Assembly: GCA_964385185.1 (NCBI GenBank)
Contig: CAYLOA010000007.1
Location: 1 to 41,634 of the forward strand
Direction of reading: 5' to 3'
Length of the DNA: 41,634 nucleotides
Source of the DNA: an uncultured Methanosarcinales archaeon
GTDB lineage: Archaea; Nanobdellota; Nanobdellia; Woesearchaeales; CALCXY01
Shown here: positions 1 to 41,634 of the stretch, piece by piece
Layout: every line of letters begins with the position of its first letter
Numbering within the stretch: the first letter of the stretch is position 1
The notes under the pieces: generated by a model
Seen by the model: only the letters and a program-made list of their open reading frames with translations
Told to the model about the DNA's origin: nothing
The model's database searches: none
Made by a program: the position numbers and the translations under genes

Positions 1-945
1 GAACATGCTAACATCAATTCAAATCTTATCTCAAATATGGCCTCAGAGGATATGCGATTTGCCCATTACAATGCAATGGCAAAAGCAGTTGAAAAAGCAA
101 TTAAAGACAAAGCAGATGGCATCATTCTTACTCACGGTACGGACACGTTACATTACACATCAGCAGCATTAGCATTTATGTTTGATAATCTTCCTATCCC
201 ATTAATTCTTGTCGGAGCACAAAGATCTTCAGACAGAGCATCCTCTGACGCATTCTCAAACTTATTGGCAGCTACCCAATTTATCACAAAAACAGACTTC
301 ACAGGAGTTGCTATCTGTATGCACGCAACTTCAGAAGATAAAGAAAGTGTTATCCTACCAGCAACAAAATCAAAGAAATTACACTCCTCAAGACGAGACG
401 CATTTAAGCCAATTAACGCACAACCAATTGCCTCAGTAAATCCAGAAACTGAAAAAATAACATTCATAAATAAACCAAAAAAAGATACTGGAAAGTTAAC
501 CATTAAAACAAAAATGGAAGACAAAGTAGCATTGATAAAATCACATCCTAATTTTCATCCAGACCAACTACTCCACTACATTGACTACAAAGGAATCGTA
601 ATTGAAGGAACAGGACTAGGACATATTCCCGTCTCAGATTCCAATGACCTTGCAAAGCCAAATATAAAAAATCTAGCAGCAGTAAAAGCCTTAGTAGACA
701 AAGGAGTAATTGTGGTTATGACAACCCAAACAGTATTCGGCAGAGTCCAGATGAATGTCTACGCACCAGGAAGAGATATTCTAAAGACAGGCGTAATCCC
801 AGGTTCTGACATGACATCAGAAACTGCATTCATAAAACTAGCATGGCTATTAGGAAATTATCCAAGTAAAGCTAAACAATTAATAACAGAAAACCTCCGG
901 GGAGAAATTACAGACCGAACCTTATACAAGGAAGAATTCATCTAA
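1..945 (+). CDS. gatD: Glu-tRNA(Gln) amidotransferase subunit D, 5'-truncated by the window edge
   Basis: Asparaginase-like motifs HGTDT, GAQRSSDR, HSSRRDAF, GTGLGH; frame open from base 1; gatE nearby. Confidence 0.95.
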   Translation, partial: EHANINSNLISNMASEDMRFAHYNAMAKAVEKAIKDKADGIILTHGTDTLHYTSAALAFMFDNLPIPLILVGAQRSSDRASSDAFSNLLAATQFITKTDFTGVAICMHATSEDKESVILPATKSKKLHSSRRDAFKPINAQPIASVNPETEKITFINKPKKDTGKLTIKTKMEDKVALIKSHPNFHPDQLLHYIDYKGIVIEGTGLGHIPVSDSNDLAKPNIKNLAAVKALVDKGVIVVMTTQTVFGRVQMNVYAPGRDILKTGVIPGSDMTSETAFIKLAWLLGNYPSKAKQLITENLRGEITDRTLYKEEFI

Positions 946-1457
946 AGTTCTATATCATACCAGATTAATCTATACACTCTGTTATCTTTTCTTTTACGTT
1001 GTTTTGCAATTCCATGATTGGTAAATCCAGCTTTCTCTAAAACACGACCAGATGCAGTATTAGGTTCTAAAATATAGGCAAATAATTTTTTCAATCCAAC
1101 CTCTTTACGAGCATACGCAACAATTTTTTTAACTACACCAGTCATAATACCTTTTCCCCAATACTCTTCTCCTAACCAATATCCAATCTCAGCTTGAGTA
1201 GCAGTAATATCTGCCAATCCAATCCCTCCAACTATCTTTCCACCCACATCAATTCCAAAATTCAAATGTAAAGGCCTCTCCATTTTTTGCTGTTTCAAAA
1301 CCTTACTAACAAATTCAGTTGCATCTTTACGAGTATAAGGACTTGGAATCCTCAAAGTATACTGGGCAATTTTAGTATTGTTGATATGTTTGTAAATACT
1401 AGCTTCATCACTTCTCTTAAAACTCCTAATCACAAATCCTTCTCCTTTAACAAGCAT
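942..1457 (-). CDS. GNAT (RimJ/RimL-like) N-acetyltransferase
   Basis: AEIGYWLGEEYWGKGIMT and NTASGRVLEKAGF motifs. Confidence 0.9.
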   Translation of the reverse strand: MLVKGEGFVIRSFKRSDEASIYKHINNTKIAQYTLRIPSPYTRKDATEFVSKVLKQQKMERPLHLNFGIDVGGKIVGGIGLADITATQAEIGYWLGEEYWGKGIMTGVVKKIVAYARKEVGLKKLFAYILEPNTASGRVLEKAGFTNHGIAKQRKRKDNRVYRLIWYDIEL

Positions 1458-1589
1458 ATAACCACAAACCCATAATCTCTATTTATAACTTTCCGAAAAT
1501 AATTCTATGAAACCGGAATAGCACAGGACAACCAGCCGAAGAGTATTTAAGATTTTCCATCTTCTATTTTTCTAGTACTTAGAAGAAAA

Positions 1590-2804
1590 ATGAACACAGA
1601 AAAAACAAATAACTCTTCACTAGCTTTGGTCAAGAGTCCATATTTCATAAAATACAGTTCAAATGTTCTCAAAGCTATTTACCTAGCTCAAAATTCAAAT
1701 TTATTTGTAAAATACAATATTAATCCCAAATTAATCGAATTATACAAAGAAAAAAAGAATTTACTGCCCTTGTGGATATTGGAAGCAGCTTGTAATTTGA
1801 ATAAAGAGAATTTAAGAATCCCCATAGAATTCCAAAATGTTTGGTATTGCCTACATGATTGTATTTTAATGAGGAGACAACAAAGTGGAAGAATTTTTAG
1901 AACAAAAGTAAATTTCACTCCATGTTATGTCCAATGGGATGAAAGGATTAAAAATTTAATTGATTCAGCCATGCTCACTCTTCAAATGAACAAGAAGGAA
2001 TTTTCATTATTTTGTGGATACAATCCTAGAAGGCTACGATTTTATCAGAAAAAAGTCCCAATAACTATTATTCTTAAGGTGTGCCAAATTCTAAAAATTA
2101 ACCCTTGGAATCTGTTGGTAGGATATAGACTTTTTGGCAGATCTAGAGATATTAATGGTGTGAAAATTGATAATGAAAAACCAGATATCAACATGTATAA
2201 ATTGCTAATATGGTTAAGAACAGAAGGTCACATGGAACTAGGAAGTACCCATATTGAAGTTAATCAAAAATATAATGACAATGCATTGAAAGCTATTCAA
2301 GAAATAATTATGAACAAATTTAGAATTAAATCTTCCAGTTTTCATTATGCAATGGGCATAAGAGGTGAGAAAAGACTCATTATCTCATCTAGTGCTCTAC
2401 GACAATTATTATGTTTAAAATATGATTGTTCACTAGGATACAAGAGTGGTTCACTAAAGTCTCTCAATTTGTCAAGATTATCTACTCAGCAATGTTTAGA
2501 ATTATTCCCTCCATTCGTAGAGTCTGAAGGCTGTTTATCATACCAGTATACAAGAAATAGGAAGAAAAAACTACCCAAATTTGAGTTTATAATTAAAGAC
2601 AAAGAAATCGTCAGAGATTGTATTGAAGTTCTCCAGAAACTAGGGTACTCTCCCAGATGTTATATAAACAAAAATTTATATAAGATTGGGATATACAATT
2701 CTAAAGAGGTTATAGAACTAGTAAATAAGTCAAAAAAGTATTTTTTCGATATGAAAAAAATCGATTACTTACGAGAGGTTTGCACAAGTGGTATTGGACT
2801 ATAA
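1590..2804 (+). CDS. Free-standing two-motif LAGLIDADG endonuclease-like protein with N-terminal HTH region
   Basis: LAGLIDADG-like helices LLIWLRTEGHM and LFPPFVESEGCL; XRE-like segment MNKKEFSLFCGY...ILKVCQIL; 3' end overlaps gatE start by 17 nt. Confidence 0.7.
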   Translation: MNTEKTNNSSLALVKSPYFIKYSSNVLKAIYLAQNSNLFVKYNINPKLIELYKEKKNLLPLWILEAACNLNKENLRIPIEFQNVWYCLHDCILMRRQQSGRIFRTKVNFTPCYVQWDERIKNLIDSAMLTLQMNKKEFSLFCGYNPRRLRFYQKKVPITIILKVCQILKINPWNLLVGYRLFGRSRDINGVKIDNEKPDINMYKLLIWLRTEGHMELGSTHIEVNQKYNDNALKAIQEIIMNKFRIKSSSFHYAMGIRGEKRLIISSSALRQLLCLKYDCSLGYKSGSLKSLNLSRLSTQQCLELFPPFVESEGCLSYQYTRNRKKKLPKFEFIIKDKEIVRDCIEVLQKLGYSPRCYINKNLYKIGIYNSKEVIELVNKSKKYFFDMKKIDYLREVCTSGIGL

Positions 2805-4209
2805 TAAACTGGGATTTCGATGTGGTTTGGAATGTCATCAGCAGATCGACGGATTAAAACTATTCTGCAAATGCCCAACAATAAACTCTGACGCCAAATC
2901 AAACTTAAAAGTAGAGCGAAAACTAAGAGCCGCAGCAGGAGAAACAGGTGAAATTGACATAGCTGCCAAACATGAGATGGCAAAGGACCTCACTTTCACA
3001 TATGAAGGAGACAACGCTGATTGTTGTCTAGTCGACTTAGACGAACAACCTCCAGAACCAATTAATCAACATGCATTAAACACCGCTTTAGAAATAGCCC
3101 TCTTACTAAACTGTAAAATTGTAGATGAAATTCAATTCATGAGAAAAACAGTTGTAGATGGATCAAACGTCTCAGGATTTCAAAGAACTGCACTAATTGG
3201 CATGGATGGCCACATTACTACCGAAAATGGAAAAGTAGCAATTGATTCTATCTGCCTAGAAGAAGAAGCAGCAAAGAAATTATCAAAAACAGATTCTACA
3301 ACAACCTACCGACTAGACAGACTGGGAATACCTCTTGTAGAAATTGCAACAGACGCTTCAATAACATCACCAAACCATTGTAAAGAAGTTGCTGAAAAAA
3401 TAGGAATGATTCTAAGATCAACTGGAAAGGTAAAGAGAGGCCTAGGAACCATCAGACAAGATGTAAACGTATCAATCAAAGGACACCCAAGAATCGAAGT
3501 AAAAGGGTTTCAAGACCTAAAATCTATCCCAAAAGTAATTGAAAAAGAAATTGAAAGACAACAACAAAGCATGAAGAAAAACACAAAACTAGAAGGTCAA
3601 GTAAGAAAGGCAGAAGCTGATTTCTCAACAACATTCCTAAGACCTATGCCAGGATCAGCACGTATGTATCCAGAAACAGACATACCTCTAATCAAACCAA
3701 ACACAAAAAACATAGAAAAAGTCGAATTAATTGATGATAAAATACTCCATCTAGAAACTACATACAAACTCAATGCAGATCTAGCAAGAGCATTGGTAAA
3801 TGACCCATCAATAAATTACCCAGAATATGTAGAAGAGTTTCAACATGTAGAACCTTCATTCATCGCAAACACATTAATTAACACACCAAAGGAAATAAAG
3901 TCAAGAAACAAAGCTGCAAAACCAATCGACCACGGAGATATAAAAGAAGCTTTAAACTTCCTAAATGAAAAGAAAATCTCCAAAGAAGCGGTATTTGAAC
4001 TCCTACTCCAAGTAGCAGAAGGAAAAAAGATGGACATTCATCAATTCAAAAAGGCAGATACATCAAATCTAGACAAAGAAGTCCAAGATCTAATCAAACA
4101 AAAGCCAAACCTCAACATAGGAGCCTACATGGGTCTATTAATGGCTAAATACCGAGGAAAAGTCGACGGTAAAGAGTTAATGCAAGTTCTAAGGAAACAC
4201 GTTAAATAA
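2788..4209 (+). CDS. gatE: Glu-tRNA(Gln) amidotransferase subunit E (short form)
   Basis: DYNKLGFRCGLECHQQ, FMRKTVVDGSNVSGFQRT, RGLGTIRQDVNVSI, RMYPETDIP; GTG start (or TTG at 2794) after GAGGT. Confidence 0.95.
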   Translation: MVLDYNKLGFRCGLECHQQIDGLKLFCKCPTINSDAKSNLKVERKLRAAAGETGEIDIAAKHEMAKDLTFTYEGDNADCCLVDLDEQPPEPINQHALNTALEIALLLNCKIVDEIQFMRKTVVDGSNVSGFQRTALIGMDGHITTENGKVAIDSICLEEEAAKKLSKTDSTTTYRLDRLGIPLVEIATDASITSPNHCKEVAEKIGMILRSTGKVKRGLGTIRQDVNVSIKGHPRIEVKGFQDLKSIPKVIEKEIERQQQSMKKNTKLEGQVRKAEADFSTTFLRPMPGSARMYPETDIPLIKPNTKNIEKVELIDDKILHLETTYKLNADLARALVNDPSINYPEYVEEFQHVEPSFIANTLINTPKEIKSRNKAAKPIDHGDIKEALNFLNEKKISKEAVFELLLQVAEGKKMDIHQFKKADTSNLDKEVQDLIKQKPNLNIGAYMGLLMAKYRGKVDGKELMQVLRKHVK

Positions 4210-4256
4210 TTGAAGTGGATACATAAATTTAAATATTTCAATTCCTACAAAATATC

Positions 4257-4715
4257 ATGAATGATGAAGAATCTAATTTCCCAAAGAATTCATTTATAGT
4301 TCTTGATTCCAAATCAGGGATGAGAATGTTAACTCAGGAAACTTTCTCTGACCAAGGTCTATCAAGTATCGTAAACACAGCATTTGAAAACCTTGATACT
4401 CAACAACTGCGTCCTGGATCATATGAAGCAATTGAAGGAACACATCCCTCAGTTTGCTGCAATGCCTATAAAATAGCCAGTGAATCCAAACCTAATCCTA
4501 ACGAAAAACCATCTGCATGGTATCATCCGAAGAACATCATAAAATTTATCCCTCGTATGATAGAAATACAAAGAATGCGGAAACTTCACATAGACAATGA
4601 AGGAAATATTACGAGGCCAGGAATAGAAATATATGTAGGAATTCCTCCTTTACAAGTTGCCCAGAATATCCAAGAAAATTCACAACTTGAAGAAGTGACA
4701 ATAAATCCTATATAG
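4257..4715 (+). CDS. Hypothetical protein
   Basis: 152-aa ORF with TTTAAATA TATA-like box about 25 nt upstream. Confidence 0.6.
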   Translation: MNDEESNFPKNSFIVLDSKSGMRMLTQETFSDQGLSSIVNTAFENLDTQQLRPGSYEAIEGTHPSVCCNAYKIASESKPNPNEKPSAWYHPKNIIKFIPRMIEIQRMRKLHIDNEGNITRPGIEIYVGIPPLQVAQNIQENSQLEEVTINPI

Positions 4716-4721
4716 GATACC

Positions 4722-4928
4722 TTGTATAAGATTGGCTACTCATTAATGGGTTTTGTCCGGAAGAAAGTCCAAGGATCCACACAATTAGCATATGTTTTCA
4801 CACCCAATCGTACATTTACTTCTGCCATATACGAGAGAAATAATGAAACATTTGCCTATATTTCTGGGAAAACTATAGATAGGATTAAAGCAGGAGCCAA
4901 CGTAGTATCCCACTTAGTCGGGGCATAG
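4722..4928 (+). CDS. Possible small hypothetical protein
   Basis: 68-aa ORF (TTG start) filling the gap after the previous gene; no recognisable motif. Confidence 0.3.
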   Translation: MYKIGYSLMGFVRKKVQGSTQLAYVFTPNRTFTSAIYERNNETFAYISGKTIDRIKAGANVVSHLVGA

Positions 4929-5009
4929 ATATTTTTATTTCAAATCATACAATTAAACCAAAATTCTATTTACTAAACCTATAAATACAACCTCTATACT
5001 CCAACAGGT

Positions 5010-5933
5010 ATGAATACAATAGTAGTCAAAGGACTCAAGAAATCTTTTGGAAAAGTAAAGGCAGTTGATAACGTCTCCTTAGAAATTAAAAAAGGAGAGT
5101 TTTTCGGACTGTTAGGACCCAACGGAGCAGGTAAAACCACATTAATCAACATACTGACAGGTCTTTTAACCAAAGATTCAGGAACAATCCAAATATTAGG
5201 TAAAGACCCTGAAAAAGACTGGGAAGAGGTAAAAAACAAGGTAAATGTCTCCACTGCATACTTTCCTTTAATGGAATCACTCACAATTAGACAAAACCTA
5301 AACGTTTTTGCTAAAGTATACAATCTAAAGAATCCAAAAGAAAAAATCAACAAATTACTAGAAGAATTTGAACTAACGACAAAAGCAGATAGAAAAGTCA
5401 TAAAACTATCAAGTGGAGAGAAAACGAGAACTTCCCTCTGTAAAGGGCTATTAAACGATCCAGAAGTGTTATTCCTCGACGAATGCACAGCAGGACTAGA
5501 TCCCGATATAGCTGAAAAAACAAGAAATATCATAAAAAGTTATCAAGAGAAGCATGGCACCACAATACTATTCACATCACACTACATGTATGAAATTGAA
5601 GAGTTATGTGAAAGAATTGCTTTTATGGCAGGTGGAAAAATAATCACCATGGGAACATCCGAAGAGTTAAAAAAACTCATCAAGGACCAAACCATAGAAA
5701 TCACCGTCCAAAAAGGCCACGCTGAATTAAAAAAACTCTTGGAAAATGAACAAGTAGACATACTTCATGCTAAAAATAACAATATCATCTTCCAAGTAAG
5801 CGAAGGATCTGAAAAAATATACACTATTTTAAGCAAAGTCTTCAAAGCAGGATTTCAACTGTCAGATTTACACATACAAAAACCTACATTAGATGATATT
5901 TTCATCAAAATTGCACGAGATCCAAAAAAATGA
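5010..5933 (+). CDS. ABC-2-type exporter ATP-binding subunit
   Basis: Walker A GPNGAGKT, signature LSSGE, Walker B LFLDE, SH switch. Confidence 0.95.
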   Translation: MNTIVVKGLKKSFGKVKAVDNVSLEIKKGEFFGLLGPNGAGKTTLINILTGLLTKDSGTIQILGKDPEKDWEEVKNKVNVSTAYFPLMESLTIRQNLNVFAKVYNLKNPKEKINKLLEEFELTTKADRKVIKLSSGEKTRTSLCKGLLNDPEVLFLDECTAGLDPDIAEKTRNIIKSYQEKHGTTILFTSHYMYEIEELCERIAFMAGGKIITMGTSEELKKLIKDQTIEITVQKGHAELKKLLENEQVDILHAKNNNIIFQVSEGSEKIYTILSKVFKAGFQLSDLHIQKPTLDDIFIKIARDPKK

Positions 5934-6718
5934 AACTACACAGAATTTATGCAATGTTGTTGAAGTTTTGGTATATTACCATAAACCGTCCAGATAGAAT
6001 TTTCGATATTTTTTACTGGCCAGTCATAGATTTATTTGTGTGGGGATTTGCATCTATTTTTATTAAACAAGTATCAGAAGTCAGTTTCCTAAGTATGTTT
6101 TTAGGGGGCATTGTCCTCTGGATATTTGTCTGGAGATCTTCCCAAGACATAGCTGTCTACATATTGGAAGATTTTTGGGGAAGGAACCTCTATCATCAAT
6201 ATTCATCTCCTGTAAAGATTTCAGAACTTTTAATAGCAGTAATGCTATTTGCTTTTCTAAGATCGGTAGCAACCTTTGGAGTTCTTACCTTATTGGCATA
6301 CATTATGTACAAATTTCTACTTTTCTCACTAGCTCCATTAATATTCATAGCAGCAGCAATTTCAATCTTATCCTTATTCGGTTGGGTTATGGGACTTTTC
6401 GTCACAAGCTTAGTCCTACGATTCGGCCAGAGAATCCAAGTCCTAGCTTGGTCTTCTGTTTGGGTAGTGCAACCTTTCTCTTGTGTATTTTACCCATTAT
6501 CAGCTCTACCACAATGGGCTCATCCCATAGCAAAAGTCTTACCCACAACACATGTCTTTGAAGCACTCAGAGCAGTCTTAAGTAATAATCCAGTAAACAT
6601 CCCATCATTATACTATGCTATAGTATTAACCATCATATTCTTAGGATTAGCATCATTATTAATCAAGAAAGCCTTCGGCCATGCTAAATCCTCAGGTCTT
6701 ATCGCTAGAGGAGACTAA
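5930..6718 (+). CDS. ABC-2-type exporter permease
   Basis: About 6 hydrophobic segments, FYPLSALPQW motif; 4-nt overlap with the ATPase gene. Confidence 0.9.
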   Translation: MKLHRIYAMLLKFWYITINRPDRIFDIFYWPVIDLFVWGFASIFIKQVSEVSFLSMFLGGIVLWIFVWRSSQDIAVYILEDFWGRNLYHQYSSPVKISELLIAVMLFAFLRSVATFGVLTLLAYIMYKFLLFSLAPLIFIAAAISILSLFGWVMGLFVTSLVLRFGQRIQVLAWSSVWVVQPFSCVFYPLSALPQWAHPIAKVLPTTHVFEALRAVLSNNPVNIPSLYYAIVLTIIFLGLASLLIKKAFGHAKSSGLIARGD

Positions 6719-6750
6719 AGTTTATATATTCAATTTATTTTCCAATTTCT

Positions 6751-7020
6751 ATGACTTCAAGAGCAGTAAGAAATACAATGTACTCCATAGGGCACCTAAT
6801 CAATGAAGCCTTTTCTGATTTGTTATTTTTGGACGCAACTTACAATGCCTTGAAAGGAAATTACCAAGTAGCATCCTGTGAAGTAGGATTAGCATTGTAT
6901 TTAGATTTTTCAAGAAGGGCCGACCAAAAGAAGCTTGAATGGATGAATCAAGTTGATGATAATTGGGAAATGCTAAATAAACCTAAAATATTATATTTGA
7001 AATCTTACCACTCTCAATAG
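6751..7020 (+). CDS. Small hypothetical protein
   Basis: 89-aa ORF with TTTATATA box upstream; convergent overlap with cdc6. Confidence 0.5.
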   Translation: MTSRAVRNTMYSIGHLINEAFSDLLFLDATYNALKGNYQVASCEVGLALYLDFSRRADQKKLEWMNQVDDNWEMLNKPKILYLKSYHSQ

Positions 7021-8084
7021 TCGGTAATCTTCTTCTCTTCTTTAACAGAAATAAAACTCGTATTACCTTCAACTCCACCAGAAGTCCGTTTAACAACAAC
7101 AAATCCAGCTTTCTCTAACTTTTCAACTCGTCGCATGAAGGTCTTATAACTTCCCATCCCTTCATTACTTTGAAATTTTTTATACAAATCTCCAGCTTTT
7201 CCACCAGAATGCTCTTTAACAACTTCCAACACTTTTTGACTCTCCAACTCTAAATCATCTTTTTTCTTAACGGTAAATTCATCTAACTTCACAACCGCTT
7301 TCTCAACATGTTCCTCAGAAATCTTTCGACTACTCTCATCTTCAGCCATTCGTCCACTCTCTTTTAACAAATAAATTCCTGTTCGGATATCTTTTTTAGC
7401 ATACGTCTTCTCAGCGACCTTCTCTAATGCTTCCTCACCCCACACTTGAGGAAAAAAAGCATACTTCACCCTCTCCTGTAATATCTCAAGGCCTTCTTGA
7501 GCATTATAAGGATCAAAATGCAAAACCTCACACATTAACCTACTCTTAATCCGTTCATCTAAGTCCATTAACCATTCTTTAAAATTAGTAATCAAAACAA
7601 CCGTCTTTAATTGAACCTCTTCCAATATCGAATACAAAAAATCAAAGTCATCTAATTTATCAACTTCGTCAAAGACAAAAACTGCCCCTTTAGCAATCAA
7701 TAAATCTTTTACAACTTTAAACAAATCTTCAGTATTTTTATTCTGAGTAAATTTATACCCTAATTGATCACATAATGCTAACATAACCTTATACGTTGTA
7801 TTTTTCTGCCAGCAATTAATATAAAACGGTTTAATATCATCAGTCTCATCTTCTAAATCTCGTAAGACCCACTTAAGTGCAGCCGTCTTTCCTATTCCAG
7901 GAGCTCCAGATACAAAACAATTCTTCCCTGCTCTATCATTAAATAAGGGTTTTATACATGCAGCCACTTGTTTTTGCTGCATTTCCCGATGAGGAAGCAT
8001 TCTAGGAACAAAGTCATAATTCAGAGCCTCTTCATTTTTAAACAAGGTCTCATCAGAATGTAACATATCTTTAAACAAAGCCAT
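7014..8084 (-). CDS. cdc6: Cdc6/Orc1 family AAA+ ATPase
   Basis: YDFVPRMLPHRE, Walker A GAPGIGKT, YINCW, Walker B FVFDEVD, RIKSRL, C-terminal winged-helix-like region. Confidence 0.88.
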   Translation of the reverse strand: MALFKDMLHSDETLFKNEEALNYDFVPRMLPHREMQQKQVAACIKPLFNDRAGKNCFVSGAPGIGKTAALKWVLRDLEDETDDIKPFYINCWQKNTTYKVMLALCDQLGYKFTQNKNTEDLFKVVKDLLIAKGAVFVFDEVDKLDDFDFLYSILEEVQLKTVVLITNFKEWLMDLDERIKSRLMCEVLHFDPYNAQEGLEILQERVKYAFFPQVWGEEALEKVAEKTYAKKDIRTGIYLLKESGRMAEDESSRKISEEHVEKAVVKLDEFTVKKKDDLELESQKVLEVVKEHSGGKAGDLYKKFQSNEGMGSYKTFMRRVEKLEKAGFVVVKRTSGGVEGNTSFISVKEEKKITDY

Positions 8085-8137
8085 AAAAATTAGTACAACT
8101 GTAAGATTATAAAGATTGTGGTGTTAGAACGAACGAG

Positions 8138-8476
8138 TTATCCAGCCTGAACATGAAAGTTAGTATGTCCACAACCATGGCAAAACTTAGCTCCATGATG
8201 TGTAGGTGCTCCGCATTGTTTACAATGTTTTACTCCACCCAATTGCTGTTGTTGATGTTGATAAGCTGCATGATGAGCAGGACTAACTGGATGATGAGGA
8301 TTCTTTCGTACTTTATGAAATGCATGGATATCAGTACTCACCCTAAACAATCCATATCCTGCCATAACAATCCCAATAATAAAGAAAAACCATAATTTTG
8401 AAAAGTCAAATATCCATGAAACAAAGGCTATAAAGAATCCAATTCCTAAATATGCTACTCCGTGAATCTTTCCCAT
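8138..8476 (-). CDS. Two-TM membrane protein with His/Gln-rich linker and C-terminal zinc ribbon
   Basis: Two hydrophobic helices; CKQCG...FCHGCG. Confidence 0.75.
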   Translation of the reverse strand: MGKIHGVAYLGIGFFIAFVSWIFDFSKLWFFFIIGIVMAGYGLFRVSTDIHAFHKVRKNPHHPVSPAHHAAYQHQQQQLGGVKHCKQCGAPTHHGAKFCHGCGHTNFHVQAG

Positions 8477-8567
8477 ACCTTTTCTACAGAATTATAGTTT
8501 AAAAACTTTTCTAAAGATAAATTTGAATTATTTTTATTATTCTATAATTAATCAAAGTTATCTTAGT

Positions 8568-8600
8568 GGACTTTGACTTTTATATTCTTATTCAAAGTCC
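8568..8600. terminator. Inverted repeat immediately downstream of serS
   Basis: GGACTTTGA (8568-8576) / TCAAAGTCC (8592-8600). Confidence 0.4.
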
Positions 8601-8601
8601 T

Positions 8602-9867
8602 CTAAAGCTTCTCCTTACCCATATACCCTCTCAATACTTCAGGTACACCTACTGAGCCATCTTTCTCCTGATAATTCTCTAATATACCTACCATTGCACG
8701 AGAAGTAGCAATAGCAGTATTATTCAAAGTATGAGGATAATATTTTCCATCTCCTTTACGAACTCTAATTCTCAATCGTCTACTTTGCGCTTCAGTCAAA
8801 TTACTAACGGAACATGCTTCAAAATATCCTTTTTTACGAGGACTCCAGACTTCGAGATCAGCACCTTTTGCTTTCAAATCTCCTAAATCTCCTGAGCAAC
8901 TCTCAAAAACCCGAGTCGGCAAACCCAACGATTCAAACAATTCTTTTGAATTCTCTAACAACTCATCATAATATTTCCAGCTATCTTCTGGTTTACAAAT
9001 AATAATCTGTTCAACTTTATTGAATTGATGTGTTCTATACAATCCTTTTTCATCAATCCCATGAGCACCTAATTCTTTTCGAAAACATTGACTAATTCCA
9101 CATAATCGAATAGGCAGATCTTTCTCTTCAATAACCATACCTTTAAACATAGCAATGAGAGGATGCTCTGAAGTTCCAATTAGATACAAATCCTCACCTT
9201 CAATCTTAAAGACCATATCTTTAAAGAATTCAAAATCAACAACACCAGACGTAGCATCTTTATTGATCATAAGAGGCGGTTCAACTAAGGTATATCCTTT
9301 TCTAACCATAAAGTCTACACCATACTTGAGCAAAGCTTGATTTAATTCAGCTAAACTTCCTTTCAAATAAAAGAATCCACCACCACTTACTCGACGAGCA
9401 GCATCAAAATCACAAATATTTAAACTTTCAACAAGTTCGACATGACTCTTCACATCAAAATCAAATTTTCGTGGTGTTCCAATTTTTTCTTTAACAACAT
9501 TCTCTTTATCGCTTTTACCAATCGGAACACTCTTGTGCATAATATTAGGAATCTGTAACATTATTTTCAATATCCTTTCACCAATCTCTTTTTTCTTACT
9601 ATCTACTACTTCCAATTCTGAAGGAATCTTCCCAGCTTGTTTTACTTTTGCAGAAGCATCCTTCCCTTCTTTCTTCAGCTTATTAATTTCCTGAGAAATG
9701 GTATTCCTCTTTGTCCGAATCTCCTGATCTTCCTTAAGGAGCAATGAAAATTCCTCATCTAATTTAAGAACATCATCTACTAACTTAATCTTATCTTCTT
9801 TGAACTTATTCTTGATATTATCCTTTACCTTAACCGGATTCTCTCGTATATATTTTATATCTAACAT
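8602..9867 (-). CDS. serS: Serine--tRNA ligase (canonical, non-methanogen type)
   Basis: MLDIKYIREN, LIGTSEHPL, FRKE...GLYRTHQFNKVEQ, HTLNNTAIATSR. Confidence 0.97.
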   Translation of the reverse strand: MLDIKYIRENPVKVKDNIKNKFKEDKIKLVDDVLKLDEEFSLLLKEDQEIRTKRNTISQEINKLKKEGKDASAKVKQAGKIPSELEVVDSKKKEIGERILKIMLQIPNIMHKSVPIGKSDKENVVKEKIGTPRKFDFDVKSHVELVESLNICDFDAARRVSGGGFFYLKGSLAELNQALLKYGVDFMVRKGYTLVEPPLMINKDATSGVVDFEFFKDMVFKIEGEDLYLIGTSEHPLIAMFKGMVIEEKDLPIRLCGISQCFRKELGAHGIDEKGLYRTHQFNKVEQIIICKPEDSWKYYDELLENSKELFESLGLPTRVFESCSGDLGDLKAKGADLEVWSPRKKGYFEACSVSNLTEAQSRRLRIRVRKGDGKYYPHTLNNTAIATSRAMVGILENYQEKDGSVGVPEVLRGYMGKEKL

Positions 9868-9920
9868 GTTTCTAGGGTTTCTTCAAATATATATAAACCT
9901 TACTTCACAGCAGTCAGTGG

Positions 9921-9967
9921 GAGCTAGCACCACTGCACCCTGTGGGTGCCGGTGGTGGTGCTAGCTC
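9921..9967. other. 47-nt GC-rich hairpin element, copy E1 of the C-TGT-G loop family
   Basis: GAGCTAGCAC-CACT-GCACCC-TGT-GGGTGC-C-GGTG-GTG-GTGCTAGCTC; same architecture as 17231-17277. Confidence 0.75.
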
Positions 9968-9991
9968 AATAATCACGATATGCTCAAAAAA

Positions 9992-10600
9992 TTATTCGAC
10001 TTCATTCACGAATATAAATTCATCAGGCCAATCCTTCTTAATTCTACCATCTTCCATATTAGTTGCAGGCATATAATTATGATGCACCCGAACCATTCGA
10101 GTTAACGGAACTGTCTCCACATTCACTACAGCATTTTTCCCAAATTTCTCAATTAAAAAAGGAATAATTTTACCATTAAACTCTTCACCTAACATCCCTT
10201 CTGATGGAGCATCCAAAATAATAACCAAAGCCAAATGTCCATCCTTCTCTCCTAAATAAGCCAAACTAATAAACTTAGAGTTAAACAGTCTCCATTTAGG
10301 ATCTTTCTCCAATTTATCCATATAATTTTTCATAGTAATCCCAATCTTAAACTTAATAGTATACATTTGTTTAGCCATAAAGATTCCTAAGCGTTCCTCA
10401 TCTGTTGCACAATAATAACGAAGTAACATCTCAGACTCTAATTTCTTCCGTTTACGATTAACAGTCATAACAGGAATTTTAGTTTTCTTAGAAATTTTAT
10501 TATCACTTAATCGAGGATTTCTGATCAATTCTCGAACGATTTTGACTTCTTGATCATCTAACTCCCTCCCACCATTCTTTCCAGAAACCATAATAATCAT
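9992..10600 (-). CDS. Lrp/AsnC-like winged-HTH transcriptional regulator
   Basis: LDDQEVKIVRELIRNPRLSDNKISKKTKIPVMTVNRKRKKLE N-terminal HTH. Confidence 0.8.
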   Translation of the reverse strand: MIIMVSGKNGGRELDDQEVKIVRELIRNPRLSDNKISKKTKIPVMTVNRKRKKLESEMLLRYYCATDEERLGIFMAKQMYTIKFKIGITMKNYMDKLEKDPKWRLFNSKFISLAYLGEKDGHLALVIILDAPSEGMLGEEFNGKIIPFLIEKFGKNAVVNVETVPLTRMVRVHHNYMPATNMEDGRIKKDWPDEFIFVNEVE

Positions 10601-10601
10601 T

Positions 10602-10656
10602 AAATTGTTATATTATATAAGCTTTTCCCATATTAATGTTACATTCATAACAATTT
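10602..10656. promoter_or_regulatory. Putative operator around the regulator's TATA box
   Basis: AAATTGTTAT (10602-10611) / ATAACAATTT (10647-10656) inverted pair; palindrome AATGT-T-ACATT at 10635-10645. Confidence 0.4.
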
Positions 10657-10752
10657 TTAACCAACATATATAATAAGGTGTATTCCTCTGGAATCAGATG
10701 TTTCAACTTGTTCCCCCCCCAGGTTTCTTCAGAAATCCTGCCAAGATCATGT

Positions 10753-11196
10753 ATGTCAGATAAAATCCCAGAGTCACAACCCCCAGAAATTGCTGATTTT
10801 GTTACAGAAGGAGGCCATACAGGAGTGACTGAAAATAGACATCCAGAGGGGTATTCAGATTCATTAATGAGGTGTAAACTTACTCACAACCCTGGAGAAT
10901 TGTTGGATTACAATATAGAAGAAGTTCTTTTAGAAGAAAATGGCGTACCTGTTCCATATATTAAAATTGAAGTTATTGCACAAACAAAAGAGCCATTCTG
11001 TGTTTATTCTACTTTGGTTCCTATGAAGGTAGAACATTTAAGAACTATGAGCAAAATTGCTTTAGAAGTTCCAAAAGCATATGATATACTCAGCACAACT
11101 TACACAACACCAGCTGAAGTTGAAGCAGGTATAGATGATATCAAACAAACAGTAGACTCTTTAGCAGAATATTTCTCACAAGAATTAACCAAGTAA
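10753..11196 (+). CDS. Hypothetical acidic protein
   Basis: ORF open from GTG 10678; ATG 10753 preferred; no recognisable motif. Confidence 0.55.
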   Translation: MSDKIPESQPPEIADFVTEGGHTGVTENRHPEGYSDSLMRCKLTHNPGELLDYNIEEVLLEENGVPVPYIKIEVIAQTKEPFCVYSTLVPMKVEHLRTMSKIALEVPKAYDILSTTYTTPAEVEAGIDDIKQTVDSLAEYFSQELTK

Positions 11197-11610
11197 AACA
11201 ATCTTCTTCCTACCTTCAACAGCTTCAGCCAATTGCTTCCCTAAACTAATTCCAGTCCTAATGGAAACTAATCCACCCTCGCCAGCAACAGCAGTAAACA
11301 AATACCCATCTTCAACAAACACCTTAACTTCTTTTCCTTTCATCACACTACTAAGATACAACAAAACTTTCTCATCTTTTACTTCAGATGTAAATGCAAC
11401 AGGTAAACCTTTACTCTCATCAGTTAATTCTTTAACTTCAATAGAAAGACCAAGTTTCTTCTCTACATCTTCAACCTGTTCACGAACAGCATCAATATCC
11501 TTCCCATCAGCATAGACAACACCTTTGTAAGAAACAACAATCTCTGCCCGAACCTTCCCAGAAAAAGCCTCTTCTATAGACTTAACTGCTAACGAATCAA
11601 TATCCCCCAT
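11185..11610 (-). CDS. Stand-alone protein resembling the C-terminal KH region of archaeal PINA ATPase
   Basis: VEKKLGLSIEVKE and GYLFTAVAGEGGLVSI resemble PINA C-termini from memory; KH GxxG loop absent. Confidence 0.55.
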   Translation of the reverse strand: MGDIDSLAVKSIEEAFSGKVRAEIVVSYKGVVYADGKDIDAVREQVEDVEKKLGLSIEVKELTDESKGLPVAFTSEVKDEKVLLYLSSVMKGKEVKVFVEDGYLFTAVAGEGGLVSIRTGISLGKQLAEAVEGRKKIVLLG

Positions 11611-11641
11611 AAAAACGTTAAAGAATCCTAATTATTTAAAT

Positions 11642-13570
11642 CTAACCAAACAACCCCTTAAAAAACAAAGCAATCCGTTGACCAAATGACACATCTACTA
11701 ATTCAGTATCAACTGAAGTACGAACTTCACCTTGCCCAGTATCATCAGTATACCGAACAATAACATCCATCCCATCACCAACATCACTCCCTTGTAAAGG
11801 AAGCTCAATATCAACATTATCTTGTAAATTATCAATAACAAAATCAACACTACTAGTCCCATCAACAGTTATTACCACATTTGAAACAGTAGAAAAGGCA
11901 CTCTTTCCCACCCGAACCATAAGAGAAAAATCATCATCATATCGAACCGTATTTGGAGCCTCAATAACTTCAACACTAACACCGGCAGCTCCTAACACAT
12001 TTACACTAACATCAAATTTCTCTCCATCAGCCAACACACTAAATGTTTGCTCTCCAGCATCACCTGCAATAGCATTCAAACTCACCTTCTCCTCCTCTGA
12101 AATACCTAAAGGAACCAATTCACAACTACCCAGACAAACCTTAACTTCTCGTGCAGCATTTCCTGTATTCTTAACATCACAGTCAATCGTAACACTCTCA
12201 CCTTCCTTTACGCTATCCGGTCCTGAACAACTAAACTGTAAACCTTTACTAATTTCCTTGAAATCACTCTTCTCAAACTTCTTCCGATAATTTTCAACAG
12301 TACTCCTACTATACACAGGATAGCTACTCTTAGATTCAAATCCTATAGTTGAACTACTATTCCGAGTAGTATACACTCCTACGGGAAAGGTATACACAAA
12401 ACCTTCTTTCAATCCACCTTCCAGTTGAACAGTCCAATAAAATCTTTTCTTCTCCTTTGGCCGAAGTAATACATTTTTCCTAAAATCTTCTAAGACCTTC
12501 ACACCTTTAGTTTGAGTAACATACAAATCAGTAATCACATAATAATCATGTTTATTCTCAACCGTAGCTTCAATCACATTATAACTTCCAAAACCCAAAC
12601 TCTGCTTGAAAGCATTCGCTTTAACCTCCAATAAGGTGGGTAACTTTCCACCAGTAGAGATTATTTCCGACTTAATTCCTAATTCCTCAGTTTCAGCCTC
12701 AATATTAGTCCCCTTCCATCTAAACTTAGTACTCGTAGCATCGGCATCAACTTGTTCTTTGAGTTTAATATGGGGTGCATCAACATATCCATACTCACCA
12801 TAAGTAATATCAAAACCAATCCATCCACTTCCTGGCAACCAAACTTCTGCCCAGGCATGGGGTCCAAAATCATTAAGTTCACCAAAATCAGTATAAGCAT
12901 GTCCAGAAACAAATTTTGCAGGAATACCTACCCCTCGTAGCATGGCAATAAAGAGAGCTGTAATCTCATCACAAACACCTCTTCGATTTTGAATAACCCA
13001 AGAAGCTGTTTGTTGCGCATCTGCTGTTAAACTATCTAAACTGTAATCCACATTATCTTGAATCCAAGATCCAATTTTATAGACAACAACGTATGCATCG
13101 TCTTCTCCACGAGCAAGCTCATTCGCCTTCGCTTTTATCGCAGGATCGTTCACATTAATAATTTTTCCAGCGGCTAAATATTTAGTAACATCACTTGGTA
13201 CGTTTTTCAGGGGAAAAGGTATTTTATTTTTTACTTCTACAAACTTTCCACTCGTTTCAGTCGTCCCACTAACTGAAAATGATTGAGTTAGTTCTGGTCG
13301 TCTCCAACTAAACAATAAACCCTCATCATTAGTTTCAGCTTTTGGACTAATCTGCAAATTACTCACCGTACTTCGCTCATCCTCTCGTGGAAATAAATAC
13401 AAATCTATTGTTAAATCTTGCAATACATGTGAGCCTTTTGTAGGTGTAAATACAATAGAATTCGATATAGTTGTTTTCACAGTAGCACTCTCAGCCAATA
13501 ATATTTCTCTACCTCCAAGAACACTAGTAACTAATAACAGAAATAATAACACGTATAGCCCTTTTTTCAT
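11642..13570 (-). CDS. Secreted/surface transglutaminase-like protein
   Basis: Signal peptide MKKGLYVLLFLLLV; catalytic triad motifs GVCDE, HAWAEV, FDIT; beta-rich C-terminal domains. Confidence 0.85.
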   Translation of the reverse strand: MKKGLYVLLFLLLVTSVLGGREILLAESATVKTTISNSIVFTPTKGSHVLQDLTIDLYLFPREDERSTVSNLQISPKAETNDEGLLFSWRRPELTQSFSVSGTTETSGKFVEVKNKIPFPLKNVPSDVTKYLAAGKIINVNDPAIKAKANELARGEDDAYVVVYKIGSWIQDNVDYSLDSLTADAQQTASWVIQNRRGVCDEITALFIAMLRGVGIPAKFVSGHAYTDFGELNDFGPHAWAEVWLPGSGWIGFDITYGEYGYVDAPHIKLKEQVDADATSTKFRWKGTNIEAETEELGIKSEIISTGGKLPTLLEVKANAFKQSLGFGSYNVIEATVENKHDYYVITDLYVTQTKGVKVLEDFRKNVLLRPKEKKRFYWTVQLEGGLKEGFVYTFPVGVYTTRNSSSTIGFESKSSYPVYSRSTVENYRKKFEKSDFKEISKGLQFSCSGPDSVKEGESVTIDCDVKNTGNAAREVKVCLGSCELVPLGISEEEKVSLNAIAGDAGEQTFSVLADGEKFDVSVNVLGAAGVSVEVIEAPNTVRYDDDFSLMVRVGKSAFSTVSNVVITVDGTSSVDFVIDNLQDNVDIELPLQGSDVGDGMDVIVRYTDDTGQGEVRTSVDTELVDVSFGQRIALFFKGLFG

Positions 13571-13616
13571 CACCGCTTTCAAGATTTAACTTATTTAAAT
13601 CTTGCTAAGAAAATGA

Positions 13617-13700
13617 CGCCGAGGCTGGGATTTGAACCCAGGTATCCGTAAGGAAATAGGATTAGCAATCCTACGCAGTACCAGGCTGTGCCACCTCGGC
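13617..13700 (-). tRNA. tRNA-Ser(GCT)
   Basis: GCCGAGG/CCTCGGC acceptor stem, TAGGA-TTGCTAA-TCCTA anticodon arm, long variable arm, GTTCAAATC T-loop, discriminator G. Confidence 0.97.
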
Positions 13701-13780
13701 ATAGGTAGTCAGAGGCAGGAATTAGTTTTTAAGTGTTTCTAAACAATAACTTTATATACACCCATACCTAAGATATCAAA

Positions 13781-14443
13781 ATGAAGAATGTTATTATAGG
13801 TTTAGCATTATTAGCAGCAATCCTAATCGTTGTCAACGTTAATCCAGGTATTACGGGTGCTGTAACATTATCAGGCGGAGAATGTGATCCAGGATATAAA
13901 GAAATCTATCAATGTGCTTCAGAGAAAGTTATTCAAAGACAATTCCTATTCAAAGATTGCTCAGCAAGATATGATTCCACGTATTGTGGAACAAATGAAG
14001 TCTGCGTTGCAGAAACATCAATTAAAGCATCTTGCAAAACACAAATACCAGAACCAGAGTTTCGAGAAGGATCATTTGAATACGGAAAACATTATTCGAA
14101 ATCCATCGATTTCTACTGGGGATTTCAAAAAGGAATATACACACATCCTTCTTCCAATCCAAGAATGGATGTAGCGTTAACAAGAAGAGCTGGAGATGAA
14201 TTATATGTTAAGCCTAGAATTGGCCACTCAGTAAGATTATTCAAATTTATTGATGATGTCACCTATAACGATTGTATTACAGATAAGAAACAATCTCATG
14301 GAAGAAATCAACCTATCGCTACTAATGAATCAATGTGCTTCCAAACATTAGATGGAGATATGGCAGTAGTCTCAGGAAATTGGGAAAATAACAGATTAGA
14401 AAGATCAGATCTTATCTACTGGCGACTATACCTAGTCGGTTAA
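13781..14443 (+). CDS. Secreted Cys-rich hypothetical protein
   Basis: N-terminal hydrophobic segment followed by ITGAV; several Cys. Confidence 0.75.
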   Translation: MKNVIIGLALLAAILIVVNVNPGITGAVTLSGGECDPGYKEIYQCASEKVIQRQFLFKDCSARYDSTYCGTNEVCVAETSIKASCKTQIPEPEFREGSFEYGKHYSKSIDFYWGFQKGIYTHPSSNPRMDVALTRRAGDELYVKPRIGHSVRLFKFIDDVTYNDCITDKKQSHGRNQPIATNESMCFQTLDGDMAVVSGNWENNRLERSDLIYWRLYLVG

Positions 14444-14494
14444 TTCTAAGGGTTAGGAAACTTTATAAACCGATATCTATTCCTTTTTAAGTAT

Positions 14495-14572
14495 AGCGAG
14501 GTAGGGCAGCTAGGAGTGCCCGGAGGGCTCATAACCCTCAGGTCGGAGGTTCAAATCCTCCCCTCGCTACCA
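14495..14572 (+). tRNA. Initiator tRNA-Met(CAT)
   Basis: A1:U72 pair, GGG/CCC in anticodon stem, CT-CAT-AA loop, encoded CCA, TTTATAAA box upstream. Confidence 0.97.
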
Positions 14573-14880
14573 TTTTTATTCTATTCCTTTTTAGCTTCAA
14601 TGTATCAGCGGTTTTTTTAGCTGATACATTGTACTACTCGGCTGTCGAGCTGGCCGGTCAGTCGGTTCACATCCTCCCCTCGCTACCATTTTTATTCTAT
14701 TCCTTTTTAGCTTCAATGTATCAGCNNNNNNNNNNNNNNNNNNNNNNNNNNNNNNNNNNNNNNNNNNNNNNNNNNNNNNNNNNNNNNNNNNNNNNNNNNN
14801 NNNNNNNNNNNNNNNNNNNNNNNNNCGGTCAGTCGGTTCACATCCTCCCCTCGCTACCATTTTTATTCTATTCCTTTTTA
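14548..14880 (+). repeat. tRNA-linked tandem repeats (116-bp unit) duplicating the tRNA-iMet 3' end
   Basis: GGTTCA[A/C]ATCCTCCCCTCGCTACCATTTTTATTCTATTCCTTTTTA at 14548, 14664 and 14835; spacer contains CAATGTATCAGC/GCTGATACATTG hairpin. Confidence 0.85.
14726..14825. other. Assembly gap (100 N) inside the repeat array
   Basis: N run flanked on both sides by repeat-unit sequence. Confidence 0.99.
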
Positions 14881-14882
14881 CA

Positions 14883-14985
14883 GGGCAACTTCGAGCGTAG
14901 TGAGAACGTTGTCCGTAGGGGTCGACTAACTTTTCAACTTTGTTGAAAATGCTCAGTAACAAAGTTAACTGACATTGTGTAGTCG
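14883..14985. other. Multi-hairpin intergenic element
   Basis: GGGCAAC/GTTGTCC stem; CGACTA/TAGTCG stem enclosing TTTTCAAC-TTT-GTTGAAAA and TCAGTAAC-AAA-GTTAACTGA. Confidence 0.5.
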
Positions 14986-17151
14986 CTATGCAGCCCATCT
15001 AACTCCACTAACATTACCATTATGCCCAAATTGAGGGTTTTGCGCTCTAACAACACTACCATACCTTCCTGTTGTTCCAACATCTTTCTTAAAATCTGAA
15101 GTTCCATCTATTAAGCATGATTTAAGATCTCCTGGTGTACATTTGGCCAATCCCCCATTCTCTTTAATCCTATTAAAGAAATAAGGTCCCACCATCTGTC
15201 CATACAAAGTACCAATACTATTCTGTCCTTGATCTGAAGTACTTACAGCTACATCATTACCCTTACATAATTTATCCGCAAAACCTCCCGATTGGCAAGC
15301 TCCTGTAAAGTATAATTCTCTCCCTCCCTTTATATTCTTAGAATATTTTACTAATTCTGAATCATGCAAATATTCTCGTCCATTCTTCAATCCGACTTCA
15401 CTATTATCATTAAAGTTACTAGTTCCATGTGCTGTCAGATAGAGACAAAAGGTATCATTAGCATCAACTTTATTAGCCATTTGAGCTAAAGCTTTTTCCA
15501 GATTAGCTTCACTACCAATATTGCTAAAATCCTGATTTTTCATAGCGTTTCTCAACTGATCTGCACCGCTTGGATAAAATTGACCACTGGGATCCATACT
15601 ATGAGGTCCATTAGGAGTCATTACTATAATATTCTCTTGAGGAATTCCCATCTCCACCATATGATTATGGGCACGAATCATCTCTGAGGTAAACATATCA
15701 TTTGTTGGATACGGACTAAAACTCATGAAATTTCGGTGATGTCGATCAAAACCAGATATTAATATAGCATACTGCTCGGATTGATTTATTCCAGCAACAC
15801 TTGCAACATCATAAGCTCCTCTTTCTATAGTATCAGCTACACTAGCTACCATATCATTTCCAAATTCTTTAGCATCATCCAAGTATTTACCTTCTGAAAA
15901 ATAACTTTTAACATCATCAACCATCTCTCCACCAAAAGCATACTTTCCTTTATCCCATCCATCTTTGACTCCATCAACTACAGAATCTTTAGTATCTCCA
16001 GCAAAAGCCCAACTTTGTTTACCCATATCTTTCACATCAGAAAACAAAGCTCCACTTTTTGCATAGTGATACAGCCCTTGAAATACTCGTCCATCCCATA
16101 ATGCCTTCCCGGCCATAATTTTTTGTTTAACACCTTCATATTCATTTTTAACATCCTTAACTAATTCACCATCAGTCACATAAGCAACTCCATTTTTTAC
16201 TTTTCCCGGAACTGCTTTCACATCCTCCATCTCAATATCTTTTACATCACTAACAACATCTTGAATTCCATGACTTCCTAAACTCAAACTAATATAATCT
16301 CCTGCAAAGTTATTCACAAAACCTGCACTGGTTGCAACTAATCCTGCCATTCCAGCCCTTATTCTTCCAGAGGTATTCTTCTTAATCTTCTCAGCCCCTT
16401 TTTCAGCCATTCCAGCAATCCACTTGGTCCCAATCATACTACCATATCCTTTCATACCAATAGCTCCATCGATAATATATGGCTGAACTTTTGATCGATA
16501 AAAATCATCATCTTCTAAATTCTTAATACCCTTACGTATCTTCCGTTTAGTCAAATTTTTCTGCAAAGCTCCATTTTTAATTCCTAAAACTTTCTCAGCA
16601 CCTTTCTTCAAATACATTCTTTTATCTACAAAGCCACTTACTTTATCTGCAACATAATCATTACTCAAAACTTCCTTACCTGTATAGCCTGCTGCCCCTA
16701 ATCCAAATCGTAATCCTAACAAAGCAGGATAGATTCCAGTCGCAACTGCACCTCCATAAAAGAGTCCAGTTGCCAAATTACCTTTACCTAAAAACTTCCC
16801 TTTTTTAGCTCCAGCTTTATACTCAGACCAATCGACCTTATCACTAACCAAATTTTTTCCAGCAGTATACACTTTTTGAACATCTTTAATGGGATTTGCA
16901 GCTCTAAGACCTTCAACAACAGCCTTTCCTGCAGTAGGCGCAGCTTTCACAATACCTTCTAATCCTAATTTAGCACCTTGATAACCTATATTTGCAGCTC
17001 CAGCACCAATATCATATCCAGTACTCAAGGCACTCTTTCCAGCACCAACTACTTTAGAAACTAATCCCTCCTTATTCTTTCTACTACGACTTCTTGTCTT
17101 CCTTTTCCGTTTTGCAGGTACACCCCAACCTACAGCACTAGCTAAGCTCAT
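14986..17151 (-). CDS. Large protein with C-terminal clan CD (C13 legumain/caspase-like) peptidase domain
   Basis: YAILISG, LYLTAHG (His) and ACQSGGF (Cys) motifs; N-terminal ~450 aa basic, Gly/Ala-rich and amphipathic. Confidence 0.75.
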   Translation of the reverse strand: MSLASAVGWGVPAKRKRKTRSRSRKNKEGLVSKVVGAGKSALSTGYDIGAGAANIGYQGAKLGLEGIVKAAPTAGKAVVEGLRAANPIKDVQKVYTAGKNLVSDKVDWSEYKAGAKKGKFLGKGNLATGLFYGGAVATGIYPALLGLRFGLGAAGYTGKEVLSNDYVADKVSGFVDKRMYLKKGAEKVLGIKNGALQKNLTKRKIRKGIKNLEDDDFYRSKVQPYIIDGAIGMKGYGSMIGTKWIAGMAEKGAEKIKKNTSGRIRAGMAGLVATSAGFVNNFAGDYISLSLGSHGIQDVVSDVKDIEMEDVKAVPGKVKNGVAYVTDGELVKDVKNEYEGVKQKIMAGKALWDGRVFQGLYHYAKSGALFSDVKDMGKQSWAFAGDTKDSVVDGVKDGWDKGKYAFGGEMVDDVKSYFSEGKYLDDAKEFGNDMVASVADTIERGAYDVASVAGINQSEQYAILISGFDRHHRNFMSFSPYPTNDMFTSEMIRAHNHMVEMGIPQENIIVMTPNGPHSMDPSGQFYPSGADQLRNAMKNQDFSNIGSEANLEKALAQMANKVDANDTFCLYLTAHGTSNFNDNSEVGLKNGREYLHDSELVKYSKNIKGGRELYFTGACQSGGFADKLCKGNDVAVSTSDQGQNSIGTLYGQMVGPYFFNRIKENGGLAKCTPGDLKSCLIDGTSDFKKDVGTTGRYGSVVRAQNPQFGHNGNVSGVRWAA

Positions 17152-17230
17152 TATAAGTATAACTCCATATATTCTTTAAAGCATATCTATATAGAAAATA
17201 TAGGAATTTTGAGTAATTTTACTTCATTAG

Positions 17231-17277
17231 CAGCCACCACAACTGCTCACTGTGTGAGCCAGTTGTTGTGGTGGCTG
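17231..17277. other. 47-nt GC-rich hairpin element, copy E2
   Basis: CAGCCACCAC-AACT-GCTCAC-TGT-GTGAGC-C-AGTT-GTT-GTGGTGGCTG. Confidence 0.75.
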
Positions 17278-17337
17278 GAACAACATAATTACTACACAAC
17301 CCTAAACTTTTTATACCCTCTTCACTATTTTATCAAA

Positions 17338-17985
17338 ATGTTAATTGCAGGTATAGAAGAAGCAGGCCGTGGTCCAGTAATAGGACCTATGGTCATGGTA
17401 GGAGTATTAGTAAATGAAAAAGATCAAGAAAAACTAAGATCTTTAGGAGCTAAAGACTCAAAACTACTAACTCCCAGAACAAGAGAAATTCTCTATGAAC
17501 AAATCACAAATATCGTAAAGGCATACGAAGTTAAAATCCTAACCAATCAAGACATAGACAACGCTCTAAACGATCCAGACAATAATCTAAACAACCTCGA
17601 AGCTCAAACCTCTGCAGAACTCATAGACAAACTACAGCCAGACAAAGCAATCGTTGACTGCCCTTCTACAAACATAGCAGCATATAGAGACTACATAAAA
17701 TCACTATTAACAAAGAAAATAGAAATCATAGCAGAACATAAAGCGGACATAACCTACCCAGTCGTCTCCGTAGCTTCTATTATTGCTAAAGTAATTAGAG
17801 ACCAAGAAATTGAAAAATTAAAGAAGAAATACAACATTCAATTCGGCTCTGGCTATCCTGCAGATGAAAGAACAAGAGAATTTCTAAAGAAAAATTACAA
17901 CAAATACCCTATTTTCAGAAAAACATGGTCAACCTACAAGAAGGTAATTGAAGCAAAAAAACAGACAGATTTGGCTAATTTTTAA
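17338..17985 (+). CDS. rnhB: Ribonuclease HII
   Basis: GIEEAGRGPVIGPM, KDSK, HKAD, ASIIAKV.RD, GSGYP, C-terminal PIP box QTDLANF; ATG 17338 after TTTTTATA box. Confidence 0.95.
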   Translation: MLIAGIEEAGRGPVIGPMVMVGVLVNEKDQEKLRSLGAKDSKLLTPRTREILYEQITNIVKAYEVKILTNQDIDNALNDPDNNLNNLEAQTSAELIDKLQPDKAIVDCPSTNIAAYRDYIKSLLTKKIEIIAEHKADITYPVVSVASIIAKVIRDQEIEKLKKKYNIQFGSGYPADERTREFLKKNYNKYPIFRKTWSTYKKVIEAKKQTDLANF

Positions 17986-18047
17986 CCCATCTTCCCTTGT
18001 TACGAAAACTTTATAAACAAACTTCAGTCATTTCTAGGTAATTCACT

Positions 18048-21000
18048 ATGACAAAAATAAACAAAATCGTTCTCGACGGGTTCAAATCCTTCGGAAAACG
18101 AACCGAGCTACTGTTCGGAAATAATTTTAATTGTGTTTTAGGCCCAAACGGTTCAGGAAAATCAAATATTCTTGACGCCCTGGCATTCGTCCTAGGTAAA
18201 TCCTCATCAAAATCAATGCGAGCAGAAAAAACTGCAAACTTAATCTACAATGGGGGAAAATCCAAGAAGGGTGCAAAACAAGGTGAAGTATCAATCTTCT
18301 TCGACAACTCAACAAAAATTTTCCCCACAAAAGATCAGGTGCTTAAAGTTTCAAGATTTATAAAAAAAGACGGTGCTTCTAAATACAAAATTAATGATGA
18401 AAGTAGAACAAGACAACAAGTCGTCGACGTATTAAACTATGGAAGAATCCATCCAGACGCCTATAACATTATCATGCAAGGGGATATTGTAAAGATGGCA
18501 GAGATGACTCCTATGGAAAGACGAGGGGTAATTGATGAAATCTCAGGAATATCTATCTATGAAGAAAAGAAAGACAAAGCAGTAAAGGAGCTCCAAAAAG
18601 TAGATGGCAAATTAGGAGAAGCAGAGATTGTGTTAAAAGAAAGAAAAACATATTTAAAAGAACTCAGAACAGACCGAGATCAAGCTTTAAAATACAAAGA
18701 CCTGAATGACAAAGTCAGGACGAACAAAGCTTCCTACTTAAATCTACAAATCCAACGACAAAAGAAAGACAGAGATAAAATTCAAACCGATATAACAAAA
18801 ATAAAAGAAGATTCAGATAAAGGACAAAAAAGAATTGACGAGATAAATGAAGAAATAGAAAATAAGAATACACAATTAGACGAAATTAAAGTAGAAATTG
18901 AACAAAAGGGAGAGAAAGCTCAAGTTGAAATTCAAAAAGAATTGGACACATTAAGAACTGATGTAGCAACAAACAAAACACGAGTTTCAAGCATTCAAAA
19001 CGAACTAGTCAAAATCCAACAAAGAAAAGACCAACTCCAAAACAACTTATCAGACATTGATGAGAAAATGGAGACCTTCTCCACAGAAAAGAAAGATTTC
19101 GAAGAAAGAAAAGATGTCTATGTTAAAGAATTAGAAGAAGTAGAAAAAAAGATTTCCTCATTCAAAGAAAAACATCATTTTGACAAAGAAGGAGAATCAA
19201 TTGAAACTATGATTGAAGAAATTGATAAATCTTCAGAAGATAAACAACTAGAAATTCAAAACTTAAGAGAAAAACAACAATCACTCTTAAGAGAAAAAGA
19301 CAAAGCAGAATTTCAAATTCGAACGATAGATGAAAAAATAGAAAAAGTTGCTGAAATTGAAAAAGGTCATAAAAAAGAAATTGACGACCTAAAAAGCAAA
19401 AAAGCACAATTCAAAGTAACAAAGAAAGATCTAGAATTAAAACTGGACGAACTCACCAATCTTTCTCAAAAACTACTGGATACAGAGAAACATCTCCACA
19501 CCCATAGATCAGCATTATCAAGATTACAAGCTCAAGATGAAGGAAACAAAGAATCTATGTTTGCCAATCTAGCAGTAAAGAAAATCTTAGAAAATAAATC
19601 CAAGTTTGGAACTATCCATGGAACAGTAGCCGAATTAGGAAATGTTCCTGCAAAATACGCTCCTGCTCTAGAATCAGCTGCAGGTCCAAGAATGAACTCC
19701 ATTGTAACAGATTCAGACGATGTTGCAGCCAAATGTATTTCCTACTTAAAAAATAACAAATTGGGACGAGCTACATTCCTCCCAATCAATAAATTAAAAC
19801 CAGCAAATAAAGATTCTTCAATTAAAAACATTTCACAAAATGGAGTAGAAGGCTTAGCAGTTGATTTAGTAACATATGATAAAAAGTTTGAAAAAGTCTT
19901 CTCCTATGTATTCCAATCAACATTAGTGGTTAAAGACATTCCAACAGCCCAAAAAGTAGGCATTGGAAAAGCAAGAATGGTAACCTTAGATGGGGACTTA
20001 ACAGAGACTTCTGGAGCCATGCACGGAGGATATCGTTCTAAACGATTAACTTCATTCAAAGATAACTCTATCGAAAAGAACATCACAGCTACTCAATCAG
20101 CATTAACTGAAGCAGAATCCCTTCAAAAATCTCTTACAACAAGAAAAGTACAATTAGAGACAGAAGTAGTCCATCTAAGAGAAGGAAAAGCAGAATTAGA
20201 AGGAGATATTATTAGAACAGAAAAGGGCCTCCATCTAGATTCATCAGACCTTGACGCTTCCAAATCATACAAGGAAGAATTAAAACAAACTCTCACTCAA
20301 GTGGACAAGGACATGGTGGATGTAGATAATAGCATAAACTCAGTGAATAAAGACTTAGCTCAAGTAAAAATAAAGAAACAAGAATTACGAGATAAAATTT
20401 CCCAATTAAAACAACCTACATTAATTGCAGAATTAAATGCTTTTGAGCAAAAGAGAAACGAAACAAGAGAACAAATTATCCAAATTGATGGGGAAATTAA
20501 ATCCATCAATACAAGAACAGAAGAAATATTTGGACGAGATAAATCAAATACTGCAAAAATTGTTTCAGATATTGAAAAAGAAGAAATCGAATTTTCGGAA
20601 GAGCTCACAATCCTAAAGGAAAAAATTTCAGGCCAAGAATCATCCTTACAAAAGAAAGAACAATCTCAACAAGACTTCAACACAAAATTCAGAGATTTAT
20701 TTACACAAAGATCTACCATACATGAAGAGACCGGAAAGTTAGAAAATGAAGTAGAATTGATCCAAGAAAGAAAACGAGACAAAGATAAACGTTCAAACAC
20801 ATTATCCTTACAAATTGCTCAAGTAAAGGCACACATAGCAGGTCTAAAGGAGGAGTTTGCTCAATATGAAGGAGTAAAACTAGTCACCTCCAAAAATGAA
20901 CAAGACCTAAAGAAAGAAATCAATGATTTCGAACGATTAAAGGATAAAATGGGTAATGTAAACTTACGAGCTTTGGAAATTTATGAAACAGTTGAAAAAG

Positions 21001-21539
21001 AATACGCAAACTTAAACGAGAAGAAAGATACTTTGTTGAAAGAAAAAGAAGATATCGATTTATTAATGGGCGAAATTGAAGGAAAGAAAACAGACCTATT
21101 CATGAAAACATTTACAGCAGTAAACAACAACTTCAAAAGAATATTTGGTACACTCCAGAAGAAAGGAGATGCATACCTAGAAGTTGAAAATCCTGCCCAA
21201 CCATTTGAGGGCGGTCTTCATTTCAACGTAAGACTAACAGGAAATAAATTTATGGATATCCGTTCACTCTCCGGCGGAGAAAAAACATTAACAGCTTTAG
21301 CATTCATTTTCGCAGTCCAAGAACACGATCCAGCATCATTCTATGTCTTAGATGAGGTTGACGCTGCTCTAGATAAACATAATTCAGAAAAGTTCGCAAA
21401 CTTAATCGGAACATATGCAAATAAAGCCCAATATGTGATCATCTCACACAACGACCAAGTCATCTCCGAAGCTGAAAACTTATACGGAGTTTCTATGAAC
21501 GAACATGGACAAAGTAAAGTTGTCAGTCTTAAAATTTAA
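18048..21539 (+). CDS. smc: Chromosome segregation protein SMC
   Basis: GFKSF, GPNGSGKSN, hinge GRATFLP...GAMHGG, LSGGEK, LDEVDAALD; long coiled coils. Confidence 0.97.
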   Translation: MTKINKIVLDGFKSFGKRTELLFGNNFNCVLGPNGSGKSNILDALAFVLGKSSSKSMRAEKTANLIYNGGKSKKGAKQGEVSIFFDNSTKIFPTKDQVLKVSRFIKKDGASKYKINDESRTRQQVVDVLNYGRIHPDAYNIIMQGDIVKMAEMTPMERRGVIDEISGISIYEEKKDKAVKELQKVDGKLGEAEIVLKERKTYLKELRTDRDQALKYKDLNDKVRTNKASYLNLQIQRQKKDRDKIQTDITKIKEDSDKGQKRIDEINEEIENKNTQLDEIKVEIEQKGEKAQVEIQKELDTLRTDVATNKTRVSSIQNELVKIQQRKDQLQNNLSDIDEKMETFSTEKKDFEERKDVYVKELEEVEKKISSFKEKHHFDKEGESIETMIEEIDKSSEDKQLEIQNLREKQQSLLREKDKAEFQIRTIDEKIEKVAEIEKGHKKEIDDLKSKKAQFKVTKKDLELKLDELTNLSQKLLDTEKHLHTHRSALSRLQAQDEGNKESMFANLAVKKILENKSKFGTIHGTVAELGNVPAKYAPALESAAGPRMNSIVTDSDDVAAKCISYLKNNKLGRATFLPINKLKPANKDSSIKNISQNGVEGLAVDLVTYDKKFEKVFSYVFQSTLVVKDIPTAQKVGIGKARMVTLDGDLTETSGAMHGGYRSKRLTSFKDNSIEKNITATQSALTEAESLQKSLTTRKVQLETEVVHLREGKAELEGDIIRTEKGLHLDSSDLDASKSYKEELKQTLTQVDKDMVDVDNSINSVNKDLAQVKIKKQELRDKISQLKQPTLIAELNAFEQKRNETREQIIQIDGEIKSINTRTEEIFGRDKSNTAKIVSDIEKEEIEFSEELTILKEKISGQESSLQKKEQSQQDFNTKFRDLFTQRSTIHEETGKLENEVELIQERKRDKDKRSNTLSLQIAQVKAHIAGLKEEFAQYEGVKLVTSKNEQDLKKEINDFERLKDKMGNVNLRALEIYETVEKEYANLNEKKDTLLKEKEDIDLLMGEIEGKKTDLFMKTFTAVNNNFKRIFGTLQKKGDAYLEVENPAQPFEGGLHFNVRLTGNKFMDIRSLSGGEKTLTALAFIFAVQEHDPASFYVLDEVDAALDKHNSEKFANLIGTYANKAQYVIISHNDQVISEAENLYGVSMNEHGQSKVVSLKI

Positions 21540-22645
21540 CCCAATACTTTCTTAATATCACTAACAGTATTCTCCCATGGAAATCTCTCAATAATAGTAG
21601 CTCTTGCACGTAATCCTAACTGCTCACGCAATCCTGGATCTCCAATAAGCTTTTCTAACTGTTCAACAAGTTTTCGAACATTTCCACGACCAAAAAAAAG
21701 ACCATTAATTCCTTCTTTAACATAGCTTCTCAAAAATCCAACAGGAGTCACAACAACAGCTTTTCCACATGACATGGCTTCCATAGTAGCAATACTAGAA
21801 GTCTCAGTAAGAGATGAAAGAACAAACATATCCATGGCTTGATAGTAAGGAACAACATTATCCTGTCCACCCACTAAAGTAACACCACTCTTCCTCAATC
21901 TTTCCACTTCTTCAGGTATTCCCTCACCAACAACCAACAACTGAATATCTCTATATTTCTTTCTTAAAATTACAAATGCCCTCTCCAACGTCCCTAAATC
22001 TTTCTCTCGAGCAATCCTACCTACATATCCAATAACAATATCTTTTCTACGAAACTTTAATTTCTTCTTAGCTTCCCCCCTATTGCCTGGAACAAAACTA
22101 TCACTATCTGTCCCCACATGAACAATTTTTTTAGGGGGTCGAATTTTCTCTCGAACCAAGACATGCCGAATCTCAGACGAAGGAACTAAAATAACATCAC
22201 ATTTGTTATACAAATAAGTGGCAACTTTCTTAGTGACAGTATATGCAAATTCTTTATATCTCTTAACACTTTTACTCACCAGTTCCCATTCTATGGAGTG
22301 CATATAAGAGATAACTTTCTTTTTCTGCTTAGAGGCATAATAAATCGCAGGAGCTCCTATTGGACCAATACTCTGACTAAACACAACATCACTAGAAGCA
22401 ACAAGTTTCTTAATTTTCCGTAAATCAATAACACTAGGTGTATAATCTCCAATAGTAACCTTTTGCAAAGGAATCCTAATCAACGTAATTCCTGGAAATT
22501 TAACTCGTGTACCTACAAAAGCCGGTGCAACAACAGTAATATCATACTCACCTGTCAATCGAGGTATAATCTCAGAAAGAAAACGTGCAACACCATCCCA
22601 TCTAGGCAAAAAAGAATCTGTCGCAATTAAGAGTTTACGTTTCAT
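21536..22645 (-). CDS. Glycosyltransferase family 4 (GT-B)
   Basis: DSFLPRWDGV, YVGRIAREK, ETSSIATMEAMSCG. Confidence 0.9.
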   Translation of the reverse strand: MKRKLLIATDSFLPRWDGVARFLSEIIPRLTGEYDITVVAPAFVGTRVKFPGITLIRIPLQKVTIGDYTPSVIDLRKIKKLVASSDVVFSQSIGPIGAPAIYYASKQKKKVISYMHSIEWELVSKSVKRYKEFAYTVTKKVATYLYNKCDVILVPSSEIRHVLVREKIRPPKKIVHVGTDSDSFVPGNRGEAKKKLKFRRKDIVIGYVGRIAREKDLGTLERAFVILRKKYRDIQLLVVGEGIPEEVERLRKSGVTLVGGQDNVVPYYQAMDMFVLSSLTETSSIATMEAMSCGKAVVVTPVGFLRSYVKEGINGLFFGRGNVRKLVEQLEKLIGDPGLREQLGLRARATIIERFPWENTVSDIKKVLG

Positions 22646-23289
22646 TGTATCTTAAAAAATACTTCTGCATATCTACAATTTTTCTTCCGTCCATTCACTA
22701 TGGCTTGAAAATACACACTCCATAACAAACTAATAATACTCCCCATCTGGCTTTTATGCACTAAAAATGATTTTATCTTTTTACCAAAGGTTTTAGAAAT
22801 GTTAACAATAAGTTTAGGTTCATTACGACGCCTAACATTAAGAGGATTCCACACATTGAAGCTATACACATCTCCTTTAAACTTCACCAATTTAACGACA
22901 TCCATAACCACTTTCAAAACAGCTCTATGGTCAGGATGAGGATCGTCCATATTATGTGTAAAAATTTTATCAGGTTTTTCTTTAGAGAAGATTTTCTTAA
23001 GCATCTCACGAGCTTTTAACTGTTCTTTAACATCCAACAAATTTCCTTCATGAAGATCTAAGAACTCAACTCCACCACCACCAAGAATTTTATCACTCTT
23101 AATTGCTTCTCTAATTCTTTCTTTACGAATAACTCCTCTTTTCAGATGAGGGTGACTATTTTCACCTACAAAGAACACATAGGTTTTAACCTTTTTACCC
23201 TCTTCAATATATCGGGCCATGGTGCCACCTGCACCAATAATCTGATCATCATTATGCGCACATAATACTAAGACTTTTTCCTTTACCAT
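22642..23289 (-). CDS. PIG-L/LmbE family deacetylase
   Basis: AHNDD...GAGGT and DPHPDH motifs; coupled to the GT4 gene. Confidence 0.9.
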   Translation of the reverse strand: MVKEKVLVLCAHNDDQIIGAGGTMARYIEEGKKVKTYVFFVGENSHPHLKRGVIRKERIREAIKSDKILGGGGVEFLDLHEGNLLDVKEQLKAREMLKKIFSKEKPDKIFTHNMDDPHPDHRAVLKVVMDVVKLVKFKGDVYSFNVWNPLNVRRRNEPKLIVNISKTFGKKIKSFLVHKSQMGSIISLLWSVYFQAIVNGRKKNCRYAEVFFKIQ

Positions 23290-23325
23290 AACTATGAAAG
23301 AACTAAAGCGGTATAAAAAAGTTCC

Positions 23326-23880
23326 CTATTTTATACTAACCTTAACCATCTTAATTTCTTCTTTGGGTCGATCACTGCCATCAACTTCTACCTTTCCAAT
23401 CTGTTCAATAATGGGCATTCCGATGACAACTTTCCCAAAAATAGCATGTCTCCCATCAAGATGTGGTGTAGGGCCTAGAGTAATAAAGAATTGACTCCCA
23501 CCTGTATTAGGTCCAGCATTAGCCATACTTAAAATTCCTTTAGAATCATGTTTTAATCCAGGTCCAAACTCATCTTTAATCTCATATCCAGGACCACCTG
23601 TTCCATCTCCACTAGGATCTCCTCCCTGAATCATAAAACCATCAATAACTCTGTGAAATATAATACCATCATAAAATCCTTTTTCAATTAAATCTACAAA
23701 ATTCTTTGTTGTAGCTGGTGCTTTGTCTTCATAAAGTTCAATCTCAACATTACCCATACTTGTTTCCATTAAAACGTGTCTGTTCATATTCTCTCCCCCG
23801 TTGTTATCCACATTAGTTTCCACAGAACCTGCACAACCTAATAGAATAATCAAACTTAGTAATATTAGCTCTTTTTTCAT
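23326..23880 (-). CDS. Cyclophilin-type peptidyl-prolyl isomerase with lipoprotein-type signal peptide
   Basis: FHRVIDGFMIQGGDP, SMANAGPNTGGSQFFIT; MKKELILLSLIILLGC lipobox. Confidence 0.93.
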   Translation of the reverse strand: MKKELILLSLIILLGCAGSVETNVDNNGGENMNRHVLMETSMGNVEIELYEDKAPATTKNFVDLIEKGFYDGIIFHRVIDGFMIQGGDPSGDGTGGPGYEIKDEFGPGLKHDSKGILSMANAGPNTGGSQFFITLGPTPHLDGRHAIFGKVVIGMPIIEQIGKVEVDGSDRPKEEIKMVKVSIK

Positions 23881-24099
23881 ATTCCAAAATATTTTCCCAA
23901 ATCCGTAAATACCACTAGACAAGTAGAGCTAAAGTATATAAATCTTCTCGTCTTATTACATTTCAGGAAAAAGGGGAAAGTAAAGTTAACATAAATTTTC
24001 TTTCGGAAAATCACGAAATGAATTTAAGCTTCCTTTACTGAAAGGTCTCTTTTTCTTAATCCAAAGTTTAAAGAATTGAAAACTTTGGAGGTAATCGAA

Positions 24100-24840
24100 A
24101 TGAATAAGCGAGAAAAAATAATACAACTGATCAAACAAGATAAATCAATAAATCATATATCCAGAACACTTGAGGTAGGAAAATCCACCATTTACTACCA
24201 TTACAAAAAGATCAAAGGCAGAAAAATCAAAGAAGTGAAGATTAATGGCACAGATGACATGATTGGTGAATTTATAGGATTATTTGCAGGAGATGGGTGT
24301 TTTTACAAGGCAAAGAATTACCTTTATAGAATATATTTGATTTTTAATATCACCGAAAAGAATTTTGTTTTAGAAACTAAAGATTTACTAACAAAATTAT
24401 TTGATAAATCACCATCTATGTATAGAAGCCTAAATACGTTGATTCTTTTATATAGATCAAGAGACATATTTGATTTCATAATGTCCTATTTGCAGTGGAG
24501 TCCATATAAAAGAAAGGCTCATACAATTTGCCTGAGGAATCACAACCATTCAAGAGCGTTCAAAATTGGTTTCCTCCGTGGAAATGTAGACAGTGATGGT
24601 CACATTTCAAAAAATGTAATCAGTTTTGCTTCCTCCTCTCCATATCTGATTGATGATATTCGAAAGTTCCTTTCAGATTTAAATATCCAACATAAATATA
24701 GAGAGTATGAAGAAAGGAGAACAAATAGGGTAAATATGCATCATGTTAGAATTCTAAAAGAAGATAGAACGAAATTTATGTTATTAATCAAACCAAGAGA
24801 ATTGAAAAATTTAAAAAAGTATGCGCCGGCTGGGATTTGA
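24100..24840 (+). CDS. HTH-LAGLIDADG endonuclease-like protein
   Basis: FIGLFAGDG and FLRGNVDSDG motifs; HTH INHISRTLEVGKSTIYYH; GGAGGT SD; stop codon lies antisense within tRNA-Gly T-loop. Confidence 0.85.
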   Translation: MNKREKIIQLIKQDKSINHISRTLEVGKSTIYYHYKKIKGRKIKEVKINGTDDMIGEFIGLFAGDGCFYKAKNYLYRIYLIFNITEKNFVLETKDLLTKLFDKSPSMYRSLNTLILLYRSRDIFDFIMSYLQWSPYKRKAHTICLRNHNHSRAFKIGFLRGNVDSDGHISKNVISFASSSPYLIDDIRKFLSDLNIQHKYREYEERRTNRVNMHHVRILKEDRTKFMLLIKPRELKNLKKYAPAGI

Positions 24841-24920
24841 ACCCAGATAGATGGCTATCGACTTTTCCGAAAATTTCGGAAAATTGGAAGGCCACAGTCA
24901 TGCCATTAGACCACCGGCGC
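24822..24920 (-). tRNA. tRNA-Gly(TCC) with 28-nt intron at 37/38 (24857-24884)
   Basis: GCGCCGG/CCGGCGC acceptor stem; GTGGC-CTTCCA^intron^A-GCCAT; CTGGG-TTCAAAT-CCCAG. Confidence 0.93.
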
Positions 24921-24961
24921 ATTAGATAATAGAATGAATATCTGCTTTATAAAACTGACGT

Positions 24962-25549
24962 TTATTTCTCTCTTTTAACAATAAAAATCCAAGCAAGAAT
25001 TGCCCCAATAATATCAGCAACTAAATCCATAGAAGTATTAATATATCCACCTACTCCTGTCGCAGGCATTACAACTACTGCAGCAAACTCCAAAATTTCA
25101 TTGAGAGCTCCTAAACCGAGTCCTGCCATAACTACAACAATACCCACACCAACCCATCCATGCTTTTCAGATAAATGAGGTTTCAAAACTTCCCACATGA
25201 CAACAGTAGCCACAAAAAATCCAACGATATGCACAAATTGATCATATCTAAAAATATTATAGGTATCATTTAACCTTAAAATCATAAATTCATACAATCT
25301 ACCCTCTCCAACAGTAATCCATCCACCAGACATATGCAAAAATCCCCACAAGGACAATCCCCATACAGCAAATGGACTATAATCAATCTTATGACTACTC
25401 TTCAAAAGGACCCAAAAAAAGAATACAACAATACTCACATAAAACACGAATTCATAATTTTTCTGGCTAATATAGAATATTCCATAAAATAGCAGATACA
25501 AAAAAGTAACTAAGGCTACAGTCTTATATTTGGGTTTAATCAAGCTCAC
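24962..25549 (-). CDS. DUF2238/YjdF-like membrane protein
   Basis: Multiple TM segments; YDQFVH and GALNEILEF motifs. Confidence 0.7.
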   Translation of the reverse strand: MSLIKPKYKTVALVTFLYLLFYGIFYISQKNYEFVFYVSIVVFFFWVLLKSSHKIDYSPFAVWGLSLWGFLHMSGGWITVGEGRLYEFMILRLNDTYNIFRYDQFVHIVGFFVATVVMWEVLKPHLSEKHGWVGVGIVVVMAGLGLGALNEILEFAAVVVMPATGVGGYINTSMDLVADIIGAILAWIFIVKREK

Positions 25550-26567
25550 GCCTTAAATTAGAAGTAAACCTATTAAAATCTTCCTCTTTTACACAGAATC
25601 CGCAAGCTTGTTCGTGTCCGCCACCATATCCTTCAACACCAATAAGACTCTTATCCAGAATGGGCGGAAGTTTCATATGTTTCCCACAACGTAGACTTCC
25701 TTTAACTTGTCCACCTTTTTTCCGAGCTACGAGTACAACCTTCTTAGGATATCGATAAATCAATTCATTTGAGACATCAGCACTAAAGGACATAACATTT
25801 GCGTCGTAGATAAATTCAACAAGAGTTTCGTCCTTAACCGCTTCTCGAGCATCTTTCCACAATCGTTGATACAGTTCATTGATAGTTACAAACCGTTTCC
25901 AGATAAACTTTCCTTGTGCAGTAGTCTGACCTAAAATTTCCTCAGGGTCATCTATCCGAGTTAACACTTTAATATATTTCATAGCATCGTTAGTAGTCCC
26001 TTTCAAAATAAAACTAAACACTCGAATTAATGTACCCAAACGTGAATTGTAAATAGCATCAGGTGCAACATTAATTTTTTTATCCAATAACTTAGGATAT
26101 GCCTTCTGGAAGGCTTTAACTGTATCCGTATAGAACCAATCTGCAGTAATACCTAAGGCAGCTATCCATAAATCTTGTTGAACGGCTCCATAACACAATT
26201 CAGCTGTAGGACAATGCTTTTCTTTATCTGCTAGTCGTGGATTAAAGTATTTGACATTATTAATCTCTGCAGGTCCGTGATGATCAACCCATATAACAGG
26301 TCTTTTACACTTATCAACAAACTCTTGATCAACAACAGCAACATCTAGAATAAAGATTTTATCAGGATTATACTCTTCAACTTTAGGTAGTAATGTTTCA
26401 TCTAATTTAGGATGAGTTTTAACAATAATTCCCTTACCTTCTCGTTTGTATCTATAAAATAATAAAAATGAGCTTAATCCATCCGGATCATCATCGAAAA
26501 AGAACAAAGGTCTCTGACATTCGTCTAATTCTTTCTTTAAATCTTTGTATTGTTTGTCTGTTAGCAT
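25536..26567 (-). CDS. DHH/DHHA1 family phosphoesterase
   Basis: DDDPDG, ILD, WVDHH and GGGH motifs. Confidence 0.9.
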   Translation of the reverse strand: MLTDKQYKDLKKELDECQRPLFFFDDDPDGLSSFLLFYRYKREGKGIIVKTHPKLDETLLPKVEEYNPDKIFILDVAVVDQEFVDKCKRPVIWVDHHGPAEINNVKYFNPRLADKEKHCPTAELCYGAVQQDLWIAALGITADWFYTDTVKAFQKAYPKLLDKKINVAPDAIYNSRLGTLIRVFSFILKGTTNDAMKYIKVLTRIDDPEEILGQTTAQGKFIWKRFVTINELYQRLWKDAREAVKDETLVEFIYDANVMSFSADVSNELIYRYPKKVVLVARKKGGQVKGSLRCGKHMKLPPILDKSLIGVEGYGGGHEQACGFCVKEEDFNRFTSNLRRELD

Positions 26568-26634
26568 TTTTGGTCCGAGTATAAAAAAAATACACTAAAA
26601 ATAATGAGTATAACTTGGTTTATAAAGTTATGGT

Positions 26635-27333
26635 TCACGTCTTATAAGCCTCGAGTGTATACATCACACCTTCAGTTTTATTTGGTACATTTCCCACAGT
26701 AGAAAAACCACTTTTACTTAGAATATCCAAAGCCACATCTGTAGAAAGTAAAGATTGAGATCTACGTCCAGCTGTTCGCAAAAGTCTTTGACTTAAAATC
26801 TCAAATTCACTTTGATATTTCTCAAAAACATCTTGAGATTTTAATGACGCTTCTAATACCCTCACCAGTCGTTCCTGATCTCCCCCTTCTTTTCTAGCAG
26901 TAATAACAAAAACACCACCTGGTTTCAATACCCTGTGAGCTTCCCGAATATGTCCCTCATAATCATCTGACAAATGAGCAGCCATCATACTGCTTACCCC
27001 TTCAAATGCACAATCTTTAATTTCTTCCAAGTCAGCGATATCACCCTGAACAAAAGTTATTCGATCCAAAAACCCCTTCTCTTCTGCTTTGTCATATAGC
27101 TTCCTAAGAGACATCCCTGCACGATCATAACCTGTAACTGTTTTACCTGCTTCTAAATATTTAATAGTAAGATTGCCCGTTCCACAAGCAAGATCAATAA
27201 TCGGATTACAATCTTTCAATGCTTCCATATGTATCATCATCACATCCTGATAATGCGCAGACAAAGGCAAAAGTAAATCATACACTCTAAGAAATTCACG
27301 ATCGTCAAAAATATTTTTCAGTACACGAGGCAT
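26635..27333 (-). CDS. Class I SAM-dependent methyltransferase
   Basis: IIDLACGTG and HRVLKPGG; ATG 27333 preferred because of shared TATA at 27355-27364. Confidence 0.9.
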   Translation of the reverse strand: MPRVLKNIFDDREFLRVYDLLLPLSAHYQDVMMIHMEALKDCNPIIDLACGTGNLTIKYLEAGKTVTGYDRAGMSLRKLYDKAEEKGFLDRITFVQGDIADLEEIKDCAFEGVSSMMAAHLSDDYEGHIREAHRVLKPGGVFVITARKEGGDQERLVRVLEASLKSQDVFEKYQSEFEILSQRLLRTAGRRSQSLLSTDVALDILSKSGFSTVGNVPNKTEGVMYTLEAYKT

Positions 27334-27384
27334 AATTAAGGTAATTTTCATATCTTTTATAAAACCTGACATTATATTCCATAC

Positions 27385-27546
27385 ATGCCCAAATCAATCC
27401 GTATTTGCCCCAAATGTAAGTCAACAGACGTCTCCAAAGACTTTTCAACCATGTCCTACACTCAATCATCCTTCTTCAACCAATACAAGTGCAATAAATG
27501 CAAGTACAATTCACAATTCTTCCCAGAAATAGATATTGAGAAATAA
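27385..27546 (+). CDS. Small zinc-ribbon protein (53 aa), absent from the ORF track
   Basis: MPKSIRICPKCKSTDVSKDFSTMSYTQSSFFNQYKCNKCKYNSQFFPEIDIEK; two CxxC pairs; TATA upstream. Confidence 0.8.
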   Translation: MPKSIRICPKCKSTDVSKDFSTMSYTQSSFFNQYKCNKCKYNSQFFPEIDIEK

Positions 27547-27547
27547 T

Positions 27548-28261
27548 TCAACTATTTCCTAAAACTCTCTCTGCCATATCAATTTCCTTAACAGGCATCA
27601 CAACCTTCTCCAATTTTTTATCTTGAATAGCTTTCCAAATCTTCTCCCCAACATCTTTTGCCGTAGGAAACCTTTCCATAATAAACAAAACCCTTTCTTT
27701 CTCAACTAATTTCCGAACAAAGCCTTTACCAGAAAATTTCTCCTCAACAGCTTTTACCCTAAGAAGTAAATCATCATAACCTTCCAATGTAGAAATTTTC
27801 ACTTTACGTTTCAAATCCAACTCATCAATAATCTCATCAGTCATTTTACTTTCATGCATAAGAACACTTTTTATCATTTTCACATATCGTTCAGTTTTAT
27901 CAAAATCCTCTCCTTCTAACCTTTGCCCTCTACATTTATTGACCTCAGTTAAAATTTCATCAGCCGCATCTTTATGTTCAACTAAAATCCATAACGGAAA
28001 TAACCTACAATTCATAGGTCTACCTTTATAATTATCACACTTCAACCCTTTTCGAAAATTACAAGGTATACGTAAACCCAAATCGAATTCATAGACATCA
28101 TCTTCCTGCGTTTGAAACGGCACAATACCAACATGTTTTTCAAATAACTCTACAACACTCATTCCACTCTCAGAGCCCATCCGAATCAAGTCTCCAACAG
28201 TCACACCAATCTGTGTAGCAGGATTAACACAACACTCTCCACAATCAAAACATTGAAACAT
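27548..28261 (-). CDS. YkgJ-family (CxxCxxCC) cysteine-cluster protein
   Basis: FQCFDCGECC, PCNF...C..Y..RP..CRLFP. Confidence 0.85.
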   Translation of the reverse strand: MFQCFDCGECCVNPATQIGVTVGDLIRMGSESGMSVVELFEKHVGIVPFQTQEDDVYEFDLGLRIPCNFRKGLKCDNYKGRPMNCRLFPLWILVEHKDAADEILTEVNKCRGQRLEGEDFDKTERYVKMIKSVLMHESKMTDEIIDELDLKRKVKISTLEGYDDLLLRVKAVEEKFSGKGFVRKLVEKERVLFIMERFPTAKDVGEKIWKAIQDKKLEKVVMPVKEIDMAERVLGNS

Positions 28262-28304
28262 AACACAACAAAGCTTATTAACTTTTTAATGATTGTTGTA
28301 ATGA

Positions 28305-29483
28305 ATGAGATTCAACCCACTCCGTGATAAACAAGTTAAATTCTCTAACATTAAACAAAAACTCACGAAAAAAGACTTCTTTGGAGAAGCTCCTGCACCA
28401 TTTATCGGCAGATACAACTATCCAAATATTAACGTTGGCATACTCTCACCCGTAGACATCAAAGAAAACACTTGGGAATATGATGCACCAAGACATTGGT
28501 CTTCTCAAGATTATCAAATTCCCAACATCATAGACTTCAGGTCAGAATTAATCAACTCAAGATTTACTTCAAATGTAAAAGATGTAAATCTAGCACCAAA
28601 GATGCTTCAAATTACCCAAGAAGTAGGGATGGCCTCAAAACCAGTAGAAGTAGAAATAAACTTAGAGAAAAAGCCATTCTTCAGAGTAGACACAAATAAA
28701 TTCGTAGCTCCAACCGGTCCTAAAGGACATATAGAAAGGGCGAGAATAACATCCAACTCAAAAATTTCCTCAAAAGTAGAGTATGTAGTAAATGACTATG
28801 GCCTTAAAGCAAACGATGCAGCCATTAACCTCTACGAAAAAGGATTCGACGAACAAGTTGTCCAAAAACTACTATCAGTAGGGACCCTAGGAATAAAAAC
28901 ACAGAGAAAACTTGTTCCAACAAGATGGAGTATAACTGCTGCTGACGACACCATAGGAAAACACATCATAACAGAAATAAAAAAAAATAGCGAAGCAGAC
29001 TATCAAGCATACATGGGTGGTTATTTAGGAAACTATTACCTTATCATGTTCTTTCCAGAACCGTGGTCATATGAACTGTTCGAAACATATGCTAATGGAA
29101 TCCCAGAAAAAAATCCAGACTACACTACAGACTTTGAAGTCTATGAAGGAAGAAAATCATACGCAAAAGACACCGTTGGCGGTTATTACACTGTTAGATT
29201 AGCAATCTTAGAAAAATTAAAGCAAATGAAACGCCAAGCTACCGCAATTGCCTTAAGATTCATAACAAATGAATACACCCTCCCGCTAGGTGTCTGGGTA
29301 ACAAGAGAAGCAGCAAGAAGGGCCATGTCATCTAAACCCATCTCATTCTCTGACAAAACCTTAATGATAAAATACGCAGACCTCATAATAAAAAGAAAAT
29401 TCAATTACAACATTCACCATCTATTAAACAACTCATATCTATACAGAAAGCAAAAATACCAAAAGAAACTAAGCGCTTTCTAG
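28305..29483 (+). CDS. nreA: Nre family PCNA-interacting DNA repair protein
   Basis: FIGRYNYPNINVG, RKLVPTRWSITAADD, GGYY..RL, LGVWVTRE, C-terminal PIP QKKLSAF. Confidence 0.9.
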   Translation: MRFNPLRDKQVKFSNIKQKLTKKDFFGEAPAPFIGRYNYPNINVGILSPVDIKENTWEYDAPRHWSSQDYQIPNIIDFRSELINSRFTSNVKDVNLAPKMLQITQEVGMASKPVEVEINLEKKPFFRVDTNKFVAPTGPKGHIERARITSNSKISSKVEYVVNDYGLKANDAAINLYEKGFDEQVVQKLLSVGTLGIKTQRKLVPTRWSITAADDTIGKHIITEIKKNSEADYQAYMGGYLGNYYLIMFFPEPWSYELFETYANGIPEKNPDYTTDFEVYEGRKSYAKDTVGGYYTVRLAILEKLKQMKRQATAIALRFITNEYTLPLGVWVTREAARRAMSSKPISFSDKTLMIKYADLIIKRKFNYNIHHLLNNSYLYRKQKYQKKLSAF

Positions 29484-29529
29484 AAGTTAGGGCTTACAAA
29501 ATAACAAAAAACCTAAATTTAGGGCTTAC
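29484..29529. repeat. Left 46-bp paired-repeat site flanking fic
   Basis: AAGTTAGGGCTTACAAA-N17-TTTAGGGCTTAC. Confidence 0.85.
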
Positions 29530-29531
29530 TT

Positions 29532-29556
29532 AAAAATCGCCAAAAAGGCGATTTTT
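29532..29556. terminator. Hairpin between convergent nreA and fic, possible bidirectional terminator
   Basis: AAAAATCGCC-AAAAA-GGCGATTTTT followed by a T run. Confidence 0.6.
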
Positions 29557-29562
29557 TTTACA

Positions 29563-30483
29563 CTACCCCCACTTACTAAATATCTTCTCCCAAGTATACA
29601 TTAACTCATTGTAAAAGAACGCAACAATCTCATTATAGTCCTCACTAACTCCATCCAAATCAGCCTTATGCCCTCTATCCAAAGCTGCATAATAGTGTTT
29701 CCTTTTTTTCTCTTCGATGATCAAAAGAGGAAACCTCTCCCTTATCAATATCAAGTTACTCAACATCCTGCCAGTCCTACCATTACCGTCATAAAAAGGA
29801 TGAATTCTCTCAAATTTCTCATGAAATAAAGCACTTAAAACTAAGGGGTGTAATTTTTTCTTCCATTTTCTATACCATTTTAACAATATTTCCATGTCAG
29901 TCTGAACATATTTGCCAGGACTGGGTAAAAATTCAGCCCCGATAACTCTTACCCCTCTCGTTCTATAATCACCAGTTCGTTGATCAATTTTTTCCAAAAT
30001 ACCAGCATGTATTTGAACAATCACTTCATGCGTTATCTCAGGTTTCTCCTTTAACAGCCATTCAAATACTTCCTTGGCATTAATATGGTCATACACTTCT
30101 CTCAAGTCCTTCCCAGAAGGACTTTTCCCTCTATTCAACACCATGTCAGTCTGCTCAATAGTAAGAGTATTACCTTCTATTGTATTAGTATTGTAAATAT
30201 AAACTGTCTTAAAATCTCTAAACATATCTTCAATGAGTTTTTTATCTAAATGCTTCAATTTATCTGAAAATTCCTTCTTAATCTTTTGCAAATCCCTAAG
30301 TTCCTTTTTAGTAAGAAATTCAACAGATTGTTTATTCTTAATTATCTTATCTAATTCATTCTTAGTGAAAGGTCCTTTTCCCAAATAAGCAACAGTCTTA
30401 GTCTTCACATTACCATTATCCCTATAAGACTCTTTCAGATAGTAATACTCCTCATTATGTATCTTCTTTTTCTCAACATACAT
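29563..30483 (-). CDS. Fic family protein (class II-like) with N-terminal putative DNA-binding domain
   Basis: HPFYDGNGRTGR catalytic motif; TNTIEGN inhibitory motif; N-terminal YYYLKESYRDNGNVKTKTVAYLGK. Confidence 0.93.
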   Translation of the reverse strand: MYVEKKKIHNEEYYYLKESYRDNGNVKTKTVAYLGKGPFTKNELDKIIKNKQSVEFLTKKELRDLQKIKKEFSDKLKHLDKKLIEDMFRDFKTVYIYNTNTIEGNTLTIEQTDMVLNRGKSPSGKDLREVYDHINAKEVFEWLLKEKPEITHEVIVQIHAGILEKIDQRTGDYRTRGVRVIGAEFLPSPGKYVQTDMEILLKWYRKWKKKLHPLVLSALFHEKFERIHPFYDGNGRTGRMLSNLILIRERFPLLIIEEKKRKHYYAALDRGHKADLDGVSEDYNEIVAFFYNELMYTWEKIFSKWG

Positions 30484-30488
30484 AAGAA

Positions 30489-30534
30489 AAGTTAGGGCTT
30501 ACAAATATATAAATATATCGATTTTAGGGCTTAC
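30489..30534. repeat. Right 46-bp paired-repeat site enclosing the fic TATA box
   Basis: AAGTTAGGGCTTACAAA-N17-TTTAGGGCTTAC; spacer reads TTTATATA on the minus strand. Confidence 0.85.
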
Positions 30535-30551
30535 AATTCAATAACTAGAAT

Positions 30552-31304
30552 CTACTCCAAATACAACAAACCAATCATAACAGCTATTCCTAAAACCATA
30601 AAGAAAAACTGCTTCACTAATTTAGACATAGGATACACATCCTTCCTTAATTCTGGAATTAAATCACTCCCTGCAATATAAATAAATCCTCCAGCAGTAA
30701 AAGGTAATAATCCAGCAACAAATCCTCCACCTTGTAACAACAACACAATAACAGCTCCAATTACAGCAACTAAAGCACTCCCAAGATTAAACAATAATGC
30801 TTTACTACGAGAATAACCTGCATGTAGCAAAACTCCAAAGTCTCCAATCTCTTGAGGAATCTCGTGTAAAGCCACAGCAATAGTTGTTGCAACTCCAATC
30901 TGAGGACCTGCTAAAAAAGCTCCTGCAATAACCATACCATCAATAAGATTGTGTAATCCATCCCCAATAATATTCATAGTCCCGTGAGGGTGCGGATGAT
31001 CATCTGAAGTAGGGATATGACAATGTCTCCAGTGTATAAAATTCTCCAAGACATAAAACAACACTATCCCAGAGATCAAATATAATCCAAATTCCAATCC
31101 TGATCCAAGTTGAGAAATACCTTCTGGAATAAGATGAAAAATCGCCCCACCGAACAAACTCCCAGCAGAAAAACTCACCATAAAGACCAATACCTTACGA
31201 AGTCTATCTTTACTAAATCCAAGTGTAAAAACACCAATAAGAGAAAGTAAACTAACTGCAAGAACAGCAATGATAGTATTAATCCAAACTCCCATACTCA
31301 TCAA
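30552..31304 (-). CDS. ZIP family metal transporter
   Basis: HLIPE, His-rich loop, GDGLHNLIDG, HEIPQEIGDF. Confidence 0.95.
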   Translation of the reverse strand: MMSMGVWINTIIAVLAVSLLSLIGVFTLGFSKDRLRKVLVFMVSFSAGSLFGGAIFHLIPEGISQLGSGLEFGLYLISGIVLFYVLENFIHWRHCHIPTSDDHPHPHGTMNIIGDGLHNLIDGMVIAGAFLAGPQIGVATTIAVALHEIPQEIGDFGVLLHAGYSRSKALLFNLGSALVAVIGAVIVLLLQGGGFVAGLLPFTAGGFIYIAGSDLIPELRKDVYPMSKLVKQFFFMVLGIAVMIGLLYLE

Positions 31305-31346
31305 AGTCTCACCATCATTTAAAAAAGTATCGTATGGGAAAAAATA

Positions 31347-31430
31347 CTACTGGACGTTGCCCTTATTTTTCGGCTAATGGTCCGAAAAATAGAAGGGTAG
31401 GCTCACTGTGTGAGCCACCAAGTCCAGTAG
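31347..31430. other. Three-way-junction element containing the C-TGT-G hairpin, copy E3
   Basis: CTACTGGAC/GTCCAGTAG outer stem; TGCCCTT-ATTTTTCGG/CCGAAAAAT-AG-AAGGGTA arm; GGCTCAC-TGT-GTGAGCC arm with 16 nt identical to E2. Confidence 0.7.
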
Positions 31431-31495
31431 CAAGGCAAATTCTGTAACTACTCCAACACCACAATCAATAAAAACCACAAAATCAATATCTCTAT

Positions 31496-32242
31496 ATGGC
31501 AAACTTTTACCCATCACTACACAAATTAAGAGAAGCAATCTCTACATTACAAAAACACAGTATAGATTTAAACAAAGAATTAGACCGTTCTAAACAAGTA
31601 TATGATTTCAAAGCAAAACAAGAAATGGTATATAGAGATGCATTCACTTCTTCATTACAAAGACTAAAAGATGAATCAATCCATCTAAACGCACATATCA
31701 CCATCCCAAGTAACCAACCTATAATAAATGAAATGCTCCAATTAATGCCAGACATAGAAACAAAAGACTTAGAATCATTACAAAAAACGATAACAAAACT
31801 AGACCAATTATACAATAGATTAGACGTTCCAACAAAAACCAATTTCTCAACACCCCAATCCTTACCTACAGTTATTGAAGCAGAAATAAAAGCAGACTTA
31901 AACGAAATGGAGAAATGTTTTGCAAATAAATGCTTTAGATCTGCAGTTATCCTATGTGGAAGACTCATAGAAACGACTCTCCATTGGAAATATTATGACG
32001 CTACAGCATTCGACTTACTAGAAAAAAACCCAAACATGGGTCTAGGAAGTCTTATTGCAAAACTCAGAGAAAAAGACATCGAATTAGATCCAGCACTACA
32101 ACAACAAATACACTTAATCAACCAAGTAAGAATATTCTCAGTCCATAAAAAACAAGAAGCATTCCACCCAACAGAGGACCAAACACATGCAATAATCTTA
32201 TACACTGTCGATATTCTAAACAAACTATTCACAAAGCAATAA
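31496..32242 (+). CDS. Coiled-coil plus DUF4145/HEPN-like protein
   Basis: FRSAVILCGRLIE, LGSLI, R-x4-H motif RIFSVH. Confidence 0.7.
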   Translation: MANFYPSLHKLREAISTLQKHSIDLNKELDRSKQVYDFKAKQEMVYRDAFTSSLQRLKDESIHLNAHITIPSNQPIINEMLQLMPDIETKDLESLQKTITKLDQLYNRLDVPTKTNFSTPQSLPTVIEAEIKADLNEMEKCFANKCFRSAVILCGRLIETTLHWKYYDATAFDLLEKNPNMGLGSLIAKLREKDIELDPALQQQIHLINQVRIFSVHKKQEAFHPTEDQTHAIILYTVDILNKLFTKQ

Positions 32243-32293
32243 AACCTAGAATAAACAATAATTTTATAAAACCTTAATCTAAAAAGAACCATT

Positions 32294-33118
32294 ATGGTCA
32301 CAATCCAGCTAAATAATAAGGTATTTTACCTACTTCTAACCATATTACTAATAATTACAATTAGCTTAACTGTTTTTGCTCTTACCCCTCTTAATGGTCA
32401 TGATGTTTCTCAGATTGATTTTAACAGTCAAATTCCGAGTCTATCTGTTTCCGGAACAGCTGAGTTAGGTATCCTTCGCCTAGCAGACACAGGAAAAAAC
32501 AATATCTCCTGGGATATCCAAGAAGAATCTAATAATGACTTAACTTTCAAATACATGATGGAAAAAGTTAGAATTACTGCTATGGGCGATGTAGGCATTG
32601 GCACCATTCCCTCAGCAAAACTGCATGTAGCTGGAACTCTAAAAGTGGACGGAAATACTGACATTACAGGCAACCTTAATGTGGATGGAAATATAATATC
32701 AAAAGGACACGATATTACCAAGACCAAAGTAGCATATGCAAATGACCCGACAACAAGAGTGATAACTTCCGGAAACCCATCTGTGATTGACCCTAACTTA
32801 GTTGCAAGATTAGATGTAGATAAAGATGATTTGATACTAGTACAAGTCAGTCCTATCAATCTTTTACATACAGGAGGAGGCATTTGCTACATGAGAATAA
32901 TACATACTTCAGGTCCAGCCGAGATAGTAAATTCCCCTAGAGAAAGCGATTGGGTAACTTCAGGAGGAATTGGGTGGGGTAGTGGATCAACTTTAGCACT
33001 CTTTAAAGCAACAAACAGTGGAAATGTGGAATTTAAAACACAATGGCATGGAGGTGGTCCAGGCAAGTGTCAGACAGTTTACAGAGCTATGATTGCGTAT
33101 GTAATTGGAACGGCATAA
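32294..33118 (+). CDS. Membrane-anchored/secreted protein with VGIGT fibre-like motif
   Basis: N-terminal TM; GDVGIGTIPSAKLHVAG; beta-rich C-terminal domain. Confidence 0.7.
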   Translation: MVTIQLNNKVFYLLLTILLIITISLTVFALTPLNGHDVSQIDFNSQIPSLSVSGTAELGILRLADTGKNNISWDIQEESNNDLTFKYMMEKVRITAMGDVGIGTIPSAKLHVAGTLKVDGNTDITGNLNVDGNIISKGHDITKTKVAYANDPTTRVITSGNPSVIDPNLVARLDVDKDDLILVQVSPINLLHTGGGICYMRIIHTSGPAEIVNSPRESDWVTSGGIGWGSGSTLALFKATNSGNVEFKTQWHGGGPGKCQTVYRAMIAYVIGTA

Positions 33119-33171
33119 TCTTTTTCTATCAAGCCATAACCTTTAAATAACTCCCCCCTTCTCCAAACAGC

Positions 33172-34923
33172 ATGAACACCAAAGAATTAAAAAACCTATA
33201 CCTAGAATTCTTCAAATCCAAAGACCATGCCATAGTCCCATCAGCATCCCTCCTCCCAGAAAACGATCCAACAGTCCTATTCACAACTGCAGGCATGCAT
33301 CCCCTAGTTCCCTACTTAATGGGTCAACCACATCCAGAAGGAACAAGAATCGCAGATGTCCAAAAATGCATAAGAACAGTAGACATTGACGCAGTCGGAG
33401 ACCCACACCATCTAACATTCTTCGAAATGCTCGGAAACTGGTCACTAGGAGACTACTTCAAGGAAGACTCCATCAAATGGTCATATGAATTTCTAACAAA
33501 AAAAGACTTCCTAAACCTCCCAATAGAAAACCTTTCCTTCACGTGCTTCAAGGGCGATGAAAACGCTCCAAAAGACACCGAAGCAGAAGCTGTATGGCTC
33601 GAATTAGGTATCCCAAAAGAAAGAATCTACTTCCTCCCAGCTGAAGATAACTGGTGGGGTCCTGCAGGAGAAACTGGCCCTTGCGGTCCATGTTCAGAGA
33701 TATTCTACGACACAGGCAGACCACCATGCTCCAAAAACTGTGATCCATCCTGCTCATGCGGAAAGTTCTTTGAAATATGGAACAATGTTTTTATGGAATA
33801 CAACAAAAACAAAGATGGCTCATTCAAAAAACTAGACCAAAAAAACGTCGACACAGGTATGGGTGTAGAAAGAACAGTCGCAGTCCTAAACGGCTTAGAC
33901 TCTGTCTACAAAACAGACATCTTCACACCGCTACTAGAAAAAATCACCACACTCACAAAAACTCCGAATGATGAATCACCAAGAATCATAGCAGACCACG
34001 CTAGATTCGCAACATTCGTATTAGGAGATGATAGAAAAGTAATACCATCAAATGTTGACCAAGGCTACATCCTAAGACGATTAATCCGAAGAGCTGTCCG
34101 ACATGCCAAAAAACTCGGTCTACCCTCACCTTTCCTCGGACAGCTAGCAACAATAATCATCGACCAATACAAAGACGAATACAGTGAACTCCAAAGAAAC
34201 AAAGAGTTCATACTAGACGAACTAAAAAAAGAAGAAACAAGATTCTCCGAAACACTAGAAAAAGGACTAAGAGAGTTTGAAAAACTTGCAGGAGATAAAA
34301 AAATAGAAGCAAAAGAAGCTTTCCTATTATTTCAATCATACGGCTTTCCTATAGAAATGACTGTTGAATTGGCAAAAGAAAAAAACATCTTAGTAGATGA
34401 AAAAGGATTCCAGCAAGAATTCAAAGCACACCAAGCTCTCAGCAGAACAGGAGCTGAAAAACGGTTCAAAGGAGGCTTAGGAGATACCTCAGACGCTTCC
34501 ATTAAACTCCACACAGCAACTCACTTACTAAACGAAGCATTACGAATTGTCTTAAAAGATAACTCAATCAAACAAAAAGGATCAAATATAACTTCAGAAA
34601 GATTAAGATTTGACTTTAACTTCCCAAGAAGATTAACAGTAGAAGAGAAACAAGCTGTAGAAGATACTGTAAACAAACTCATCCAAGAAGCTATCCCAGT
34701 CGAACGCCTAGAAATGTCATTCGAAGAAGCTAAGAAACTAGGAGCTCAAATGGAGTTCGACACCTACCCAGATAAAGTCTCAGTCTACAAAATAGGAGAC
34801 TTCTCGCTAGAACTCTGCGGTGGACCACACGTAACCAACACAAAAGACATAGGCCATTTCAAGATAAAGAAAGAAGAATCCTCTGCAGCAGGAATAAGAA
34901 GAATAAAGGCGATAGTAGACTAA
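33172..34923 (+). CDS. alaS: Alanine--tRNA ligase, short form lacking the C-Ala domain
   Basis: LFTTAGM, HLTFFEMLGNWS, DTGMGVER, editing HTATH...CGGPH; ends at GIRRIKAIVD. Confidence 0.97.
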   Translation: MNTKELKNLYLEFFKSKDHAIVPSASLLPENDPTVLFTTAGMHPLVPYLMGQPHPEGTRIADVQKCIRTVDIDAVGDPHHLTFFEMLGNWSLGDYFKEDSIKWSYEFLTKKDFLNLPIENLSFTCFKGDENAPKDTEAEAVWLELGIPKERIYFLPAEDNWWGPAGETGPCGPCSEIFYDTGRPPCSKNCDPSCSCGKFFEIWNNVFMEYNKNKDGSFKKLDQKNVDTGMGVERTVAVLNGLDSVYKTDIFTPLLEKITTLTKTPNDESPRIIADHARFATFVLGDDRKVIPSNVDQGYILRRLIRRAVRHAKKLGLPSPFLGQLATIIIDQYKDEYSELQRNKEFILDELKKEETRFSETLEKGLREFEKLAGDKKIEAKEAFLLFQSYGFPIEMTVELAKEKNILVDEKGFQQEFKAHQALSRTGAEKRFKGGLGDTSDASIKLHTATHLLNEALRIVLKDNSIKQKGSNITSERLRFDFNFPRRLTVEEKQAVEDTVNKLIQEAIPVERLEMSFEEAKKLGAQMEFDTYPDKVSVYKIGDFSLELCGGPHVTNTKDIGHFKIKKEESSAAGIRRIKAIVD

Positions 34924-34924
34924 C

Positions 34925-35572
34925 ATGCCACTCCACATTGTCTCAACACCCATAGGAAATCTAGCAGACATAACTCATAGGGCTATTGCAATCTTAAAAG
35001 AAGCAGATTTAATTCTAGCAGAAGACACAAGAAGAACACTAACTCTATTGAATCATTACAAAATAAAAAATAAACTCCAATCATTTAACGATCACAATAA
35101 AGAAAGAACAACTCCCGCAATAATCGAACAATTAAAAGATCAAAATATAGCATTAGTCTCCGACGCAGGAACACCTTGTATCTCAGATCCAGGATTCTAC
35201 TTAGTAAGAGAAGCAATTAAACACGATATCTCTATACAATCCATCCCAGGACCCTCAGCTGCAATAGCAGCACTATCAATCTCAGGCCTCCCAACAGACA
35301 AATTCTTATTCCTAGGATTCATCCCAAAAAAGGGAAGAGAAAACTTCTTCCAAAACCTCCCAAATAAAACAACAGTCATTCTCTACGAATCTCCTCACAG
35401 AATTGAAAAGACTCTCACAATACTAAAAGAAACCCTGCCAGAGGCCCAACTATGCCTCGCAAGAGAACTCACCAAGAAGTTCGAAACAATAGTAAGGGGC
35501 ACACCAGAAGAAATCCTTAAACAAGCACCATTCAAAGGTGAAATAACGTTACTTATCCATAAAAAAGGGTAA
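34925..35572 (+). CDS. rsmI: 16S rRNA (cytidine1402-2'-O)-methyltransferase
   Basis: STPIGNLADIT, AEDTR, LVSDAGTPCISDPG, YESPHR, RELTKKFE. Confidence 0.93.
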   Translation: MPLHIVSTPIGNLADITHRAIAILKEADLILAEDTRRTLTLLNHYKIKNKLQSFNDHNKERTTPAIIEQLKDQNIALVSDAGTPCISDPGFYLVREAIKHDISIQSIPGPSAAIAALSISGLPTDKFLFLGFIPKKGRENFFQNLPNKTTVILYESPHRIEKTLTILKETLPEAQLCLARELTKKFETIVRGTPEEILKQAPFKGEITLLIHKKG

Positions 35573-35606
35573 TTTTATAAATACATTTTCTAAAATAGAG
35601 GTTTAA

Positions 35607-35662
35607 GGGGTGGTAAACGCAAGTATGTTGTTCTAGACATACTGATATGCTGTTTCTATCCT
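35607..35662 (+). promoter_or_regulatory. Structured 5' leader of the K+ channel operon
   Basis: GGGTGG/CTATCC, AAAC/GTTT, GCA/TGC and AGTATGT/ACATACT nested stems; TATA TTTTATAA at 35573-35580. Confidence 0.45.
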
Positions 35663-35670
35663 CTAAATGA

Positions 35671-36696
35671 ATGAAAGAACGGAAAGAACTAATCCGACAT
35701 TTGCATAGGAAGAAGTCCTTCTTCAGAGGTTTACCTAGTTTCAAATCTATTTTCACAGGGAAAAACATAATCATCTTAGCATTTCTCATCTTATTCATCT
35801 CTTCAGTAACTTTATACGCAAGATTTGAATTCGCTCCAGCAATCCAACAAACTAACAACATATACTTCGAAGCGTTTTACTGGATGGTCACAACAGCTAC
35901 CACAGTAGGATACGGTGACATCACACCACAAACTACCGAAGGTAAGATACTAGCCCTAGTAGTAATGGTCTTAGGAGTATCCATGCTAGGATATATCCTC
36001 TCACAGCTAACAAAGACATTAGTTTCAGCAAACATTGGAAGATTCTTCGGACTTTCAACCATCAAAGATTCCATCGACTATATCATCTGTGGCTGGAACG
36101 ATATTGCAAAAGCAGCCTTTGAAGAAGTAAACGACCTCAAAAGCAACATAATTATCATATCAGAAAATAGACCAGACGTCCAATTCTCCAAGAATGTCCA
36201 GTATATGGATGGAGACCCTCATGACAGAACCATATTAGAAAATGCAAACGCAGCAAAAGCAAAAAATATCCTCTTATGCATGAACAACGATTCAAAAATA
36301 CTTTTAGCTATCCACGTCATACGAGAATTAAATCCCTGGACAAATATCATTGCAAAAATGAATGATCCAAGCTATATCCCGATGGCAGAATCCGCTGGAG
36401 CAGACCAAACCATCGCTCCAGCAGCCTTAGCAGGAAGACTCCTTTCCATAGTTACCAATCAACCCTATGTAGTAAAATGGTTCTTGAAATCAACATCACT
36501 TTCCATGCATGAAAAGTTCGTAGAATACCCTGTCCATGACAAATCCCTATTCGTAGATAAAACAGTAGCAGATATCAGAAGAGATTCAAAACTAAAAATT
36601 ATAGGAGTAGAATCAGGTGACGGTTTTGAAAAAATACCTTCAGATACATACTCCATAAAATCAGGAGATAAATTGATTATGATGGTGAGCAGCTAA
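35671..36696 (+). CDS. MthK-like 2TM K+ channel with RCK (TrkA_N/TrkA_C) domain
   Basis: Selectivity filter TTVGYGD; IICGWN RCK start; GADQTIAP. Confidence 0.93.
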   Translation: MKERKELIRHLHRKKSFFRGLPSFKSIFTGKNIIILAFLILFISSVTLYARFEFAPAIQQTNNIYFEAFYWMVTTATTVGYGDITPQTTEGKILALVVMVLGVSMLGYILSQLTKTLVSANIGRFFGLSTIKDSIDYIICGWNDIAKAAFEEVNDLKSNIIIISENRPDVQFSKNVQYMDGDPHDRTILENANAAKAKNILLCMNNDSKILLAIHVIRELNPWTNIIAKMNDPSYIPMAESAGADQTIAPAALAGRLLSIVTNQPYVVKWFLKSTSLSMHEKFVEYPVHDKSLFVDKTVADIRRDSKLKIIGVESGDGFEKIPSDTYSIKSGDKLIMMVSS

Positions 36697-38681
36697 TGGA
36701 TGTAAATAATGTAAACATAGTAACGATCTCTTTCATAGCAGCAGCAATAAAGCTTCTCATCGCAGGCTACATCTACTCAAAGAATAGAAAAGCACATATT
36801 AATATCTTATTCGCATTAATCTTCCTCTTCCAAGGAATTTGGGATTTAGGAAAAGGATTCATGTGGATAACACAAACGAAAGACTTAGCATTCATGTTCG
36901 GAAAAATATCCTACGCTGGCTACATAATATCCATATTCATGTTTGCGCATTTCAGTTGGAAATACCTCAATAGAAAAAACATCTTTTCAAAGTCAAAACT
37001 CTCTACATTTATCTATTACACCCCTATGATCGTTCTCTTAGTTGCTCTATTCGCTTCAGACCTACTTCTAGCAGATCTTCTAGCTCCTGGTGCTATGCAT
37101 ATAGGATTTAACCTAGAACTATGGATGTACTCTTACGGAATATTCTATAATTATTTTTTTGTAGTCTTCCAAATACTCCCTTTCCTCTACGCATTTATTA
37201 TCTTCATAGCAAAATACGTAAAAACAAAAGACACAGACTTAAAAAAACGTCTGAGATACATCATAGCAGGAGTATCATTCCCCATTATCATTGGAATTCC
37301 AACAGGAGTAATCCTCCCACAACTAGGAATACGACTCCCTCCACATAACAACATCCTAACATTAATAATGTCAGTATTTATCGGAATTGGAATATTAAAG
37401 TACAAATTCCTCTCCATCACATCATCACTAGAAAAACCTTCAAAAAATATTTCATTCTCCACTGATATTAAAAATTCAAAATTTAACCACGGATCTTCAT
37501 ATTTAATAGAAAATCCAGATTCAAAGGATACAGCTTATCATTTCTTCCTATATAACCTATACCAAGGAAATCATGGTTTCATCTTAACAGCAACAAATCC
37601 AGAAGAAATCAGAAAGAAATACGGCCTCACTTCAACACCCATTGCATGGCTCACCGATACAGAGACAGATGAAACTTCATTTGGTCACCATGATATCGAA
37701 CAAATTCATGGCACGATTGAACAGTTTATGCAAGAAAATCCAAATTCATTTGTCATGCTTGATTCATTACCTACACTAATCAAACACAACAATTTCAGAA
37801 AAATTCAATACCTCATTAAGAGACTAAACATCTTAATTAAAAAACACTCAGGAGTCTTAATTGCTCCCTACGGTGACTTAAAGATTTCAAAGAAGGAACG
37901 TCTAGTCCTCGGTACAGAATTTACCTACAAGACTGCTAAAGGCCGTCTAGCTTCCTTAACTGGATCCATGATTGACCTCTACAAACAATCAGCAGGGAAA
38001 GAAAAATTCATCATCCTAGGATACAATACAGTCACAAAATCATTATTAGAGGAATTCATAGCTAGGAAAACACCTTGCACTTTGGTTTCACCAAAGGAAA
38101 TTCAAATTCCCTATCCAAAGTTTGTCAAAATAATTAAGAAAGACCCCTTGATCAAAGAGGTAATGACTTCATTAAACATAGACGCCAGCAATGTAAATAT
38201 CTTAATAACCTATGCATCTGACGCACACTCAATTCTAGCAGTAAACCTCATTAGACACCTCACACAAAAGGCAAAAGTCCTCGTTGAAGTAAACAGAGAA
38301 AAGTATGTAGACATTGCAAGAAAGGCAGGAGCAAATGAAGTCGTAGCTTCTTCAGCTATTGGAGGAAAACTCTTAGCCATGTCACTCTCACATCCCTCTG
38401 TAGTGGAATGGTTCATGGATTCCTTAACACCAACCAACAAAAACCTAGAGGTGCAAGAATTATCAATTTCATCAAAATCACCTTTAATAGGAAAATCCAT
38501 CTTACAAGCAGATAAAATATTCCATAACTCCATGAATATCCTATCAGTCTCTAAACAAGGTAAATACGACCTCACCCATACAGACGATTACAAAATTCAA
38601 GTAGGAGATACCATTATCGTAATAGTTCACAAAATAAGACTAAACAAAGACAAGAAGTTGATGAAGTTCTTTAGGGTGTGA
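36696..38681 (+). CDS. 7TM sensor (HisKA_7TM-like) + DUF835-like + RCK fusion protein
   Basis: About 7 hydrophobic helices ending ILKYKFL; NPEEIRKKYGL..TPIAWLT and VMLDSLPTLIKHNNF; IILGYN...AGANEVV...GDTIIV; TAATG coupling to the channel gene. Confidence 0.75.
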   Translation: MDVNNVNIVTISFIAAAIKLLIAGYIYSKNRKAHINILFALIFLFQGIWDLGKGFMWITQTKDLAFMFGKISYAGYIISIFMFAHFSWKYLNRKNIFSKSKLSTFIYYTPMIVLLVALFASDLLLADLLAPGAMHIGFNLELWMYSYGIFYNYFFVVFQILPFLYAFIIFIAKYVKTKDTDLKKRLRYIIAGVSFPIIIGIPTGVILPQLGIRLPPHNNILTLIMSVFIGIGILKYKFLSITSSLEKPSKNISFSTDIKNSKFNHGSSYLIENPDSKDTAYHFFLYNLYQGNHGFILTATNPEEIRKKYGLTSTPIAWLTDTETDETSFGHHDIEQIHGTIEQFMQENPNSFVMLDSLPTLIKHNNFRKIQYLIKRLNILIKKHSGVLIAPYGDLKISKKERLVLGTEFTYKTAKGRLASLTGSMIDLYKQSAGKEKFIILGYNTVTKSLLEEFIARKTPCTLVSPKEIQIPYPKFVKIIKKDPLIKEVMTSLNIDASNVNILITYASDAHSILAVNLIRHLTQKAKVLVEVNREKYVDIARKAGANEVVASSAIGGKLLAMSLSHPSVVEWFMDSLTPTNKNLEVQELSISSKSPLIGKSILQADKIFHNSMNILSVSKQGKYDLTHTDDYKIQVGDTIIVIVHKIRLNKDKKLMKFFRV

Positions 38682-38689
38682 CTCATAAC

Positions 38690-39097
38690 CTAGCCTATCC
38701 TCTCACCTAATTCTTCAGCATCATAAACTTCAAGTTCATCTACAGCCTTTAATCGTTTCTCTTTCGACCATAACGGACAATTGAATTGTAATGCTAATGC
38801 AACATAAGCAGTATCTTTTACATGCTCACCAAGCAATTCATTCGCTTTCTTTAGCATATCTTTAAAATCTTCTTCAGGAACTATCTTAACATATTTCTTA
38901 TAGAGCGCTAGGAGAGTATCAAATTCTACTTTACTTAATTTAGATTTTTCTAAGAGCTCAACTCTATGATTTTCAATTTCAGTAAAAAGTCTTTCAGGTG
39001 CAACGGGTTTTATCTTTGGCGAAAATAATAATTCAGCAGTCTTTCCTTTTGCCAATAGTCCAGCACAAAGAACATTGGCATCAACTACAATAAACAT
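38690..39097 (-). CDS. PIN-domain (VapC-like) toxin
   Basis: IVVDANVL, EIE, DTAYVALAL, PLWS motifs. Confidence 0.85.
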   Translation of the reverse strand: MFIVVDANVLCAGLLAKGKTAELLFSPKIKPVAPERLFTEIENHRVELLEKSKLSKVEFDTLLALYKKYVKIVPEEDFKDMLKKANELLGEHVKDTAYVALALQFNCPLWSKEKRLKAVDELEVYDAEELGERIG

Positions 39098-39098
39098 C

Positions 39099-39341
39099 TT
39101 ATGCTATGTCATACTTCCCCTTATATTTTTGATGCATTGATCTGGTAATTTTATCTGCAATCTTATCACTATCAGCTTTATCCAATTTGCTTTTGGCAAC
39201 AATCTTCTTAAAAATCGTAAGATCTACTAACCTATCCTTTATAGCTTCTCTAGCTACCTCCGACCAATTAATGAATTTCGATGCATCCATATCTTTTTTC
39301 ATTTCCTCAGGAACTGATAGTGTTATTGTTGGCATATTCAT
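39099..39341 (-). CDS. Ribbon-helix-helix antitoxin
   Basis: MPTITLSVPEEMKKDM...INWSEVAREAI; directly upstream of the PIN gene. Confidence 0.85.
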   Translation of the reverse strand: MNMPTITLSVPEEMKKDMDASKFINWSEVAREAIKDRLVDLTIFKKIVAKSKLDKADSDKIADKITRSMHQKYKGKYDIA

Positions 39342-39398
39342 CCCTCCAAATATTTAGTTAATACACATAATTAAATATAATATATAAATCTTTCGGTT

Positions 39399-40157
39399 CT
39401 AGAGTTCTTCACACATCTCCCATAAAGCCCAAAACCATTTCTTATAGGAGTCAGCAAGCTTATTACTAATGAGCACAAACTGCACTAAGTCATCATCCAC
39501 CTTATATGGTCTGAGTCCGGTAAAAGTAACCACCCTATCTCCAAATATATCAATGGCACTTGGCGTAGAAAACTCCTTTGGCAAAAAGCGTGCCTGTTTC
39601 TTATGCACCTTTACAGGGCTTGCCCCTTTTTTCCTGATATCCTCTTTCATCTCCCAATCAAAGATATGGTATCCAGTAAGTTTCATCTTATTGAACTCTT
39701 TGTAAAAACGTTCACGGAAAGGTTCAAGCCTAGGATCATACCACCCAGCCTTAGCCCCAATAAAGTAAGCATCCTCGCCAACATCCAAAATATCTTGCAT
39801 ATAGTTTCTAAAACCTTGGATTCCTCGGTAGGTATATGCTTGCTCTTGCTGTTTCAAGGAAGCAAACATTTTCTGCATAGCAGGAAGTATCTTTTCCACT
39901 CTGCCTTCCTTCTCACGAACAATAGTCAGCAATCTGTCAGGGTTAGTTTCCTTAAACTGCTTCTCTCCTTTTATGATAAACTCTGCCACTAACCCTTTAT
40001 CCATCAGTTTACTTAGTGCATCATAGACATTACGACGGTGAACTTTACTTTTAACAGAAATAGCATGCACATTAACTTCCTCAAGTTGCAACATAGCCTC
40101 ATACACCCTAGCCTCATTTAGGCTCAGCCCAACCTCCCGCAGCACTTCTTCATACAT
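39399..40157 (-). CDS. TrmB family transcriptional regulator
   Basis: LREVGLSLNEARVY...VHRRNVYDALSKLMDKGLV; C-terminal PLD-like effector domain; ATG 40157 preferred. Confidence 0.88.
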   Translation of the reverse strand: MYEEVLREVGLSLNEARVYEAMLQLEEVNVHAISVKSKVHRRNVYDALSKLMDKGLVAEFIIKGEKQFKETNPDRLLTIVREKEGRVEKILPAMQKMFASLKQQEQAYTYRGIQGFRNYMQDILDVGEDAYFIGAKAGWYDPRLEPFRERFYKEFNKMKLTGYHIFDWEMKEDIRKKGASPVKVHKKQARFLPKEFSTPSAIDIFGDRVVTFTGLRPYKVDDDLVQFVLISNKLADSYKKWFWALWEMCEEL

Positions 40158-40199
40158 ACACTTCCTTCTCCCAACCAAGCATAAAAACCTTTCTATTTT

Positions 40200-40215
40200 G
40201 GTGGTATTCACCACC
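40200..40215. promoter_or_regulatory. Palindromic putative operator between divergent promoters
   Basis: GGTGGT-ATTC-ACCACC next to TTTATATA (40223). Confidence 0.5.
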
Positions 40216-40340
40216 CCTAACCTTTATATATACCCTATAATATACTATTGTTAAGTAATAACAAACTGAATATCACAAAATATTCTGTTTGTAATAATTC
40301 AATAAAATTAACAAATAGCGAAAGCTATGGGGGAAAGAAA

Positions 40341-40925
40341 ATGGAATGGATAACAATATCAAGAAAATATGAAATACGTCCACGGAGTTATTTAAGGCAT
40401 GCAAGTTTGAGAGAAGTAGAATTACCCGGAAGAGATCTTAGGAGTATTGATTGTGCTGGAGCAGATTTAAAAAATGCAAACTTTAATGATGCAAATTTAT
40501 CCTCTGCACACTTTTACAATGCACACCTTGAATCCACCAAGCTCAATAGAGCAAATTTAAAACGTGCAGATTTTGAAAAGGCAGATTTGACTTTTGCAGA
40601 GTTGAAGGAAGCAGATCTACGAGAAGCTTATTTTGCGGACGCTTGGCTTGATCGTACTAATCTTGAAGGATCAAATCTCGTAAAGGCATGTATGAATAGT
40701 GCAAAATGCGATGGTTCAATTTTTAAGAATGCAAATCTTGGTAGTGCAGATCTAAGAGACGCTAGTTTTGTGAATGCAGACATGGAAGGAGCCACTTTTT
40801 GGTTTGCAAATCTAGAGAATGCGGATTTTAGATACGCAAACATGTTAGAAACAGACCTTCAATTTGCAAATCTTAAAGGCATGATCATCGACGGTCCAAA
40901 TGGAGTCATCTATGAATTGCAATAA
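40341..40925 (+). CDS. Pentapeptide repeat protein
   Basis: Continuous A(D/N)(L/F)xx repeats; ATG 40341 after GGGG SD-like run. Confidence 0.92.
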   Translation: MEWITISRKYEIRPRSYLRHASLREVELPGRDLRSIDCAGADLKNANFNDANLSSAHFYNAHLESTKLNRANLKRADFEKADLTFAELKEADLREAYFADAWLDRTNLEGSNLVKACMNSAKCDGSIFKNANLGSADLRDASFVNADMEGATFWFANLENADFRYANMLETDLQFANLKGMIIDGPNGVIYELQ

Positions 40926-40984
40926 ACAATTTTCCTTTTTTATTTAGTTAGGTAACAATTTAAAAAAACTATGGAGAATAAAAA

Positions 40985-41527
40985 ATGTCATTAAGCAAAA
41001 AATTTGAACAAGAGTTTAAAGAGAAATTAGCAGCGGGCGGTTATGTCTATGAAACAAATGCTGCACTGAAATCAACGCACTATTTTGGAAGTATGGGTGG
41101 TCCAGTATGGTATCCTCAGGGAGTGATCTATAGAAAATCTCAAGCGAGAATCAAAGGAACTCCAACACTACGATTCTGCATCCCGAACCAACCAACATCA
41201 TTGCGTGATGCAGATGCTTTTCTTTATGCAGACAAGAGGCTAATTGAAACGCTTTTGCTTAATAGAATACAAAATTTTTGTGTTGCAAACAACACCTATC
41301 TGAGCTATGGGCTTATGGCAACACATGGAGGTTCAGTGATCAACGATGAAAGTCTAGAATTTGCTCTATCTCCAGAAGATGCAAGACGATATCAACATGT
41401 TCTTGCAATCCATGTAACTGCAGAGATATGGAAAAAACTGCAATCTCATGTAGACAGTCATGGACAGGAACGAAGAAGGGTGCGTTTCCCCTCAAGCTCA
41501 ACTGAGCATGTAGTAGAACTTATTTAA
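40985..41527 (+). CDS. Hypothetical protein
   Basis: 180-aa ORF with GGAG SD upstream; no confident family. Confidence 0.65.
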   Translation: MSLSKKFEQEFKEKLAAGGYVYETNAALKSTHYFGSMGGPVWYPQGVIYRKSQARIKGTPTLRFCIPNQPTSLRDADAFLYADKRLIETLLLNRIQNFCVANNTYLSYGLMATHGGSVINDESLEFALSPEDARRYQHVLAIHVTAEIWKKLQSHVDSHGQERRRVRFPSSSTEHVVELI

Positions 41528-41634
41528 TCAGTAAAGATTATTCCATCCTATGGGCAAAATCTAAGTTGAGGCTACCAAGTAAAAAGGAACGGCTCCCCAT
41601 CCATAGTCGTGGGGGGTGGTTTTAGAATGTAGGA

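Follow-up and report, generated by a model that had tools for sequence, protein, structure and literature searches.

A mosaic family of GC-rich hairpin repeats in a Woesearchaeal genome, probably of a REP/BIME-like kind

Main finding

Two 47-nt hairpins, E1 and E2, lie in a 41,634-nt stretch of archaeal DNA (hereafter the window, i.e., the whole stretch that was analysed). We think it probable, at around 60%, that they are solo long palindromic units of a lineage-specific, REP/BIME-like mosaic DNA repeat that acts as single-stranded DNA. An earlier note on this DNA had proposed a small RNA class or a REP-like single-stranded DNA hairpin. The second half of this proposal fits our data (25 covarying copies, no Rfam family) and the first is without support. 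The features discussed below are:

9921..9967, + strand: E1, solo long hairpin unit (module C), covariance model score 71.7 bits, E 4.4e-19
17231..17277, + strand: E2, solo long hairpin unit (module C), covariance model score 69.4 bits, E 2.3e-18
31340..31430, - strand: B2 linker hairpin and short A hairpin, third member of the mosaic in the window
9887..9897, - strand: TATA box of the leaderless serS gene, context outside the repeat, conserved without the hairpin in G001, a genome of the same genus

The hairpins of the window

E1 is 54 nt upstream of the start of serS (8602-9867, minus strand) and 25 nt past the stop of a winged-helix regulator gene (9992-10600, minus strand). Its TGT-loop form is on the plus strand and its ACA-loop form on the G-rich minus strand. 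E2 has the same orientation and occupies the divergent spacer between a C13-peptidase-like gene (14986-17151, minus strand) and the gene of RNase HII (17338-17985, plus strand). The B2-A unit, with its A core at 31401-31415 (GGCTCAC TGT GTGAGCC on the plus strand) and the outer closing stem CTACTGGAC / GTCCAGTAG, is found between a divergent ZIP transporter gene and one for a DUF4145 protein. The genes adjoining the three elements are ordinary.

Both long hairpins were found where the earlier note had placed them, and they fold as it had described. The folding energy of E1 is -37.0 kcal/mol on the plus strand (z -5.2) and -34.0 on the minus strand (z -7.0), and the two strands of E2 reach -31.8 and -31.1 kcal/mol (both z -4.5); none of 200 shuffles matched the real value in any of these four cases. 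The two elements differ at 14 of 47 positions, of which 12 combine into six compensated pairs (1-47, 5-43, 7-41, 11-37 or 11-34, 17-27, 19-25), in agreement with the claim that the differences preserve pairing. The remaining two are in the bulge/wobble region. The G.U pair described on the plus strand of E1 is also real (T in column 16, G in column 33). The heptamer TACTTCA does precede both E1 and E2, but only 2 of the 25 copies of the family have it, and we rejected it as a family tag. The motif TATATAAA, 24 nt before E1, had been considered as a possible promoter of E1. It turned out to be the promoter of serS, a leaderless gene on the minus strand. G001 has kept this promoter, with no hairpin after it.

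Module C is a dispersed intergenic family

When we searched the 1.3-Mb genome for further copies with a covariance model, as the earlier note had suggested, we identified 25 covarying copies of the 47-nt hairpin, hereafter module C (E 2e-19 to 3.6e-7), including E1 and E2. All 25 are intergenic, in a genome that is about 90% coding. The architecture claimed for E1 and E2 (10-bp stem, 3-nt 3' bulge, 4-bp helix, bulged C, 6-bp stem, TGT loop) is present in every copy. Across the stem, 96.2% of 424 pair cells are paired, against 77.8 +/- 1.2 in shuffles, and 11 of the 17 pairs have changes on both sides; none of 500 shuffles reached the observed values. No pair of the inner stem is broken, all four positions of the 4-bp helix can pair in 25/25 copies, and the pair 16-33 covaries (TA 13, TG 9, AT 2, CG 1). 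An alternative register, with a 13-bp stem and a shifted triplet bulge, is as pairable as the claimed one, because the bulged triplet always duplicates its neighbour. The alignments of the copies reveal no conservation in the columns flanking the stem, and we found neither a conserved flank nor a T-run terminator downstream of the hairpins. Given the lack of a T-run, we rejected reading them as terminators.

Wobbles are unevenly distributed, with 16 T.G on the TGT-form strand vs 4 A.C/C.A (wobble on the other strand). In solo copies of C, the TGT-form strand is the C-rich strand. The bias thus favours the C-rich strand in these copies and not the one that would be active by analogy with IS200/IS605, which counts against our best reading.

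A mosaic of four modules

The basic unit consists of a GC-rich stem, free in sequence, and an invariant closing triloop, C-TGT-G or C-ACA-G. It occurs either as a short hairpin (module A) or atop a triplet-repeat stem with one-sided bulges of 3 nt and 1 nt (module C), the ACA-triloop hairpin of A being the reverse complement of the top of C. Two alternative linker hairpins, B1 and B2, join A and C, i.e., units of opposite orientation. We identified 7 A-B1-C and 2 A-B2-C composites, 8 solo C, 4 head-to-head C pairs, and around 13 A-B1 and 10 A-B2 solo units. The genome has around 55 GC-rich core hairpins, nearly all intergenic, of which around 25 are long units and roughly 30 are further short ones. 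Among perfect 6-bp-stem triloops, ACA was found 45 times and TGT 39 times, while any other loop reached at most 31. The 5' flank of A is variable and purine-rich. In one composite, read by eye, an ATG before A opens a Cys-rich frame. We rejected a coding role of A: its variation tracks base pairing and not amino acids, and many copies have no ATG.

Orientation and placement

GC skew keeps one sign along each contig. We assigned each unit by the strand of its ACA form and the mean skew of its contig, leaving out four uncertain units. The ACA-loop form is on the G-rich strand in 29 of 31 solo units (A-B1 12/13, A-B2 9/10, solo C 8/8), with p = 4.6e-7 for an expectation of 0.5 and p = 1.8e-5 when the expectation is the 58.8% of genes that lie on that strand. 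Including the four uncertain units gives 31/35. All 14 units located between tandem genes follow this rule, 6 of them with the genes on the G-rich strand and 8 with the genes on the C-rich strand. In other words, the orientation of the units follows the GC skew and not the direction of the neighbouring genes. Composites depart from the rule more often, since it is obeyed by 5/7 A-B1-C and 0/2 A-B2-C.

On the crude ORF map, the 31 solo units are in divergent (17) or tandem (14) regions and never in convergent ones. For most units, the distance to the start codons on either side is 45-120 nt, which puts them immediately beyond the TATA/BRE region. This placement differs from that of REP elements, which are located at the 3' ends of genes.

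Distribution and turnover

The family seems to be restricted to a narrow lineage. Covariance model matches of comparable quality were found in 0/40 relatives, and the A-B1 junction pattern, present 21 times here, has no occurrence in 400 other genomes of the order. The check for copies in other DPANN genomes proposed in the earlier note thus gave nothing comparable in this set, where the family was found neither in same-genus G001 (77% complete) nor in the 399 others. Two weak 92-nt matches in another genome (G027) were rejected: they belong to another element, which is branched and resembles the family in its CACCAC/GTGGTG closing stem. A species-genome collection gave two matches, both in actinobacterial contigs of 68-69% GC and likely due to chance, and viral contigs gave none to the hairpin pattern. 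Among 37 metagenome matches, 4 are unrelated (L036, L037, L039, L043). Comparison with Rfam, including archaeal C/D and H/ACA sRNAs, agreed with the claim that no known family matches: at gathering score, the whole window has only three tRNAs, and five loci searched at E up to 10 gave only noise (best 19.6 bits vs a gathering score of 80).

At the very positions occupied by A-B1 or B2-A in this genome, metagenome relatives with 71-78% identity have C (3/3 comparisons). At two further loci, the linker between conserved C and A changes from B1 to B2 or the reverse, and one composite is found in inverted orientation. A close, near-identical strain has 12 differences over 512 nt, 9 of them within a 16-nt stem top, and the new top is identical to that of another genomic copy. 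These alignments show that modules are exchanged at orthologous sites and that replacement of a whole stem top in a single step is possible. Every orthologous site examined had some module, with no empty site, which fits long-lived functional sites as well as mobility. No clean empty site is readable in G001, because it is only around 71% identical and synteny breaks at both the E1 and E2 loci.

Search for a mobilising enzyme

The earlier note had suggested looking for an HUH/RAYT-type transposase with hairpin-bearing ends, and the search gave no Y1/RAYT gene, TnpB, or IS200/IS605 end. The Y1/RAYT profile (PF01797) had no match in six frames, with control matches in 6 of 14 genomes. For TnpB, PF01385 had none and PF07282 reached only 19.8 bits, below the cut-off. 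The genome searched is scored 100% complete in 85 contigs, where a gene may still be missed. Hence, the enzyme that defines REPs is either missing or unrecognisable. PF02407 and PF04986 were also without matches, but the same was true of all control genomes. A REPtron-like arrangement was rejected: the genes between nearby units are of the housekeeping kind (undecaprenyl-diphosphate synthase, aIF5A, a SpoIIM-like protein, and one without family) and include no candidate enzyme. The genome has five tyrosine-recombinase matches. One of them (ORF C6:3-983, 31.8 bits) is separated by 210 nt from a head-to-head C pair that adjoins a tRNA gene, and a fragment (C6:15681-15758) is next to another mosaic cluster.

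Possible explanations

As a REP/BIME-like DNA repeat, the element would act and propagate as folded single-stranded DNA on one replication strand, like the IS200/IS605 ends and REPs, assuming that the G-rich strand is the lagging-strand template. Some protein would recognise it by shape, i.e., by its triloop and bulges. The seemingly compensatory pattern would result largely from joint copying or exchange of both arms, by gene conversion or palindrome correction and with foldability as a constraint, and not from RNA selection. Besides the wobble bias, several results count against this reading: no recognised enzyme, no empty orthologous site, no tag at the hairpin foot, a placement unlike that of REPs, and composites that often depart from the skew rule. 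A broader hypothesis is tentative: the family may be an archaeal counterpart of REP/BIME without Y1/RAYT, a replication-strand-specific, shape-recognised single-stranded DNA hairpin (C-ACA-G triloop and one-sided bulges) that settles beside promoters and is copied and shuffled by a protein class so far not associated with such repeats, or by template switching at the fork.

The units might instead be promoter-region DNA elements selected by the host. In the AT-rich spacers, such GC-rich palindromes would be extruded as cruciforms or be bound by an architectural protein, and would in this way insulate or modulate nearby leaderless promoters, many of them divergent. Every stable module would be suitable, and a mobile origin would be compatible. 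The placement of solo units (17/31 divergent, 14 tandem, none convergent, on the crude ORF map) just outside TATA/BRE, mostly at 45-120 nt from start codons, argues for this, as do orthologous sites that keep a module while its type changes (3/3 comparisons, two linker swaps). A symmetric cruciform leaves the skew lock (29/31) and the one-sided bulges unexplained, and the family was not found in G001 (77% complete) or in 399 further genomes of the order, whose promoters are presumably comparable. We regard this explanation as unlikely.

We give less credit still to the hairpins being genes, or parts of genes, of small structured RNAs on the TGT-form strand, sometimes expressed from a bidirectional TATA box. 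Strong covariation, the unbroken inner stem, and the excess of T.G wobbles on that strand (16 vs 4) are what one might expect of an RNA, and a TATA box is found around 18-27 nt 5' of the hairpin at E1, C28:12317, C11:28124, C4:55057, and C19:8049. Yet in the first four of these loci a divergent start codon is 43-58 nt away, and the TATA box serves that gene by its position, an assignment that the comparison with G001 confirmed for E1 alone. The spacing of 0-18 nt within head-to-head pairs leaves no room for promoters, and the hairpins have no conserved flank, T-run terminator, or Rfam match even at E up to 10. Their orientation tracks skew and not genes, with both orientations relative to neighbouring genes, and turnover by cassette exchange together with absence from congeners is unlike a conserved RNA gene. 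Finally, the units would be folded single-strand recombination sites of a tyrosine recombinase, like the attC sites of integrons, if one gave most weight to a conserved structure of free sequence with bulges on one arm only, and to the recombinase gene 210 nt from a C pair. This is very improbable: reading the 25 copies revealed no R/L boxes, with AAC/GTT in only around a third, the copies are dispersed without cassette arrays, the genes they flank are housekeeping genes, and tRNA-adjacent integrases are common for unrelated reasons.

Significance

We found no description of such repeats in the literature on Woesearchaeota or DPANN. In the parts of PMC3333891 and PMC6006769 drawn on here, REP/BIME-type repeats and domesticated transposases are described from bacteria only. 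A strand-locked structured repeat in a reduced DPANN genome raises the question of what maintains and shuffles it without a recognisable mobilising enzyme. In draft archaeal genomes, the repeat offers a ready way to orient replication strands. It is also a warning for RNA-gene discovery, as perfect covariation here most likely reflects palindrome maintenance at the DNA level. If the tentative hypothesis of a counterpart without Y1/RAYT is true, the family would help to define a new class of genome-structuring elements in Archaea.

Comparison with known systems

Integron attC sites are recognised as a folded single strand, conserved in structure but free in sequence, and the choice of strand depends on extrahelical bases that only one strand has; their R and L boxes have the consensus RYYYAAC / GTTRRRY. 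The hairpins share these three features (free sequence, conserved structure, extrahelical bases on one strand) but have no R/L core boxes, cassette arrays, or adjacent intI-type gene. Like prokaryotic MITEs, the elements are small, non-coding, intergenic, and multi-copy, with inverted-repeat content (A vs the top of C). In contrast to MITEs, the modules recombine freely and solo hairpins exist. Neither target-site duplications nor terminal inverted repeats around a fixed body were seen, in a comparison where every orthologous site had some module. A MITE census (PMC11602168), as far as used here, places a Woesearchaeal genome among the densest archaeal ones (105 per Mb) and only counts the elements of that one genome.

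IS200/IS605 subterminal hairpins and ORF-less derivatives have an active form as single-stranded DNA hairpin and a replication-biased orientation, insertion following the lagging-strand template (PMC5027513, in the part considered); on the proposed reading, our elements share both features. Differently from these, we found here no tnpA/tnpB, no left-end/right-end pair around a body, and no conserved target tetranucleotide. In Archaea, only Y1 proteins of IS200 type are reported in the relevant part of PMC6006769.

The REP/BIME elements of enterobacteria and pseudomonads are the remaining comparison. The hairpins studied here lack their GTAG/CGTC tag at the hairpin foot, and no RAYT (TnpA-REP) or other Y1 gene was found in the genome. 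They number around 25 long and roughly 30 short hairpins instead of hundreds of copies, the long unit has a triplet-repeat stem and a length of 47 nt, copies are found preferentially in regions with promoters, and solo units are locked to GC skew. The REP/BIME account of PMC3333891, in the portion used here, does not mention Archaea. It describes short, GC-rich, imperfect palindromes that are only intergenic and have a stem mismatch or bulge, copy differences that keep complementarity, units paired in inverse orientation by a few alternative linkers, lineage-specific families, and a composition at one locus that varies between strains, all of which resemble the present family. The linker feature of BIMEs is recognisable here in the 4 head-to-head C pairs, the 9 A-B-C composites, and the swaps of B1 and B2.

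Folding and covariation of the hairpin family

The window contains three elements of the repeat system analyzed here. The two 47-nt intergenic hairpins, E1 and E2, lie exactly where the earlier note had placed them.

9921-9967: E1, between a winged-helix regulator gene and serS
17231-17277: E2, between a C13-type peptidase gene and RNase HII
31340-31430: B2-A unit, closed by an outer stem

Relative to dinucleotide shuffles, E1 folds at -37.0 kcal/mol on the plus strand (z -5.2) and -34.0 kcal/mol on the minus strand (z -7.0), and E2 at -31.8 and -31.1 kcal/mol on its two strands (z -4.5 each). None of 200 shuffles equalled the native fold for either strand of either element. The hairpins are unlike at 14 of 47 positions, and the claim that these differences preserve pairing holds for 12 of them, which make up six compensated pairs; the remaining two lie in the bulge region. 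The TATA box preceding E1 is on the minus strand, 22 nt upstream of the serS ATG, and is also conserved in the same-genus genome G001, there without a hairpin after it. For the 721-aa product of the peptidase gene (14986-17151, minus strand), Pfam recognises nothing beyond a weak C13 peptidase domain (residues 493-657) and leaves the N-terminal 490 residues unassigned.

A scan for perfect 11-nt GC-rich arms revealed five further look-alikes on other contigs. The alignment of the seven copies has 17 pairs; all are intact, and nine have changes at both partners. A covariance model derived from this alignment and searched against the genome (1.297 Mb, 85 contigs) identified 25 copies (E 2e-19 to 3.6e-7), as expected of the dispersed family proposed earlier, together with reverse-strand echoes and partial matches to the top stem only. 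Over the 25 copies, 96.2% of 424 cells are paired, against 77.8 +/- 1.2% in shuffled alignments, and 11 of the 17 pairs show changes on both sides; these pairing and covariation values were reached by 0 of 500 shuffles, and a slid-register control gave at most 62.4% pairing. The 4-bp helix described from E1 and E2 is pairable at all four pairs in every copy. Pair 16-33 covaries (TA 13, TG 9, AT 2, CG 1). The bulged triplet always duplicates its neighbour (GTG GTG, GTT GTT or GTA GTA), resulting in two possible bulge registers, and covariation is present in both. Wobble pairs are commoner on the strand with the TGT loop (16 vs 4).

Mosaic architecture

E1 and E2 are copies of module C, a long hairpin with a TGT loop (ACA on the other strand). 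Seven C copies are preceded by module A, a short hairpin (GGNNNNC-ACA-GNNNNCC), and linker B1, a conserved hairpin (CTCGCAGTC-TTWC-GACTGCGAG); two are preceded by A and a module unlike B1, called B2. Head-to-head C pairs, spaced by 0-18 nt, occur at four loci; E1 and E2 are among the eight solo copies. When reverse-complemented, the top of C is A. A census based on regular expressions and BLAST gave A-B1 without C at about 13 loci and A-B2 without C at about 10. Among perfect 6-bp-stem triloops, ACA (45) and TGT (39) exceed any other (at most 31). Two A-B2 units lie in direct orientation 5 kb apart on contig C15 (17890-17964 and 22890-22960).

Genomic placement and strand orientation

On a crude ORF map, every one of the 25 C copies falls between genes, in a genome that is about 90% coding. 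The 31 solo units lie between divergent (17) or tandem (14) genes and never between convergent ones, mostly at 45-120 nt from the flanking starts. Genes lying between nearby units are housekeeping genes.

GC skew is very strong, at about +/-0.1 to 0.3, with a single sign per contig (contig means -0.26 to +0.40; about -0.2 on the plus strand of the window). Since only 731 of 1244 crude genes (58.8%) are on the G-rich strand, the skew is mostly no effect of gene orientation. When units are scored by the strand carrying the ACA-loop form, this strand is the G-rich one in 29 of 31 solo units (A-B1 12/13, A-B2 9/10, solo C 8/8; p = 4.6e-7 against 0.5 and 1.8e-5 against 0.588), a count that omits four units of uncertain type and becomes 31 of 35 with them. 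The rule holds for all 14 units in tandem regions, where genes are on the G-rich strand in six cases and on the C-rich strand in eight, and is obeyed by E1, E2 and the B2-A unit of the window. It is weaker in composites (A-B1-C 5/7, A-B2-C 0/2), as expected from the joining of two oppositely oriented units.

Turnover at orthologous sites

All three comparisons with relatives of 71-78% identity have alignable flanks, and in each the relative carries C at precisely the position of an A-B1 or B2-A in our genome. At two other orthologous loci B1 is exchanged for B2 while C and A are retained; one locus has an inverted composite, and at one locus C has acquired an additional triplet on each arm. 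A close strain shows 12 differences within C19:1180-1691, nine of which fall in the 16-nt stem top, on both arms, and the new top exactly matches the top of a different copy in the genome. Hence, much of the signal described earlier as compensatory stems from copies exchanging cassettes rather than from paired point mutations.

In the metagenome stretch L071 (about 270-300; L071 is a relative of C10:22024-22376), part of the tRNA gene's 3' end recurs some 90 nt further downstream (cctcctctccacat). The duplication, which looks like that of an attachment site, adjoins a repeat composite inverted relative to our genome.

Distribution outside the genome

The covariance model found nothing comparable in 40 relatives, including G001 (77% complete). 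Its two weak matches in G027, a genome from a separate family within the order, are two copies of a distinct, branched 92-nt element (L031 1501-1592, minus strand; L032 1501-1592, plus strand), whose closing stem (CAACAYCACCACTGGC ... GCCAGTWGTGGTGWTGTTGC) is akin to the triplet stem of C and encloses two other hairpins; it may represent a distant cousin family. Our genome has 21 matches to the A-B1 junction pattern; 400 further genomes from 258 genera of the order have none, and the reversed control gave no match. A 20-base hairpin pattern matched two high-GC actinobacterial contigs in the species collection, which we take as chance, no viral contigs, and 37 metagenome stretches: 23 at least 98.9% identical to our genome, 10 from 71-94%-identical relatives and four unrelated.

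Enzymes and comparison with known systems

The transposase suggested in the earlier note was not found: the genome has no match to Y1/RAYT (PF01797), with a positive control, and none to OrfB_IS605. PF07282 gave only a sub-threshold zinc-ribbon match, and searches with PF02407 and PF04986 were uninformative because their controls were silent. There are five tyrosine-recombinase matches. On contig C6, a divergent tyrosine-recombinase ORF (3-983, minus strand; 31.8 bits) adjoins a head-to-head C pair (1193-1312) and a tRNA-like stretch near 1350-1430, and a 39-aa integrase fragment (15681-15758) lies beside another repeat cluster and a tRNA; both may be remnants of integrated elements.

At gathering scores, Rfam identifies three tRNAs and nothing else in the whole window, and five loci searched at E up to 10 gave only noise, in agreement with the earlier note, which could not assign the hairpins to a known family. 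One of these tRNAs (24822-24920, minus strand; 99 nt, 52.7 bits) is missed by ARAGORN, contains an inverted repeat at 24852-24894 and is probably an intron-containing archaeal tRNA.

The RNA role envisaged earlier is unsupported by the sequence analysis. A function at promoters, such as insulation or topology, is a live alternative and is compatible with a REP/BIME-like nature. Our literature search returned no description of such repeats from Woesearchaeota or DPANN. In the portions of the sources available here, Archaea have IS200-type Y1 proteins only (PMC6006769), and a Woesearchaeal genome is among the MITE-densest archaea, its elements themselves being undescribed in that portion (PMC11602168).

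Unlike REP/BIME, the hairpins have no GTAG tag, their genome has no detected RAYT, the units are placed on the promoter side, and their insertion is putative; these points, together with the wobble preference for the TGT-form strand, count against full membership. Like REP/BIME, as far as the part of PMC3333891 used here describes them, the repeats have palindromic units, inverse pairs, alternative linkers, locus-level variability and retained complementarity. They also share replication-linked orientation with IS200/IS605-type single-strand elements (PMC5027513, in the part used), the identity of the lagging-strand template being our assumption. Given this anatomy and orientation, our reading is that E1 and E2 are solo members of an REP/BIME-like repeat of Archaea, and that this repeat would act as folded single-stranded DNA.

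Follow-up and report, generated by a model that had tools for sequence, protein, structure and literature searches.

The window analysed here, a 41,634-nucleotide stretch of an archaeal contig, carries a Fic gene flanked by nreA, which ends at 29483, and a ZIP transporter gene, which ends at 30552 (Table 1). Exact copies of TTAGGGCTTAC start at 29487, 29519, 30492 and 30524, all on the + strand, 32 bp apart inside each pair and 1005 bp from pair to pair, so that the paired 46-bp repeat sites of the original prediction were confirmed as four exact copies. On the gene strand each box reads GTAAGCCCTAA, and we refer to h1 and h2 as the promoter pair and to h3 and h4 as the downstream pair. The 46-nt units (29484-29529 and 30489-30534) are 76% identical, the differences lying in the spacer. 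A motif common away from fic had been named as an observation that would count against the prediction; the four boxes are the only exact matches in the 1,297,047-bp genome, where allowing up to two mismatches per box retrieved only two more pairs, both degenerate.

Table 1. Features of the Fic unit, with coordinates in the window.
Feature	Position	Strand	Evidence or remark
Fic gene, 306 aa, class II type, with N-terminal three-strand-plus-helix domain	29563..30483	-	ORF, Pfam, AlphaFold2, Foldseek
N-terminal domain, residues 1-51	30331..30483	-	Homologous to IS1634-family transposase N-terminus; putative box-binding domain
Inhibitory (S/T)xxxE(G/N) motif, T99-E103-G104	30172..30189	-	Present in 46/46 clade proteins
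Fic active-site motif HPFYDGNGRTGR, H228-R239	29767..29802	-	Canonical HxFx(D/E)GNGRxxR in 46/46 clade proteins
Box h1, outer, promoter pair	30524..30534	-	GTAAGCCCTAA on gene strand; -51 from ATG
TATA-like TTTATATA, between h1 and h2	30506..30513	-	Sequence; -30..-23 from ATG; putative promoter element
Box h2, inner, promoter pair, TATA-to-ATG interval	30492..30502	-	-19 from ATG
Hairpin, 10 bp with A/T tails, between Fic stop and downstream pair	29532..29556	.	Possible two-way terminator
Box h3, inner, downstream pair	29519..29529	-	Exact match
Box h4, outer, downstream pair	29487..29497	-	3 nt from nreA stop codon

The flank consensus of homologues gives (T)GTA[AG][GT]CCCTAA(A) as the conserved unit on the gene strand, with no conservation of the outer AAG/AAA letters of the 46-mer. 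Box h2 lies at -18 to -21 from the ATG in 43 of 46 clade members, and the inner downstream box is at most 5 nt from the stop codon in most relatives. Here, a 32-nt segment that is absent in the congener G001 separates the Fic stop from the downstream pair and contains the hairpin, which has fold energies of -15 and -18 kcal/mol (one value per strand) and was not called by a bacterial terminator scan. At many loci, outer-box letters double as stop codons of the neighbouring genes (TAA/TAG in h1, TAG in the reverse of h4).

The Pfam Fic match covers residues 150-246 (E = 7e-22, above the cut-off), and none of the NCBIfam Fic models reaches its cut-off on this protein. The AlphaFold2 model (mean pLDDT 91.8) had BT_2513 (3cuc, E = 1e-13) and FICD as its best Foldseek matches, indicating a Fic fold. 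Because a canonical Fic motif is combined with an N-terminal inhibitory motif, we classify the protein as class II and as a predicted AMP transferase; the definition used, taken from the accessible text of PMC9755527, is an inhibitory motif N-terminal to the active-site motif in the same chain. No sign of toxicity of this Fic emerged in any analysis here.

The N-terminal domain is modelled as strands 2-8, 11-22 and 25-36 followed by a helix at 41-51, and belongs to no family in the Pfam copy searched, PHROGs or PDB sequences. No significant match came out of a fold search, in which the top score was Z 4.0, for an unrelated chain; 3jtz, an integrase arm-binding/AP2-like comparison, ranked tenth with a fitting topology (Z 3.2, rmsd 2.2, 41 aligned), and Foldseek with the small domain returned nothing under E 0.001. 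Two structure neighbours of the domain are assigned by the Atlas to PF30413, which is absent from the Pfam copy searched. A profile built from 41 such domains matched 1848 cluster representatives and 90 of 151 genomes of the host's order (this tally, like those below of 10/401, 28/401 and 4 lone versus 8 filled, includes the unpublished genomes G121, G132 and G315, on which nothing else here depends).

In a protein-only search, the clade of this Fic (E ≤ 1e-70) was present in 10 of 401 genomes of the host's order, from 7 of about 136 families. The host group is Woesearchaeota-like, judging from the source names of the homologues. In all 10 genomes, one pair encloses the TATA box and another lies at the stop codon, when one mismatch is allowed in a box pattern that was broadened once two variant loci had come to light. 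A pattern scan across 185,579 genomes yielded 61 stretches on 44 contigs, which comprise 25 full Fic units, 1 truncated unit, 13 lone sites and 5 bacterial repeats; a metagenome scan yielded 99 stretches, with the same picture among the 79 listed. The bacterial matches (L049, L056, L063, L070 and L089) and similar metagenome matches are tandem or REP-like repeats and were excluded. One of them, L063:2501-2542, is a REP-like intergenic repeat of Bacteroidia with a similar word inside a hairpin and no Fic link. In viruses, 0 box pairs were found, with no own-clade member among the 80 best loci.

In total, 46 distinct clade proteins were collected, mostly via the box pattern, which biases the set toward having one pair. 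The promoter pair is present in all 46; the downstream pair is present in 35, starts in the coding end in 1, is missing in 8 and is cut in 2, so that it is missing in 8 of the 44 members with enough flank. The expectation that homologues would have their own boxes on both flanks was thus borne out, in 10/10 genomes found by protein alone and in 35/46 clade members.

Between the two flanks of the 36 complete units, boxes are 95.3% identical and spacers 44.5% identical, the latter against a background of 42.2% in unrelated units. A TATA-like word occurs in 34/36 upstream but 3/36 downstream spacers, and boxes recur at a period of 31-33 bp upstream and of 30-33 bp downstream, even though no TATA constraint applies downstream. 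Box variants also agree within units, with 85 identical upstream/downstream pairs against 43.7 in shuffled data (reached in 0/5000 shuffles), and no conserved letters were found outside h1 and h4 in the 36 units. With boxes near-identical, the period held and spacers at background, these comparisons indicate that both pairs are selected for box sequence and spacing, without selection for a common spacer. Such a pattern is hard to reconcile with a scheme in which only the promoter pair works and the downstream pair is a neutral leftover of repeated tandem duplication and collapse: spacers drifted to background while the boxes and their period stayed, and few downstream spacers kept the TATA word. 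Although some units have near-identical upstream and downstream sites (in L231b including the TATA spacer) and 8 of 44 members have no downstream pair, we consider this scheme very improbable and, in the main, already largely refuted.

Other Fic clades, at 27-42% identity, have different boxes, mostly an inverted pair round the TATA box. A second upstream copy was found in 47/53 of these Fics and a stop-side copy in 19/54 (one test) or 21/53 (another, whose automatically selected motif was incorrect at some loci, with errors either way). Since the downstream copy is absent in 8/44 own-clade and most other-clade Fics, it is dispensable. Domain similarity was correlated with box similarity (Mantel rho 0.39, 0/2000 shuffles, n=57) in a sample of 57 of the 91 confident carriers, with our clade thinned to 7; kin in this sample are not independent, which inflates rho.

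The domain is not restricted to Fic proteins. It is fused, at the N-terminus, to GlyRS (L237, L241, L254 and L257), GatD (L255), PheS (L258), NuoE (L266 and L269), an FAD oxidoreductase and MNT nucleotidyltransferases, and also occurs as stand-alone proteins of 45-60 residues. Most non-Fic carriers have a box in the TATA-to-ATG interval. Compared with the Fic of nearest domain, three MNT fusions have 8-9 of 9 box letters in common, the FAD oxidoreductase 8/9, GatD 7/9 and the four GlyRS fusions 5-8/9 (one at 7-8), against means of 3.5-4.2 of 9; the motifs in eight of these fusion comparisons were set by hand. The PheS fusion box does not follow its nearest Fic (3/9 letters), and one NuoE fusion and four carriers of 160-170 residues have no clear pair. 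In a quick domain tree, the GatD and GlyRS domains group near the Fic clade studied here. A stop-side box was found in 1 of 23 carriers that are neither Fic nor IS, and in 0/10 enzyme fusions.

Two further carriers lie in the genome of the window itself. A stand-alone 61-aa carrier (G000:C44; L251:1292-1683) has four TAGTGCCTAA boxes upstream, at spacings of 58, 38 and 58 bp, and a 46-aa carrier (G000:C58; L252:1-1629) lies immediately 5' of a 494-aa ORF that we take to resemble an IS1182-type transposase.

Because box location and box sequence follow the domain across clades and fusion partners, we consider it highly probable that residues 1-51 bind the boxes and that the protein represses its own gene. 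Each domain-carrying gene likely acts in the same way on itself, as opposed to a dispersed regulon.

The resemblance of the N-terminus to IS1634 transposases, noted at the outset, was substantiated by the profile, which matches 10 of 30 IS1634 loci tested, and by an Atlas structure neighbour, a Bacillota IS1634 transposase with a TM of 0.77. A second profile, made from those 10 IS1634 domains, reaches 7 of 19 others at E < 0.01. The boxes have counterparts in these elements as well. By a strict test, 5 of 11 domain-bearing IS1634 elements have a TGTAG in the interval -33..+10 around the stop codon, as against 18 of 476 control gene ends. The five loci with the clearest boxes (L276, L278, L293, L294 and L301), which form one related group, have TGTAG at the stop codon or immediately ahead of it, together with an inverted copy within the left end; four of them also carry a direct copy after the TATA box. 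L299 and L308 have variant boxes at both ends, by eye, and no such boxes were found in four other domain-bearing elements. In four of these elements, the box is 28-31 bp inside CC..GG terminal repeats. The IS1634 transposase genes L313 and L288 have the direct layout of the Fic clade of this locus: TGTAGTG boxes of 11-17 bp lie in the promoter and again at the stop codon or beyond it. Read together, the target flank and terminal repeat of L292, L294 and L295 spell TGTA(T/A-rich)CCTA. This resembles both the own-clade box and the L295 promoter box, a similarity that may reflect chance or target recognition.

The Fic units lack the terminal repeats of such elements. CC..GG at IS spacing was found in 0/16 other-clade Fic units with outward boxes and in 4/4 IS controls, and a terminal repeat with duplication in 0/96 Fic loci, by a test that found it in 2/10 IS controls, many cut by contig ends. 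NF033559, the NCBIfam model of IS1634, has no DDE transposase match in this genome or in G001, and the ORF of the unit is the Fic gene. The model matches 28 of 401 genomes of the host's order; none of the 10 clade genomes is among them, which is uninformative, with 0.7 expected by chance. IS1634 domains have 1-5 of 9 box letters in common with the nearest Fic domain, and a quick, unrooted 40-column domain tree mostly separates IS from Fic.

The Fic N-terminal domain probably originated in IS1634, a direction that the wider spread of the domain in IS1634 suggests and that neither the box letters nor the unrooted tree establishes. In the simplest history, Fic would have replaced the DDE core inside an IS1634-like element, whose termini were then lost. 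In the fusions, host genes, tRNA synthetases included, have likely captured the DNA-binding domain of a transposase on further occasions.

Empty sites had been expected in the absence of the unit. Lone single sites do exist, in 13 genomes, but no empty nreA-ZIP locus was found: G001 has its Fic at the same locus with other neighbours, three other genes lying between nreA and the downstream pair and ZIP being on another contig. None of the 13 lone-site genomes, which are incomplete assemblies, has an own-clade Fic (best identity 40%), and two have no domain carrier at all. By the strict pattern, lone perfect pairs occur in 4 genomes against 8 filled, and pairs this common would need very fast turnover if they are neutral scars. 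Several lone sites retain traces of a Fic gene, including a C-terminal remnant (L100, E = 4e-6), a 3' fragment (L050), a start reading MYLERKK 8 nt after h2 (L090) and, by eye and not significant by profile, a few last codons (L074). The aroA end is filled in L096; in L175 it has one pair, with h1 in the same position and 324 of 400 upstream nucleotides identical. L081 is a triple, with a TATA spacer followed by a plain spacer, as expected from an h2-h3 crossover, and in L067, L091 and L186 an other-clade Fic adjoins the old site. Given the absence of the cognate Fic and the several remnants, we read the lone sites as scars of loss, some of them presumably left by box-to-box deletion.

The genomic settings of the unit indicate that it does move. 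Upstream genes belong to 30 families among 42 and downstream genes to 34 among 38, and Fic pairs at 70-79% identity have a common neighbour in 4/26 cases, many flanks being under 2 kb. Fic identity reaches 71-74% in cross-family pairs, while one same-genus pair is at 56% and one same-family pair at 61%. Upstream neighbours are co-directional in 33/42 cases and downstream neighbours convergent in 27/38, so gaps at gene 3' ends are preferred. Within the genus, the unit stays between nreA and a DUF4145-alaS block and its immediate neighbours change. Near-duplicate sites that include the spacer were seen in L006, L009, L011, L231b and L189, and boxes of another clade are stacked beside the site in 3/126 flanks. 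One slot, which we take to be the 3' end of an aCPSF1-like gene, holds filled units, a lone pair and degenerate other-clade boxes on both sides in L079, L160, L098, L181 and L185, as if Fic units had replaced one another there.

Such data raise the question of a mobile single-gene cassette, whose ends Fic would hold while a host enzyme, whether tyrosine recombinase, repair pathway or IS1634 transposase acting in trans, excised a 1-kb circle and re-inserted it at or beside family boxes. The patchy spread, the diverse neighbours, the common h1 position of L096 and L175, the L081 triple, the near-duplicate sites and the stacked boxes would all suit it, as would the 5 tyrosine-recombinase matches in the genome, 4 of them above the cut-off; none of these is on this contig, and no serine recombinase was found in this genome. 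We nevertheless consider the cassette unlikely. There is no identical crossover core, the boxes vary with the Fic clade, unlike the site of a host recombinase, and neither IS-type termini nor, in the weakly controlled test, terminal repeats with duplications accompany Fic loci. Moreover, the remnants at several lone sites mean that loss was often imprecise, the cognate Fic is elsewhere in 0/13 lone-site genomes, this genome and G001 have no IS1634 match and the unit keeps one locus within the genus. The proposal that the repeats are recombination ends in the strict sense was therefore not upheld: a common crossover core and terminal repeats were missing, no target duplication was seen in the weakly controlled test, and the lone sites are scar-like. 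Nor did the 1005-bp circle junctions that it entailed appear in any of 8 runs, all of them contigs. More generally, no circle, deletion joint or loose end at the boxes was found in runs X1-X4, which may be the source of this DNA, and X11-X14 (depth 2-5 in X11-X14), although assembled contigs drop rare forms and the result is hence no evidence that such forms are absent. A loose-ended record at 30460-30535 in X14 proved to be a related promoter of another organism, not an excision joint.

Two known types of site were excluded by structure. In a tyrosine-recombinase site, inverted arms flank a core of 6-8 bp that does not differ between partner sites; the direct boxes and the 21-bp spacers at background identity exclude att, dif and pdif. 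An integron cassette has a palindromic attC after a promoterless gene, with IntI nearby, and is excluded by the direct-repeat boxes, by the TATA word in 34/36 upstream spacers and by the lack of a tyrosine recombinase on the contig.

A bolder possibility, to which we likewise give little credence, is a recombinase-free mobile gene of Woesearchaeota: a transposon in which an AMP transferase took the place of the catalytic core and which would still pair its ends by means of the inherited end-binding domain, loop out a 1-kb circle and land at or beside the boxes of earlier units, its domain-plus-promoter half having been captured repeatedly by tRNA synthetases and other core genes as an autoregulation switch.

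On balance, we favour a self-repressing Fic that has kept the end-binding domain of a transposase and the boxes of both ends, likely bridged, and that behaves as high-turnover cargo, not as a transposon. The four boxes would then be bound by Fic and would likely descend from the two inner ends of an IS1634-like insertion sequence, an origin to which the homologous domain, the same box layout in IS1634 ends and the lost DDE core and terminal repeats all point. In this model, a Fic dimer would grip the boxes of the promoter pair, which lie three helical turns apart and bracket the TATA box and start site, and there is strong reason to expect that it thereby represses its own transcription. With moderate support, the downstream pair would be bound likewise, and Fic oligomers would bridge the pairs, much as the transposase once paired two ends; the resulting 1-kb loop would make repression tighter or adjust its level. 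We put the chances at about even that this bridging is why the downstream pair was kept. The direct repeats would also ease deletion, an h1-h3 or h2-h3 crossover leaving a pair or a triple, and deletion together with ordinary decay could explain the lone sites. The unit would spread horizontally, entering gaps at the 3' ends of genes with no dedicated recombinase.

The downstream pair could alternatively work alone. If Fic bound there formed an independent roadblock against read-through or antisense transcription, it would shield its own gene and the neighbour without a loop. Convergent downstream neighbours (27/38), whose ends often border the pair, <50 nt from the Fic stop, fit such a role, as does the clear selection on the downstream boxes. 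However, many of the 11/38 co-directional neighbours adjoin units that keep the pair, the present unit already has a hairpin beside it, and the housekeeping fusions do without a stop-side box (0/10), so we regard a roadblock as rather improbable.

Compared with known systems, the favoured model of a bridged, self-repressing unit combines familiar parts. The lac O1/O2 operators and the lambda CI OL-OR system pair a promoter operator with a distant copy, bound by one oligomer. The Fic unit is alike in having a promoter box pair and a distant copy, and differs in that its predicted loop encloses precisely the gene for the regulator, itself an AMP transferase. Integron cassettes and pdif modules are single genes between short sites that occur in many places, with empty-looking sites elsewhere. 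The Fic unit fits that description too; unlike them, it has a putative promoter of its own, direct, non-palindromic and clade-specific boxes, no common core and no adjacent integrase.

IS1634 ends are poorly conserved, with AT-rich target duplications of 5-6 bp (PMC2266710). The Fic units resemble IS1634 (NF033559) in the homologous N-terminal domain and in carrying TGTAG-type boxes at the stop codon, after the TATA box and within the left end. They differ in having no DDE core, no CC..GG repeats, no duplication seen and boxes doubled to pairs of 31-33 bp. A regulatory parallel is CccR of Yersinia pseudotuberculosis, a class II Fic; according to the accessible text (PMC9755527), its dimer occupies two 10-bp boxes separated by 26 bp and thereby represses its own gene. 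Both are class II Fic proteins with a fused DNA-binding domain and two short, widely spaced promoter boxes (10-N26-10 in CccR). As far as that text goes, CccR has a C-terminal HTH and inverted boxes, with no post-gene site named, whereas the present Fic has an N-terminal three-strand sheet common to a transposase, direct boxes and a second pair after the stop. In vertebrates, host domains have repeatedly acquired transposase DNA-binding domains by fusion, with sequence-specific repressors as the outcome, as described in the accessible part of Cosby et al. (bioRxiv 10.1101/2020.05.07.082677). Relative to that account, the captures here are archaeal, involve gene fusion without splicing and would bring promoter and operator along with the domain. 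Autorepressing Fic proteins and transposase capture are thus already known kinds. Their combination appears new among the literature covered: no description of it was found in titles and abstract starts, a search that did not extend to most subscription journals.

Several implications arise from these findings. A 45-residue domain without a family in the Pfam copy searched gains a predicted DNA target and an origin, and more than 25 natural domain/box pairs become usable for reading a recognition code. The data point to repeated capture in archaea of a transposase DNA-binding domain together with its operator, a route best described in vertebrates. Subterminal boxes are identified for the poorly studied IS1634 family, and the end alignments in the supplement of PMC2266710 may bear on whether they had been noticed earlier. 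The control of class II Fic proteins is for the most part poorly understood, and here repression via a loop round the gene provides a testable model.

Elsewhere in the window, Rfam identified 3 tRNAs only. One of these (24822-24920, - strand), found by Rfam and missed by ARAGORN, resembles, by eye, a tRNA-Gly(TCC) interrupted by an intron some 27 nt long, and is overlapped by the 3' end of an HTH and LAGLIDADG gene at 24076-24840 (+ strand). Finally, positions 31350-31430 hold a MITE-like 80-nt repeat with CTGGAC..GTCCAG ends and inner hairpins, of which 8 further copies, at 73-90% identity, lie on 7 other contigs of the genome.

Follow-up and report, generated by a model that had tools for sequence, protein, structure and literature searches.

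A conserved pair of genes in tiny uncultured archaea, one encoding a K+ channel and the other a seven-helix membrane protein that ends in an RCK domain, suggests that a sensor is plugged straight into the gating ring of a channel. RCK gating rings are the textbook device by which K+ channels open in response to ligands, from MthK through to human BK, and to our knowledge all described RCK rings sense a soluble cytoplasmic ligand. The pair lies in the window, i.e. the stretch of 41,634 nt that we analyzed, and all features located below are on its + strand. The first gene (35671..36696; identified by ORF, Pfam and phmmer analysis) encodes 341 residues with a two-helix (2TM) pore and one RCK, and the second, hereafter the partner (36696..38681; ORF, Pfam and AlphaFold2 model), encodes 661 residues in which a seven-helix (7TM) sensor, a DUF835 (iKaiC) domain and an RCK succeed one another.

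The two genes share one base within a TAATG stop/start overlap (36694..36698), and a Shine-Dalgarno-like GGTGA (36684..36688), located within the 3' end of the channel gene, 7 nt before the partner ATG, would serve as the ribosome-binding motif of the partner. A survey of gene neighborhoods, which the initial annotation of this DNA had proposed as a check, placed the channel gene directly upstream of the partner gene in 20/20 informative species-level loci of Woesearchaeota/Nanoarchaeota (21 genome loci were examined, one of which, L012, is cut by a contig end), in all 12 informative metagenome loci (of 16) and in 10/10 partner-bearing genomes among 301 sampled in the order, these ten including two unpublished genomes (G132 and G207). 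Across the 20 loci, the channel and partner genes overlap at their stop/start junction by up to 17 nt in eight cases and are separated by gaps of 1-36 nt in the other 12. The pair is strictly conserved, co-inherited and tightly coupled. At most 10 of the 21 loci share any further real gene family; a cluster of neighbors recurring at 19 loci was discarded as a family, its members apparently being antisense shadow ORFs inside both genes (four examples judged). Fused channel-partner proteins were also absent from the matches, in which homologues do not exceed 729 aa and the 12 partner-family matches (E ≤2.9e-69) do not exceed 718 aa. Shorter matches (317-553 aa) were rejected as split forms, as they begin or end within the query and appear to be truncated records. 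A related channel (38% identity) occurs without a partner in a genome (G180) estimated to be 95% complete, and thus such a channel can occur on its own. As a separate observation, the region 35600-38700 is present in marine, seawater and hydrothermal-vent DNA runs, and no RNA run is listed for it.

Pfam matches above the curated cut-offs to Ion_trans_2 (E 8.8e-16; aa 39-118, 35785..36024), TrkA_N (3.8e-19; aa 137-250) and TrkA_C (2.8e-7; aa 284-340) mark the first ORF as an MthK-like 2TM K+ channel with one RCK, the latter comprising TrkA_N, crossover helices and TrkA_C (36079..36690; Pfam and MthK alignment). The best PDB sequence match in phmmer searches is MthK itself (E 4.2e-30 over aa 42-336), and the alignment covers MthK residues 26-319, pore included. 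The translation contains the selectivity filter TVGYG at aa 78-82 (35902..35916), which reads TVGYGD in 17/20 orthologous channels, TTGYGD in two and is degenerate in one. The Ca2+ ligands of MthK (D184, E210 and E212), when mapped by hand from the alignment, correspond to C203, K229 and N231, and a Ca2+ triad of the MthK type is absent from the channel at the aligned positions; among the orthologues K229 is invariant and N231 nearly so. The GxGxxG nucleotide motif is likewise absent from the channel RCK, in which the first strand-loop-helix carries G-W-N-D-I-A.

The partner matched HisKA_7TM (PF16927; aa 13-241, 36732..37418) with an E-value of 2.6e-15 (57.3 bits versus a cut-off of 28.6), DUF835 (PF05763; aa 278-409, 37527..37922) with 3.1e-15 (56.6 bits versus 33.1), TrkA_N with 5.9e-12 (46.4 bits) and TrkA_C with 2e-7 (31.2 bits), all above cut-off, and Pfam searches with E-values up to 0.1 returned no ion-channel, HisKA or HATPase match. 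In the AlphaFold2 model, residues 5-236 contain seven long helices; the model also has a RecA-like α/β domain and an RCK. The same architecture was found again in 23/25 homologues, the remaining two being shorter records (one of them labelled partial), and this recurrence, together with the E-values, indicates that the architecture is not due to chance. The assignment of the 7TM region by Pfam and by the model is complemented by a motif comparison: QxxWDxGK (TM2), YNYFF..FQ (TM5) and PPHNN (TM6-TM7 loop) are specific to the RCK-bearing clade, the invariant motifs of which were not seen in any of 21 RCK-less relatives. Superposition of the 7TM region on GPCR bundles gave Z 14-16 and rmsd 3.5-4.1 over 203-226 residues, borderline values to be read knowing that helical models often reach a best Z of ~14 by arrangement alone.

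The DUF835 domain, assigned by Pfam, alignment and fold search, is modelled at pLDDT 89.7 and has a KaiC/FlaH-like RecA fold, matching FlaH (4yds) with Z 15.5 and rmsd 2.9 over 159 residues and KaiC with Z 13.0-13.2. Its profile gave weak matches to PDB sequences, the best relevant one being FlaH (E 0.0066). A Walker A GK[ST] is absent from the loop after the first strand in 27/27 aligned sequences, and a Walker-B-like hydrophobic strand with a terminal Asp is kept. The degenerate Walker A points to lost ATP binding and to an inactivated ATPase. In these respects the initial annotation, which had described a TVGYG channel with an RCK overlapping a gene for a 7TM, DUF835-like and complete RCK protein with neither pore nor kinase, and had called DUF835 a KaiC-related inactive ATPase-like domain, is borne out by both ORFs, the Pfam assignments and the models.

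The partner RCK (38007..38633) was delimited by Pfam, PDB searches and comparison with the channel and comprises TrkA_N (aa 438-550), crossover helices (550-579) and TrkA_C (aa 587-646). Its best fold matches in Foldseek are the MthK RCK, which ranks first, and GsuK (E about 2e-11), and among PDB sequences it is GsuK that matches best (E about 5e-11 to 1e-10). An attempt to class it as GsuK RCK1-type or RCK2-type yielded near-equal scores (20.0 versus 23.4 bits) from which the ring layer is not assignable. In the monomer model the crossover helices (553-581) are of low confidence, as expected for a segment that requires a dimer mate. As in the channel RCK, the GxGxxG motif is absent (G-Y-N-T-V-T at the first strand-loop-helix), and MthK D184, E210 and E212 correspond to T505, E531 and N533. 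With neither a Ca2+ triad nor GxGxxG in either RCK, a ring built from both would be devoid of known small-ligand sites, which fits input from the sensor. Channel RCK and partner RCK share 28% identity over 207 aa (E 8e-26; profile-profile E 2.5e-46). Matches to the partner RCK region were drawn from a search of 1.84 billion representatives, and those from outside the partner family that entered an RCK tree were five cognate channels and three two-RCK channels. In this tree, the partner RCKs formed one clade (100/100), the RCKs of partnered channels formed another (96/97) and the major groupings corresponded. These comparisons identify the partner RCK as the closest relative of the channel RCK, in a sister relationship.

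Prediction of a 1:1 complex between channel RCK 124-341 and partner RCK 428-661 gave a score of 0.78, compared to 0.00 for the best of three controls; this score may stem from likeness to solved RCK dimers (MthK, GsuK, KtrA), and the prediction cannot separate heterodimers from homodimers or rank hetero- against homo-pairing. The 0.78 mark was reached by 116/157 solved complexes and by 2/215 mismatched pairs. The runs share at least 94% of contacts, the partner pLDDT is at least 84, and the interface comprises crossover helices 248-277 and 550-579 as well as the C-lobes. The channel RCK and the partner RCK are thus predicted to form a canonical RCK dimer.

A ring of eight requires a second set of RCKs, and in MthK, whose ring consists of four tethered and four untethered RCKs, the extra four are made from internal Met107, according to PMC9440719. 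In the channel of the window, codon listing, orthologue comparison and alignment with MthK found the TM2-to-RCK linker (codons 106-136; 35986..36078), the region that holds the start of the soluble RCK in MthK, to be free of in-frame ATG, GTG and TTG, and the search for an internal start remained negative when extended over codons 106-141. The 31 linker codons are without ATG, GTG or TTG in 7/20 orthologues, i.e. the window's channel and six others. One further channel has GTG/TTG only, and 12 have an ATG within GSMFGV, two codons from the position of MthK Met107; these 12 channels might produce a soluble RCK of their own. Within the genome (1.30 Mb, completeness 100), TrkA_N is confined to a Kef-like antiporter, the channel, the partner and two weak matches. 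No free-standing RCK gene and no TrkH were found in it, and the channel's Ion_trans_2 is the sole such K+ pore found.

The prediction is also compatible with homodimers, as would be formed if channel and partner were two separate machines having only the operon, and perhaps a ligand, in common, with the partner regulated by its own RCKs as in KefC and each RCK pairing with its own kind. RCK/KTN domains in Kef-type proteins do control their own membrane domain, the partner N-lobe superposes on KefC with Z 17.4 and rmsd 1.9 over 119 residues, and the partner RCK sits on a long branch (1.05) away from the channel RCKs. We nevertheless regard this arrangement as unlikely, for it leaves unexplained a gene order kept in every informative locus, stop/start overlaps included, and does not account for the second RCK set in the seven channels that have no linker start codon. 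Moreover, 21 RCK-less 7TM-DUF835 relatives were scanned and are without TrkA_N, such that the 7TM-DUF835 module works elsewhere without an RCK, and HisKA_7TM is described in PMC5847659 as a sensor domain and not as a transporter.

The linker ATG in 12/20 orthologues lends itself to another explanation, in which the partner would act as a modulator: the channel's own RCK, made from an internal start, would complete the ring, and the partner RCK would exchange into some positions or sequester channel RCKs, thereby tuning activity as KtrC does. KtrC is described as assembling with KtrA and conferring regulation on the heteromers (PMC11067040). However, the window's channel and the six orthologues in which the linker start is lacking exclude this as the general mode, and the internal ATG of the remaining 12 channels is a putative start; we consider such a role quite improbable. 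That the adjacency is meaningless, reflecting a chance neighborhood or a channel-gene duplicate undergoing decay, draws on the general fact that neighboring genes are not always partners and can be practically dismissed in view of the pair being kept in every informative locus, channel and partner frames that are intact in 21/21 loci even as partner identity falls to 37%, and the many partner residues that are invariant across 22 sequences.

On balance we favor, as the probable reading, a 4:4 ring in which the second RCK set would be supplied by the sensor protein through physical binding to the channel. Channel and partner would form one membrane complex, with four channel subunits building the K+ pore, one RCK beneath each, and four partner subunits beside the pore within the membrane. 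The C-terminal RCK of each partner would pair with a channel RCK via the helix-crossover ('flexible') interface, and the paired RCKs would complete an eight-RCK gating ring in the style of MthK and GsuK. A stimulus sensed by the seven-helix bundle, whose N-terminus would lie outside along with a conserved outer loop, would be passed from the 7TM region through the inactive KaiC-like DUF835 to the partner RCK, the ring and finally the pore gate. Within this scheme we infer hetero-assembly, the 4:4 stoichiometry, the direction of signaling and the nature of the stimulus. PMC9440719 places the untethered RCKs of MthK in a layer distant from the membrane; to occupy such a layer, the partner RCK would have to span the distance by means of DUF835 and two linkers of about 21 and 27 residues, and by rough length reasoning this seems possible. 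The proposal of the initial annotation that the fusion could supply the extra RCKs stands in part: the predicted RCK dimer, the fact that this channel has no internal start and a genome devoid of another RCK donor speak for it, whereas the linker ATG in 12/20 orthologues and a prediction that is blind to hetero- versus homo-pairing limit it. On the three points by which that annotation had proposed to judge the idea, the domains were recovered, the pair is conserved, and the RCKs hetero-assemble in the prediction.

Taken further, and only as a tentative possibility, the complex could be a receptor-operated prokaryotic channel in which four GPCR-like seven-helix sensors with inactive KaiC-like transducers constitute the second RCK layer of a 4:4 assembly with ~36 TM helices, and in which a signal from outside or from the membrane gates the pore directly and needs no second messenger. 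Since no other K+ pore was found in this 1.3-Mb DPANN genome, the entire K+ conductance of the cell could then be under the control of host contact or an environmental cue. If true, the pair would connect a receptor to a channel directly and without a messenger, give HisKA_7TM and DUF835/iKaiC, both poorly understood archaeal signaling modules, their first concrete output and provide a natural system in which to follow force transmission from asymmetric rings to the pore. The way in which DPANN archaea, host-dependent and minimal in genome, regulate their sole K+ conductance may also become apparent from it. No published account of a pair of channel-tethered and sensor-tethered RCKs was found in the literature on the component domains, RCK rings and woesearchaeal K+ channels.

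Among known systems, MthK (the Ca2+-gated K+ channel of Methanothermobacter; 1lnq, 6oly) resembles the channel in its 2TM pore, TVGYG filter and single RCK of TrkA_N and TrkA_C. Its extra RCKs come from the same gene by way of Met107, whereas the candidate extra RCK here is the C-terminus of a separate 7TM-DUF835 protein, and its Ca2+ triad contrasts with C, K and N in the channel. The rings of GsuK (a two-RCK K+ channel of Geobacter; 4gx0) and of eukaryotic BK/Slo consist of two RCK paralogues, RCK1 and RCK2, four of each, and in this they are like the ring proposed here; both paralogues, however, reside on the pore-forming chain, while in the archaeal pair a sensor would contribute the second RCK in trans. 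The RCK proteins of Ktr/Trk systems are soluble nucleotide binders located beneath KtrB/TrkH-type pores. They are likewise encoded apart from the pore, as with KtrA/KtrC and TM1088A/B, but the partner is a 7TM membrane protein without GxGxxG, beside a tetrameric 2TM channel that already has an RCK. KtrA/KtrC heteromers (PMC11067040) and a two-subunit RCK ring of TM1088A/B (PMC4380455) are described, which narrows the earlier statement that no such heteromeric ring was known; it holds for rings that mix channel-tethered with sensor-tethered RCKs, of which we found none. The N-terminal architecture of the partner is shared with archaeal 7TM-DUF835 proteins (HisKA_7TM followed by one to four DUF835/iKaiC domains), which account for the majority of the more distant ones among 2152 matches. 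An RCK is absent from all 31 of those scanned (32 proteins in all), and many have a second DUF835 where the partner has its RCK. PMC5847659 lists DUF835, under the name iKaiC, as an output domain in response regulators of archaea. Finally, HisKA_7TM sensor histidine kinases carry a HisKA/HATPase core, in place of which the partner has DUF835 and then an RCK.

The initial annotation had described a TVGYG channel with an RCK domain that overlaps, through TAATG, a second gene encoding about seven TM helices, a DUF835-like segment and a complete RCK without pore or kinase, and ORF delimitation, Pfam searches and structure prediction confirmed this on every point. The channel ORF (35671-36696, + strand, 341 aa) encodes an Ion_trans_2 domain (aa 39-118) with the TVGYG selectivity filter at aa 78-82, followed by TrkA_N (aa 137-250) and TrkA_C (aa 284-340). 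It shares one base with the partner ORF (36696-38681, + strand, 661 aa) at the TAATG stop/start overlap (36694-36698), and a GGTGA motif lies 7 nt upstream of the partner ATG. The partner carries HisKA_7TM (13-241), DUF835 (278-409), TrkA_N (438-550) and TrkA_C (587-646), with no Pfam match to a pore, HisKA or HATPase; every domain assigned to the two proteins scored above curated cut-offs. In public records the partner goes by no other names than DUF835 domain-containing protein or Trk NAD-binding subunit.

A word-indexed search returned 25 partner homologues, all from Woesearchaeota, Nanoarchaeota or unnamed archaea, of which 23 contain TrkA_N, the two exceptions being shorter entries (one labelled partial). 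The pairing withstood a gene-neighbourhood survey: a channel homologue lies immediately upstream of the partner at 20/20 loci from species-representative genomes (including L012, a locus where the contig end leaves only the channel's last 83 residues), at 12/12 metagenome loci with the upstream region covered (16 in all, several being duplicates of genome loci, and L028 and L030 the window itself), and in 10/10 genomes with a full-length partner among 301 sampled from the order. These ten genomes belong to families f1, f33, f109 and f132 and include the unpublished G132 and G207, on which the counts partly rest. Across the 20 loci the genes overlap in 8 and are separated by 1-36 nt in 12, taking as partner start whichever ATG is closest to where homology begins. 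Beyond the two genes, no real gene family is common to more than 10 of 21 loci, and the window's flanking genes (AlaRS, TP_methylase, PIN_2 protein, TrmB regulator and pentapeptide-repeat protein) are not conserved alongside the pair at these 21 loci. Among the 301 genomes, those ten and G180 have channel orthologues (E below 1e-60); in G180 the partner is absent and the flanking genes are unrelated. The G180 channel (L026:4302-5423, - strand, contig C32; 373 aa, 38% identity), whose genome is an estimated 95% complete, ends TM2 with a Met, and its RCK bears a WVMEATT motif otherwise reminiscent of the partner family; a stand-alone ancestral channel may have looked similar. In one partnered orthologue (L017:3632-4696; frame intact) the filter is degenerate (T-GYEE versus TVGYGD elsewhere), and two further partnered channels (L014, L016) have TTGYGD, so some lineages may have altered the selectivity of their pore.

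The AlphaFold2 model of the partner (22-sequence alignment, mean pLDDT 79.1) comprises seven long helices inside residues 5-236, the fourth and fifth separated by a beta hairpin, then an alpha/beta domain and the RCK. Confidence is low in two stretches, the linker at 414-434 and the crossover helices of the RCK (553-581). Lys/Arg-rich loops follow helices 1, 3, 5 and 7 when the sequence is read against the model, and 14 of 22 homologues have an extra N-terminal hydrophobic segment; since both fit an N-out, C-in topology, DUF835 and RCK would be cytoplasmic. Likeness of the 7TM part to GPCR bundles (Z 14-16) is a mere lead because, per the tool's note, such values lie at the edge of the helical-bundle background. 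DUF835 modelled alone (pLDDT 89.7) superimposed best on two proteins of the KaiC family, FlaH (Z 15.5; 159 residues at rmsd 2.9) and KaiC itself (Z 13.0-13.2), and no GK[ST] Walker A was found in the aligned sequences. This fits the view of DUF835 as a KaiC-related, inactive ATPase-like domain and the label iKaiC used for it in PMC5847659. The partner RCK resembles those of MthK and GsuK by sequence and by fold, and the GxGxxG nucleotide motif is missing from it.

The two RCKs of the window are themselves related, with 28% identity over 207 residues (E 8e-26) and a profile-profile alignment of 228 columns (E 2.5e-46). Searching 1.84 billion representatives yielded 2152 matches, only 12 of which (five full-length, seven truncated) reached E ≤2.9e-69 and constitute the partner family; the remaining, distant matches are mostly RCK-less 7TM-DUF835 proteins, TrkA_N being absent from 31 of 32 proteins scanned and tandem DUF835 domains present in many. 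The invariant 7TM motifs of the RCK-bearing clade (QxxWDxGK, YNYFF..FQ and PPHNN) turned up in none of the 21 relatives without an RCK that were compared. The 7TM-DUF835 proteins form a large archaeal family (proteins P0034-P0142) in which P0114 has four DUF835 domains and some members match DUF7504 or DUF7090. In an unrooted RCK tree of 52 rows, partner RCKs (100/100) and partnered-channel RCKs (96/97) form separate clades with corresponding major groupings, and the unpartnered channel of G180 branches apart from the latter clade. Of ten RCK-region matches entered in this tree, five joined the cognate channels and one the partner RCKs, three belong to two-RCK channels, and one branches where the base of the channel group is unresolved. 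These sequence relationships would be explained most simply by a single grafting of a channel-type RCK onto a 7TM-DUF835 sensor, followed by joint inheritance of the two genes up to the present.

We lean towards a 4:4 complex whose second RCK set is contributed by the partner. The gating ring would then consist of two RCK paralogues, the second brought in trans by the 7TM-iKaiC sensor; a weak point is that this requires the partner RCK to extend to the layer of the ring farthest from the membrane. With the MthK Ca2+ triad and a nucleotide motif missing from both RCKs, the sensor would be the obvious input. Complex prediction of channel 124-341 with partner 428-661 (1:1, each with its own alignment) scored 0.78 versus 0.00 for the best of three controls, the score mark being reached by 116/157 solved complexes and 2/215 mismatched pairs. 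Runs agreed in at least 94% of contacts, with partner pLDDT of at least 84, and the two domains are predicted to meet as in the canonical RCK "flexible" dimer, through crossover helices 248-277 and 550-579, N-lobe helix 1 of each and the C-lobes. As RCK dimers abound among solved structures, the high score could reflect memory of known dimers. The prediction shows the two RCKs to be compatible with a canonical dimer, and so far it is in line with the hetero-assembly initially proposed, but it establishes no preference for hetero- over self-pairing. That the partner is independent, its RCKs pairing with themselves, strikes us as rather unlikely; the lone related channel in G180 counts as a weakness of the 4:4 reading.

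MthK is the channel's closest solved relative (E 4.2e-30 over aa 42-336), yet two of its hallmarks are absent. The Ca2+ ligands D184/E210/E212 correspond to C203/K229/N231 (mapped by hand on the alignment), with K229 invariant and N231 nearly so in 20 orthologues. According to PMC9440719, the soluble RCK of MthK begins at Met107 in the TM2-RCK linker, and the window channel has no in-frame ATG, GTG or TTG there (codons 106-141). Seven of 20 orthologues, the window channel included, lack any such codon over the 31 positions of the linker; another 12 carry an ATG two codons off the Met107 position, and the last has GTG/TTG only. That ATG in 12/20 weakens the 4:4 reading and leaves some room for rings that the channel completes with its own soluble RCK from an internal start and into which the partner exchanges, a scheme feasible only for the 12-13 orthologues with a linker start codon and one we hold to be improbable. 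Adjacency devoid of meaning deserves next to no credence.

In the assembly (G000; 1.30 Mb, 85 contigs, completeness 100), TrkA_N is confined to the channel, the partner, a Kef-like antiporter of 575 aa and two weak matches. DUF835 and the Ion_trans_2 pore each occur once, and searches for TrkH, Kup and KdpA gave no match. By these domain counts the genome has no other RCK donor, and no K+ pore besides the channel was detected. The K+ pathways detected are the channel and the Kef-like antiporter on contig C1. Around the pair, a 135-aa PIN_2-domain protein and a preceding 80-aa ORF without Pfam match, 1 nt apart (38690-39341, - strand), look like a toxin-antitoxin pair. AlaRS (33172-34923, + strand) has only 583 aa, with a catalytic core and tRNA_SAD editing-type domain, typical AlaRS being considerably longer, and a 215-aa TP_methylase-family methyltransferase starts one base past its stop. 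Six loci with the pair (L003, L007, L008, L013, L015 and L018) come from records titled "uncultured Methanosarcinales archaeon", probably a taxonomic mislabel of the assemblies; the pair's other records carry only Woesearchaeota, Nanoarchaeota or unnamed archaeon labels.

The claim that no such heteromeric ring has been described stands in narrower form: in the literature text available, we found no description of a 7TM-sensor-tethered RCK paired with an RCK-bearing channel, but heteromeric RCK rings built from soluble subunits are known for KtrA/KtrC (PMC11067040) and TM1088A/B (PMC4380455). GsuK and BK channels likewise have a ring of two RCK paralogues, and delivery of one of them in trans by a sensor is the difference proposed here.
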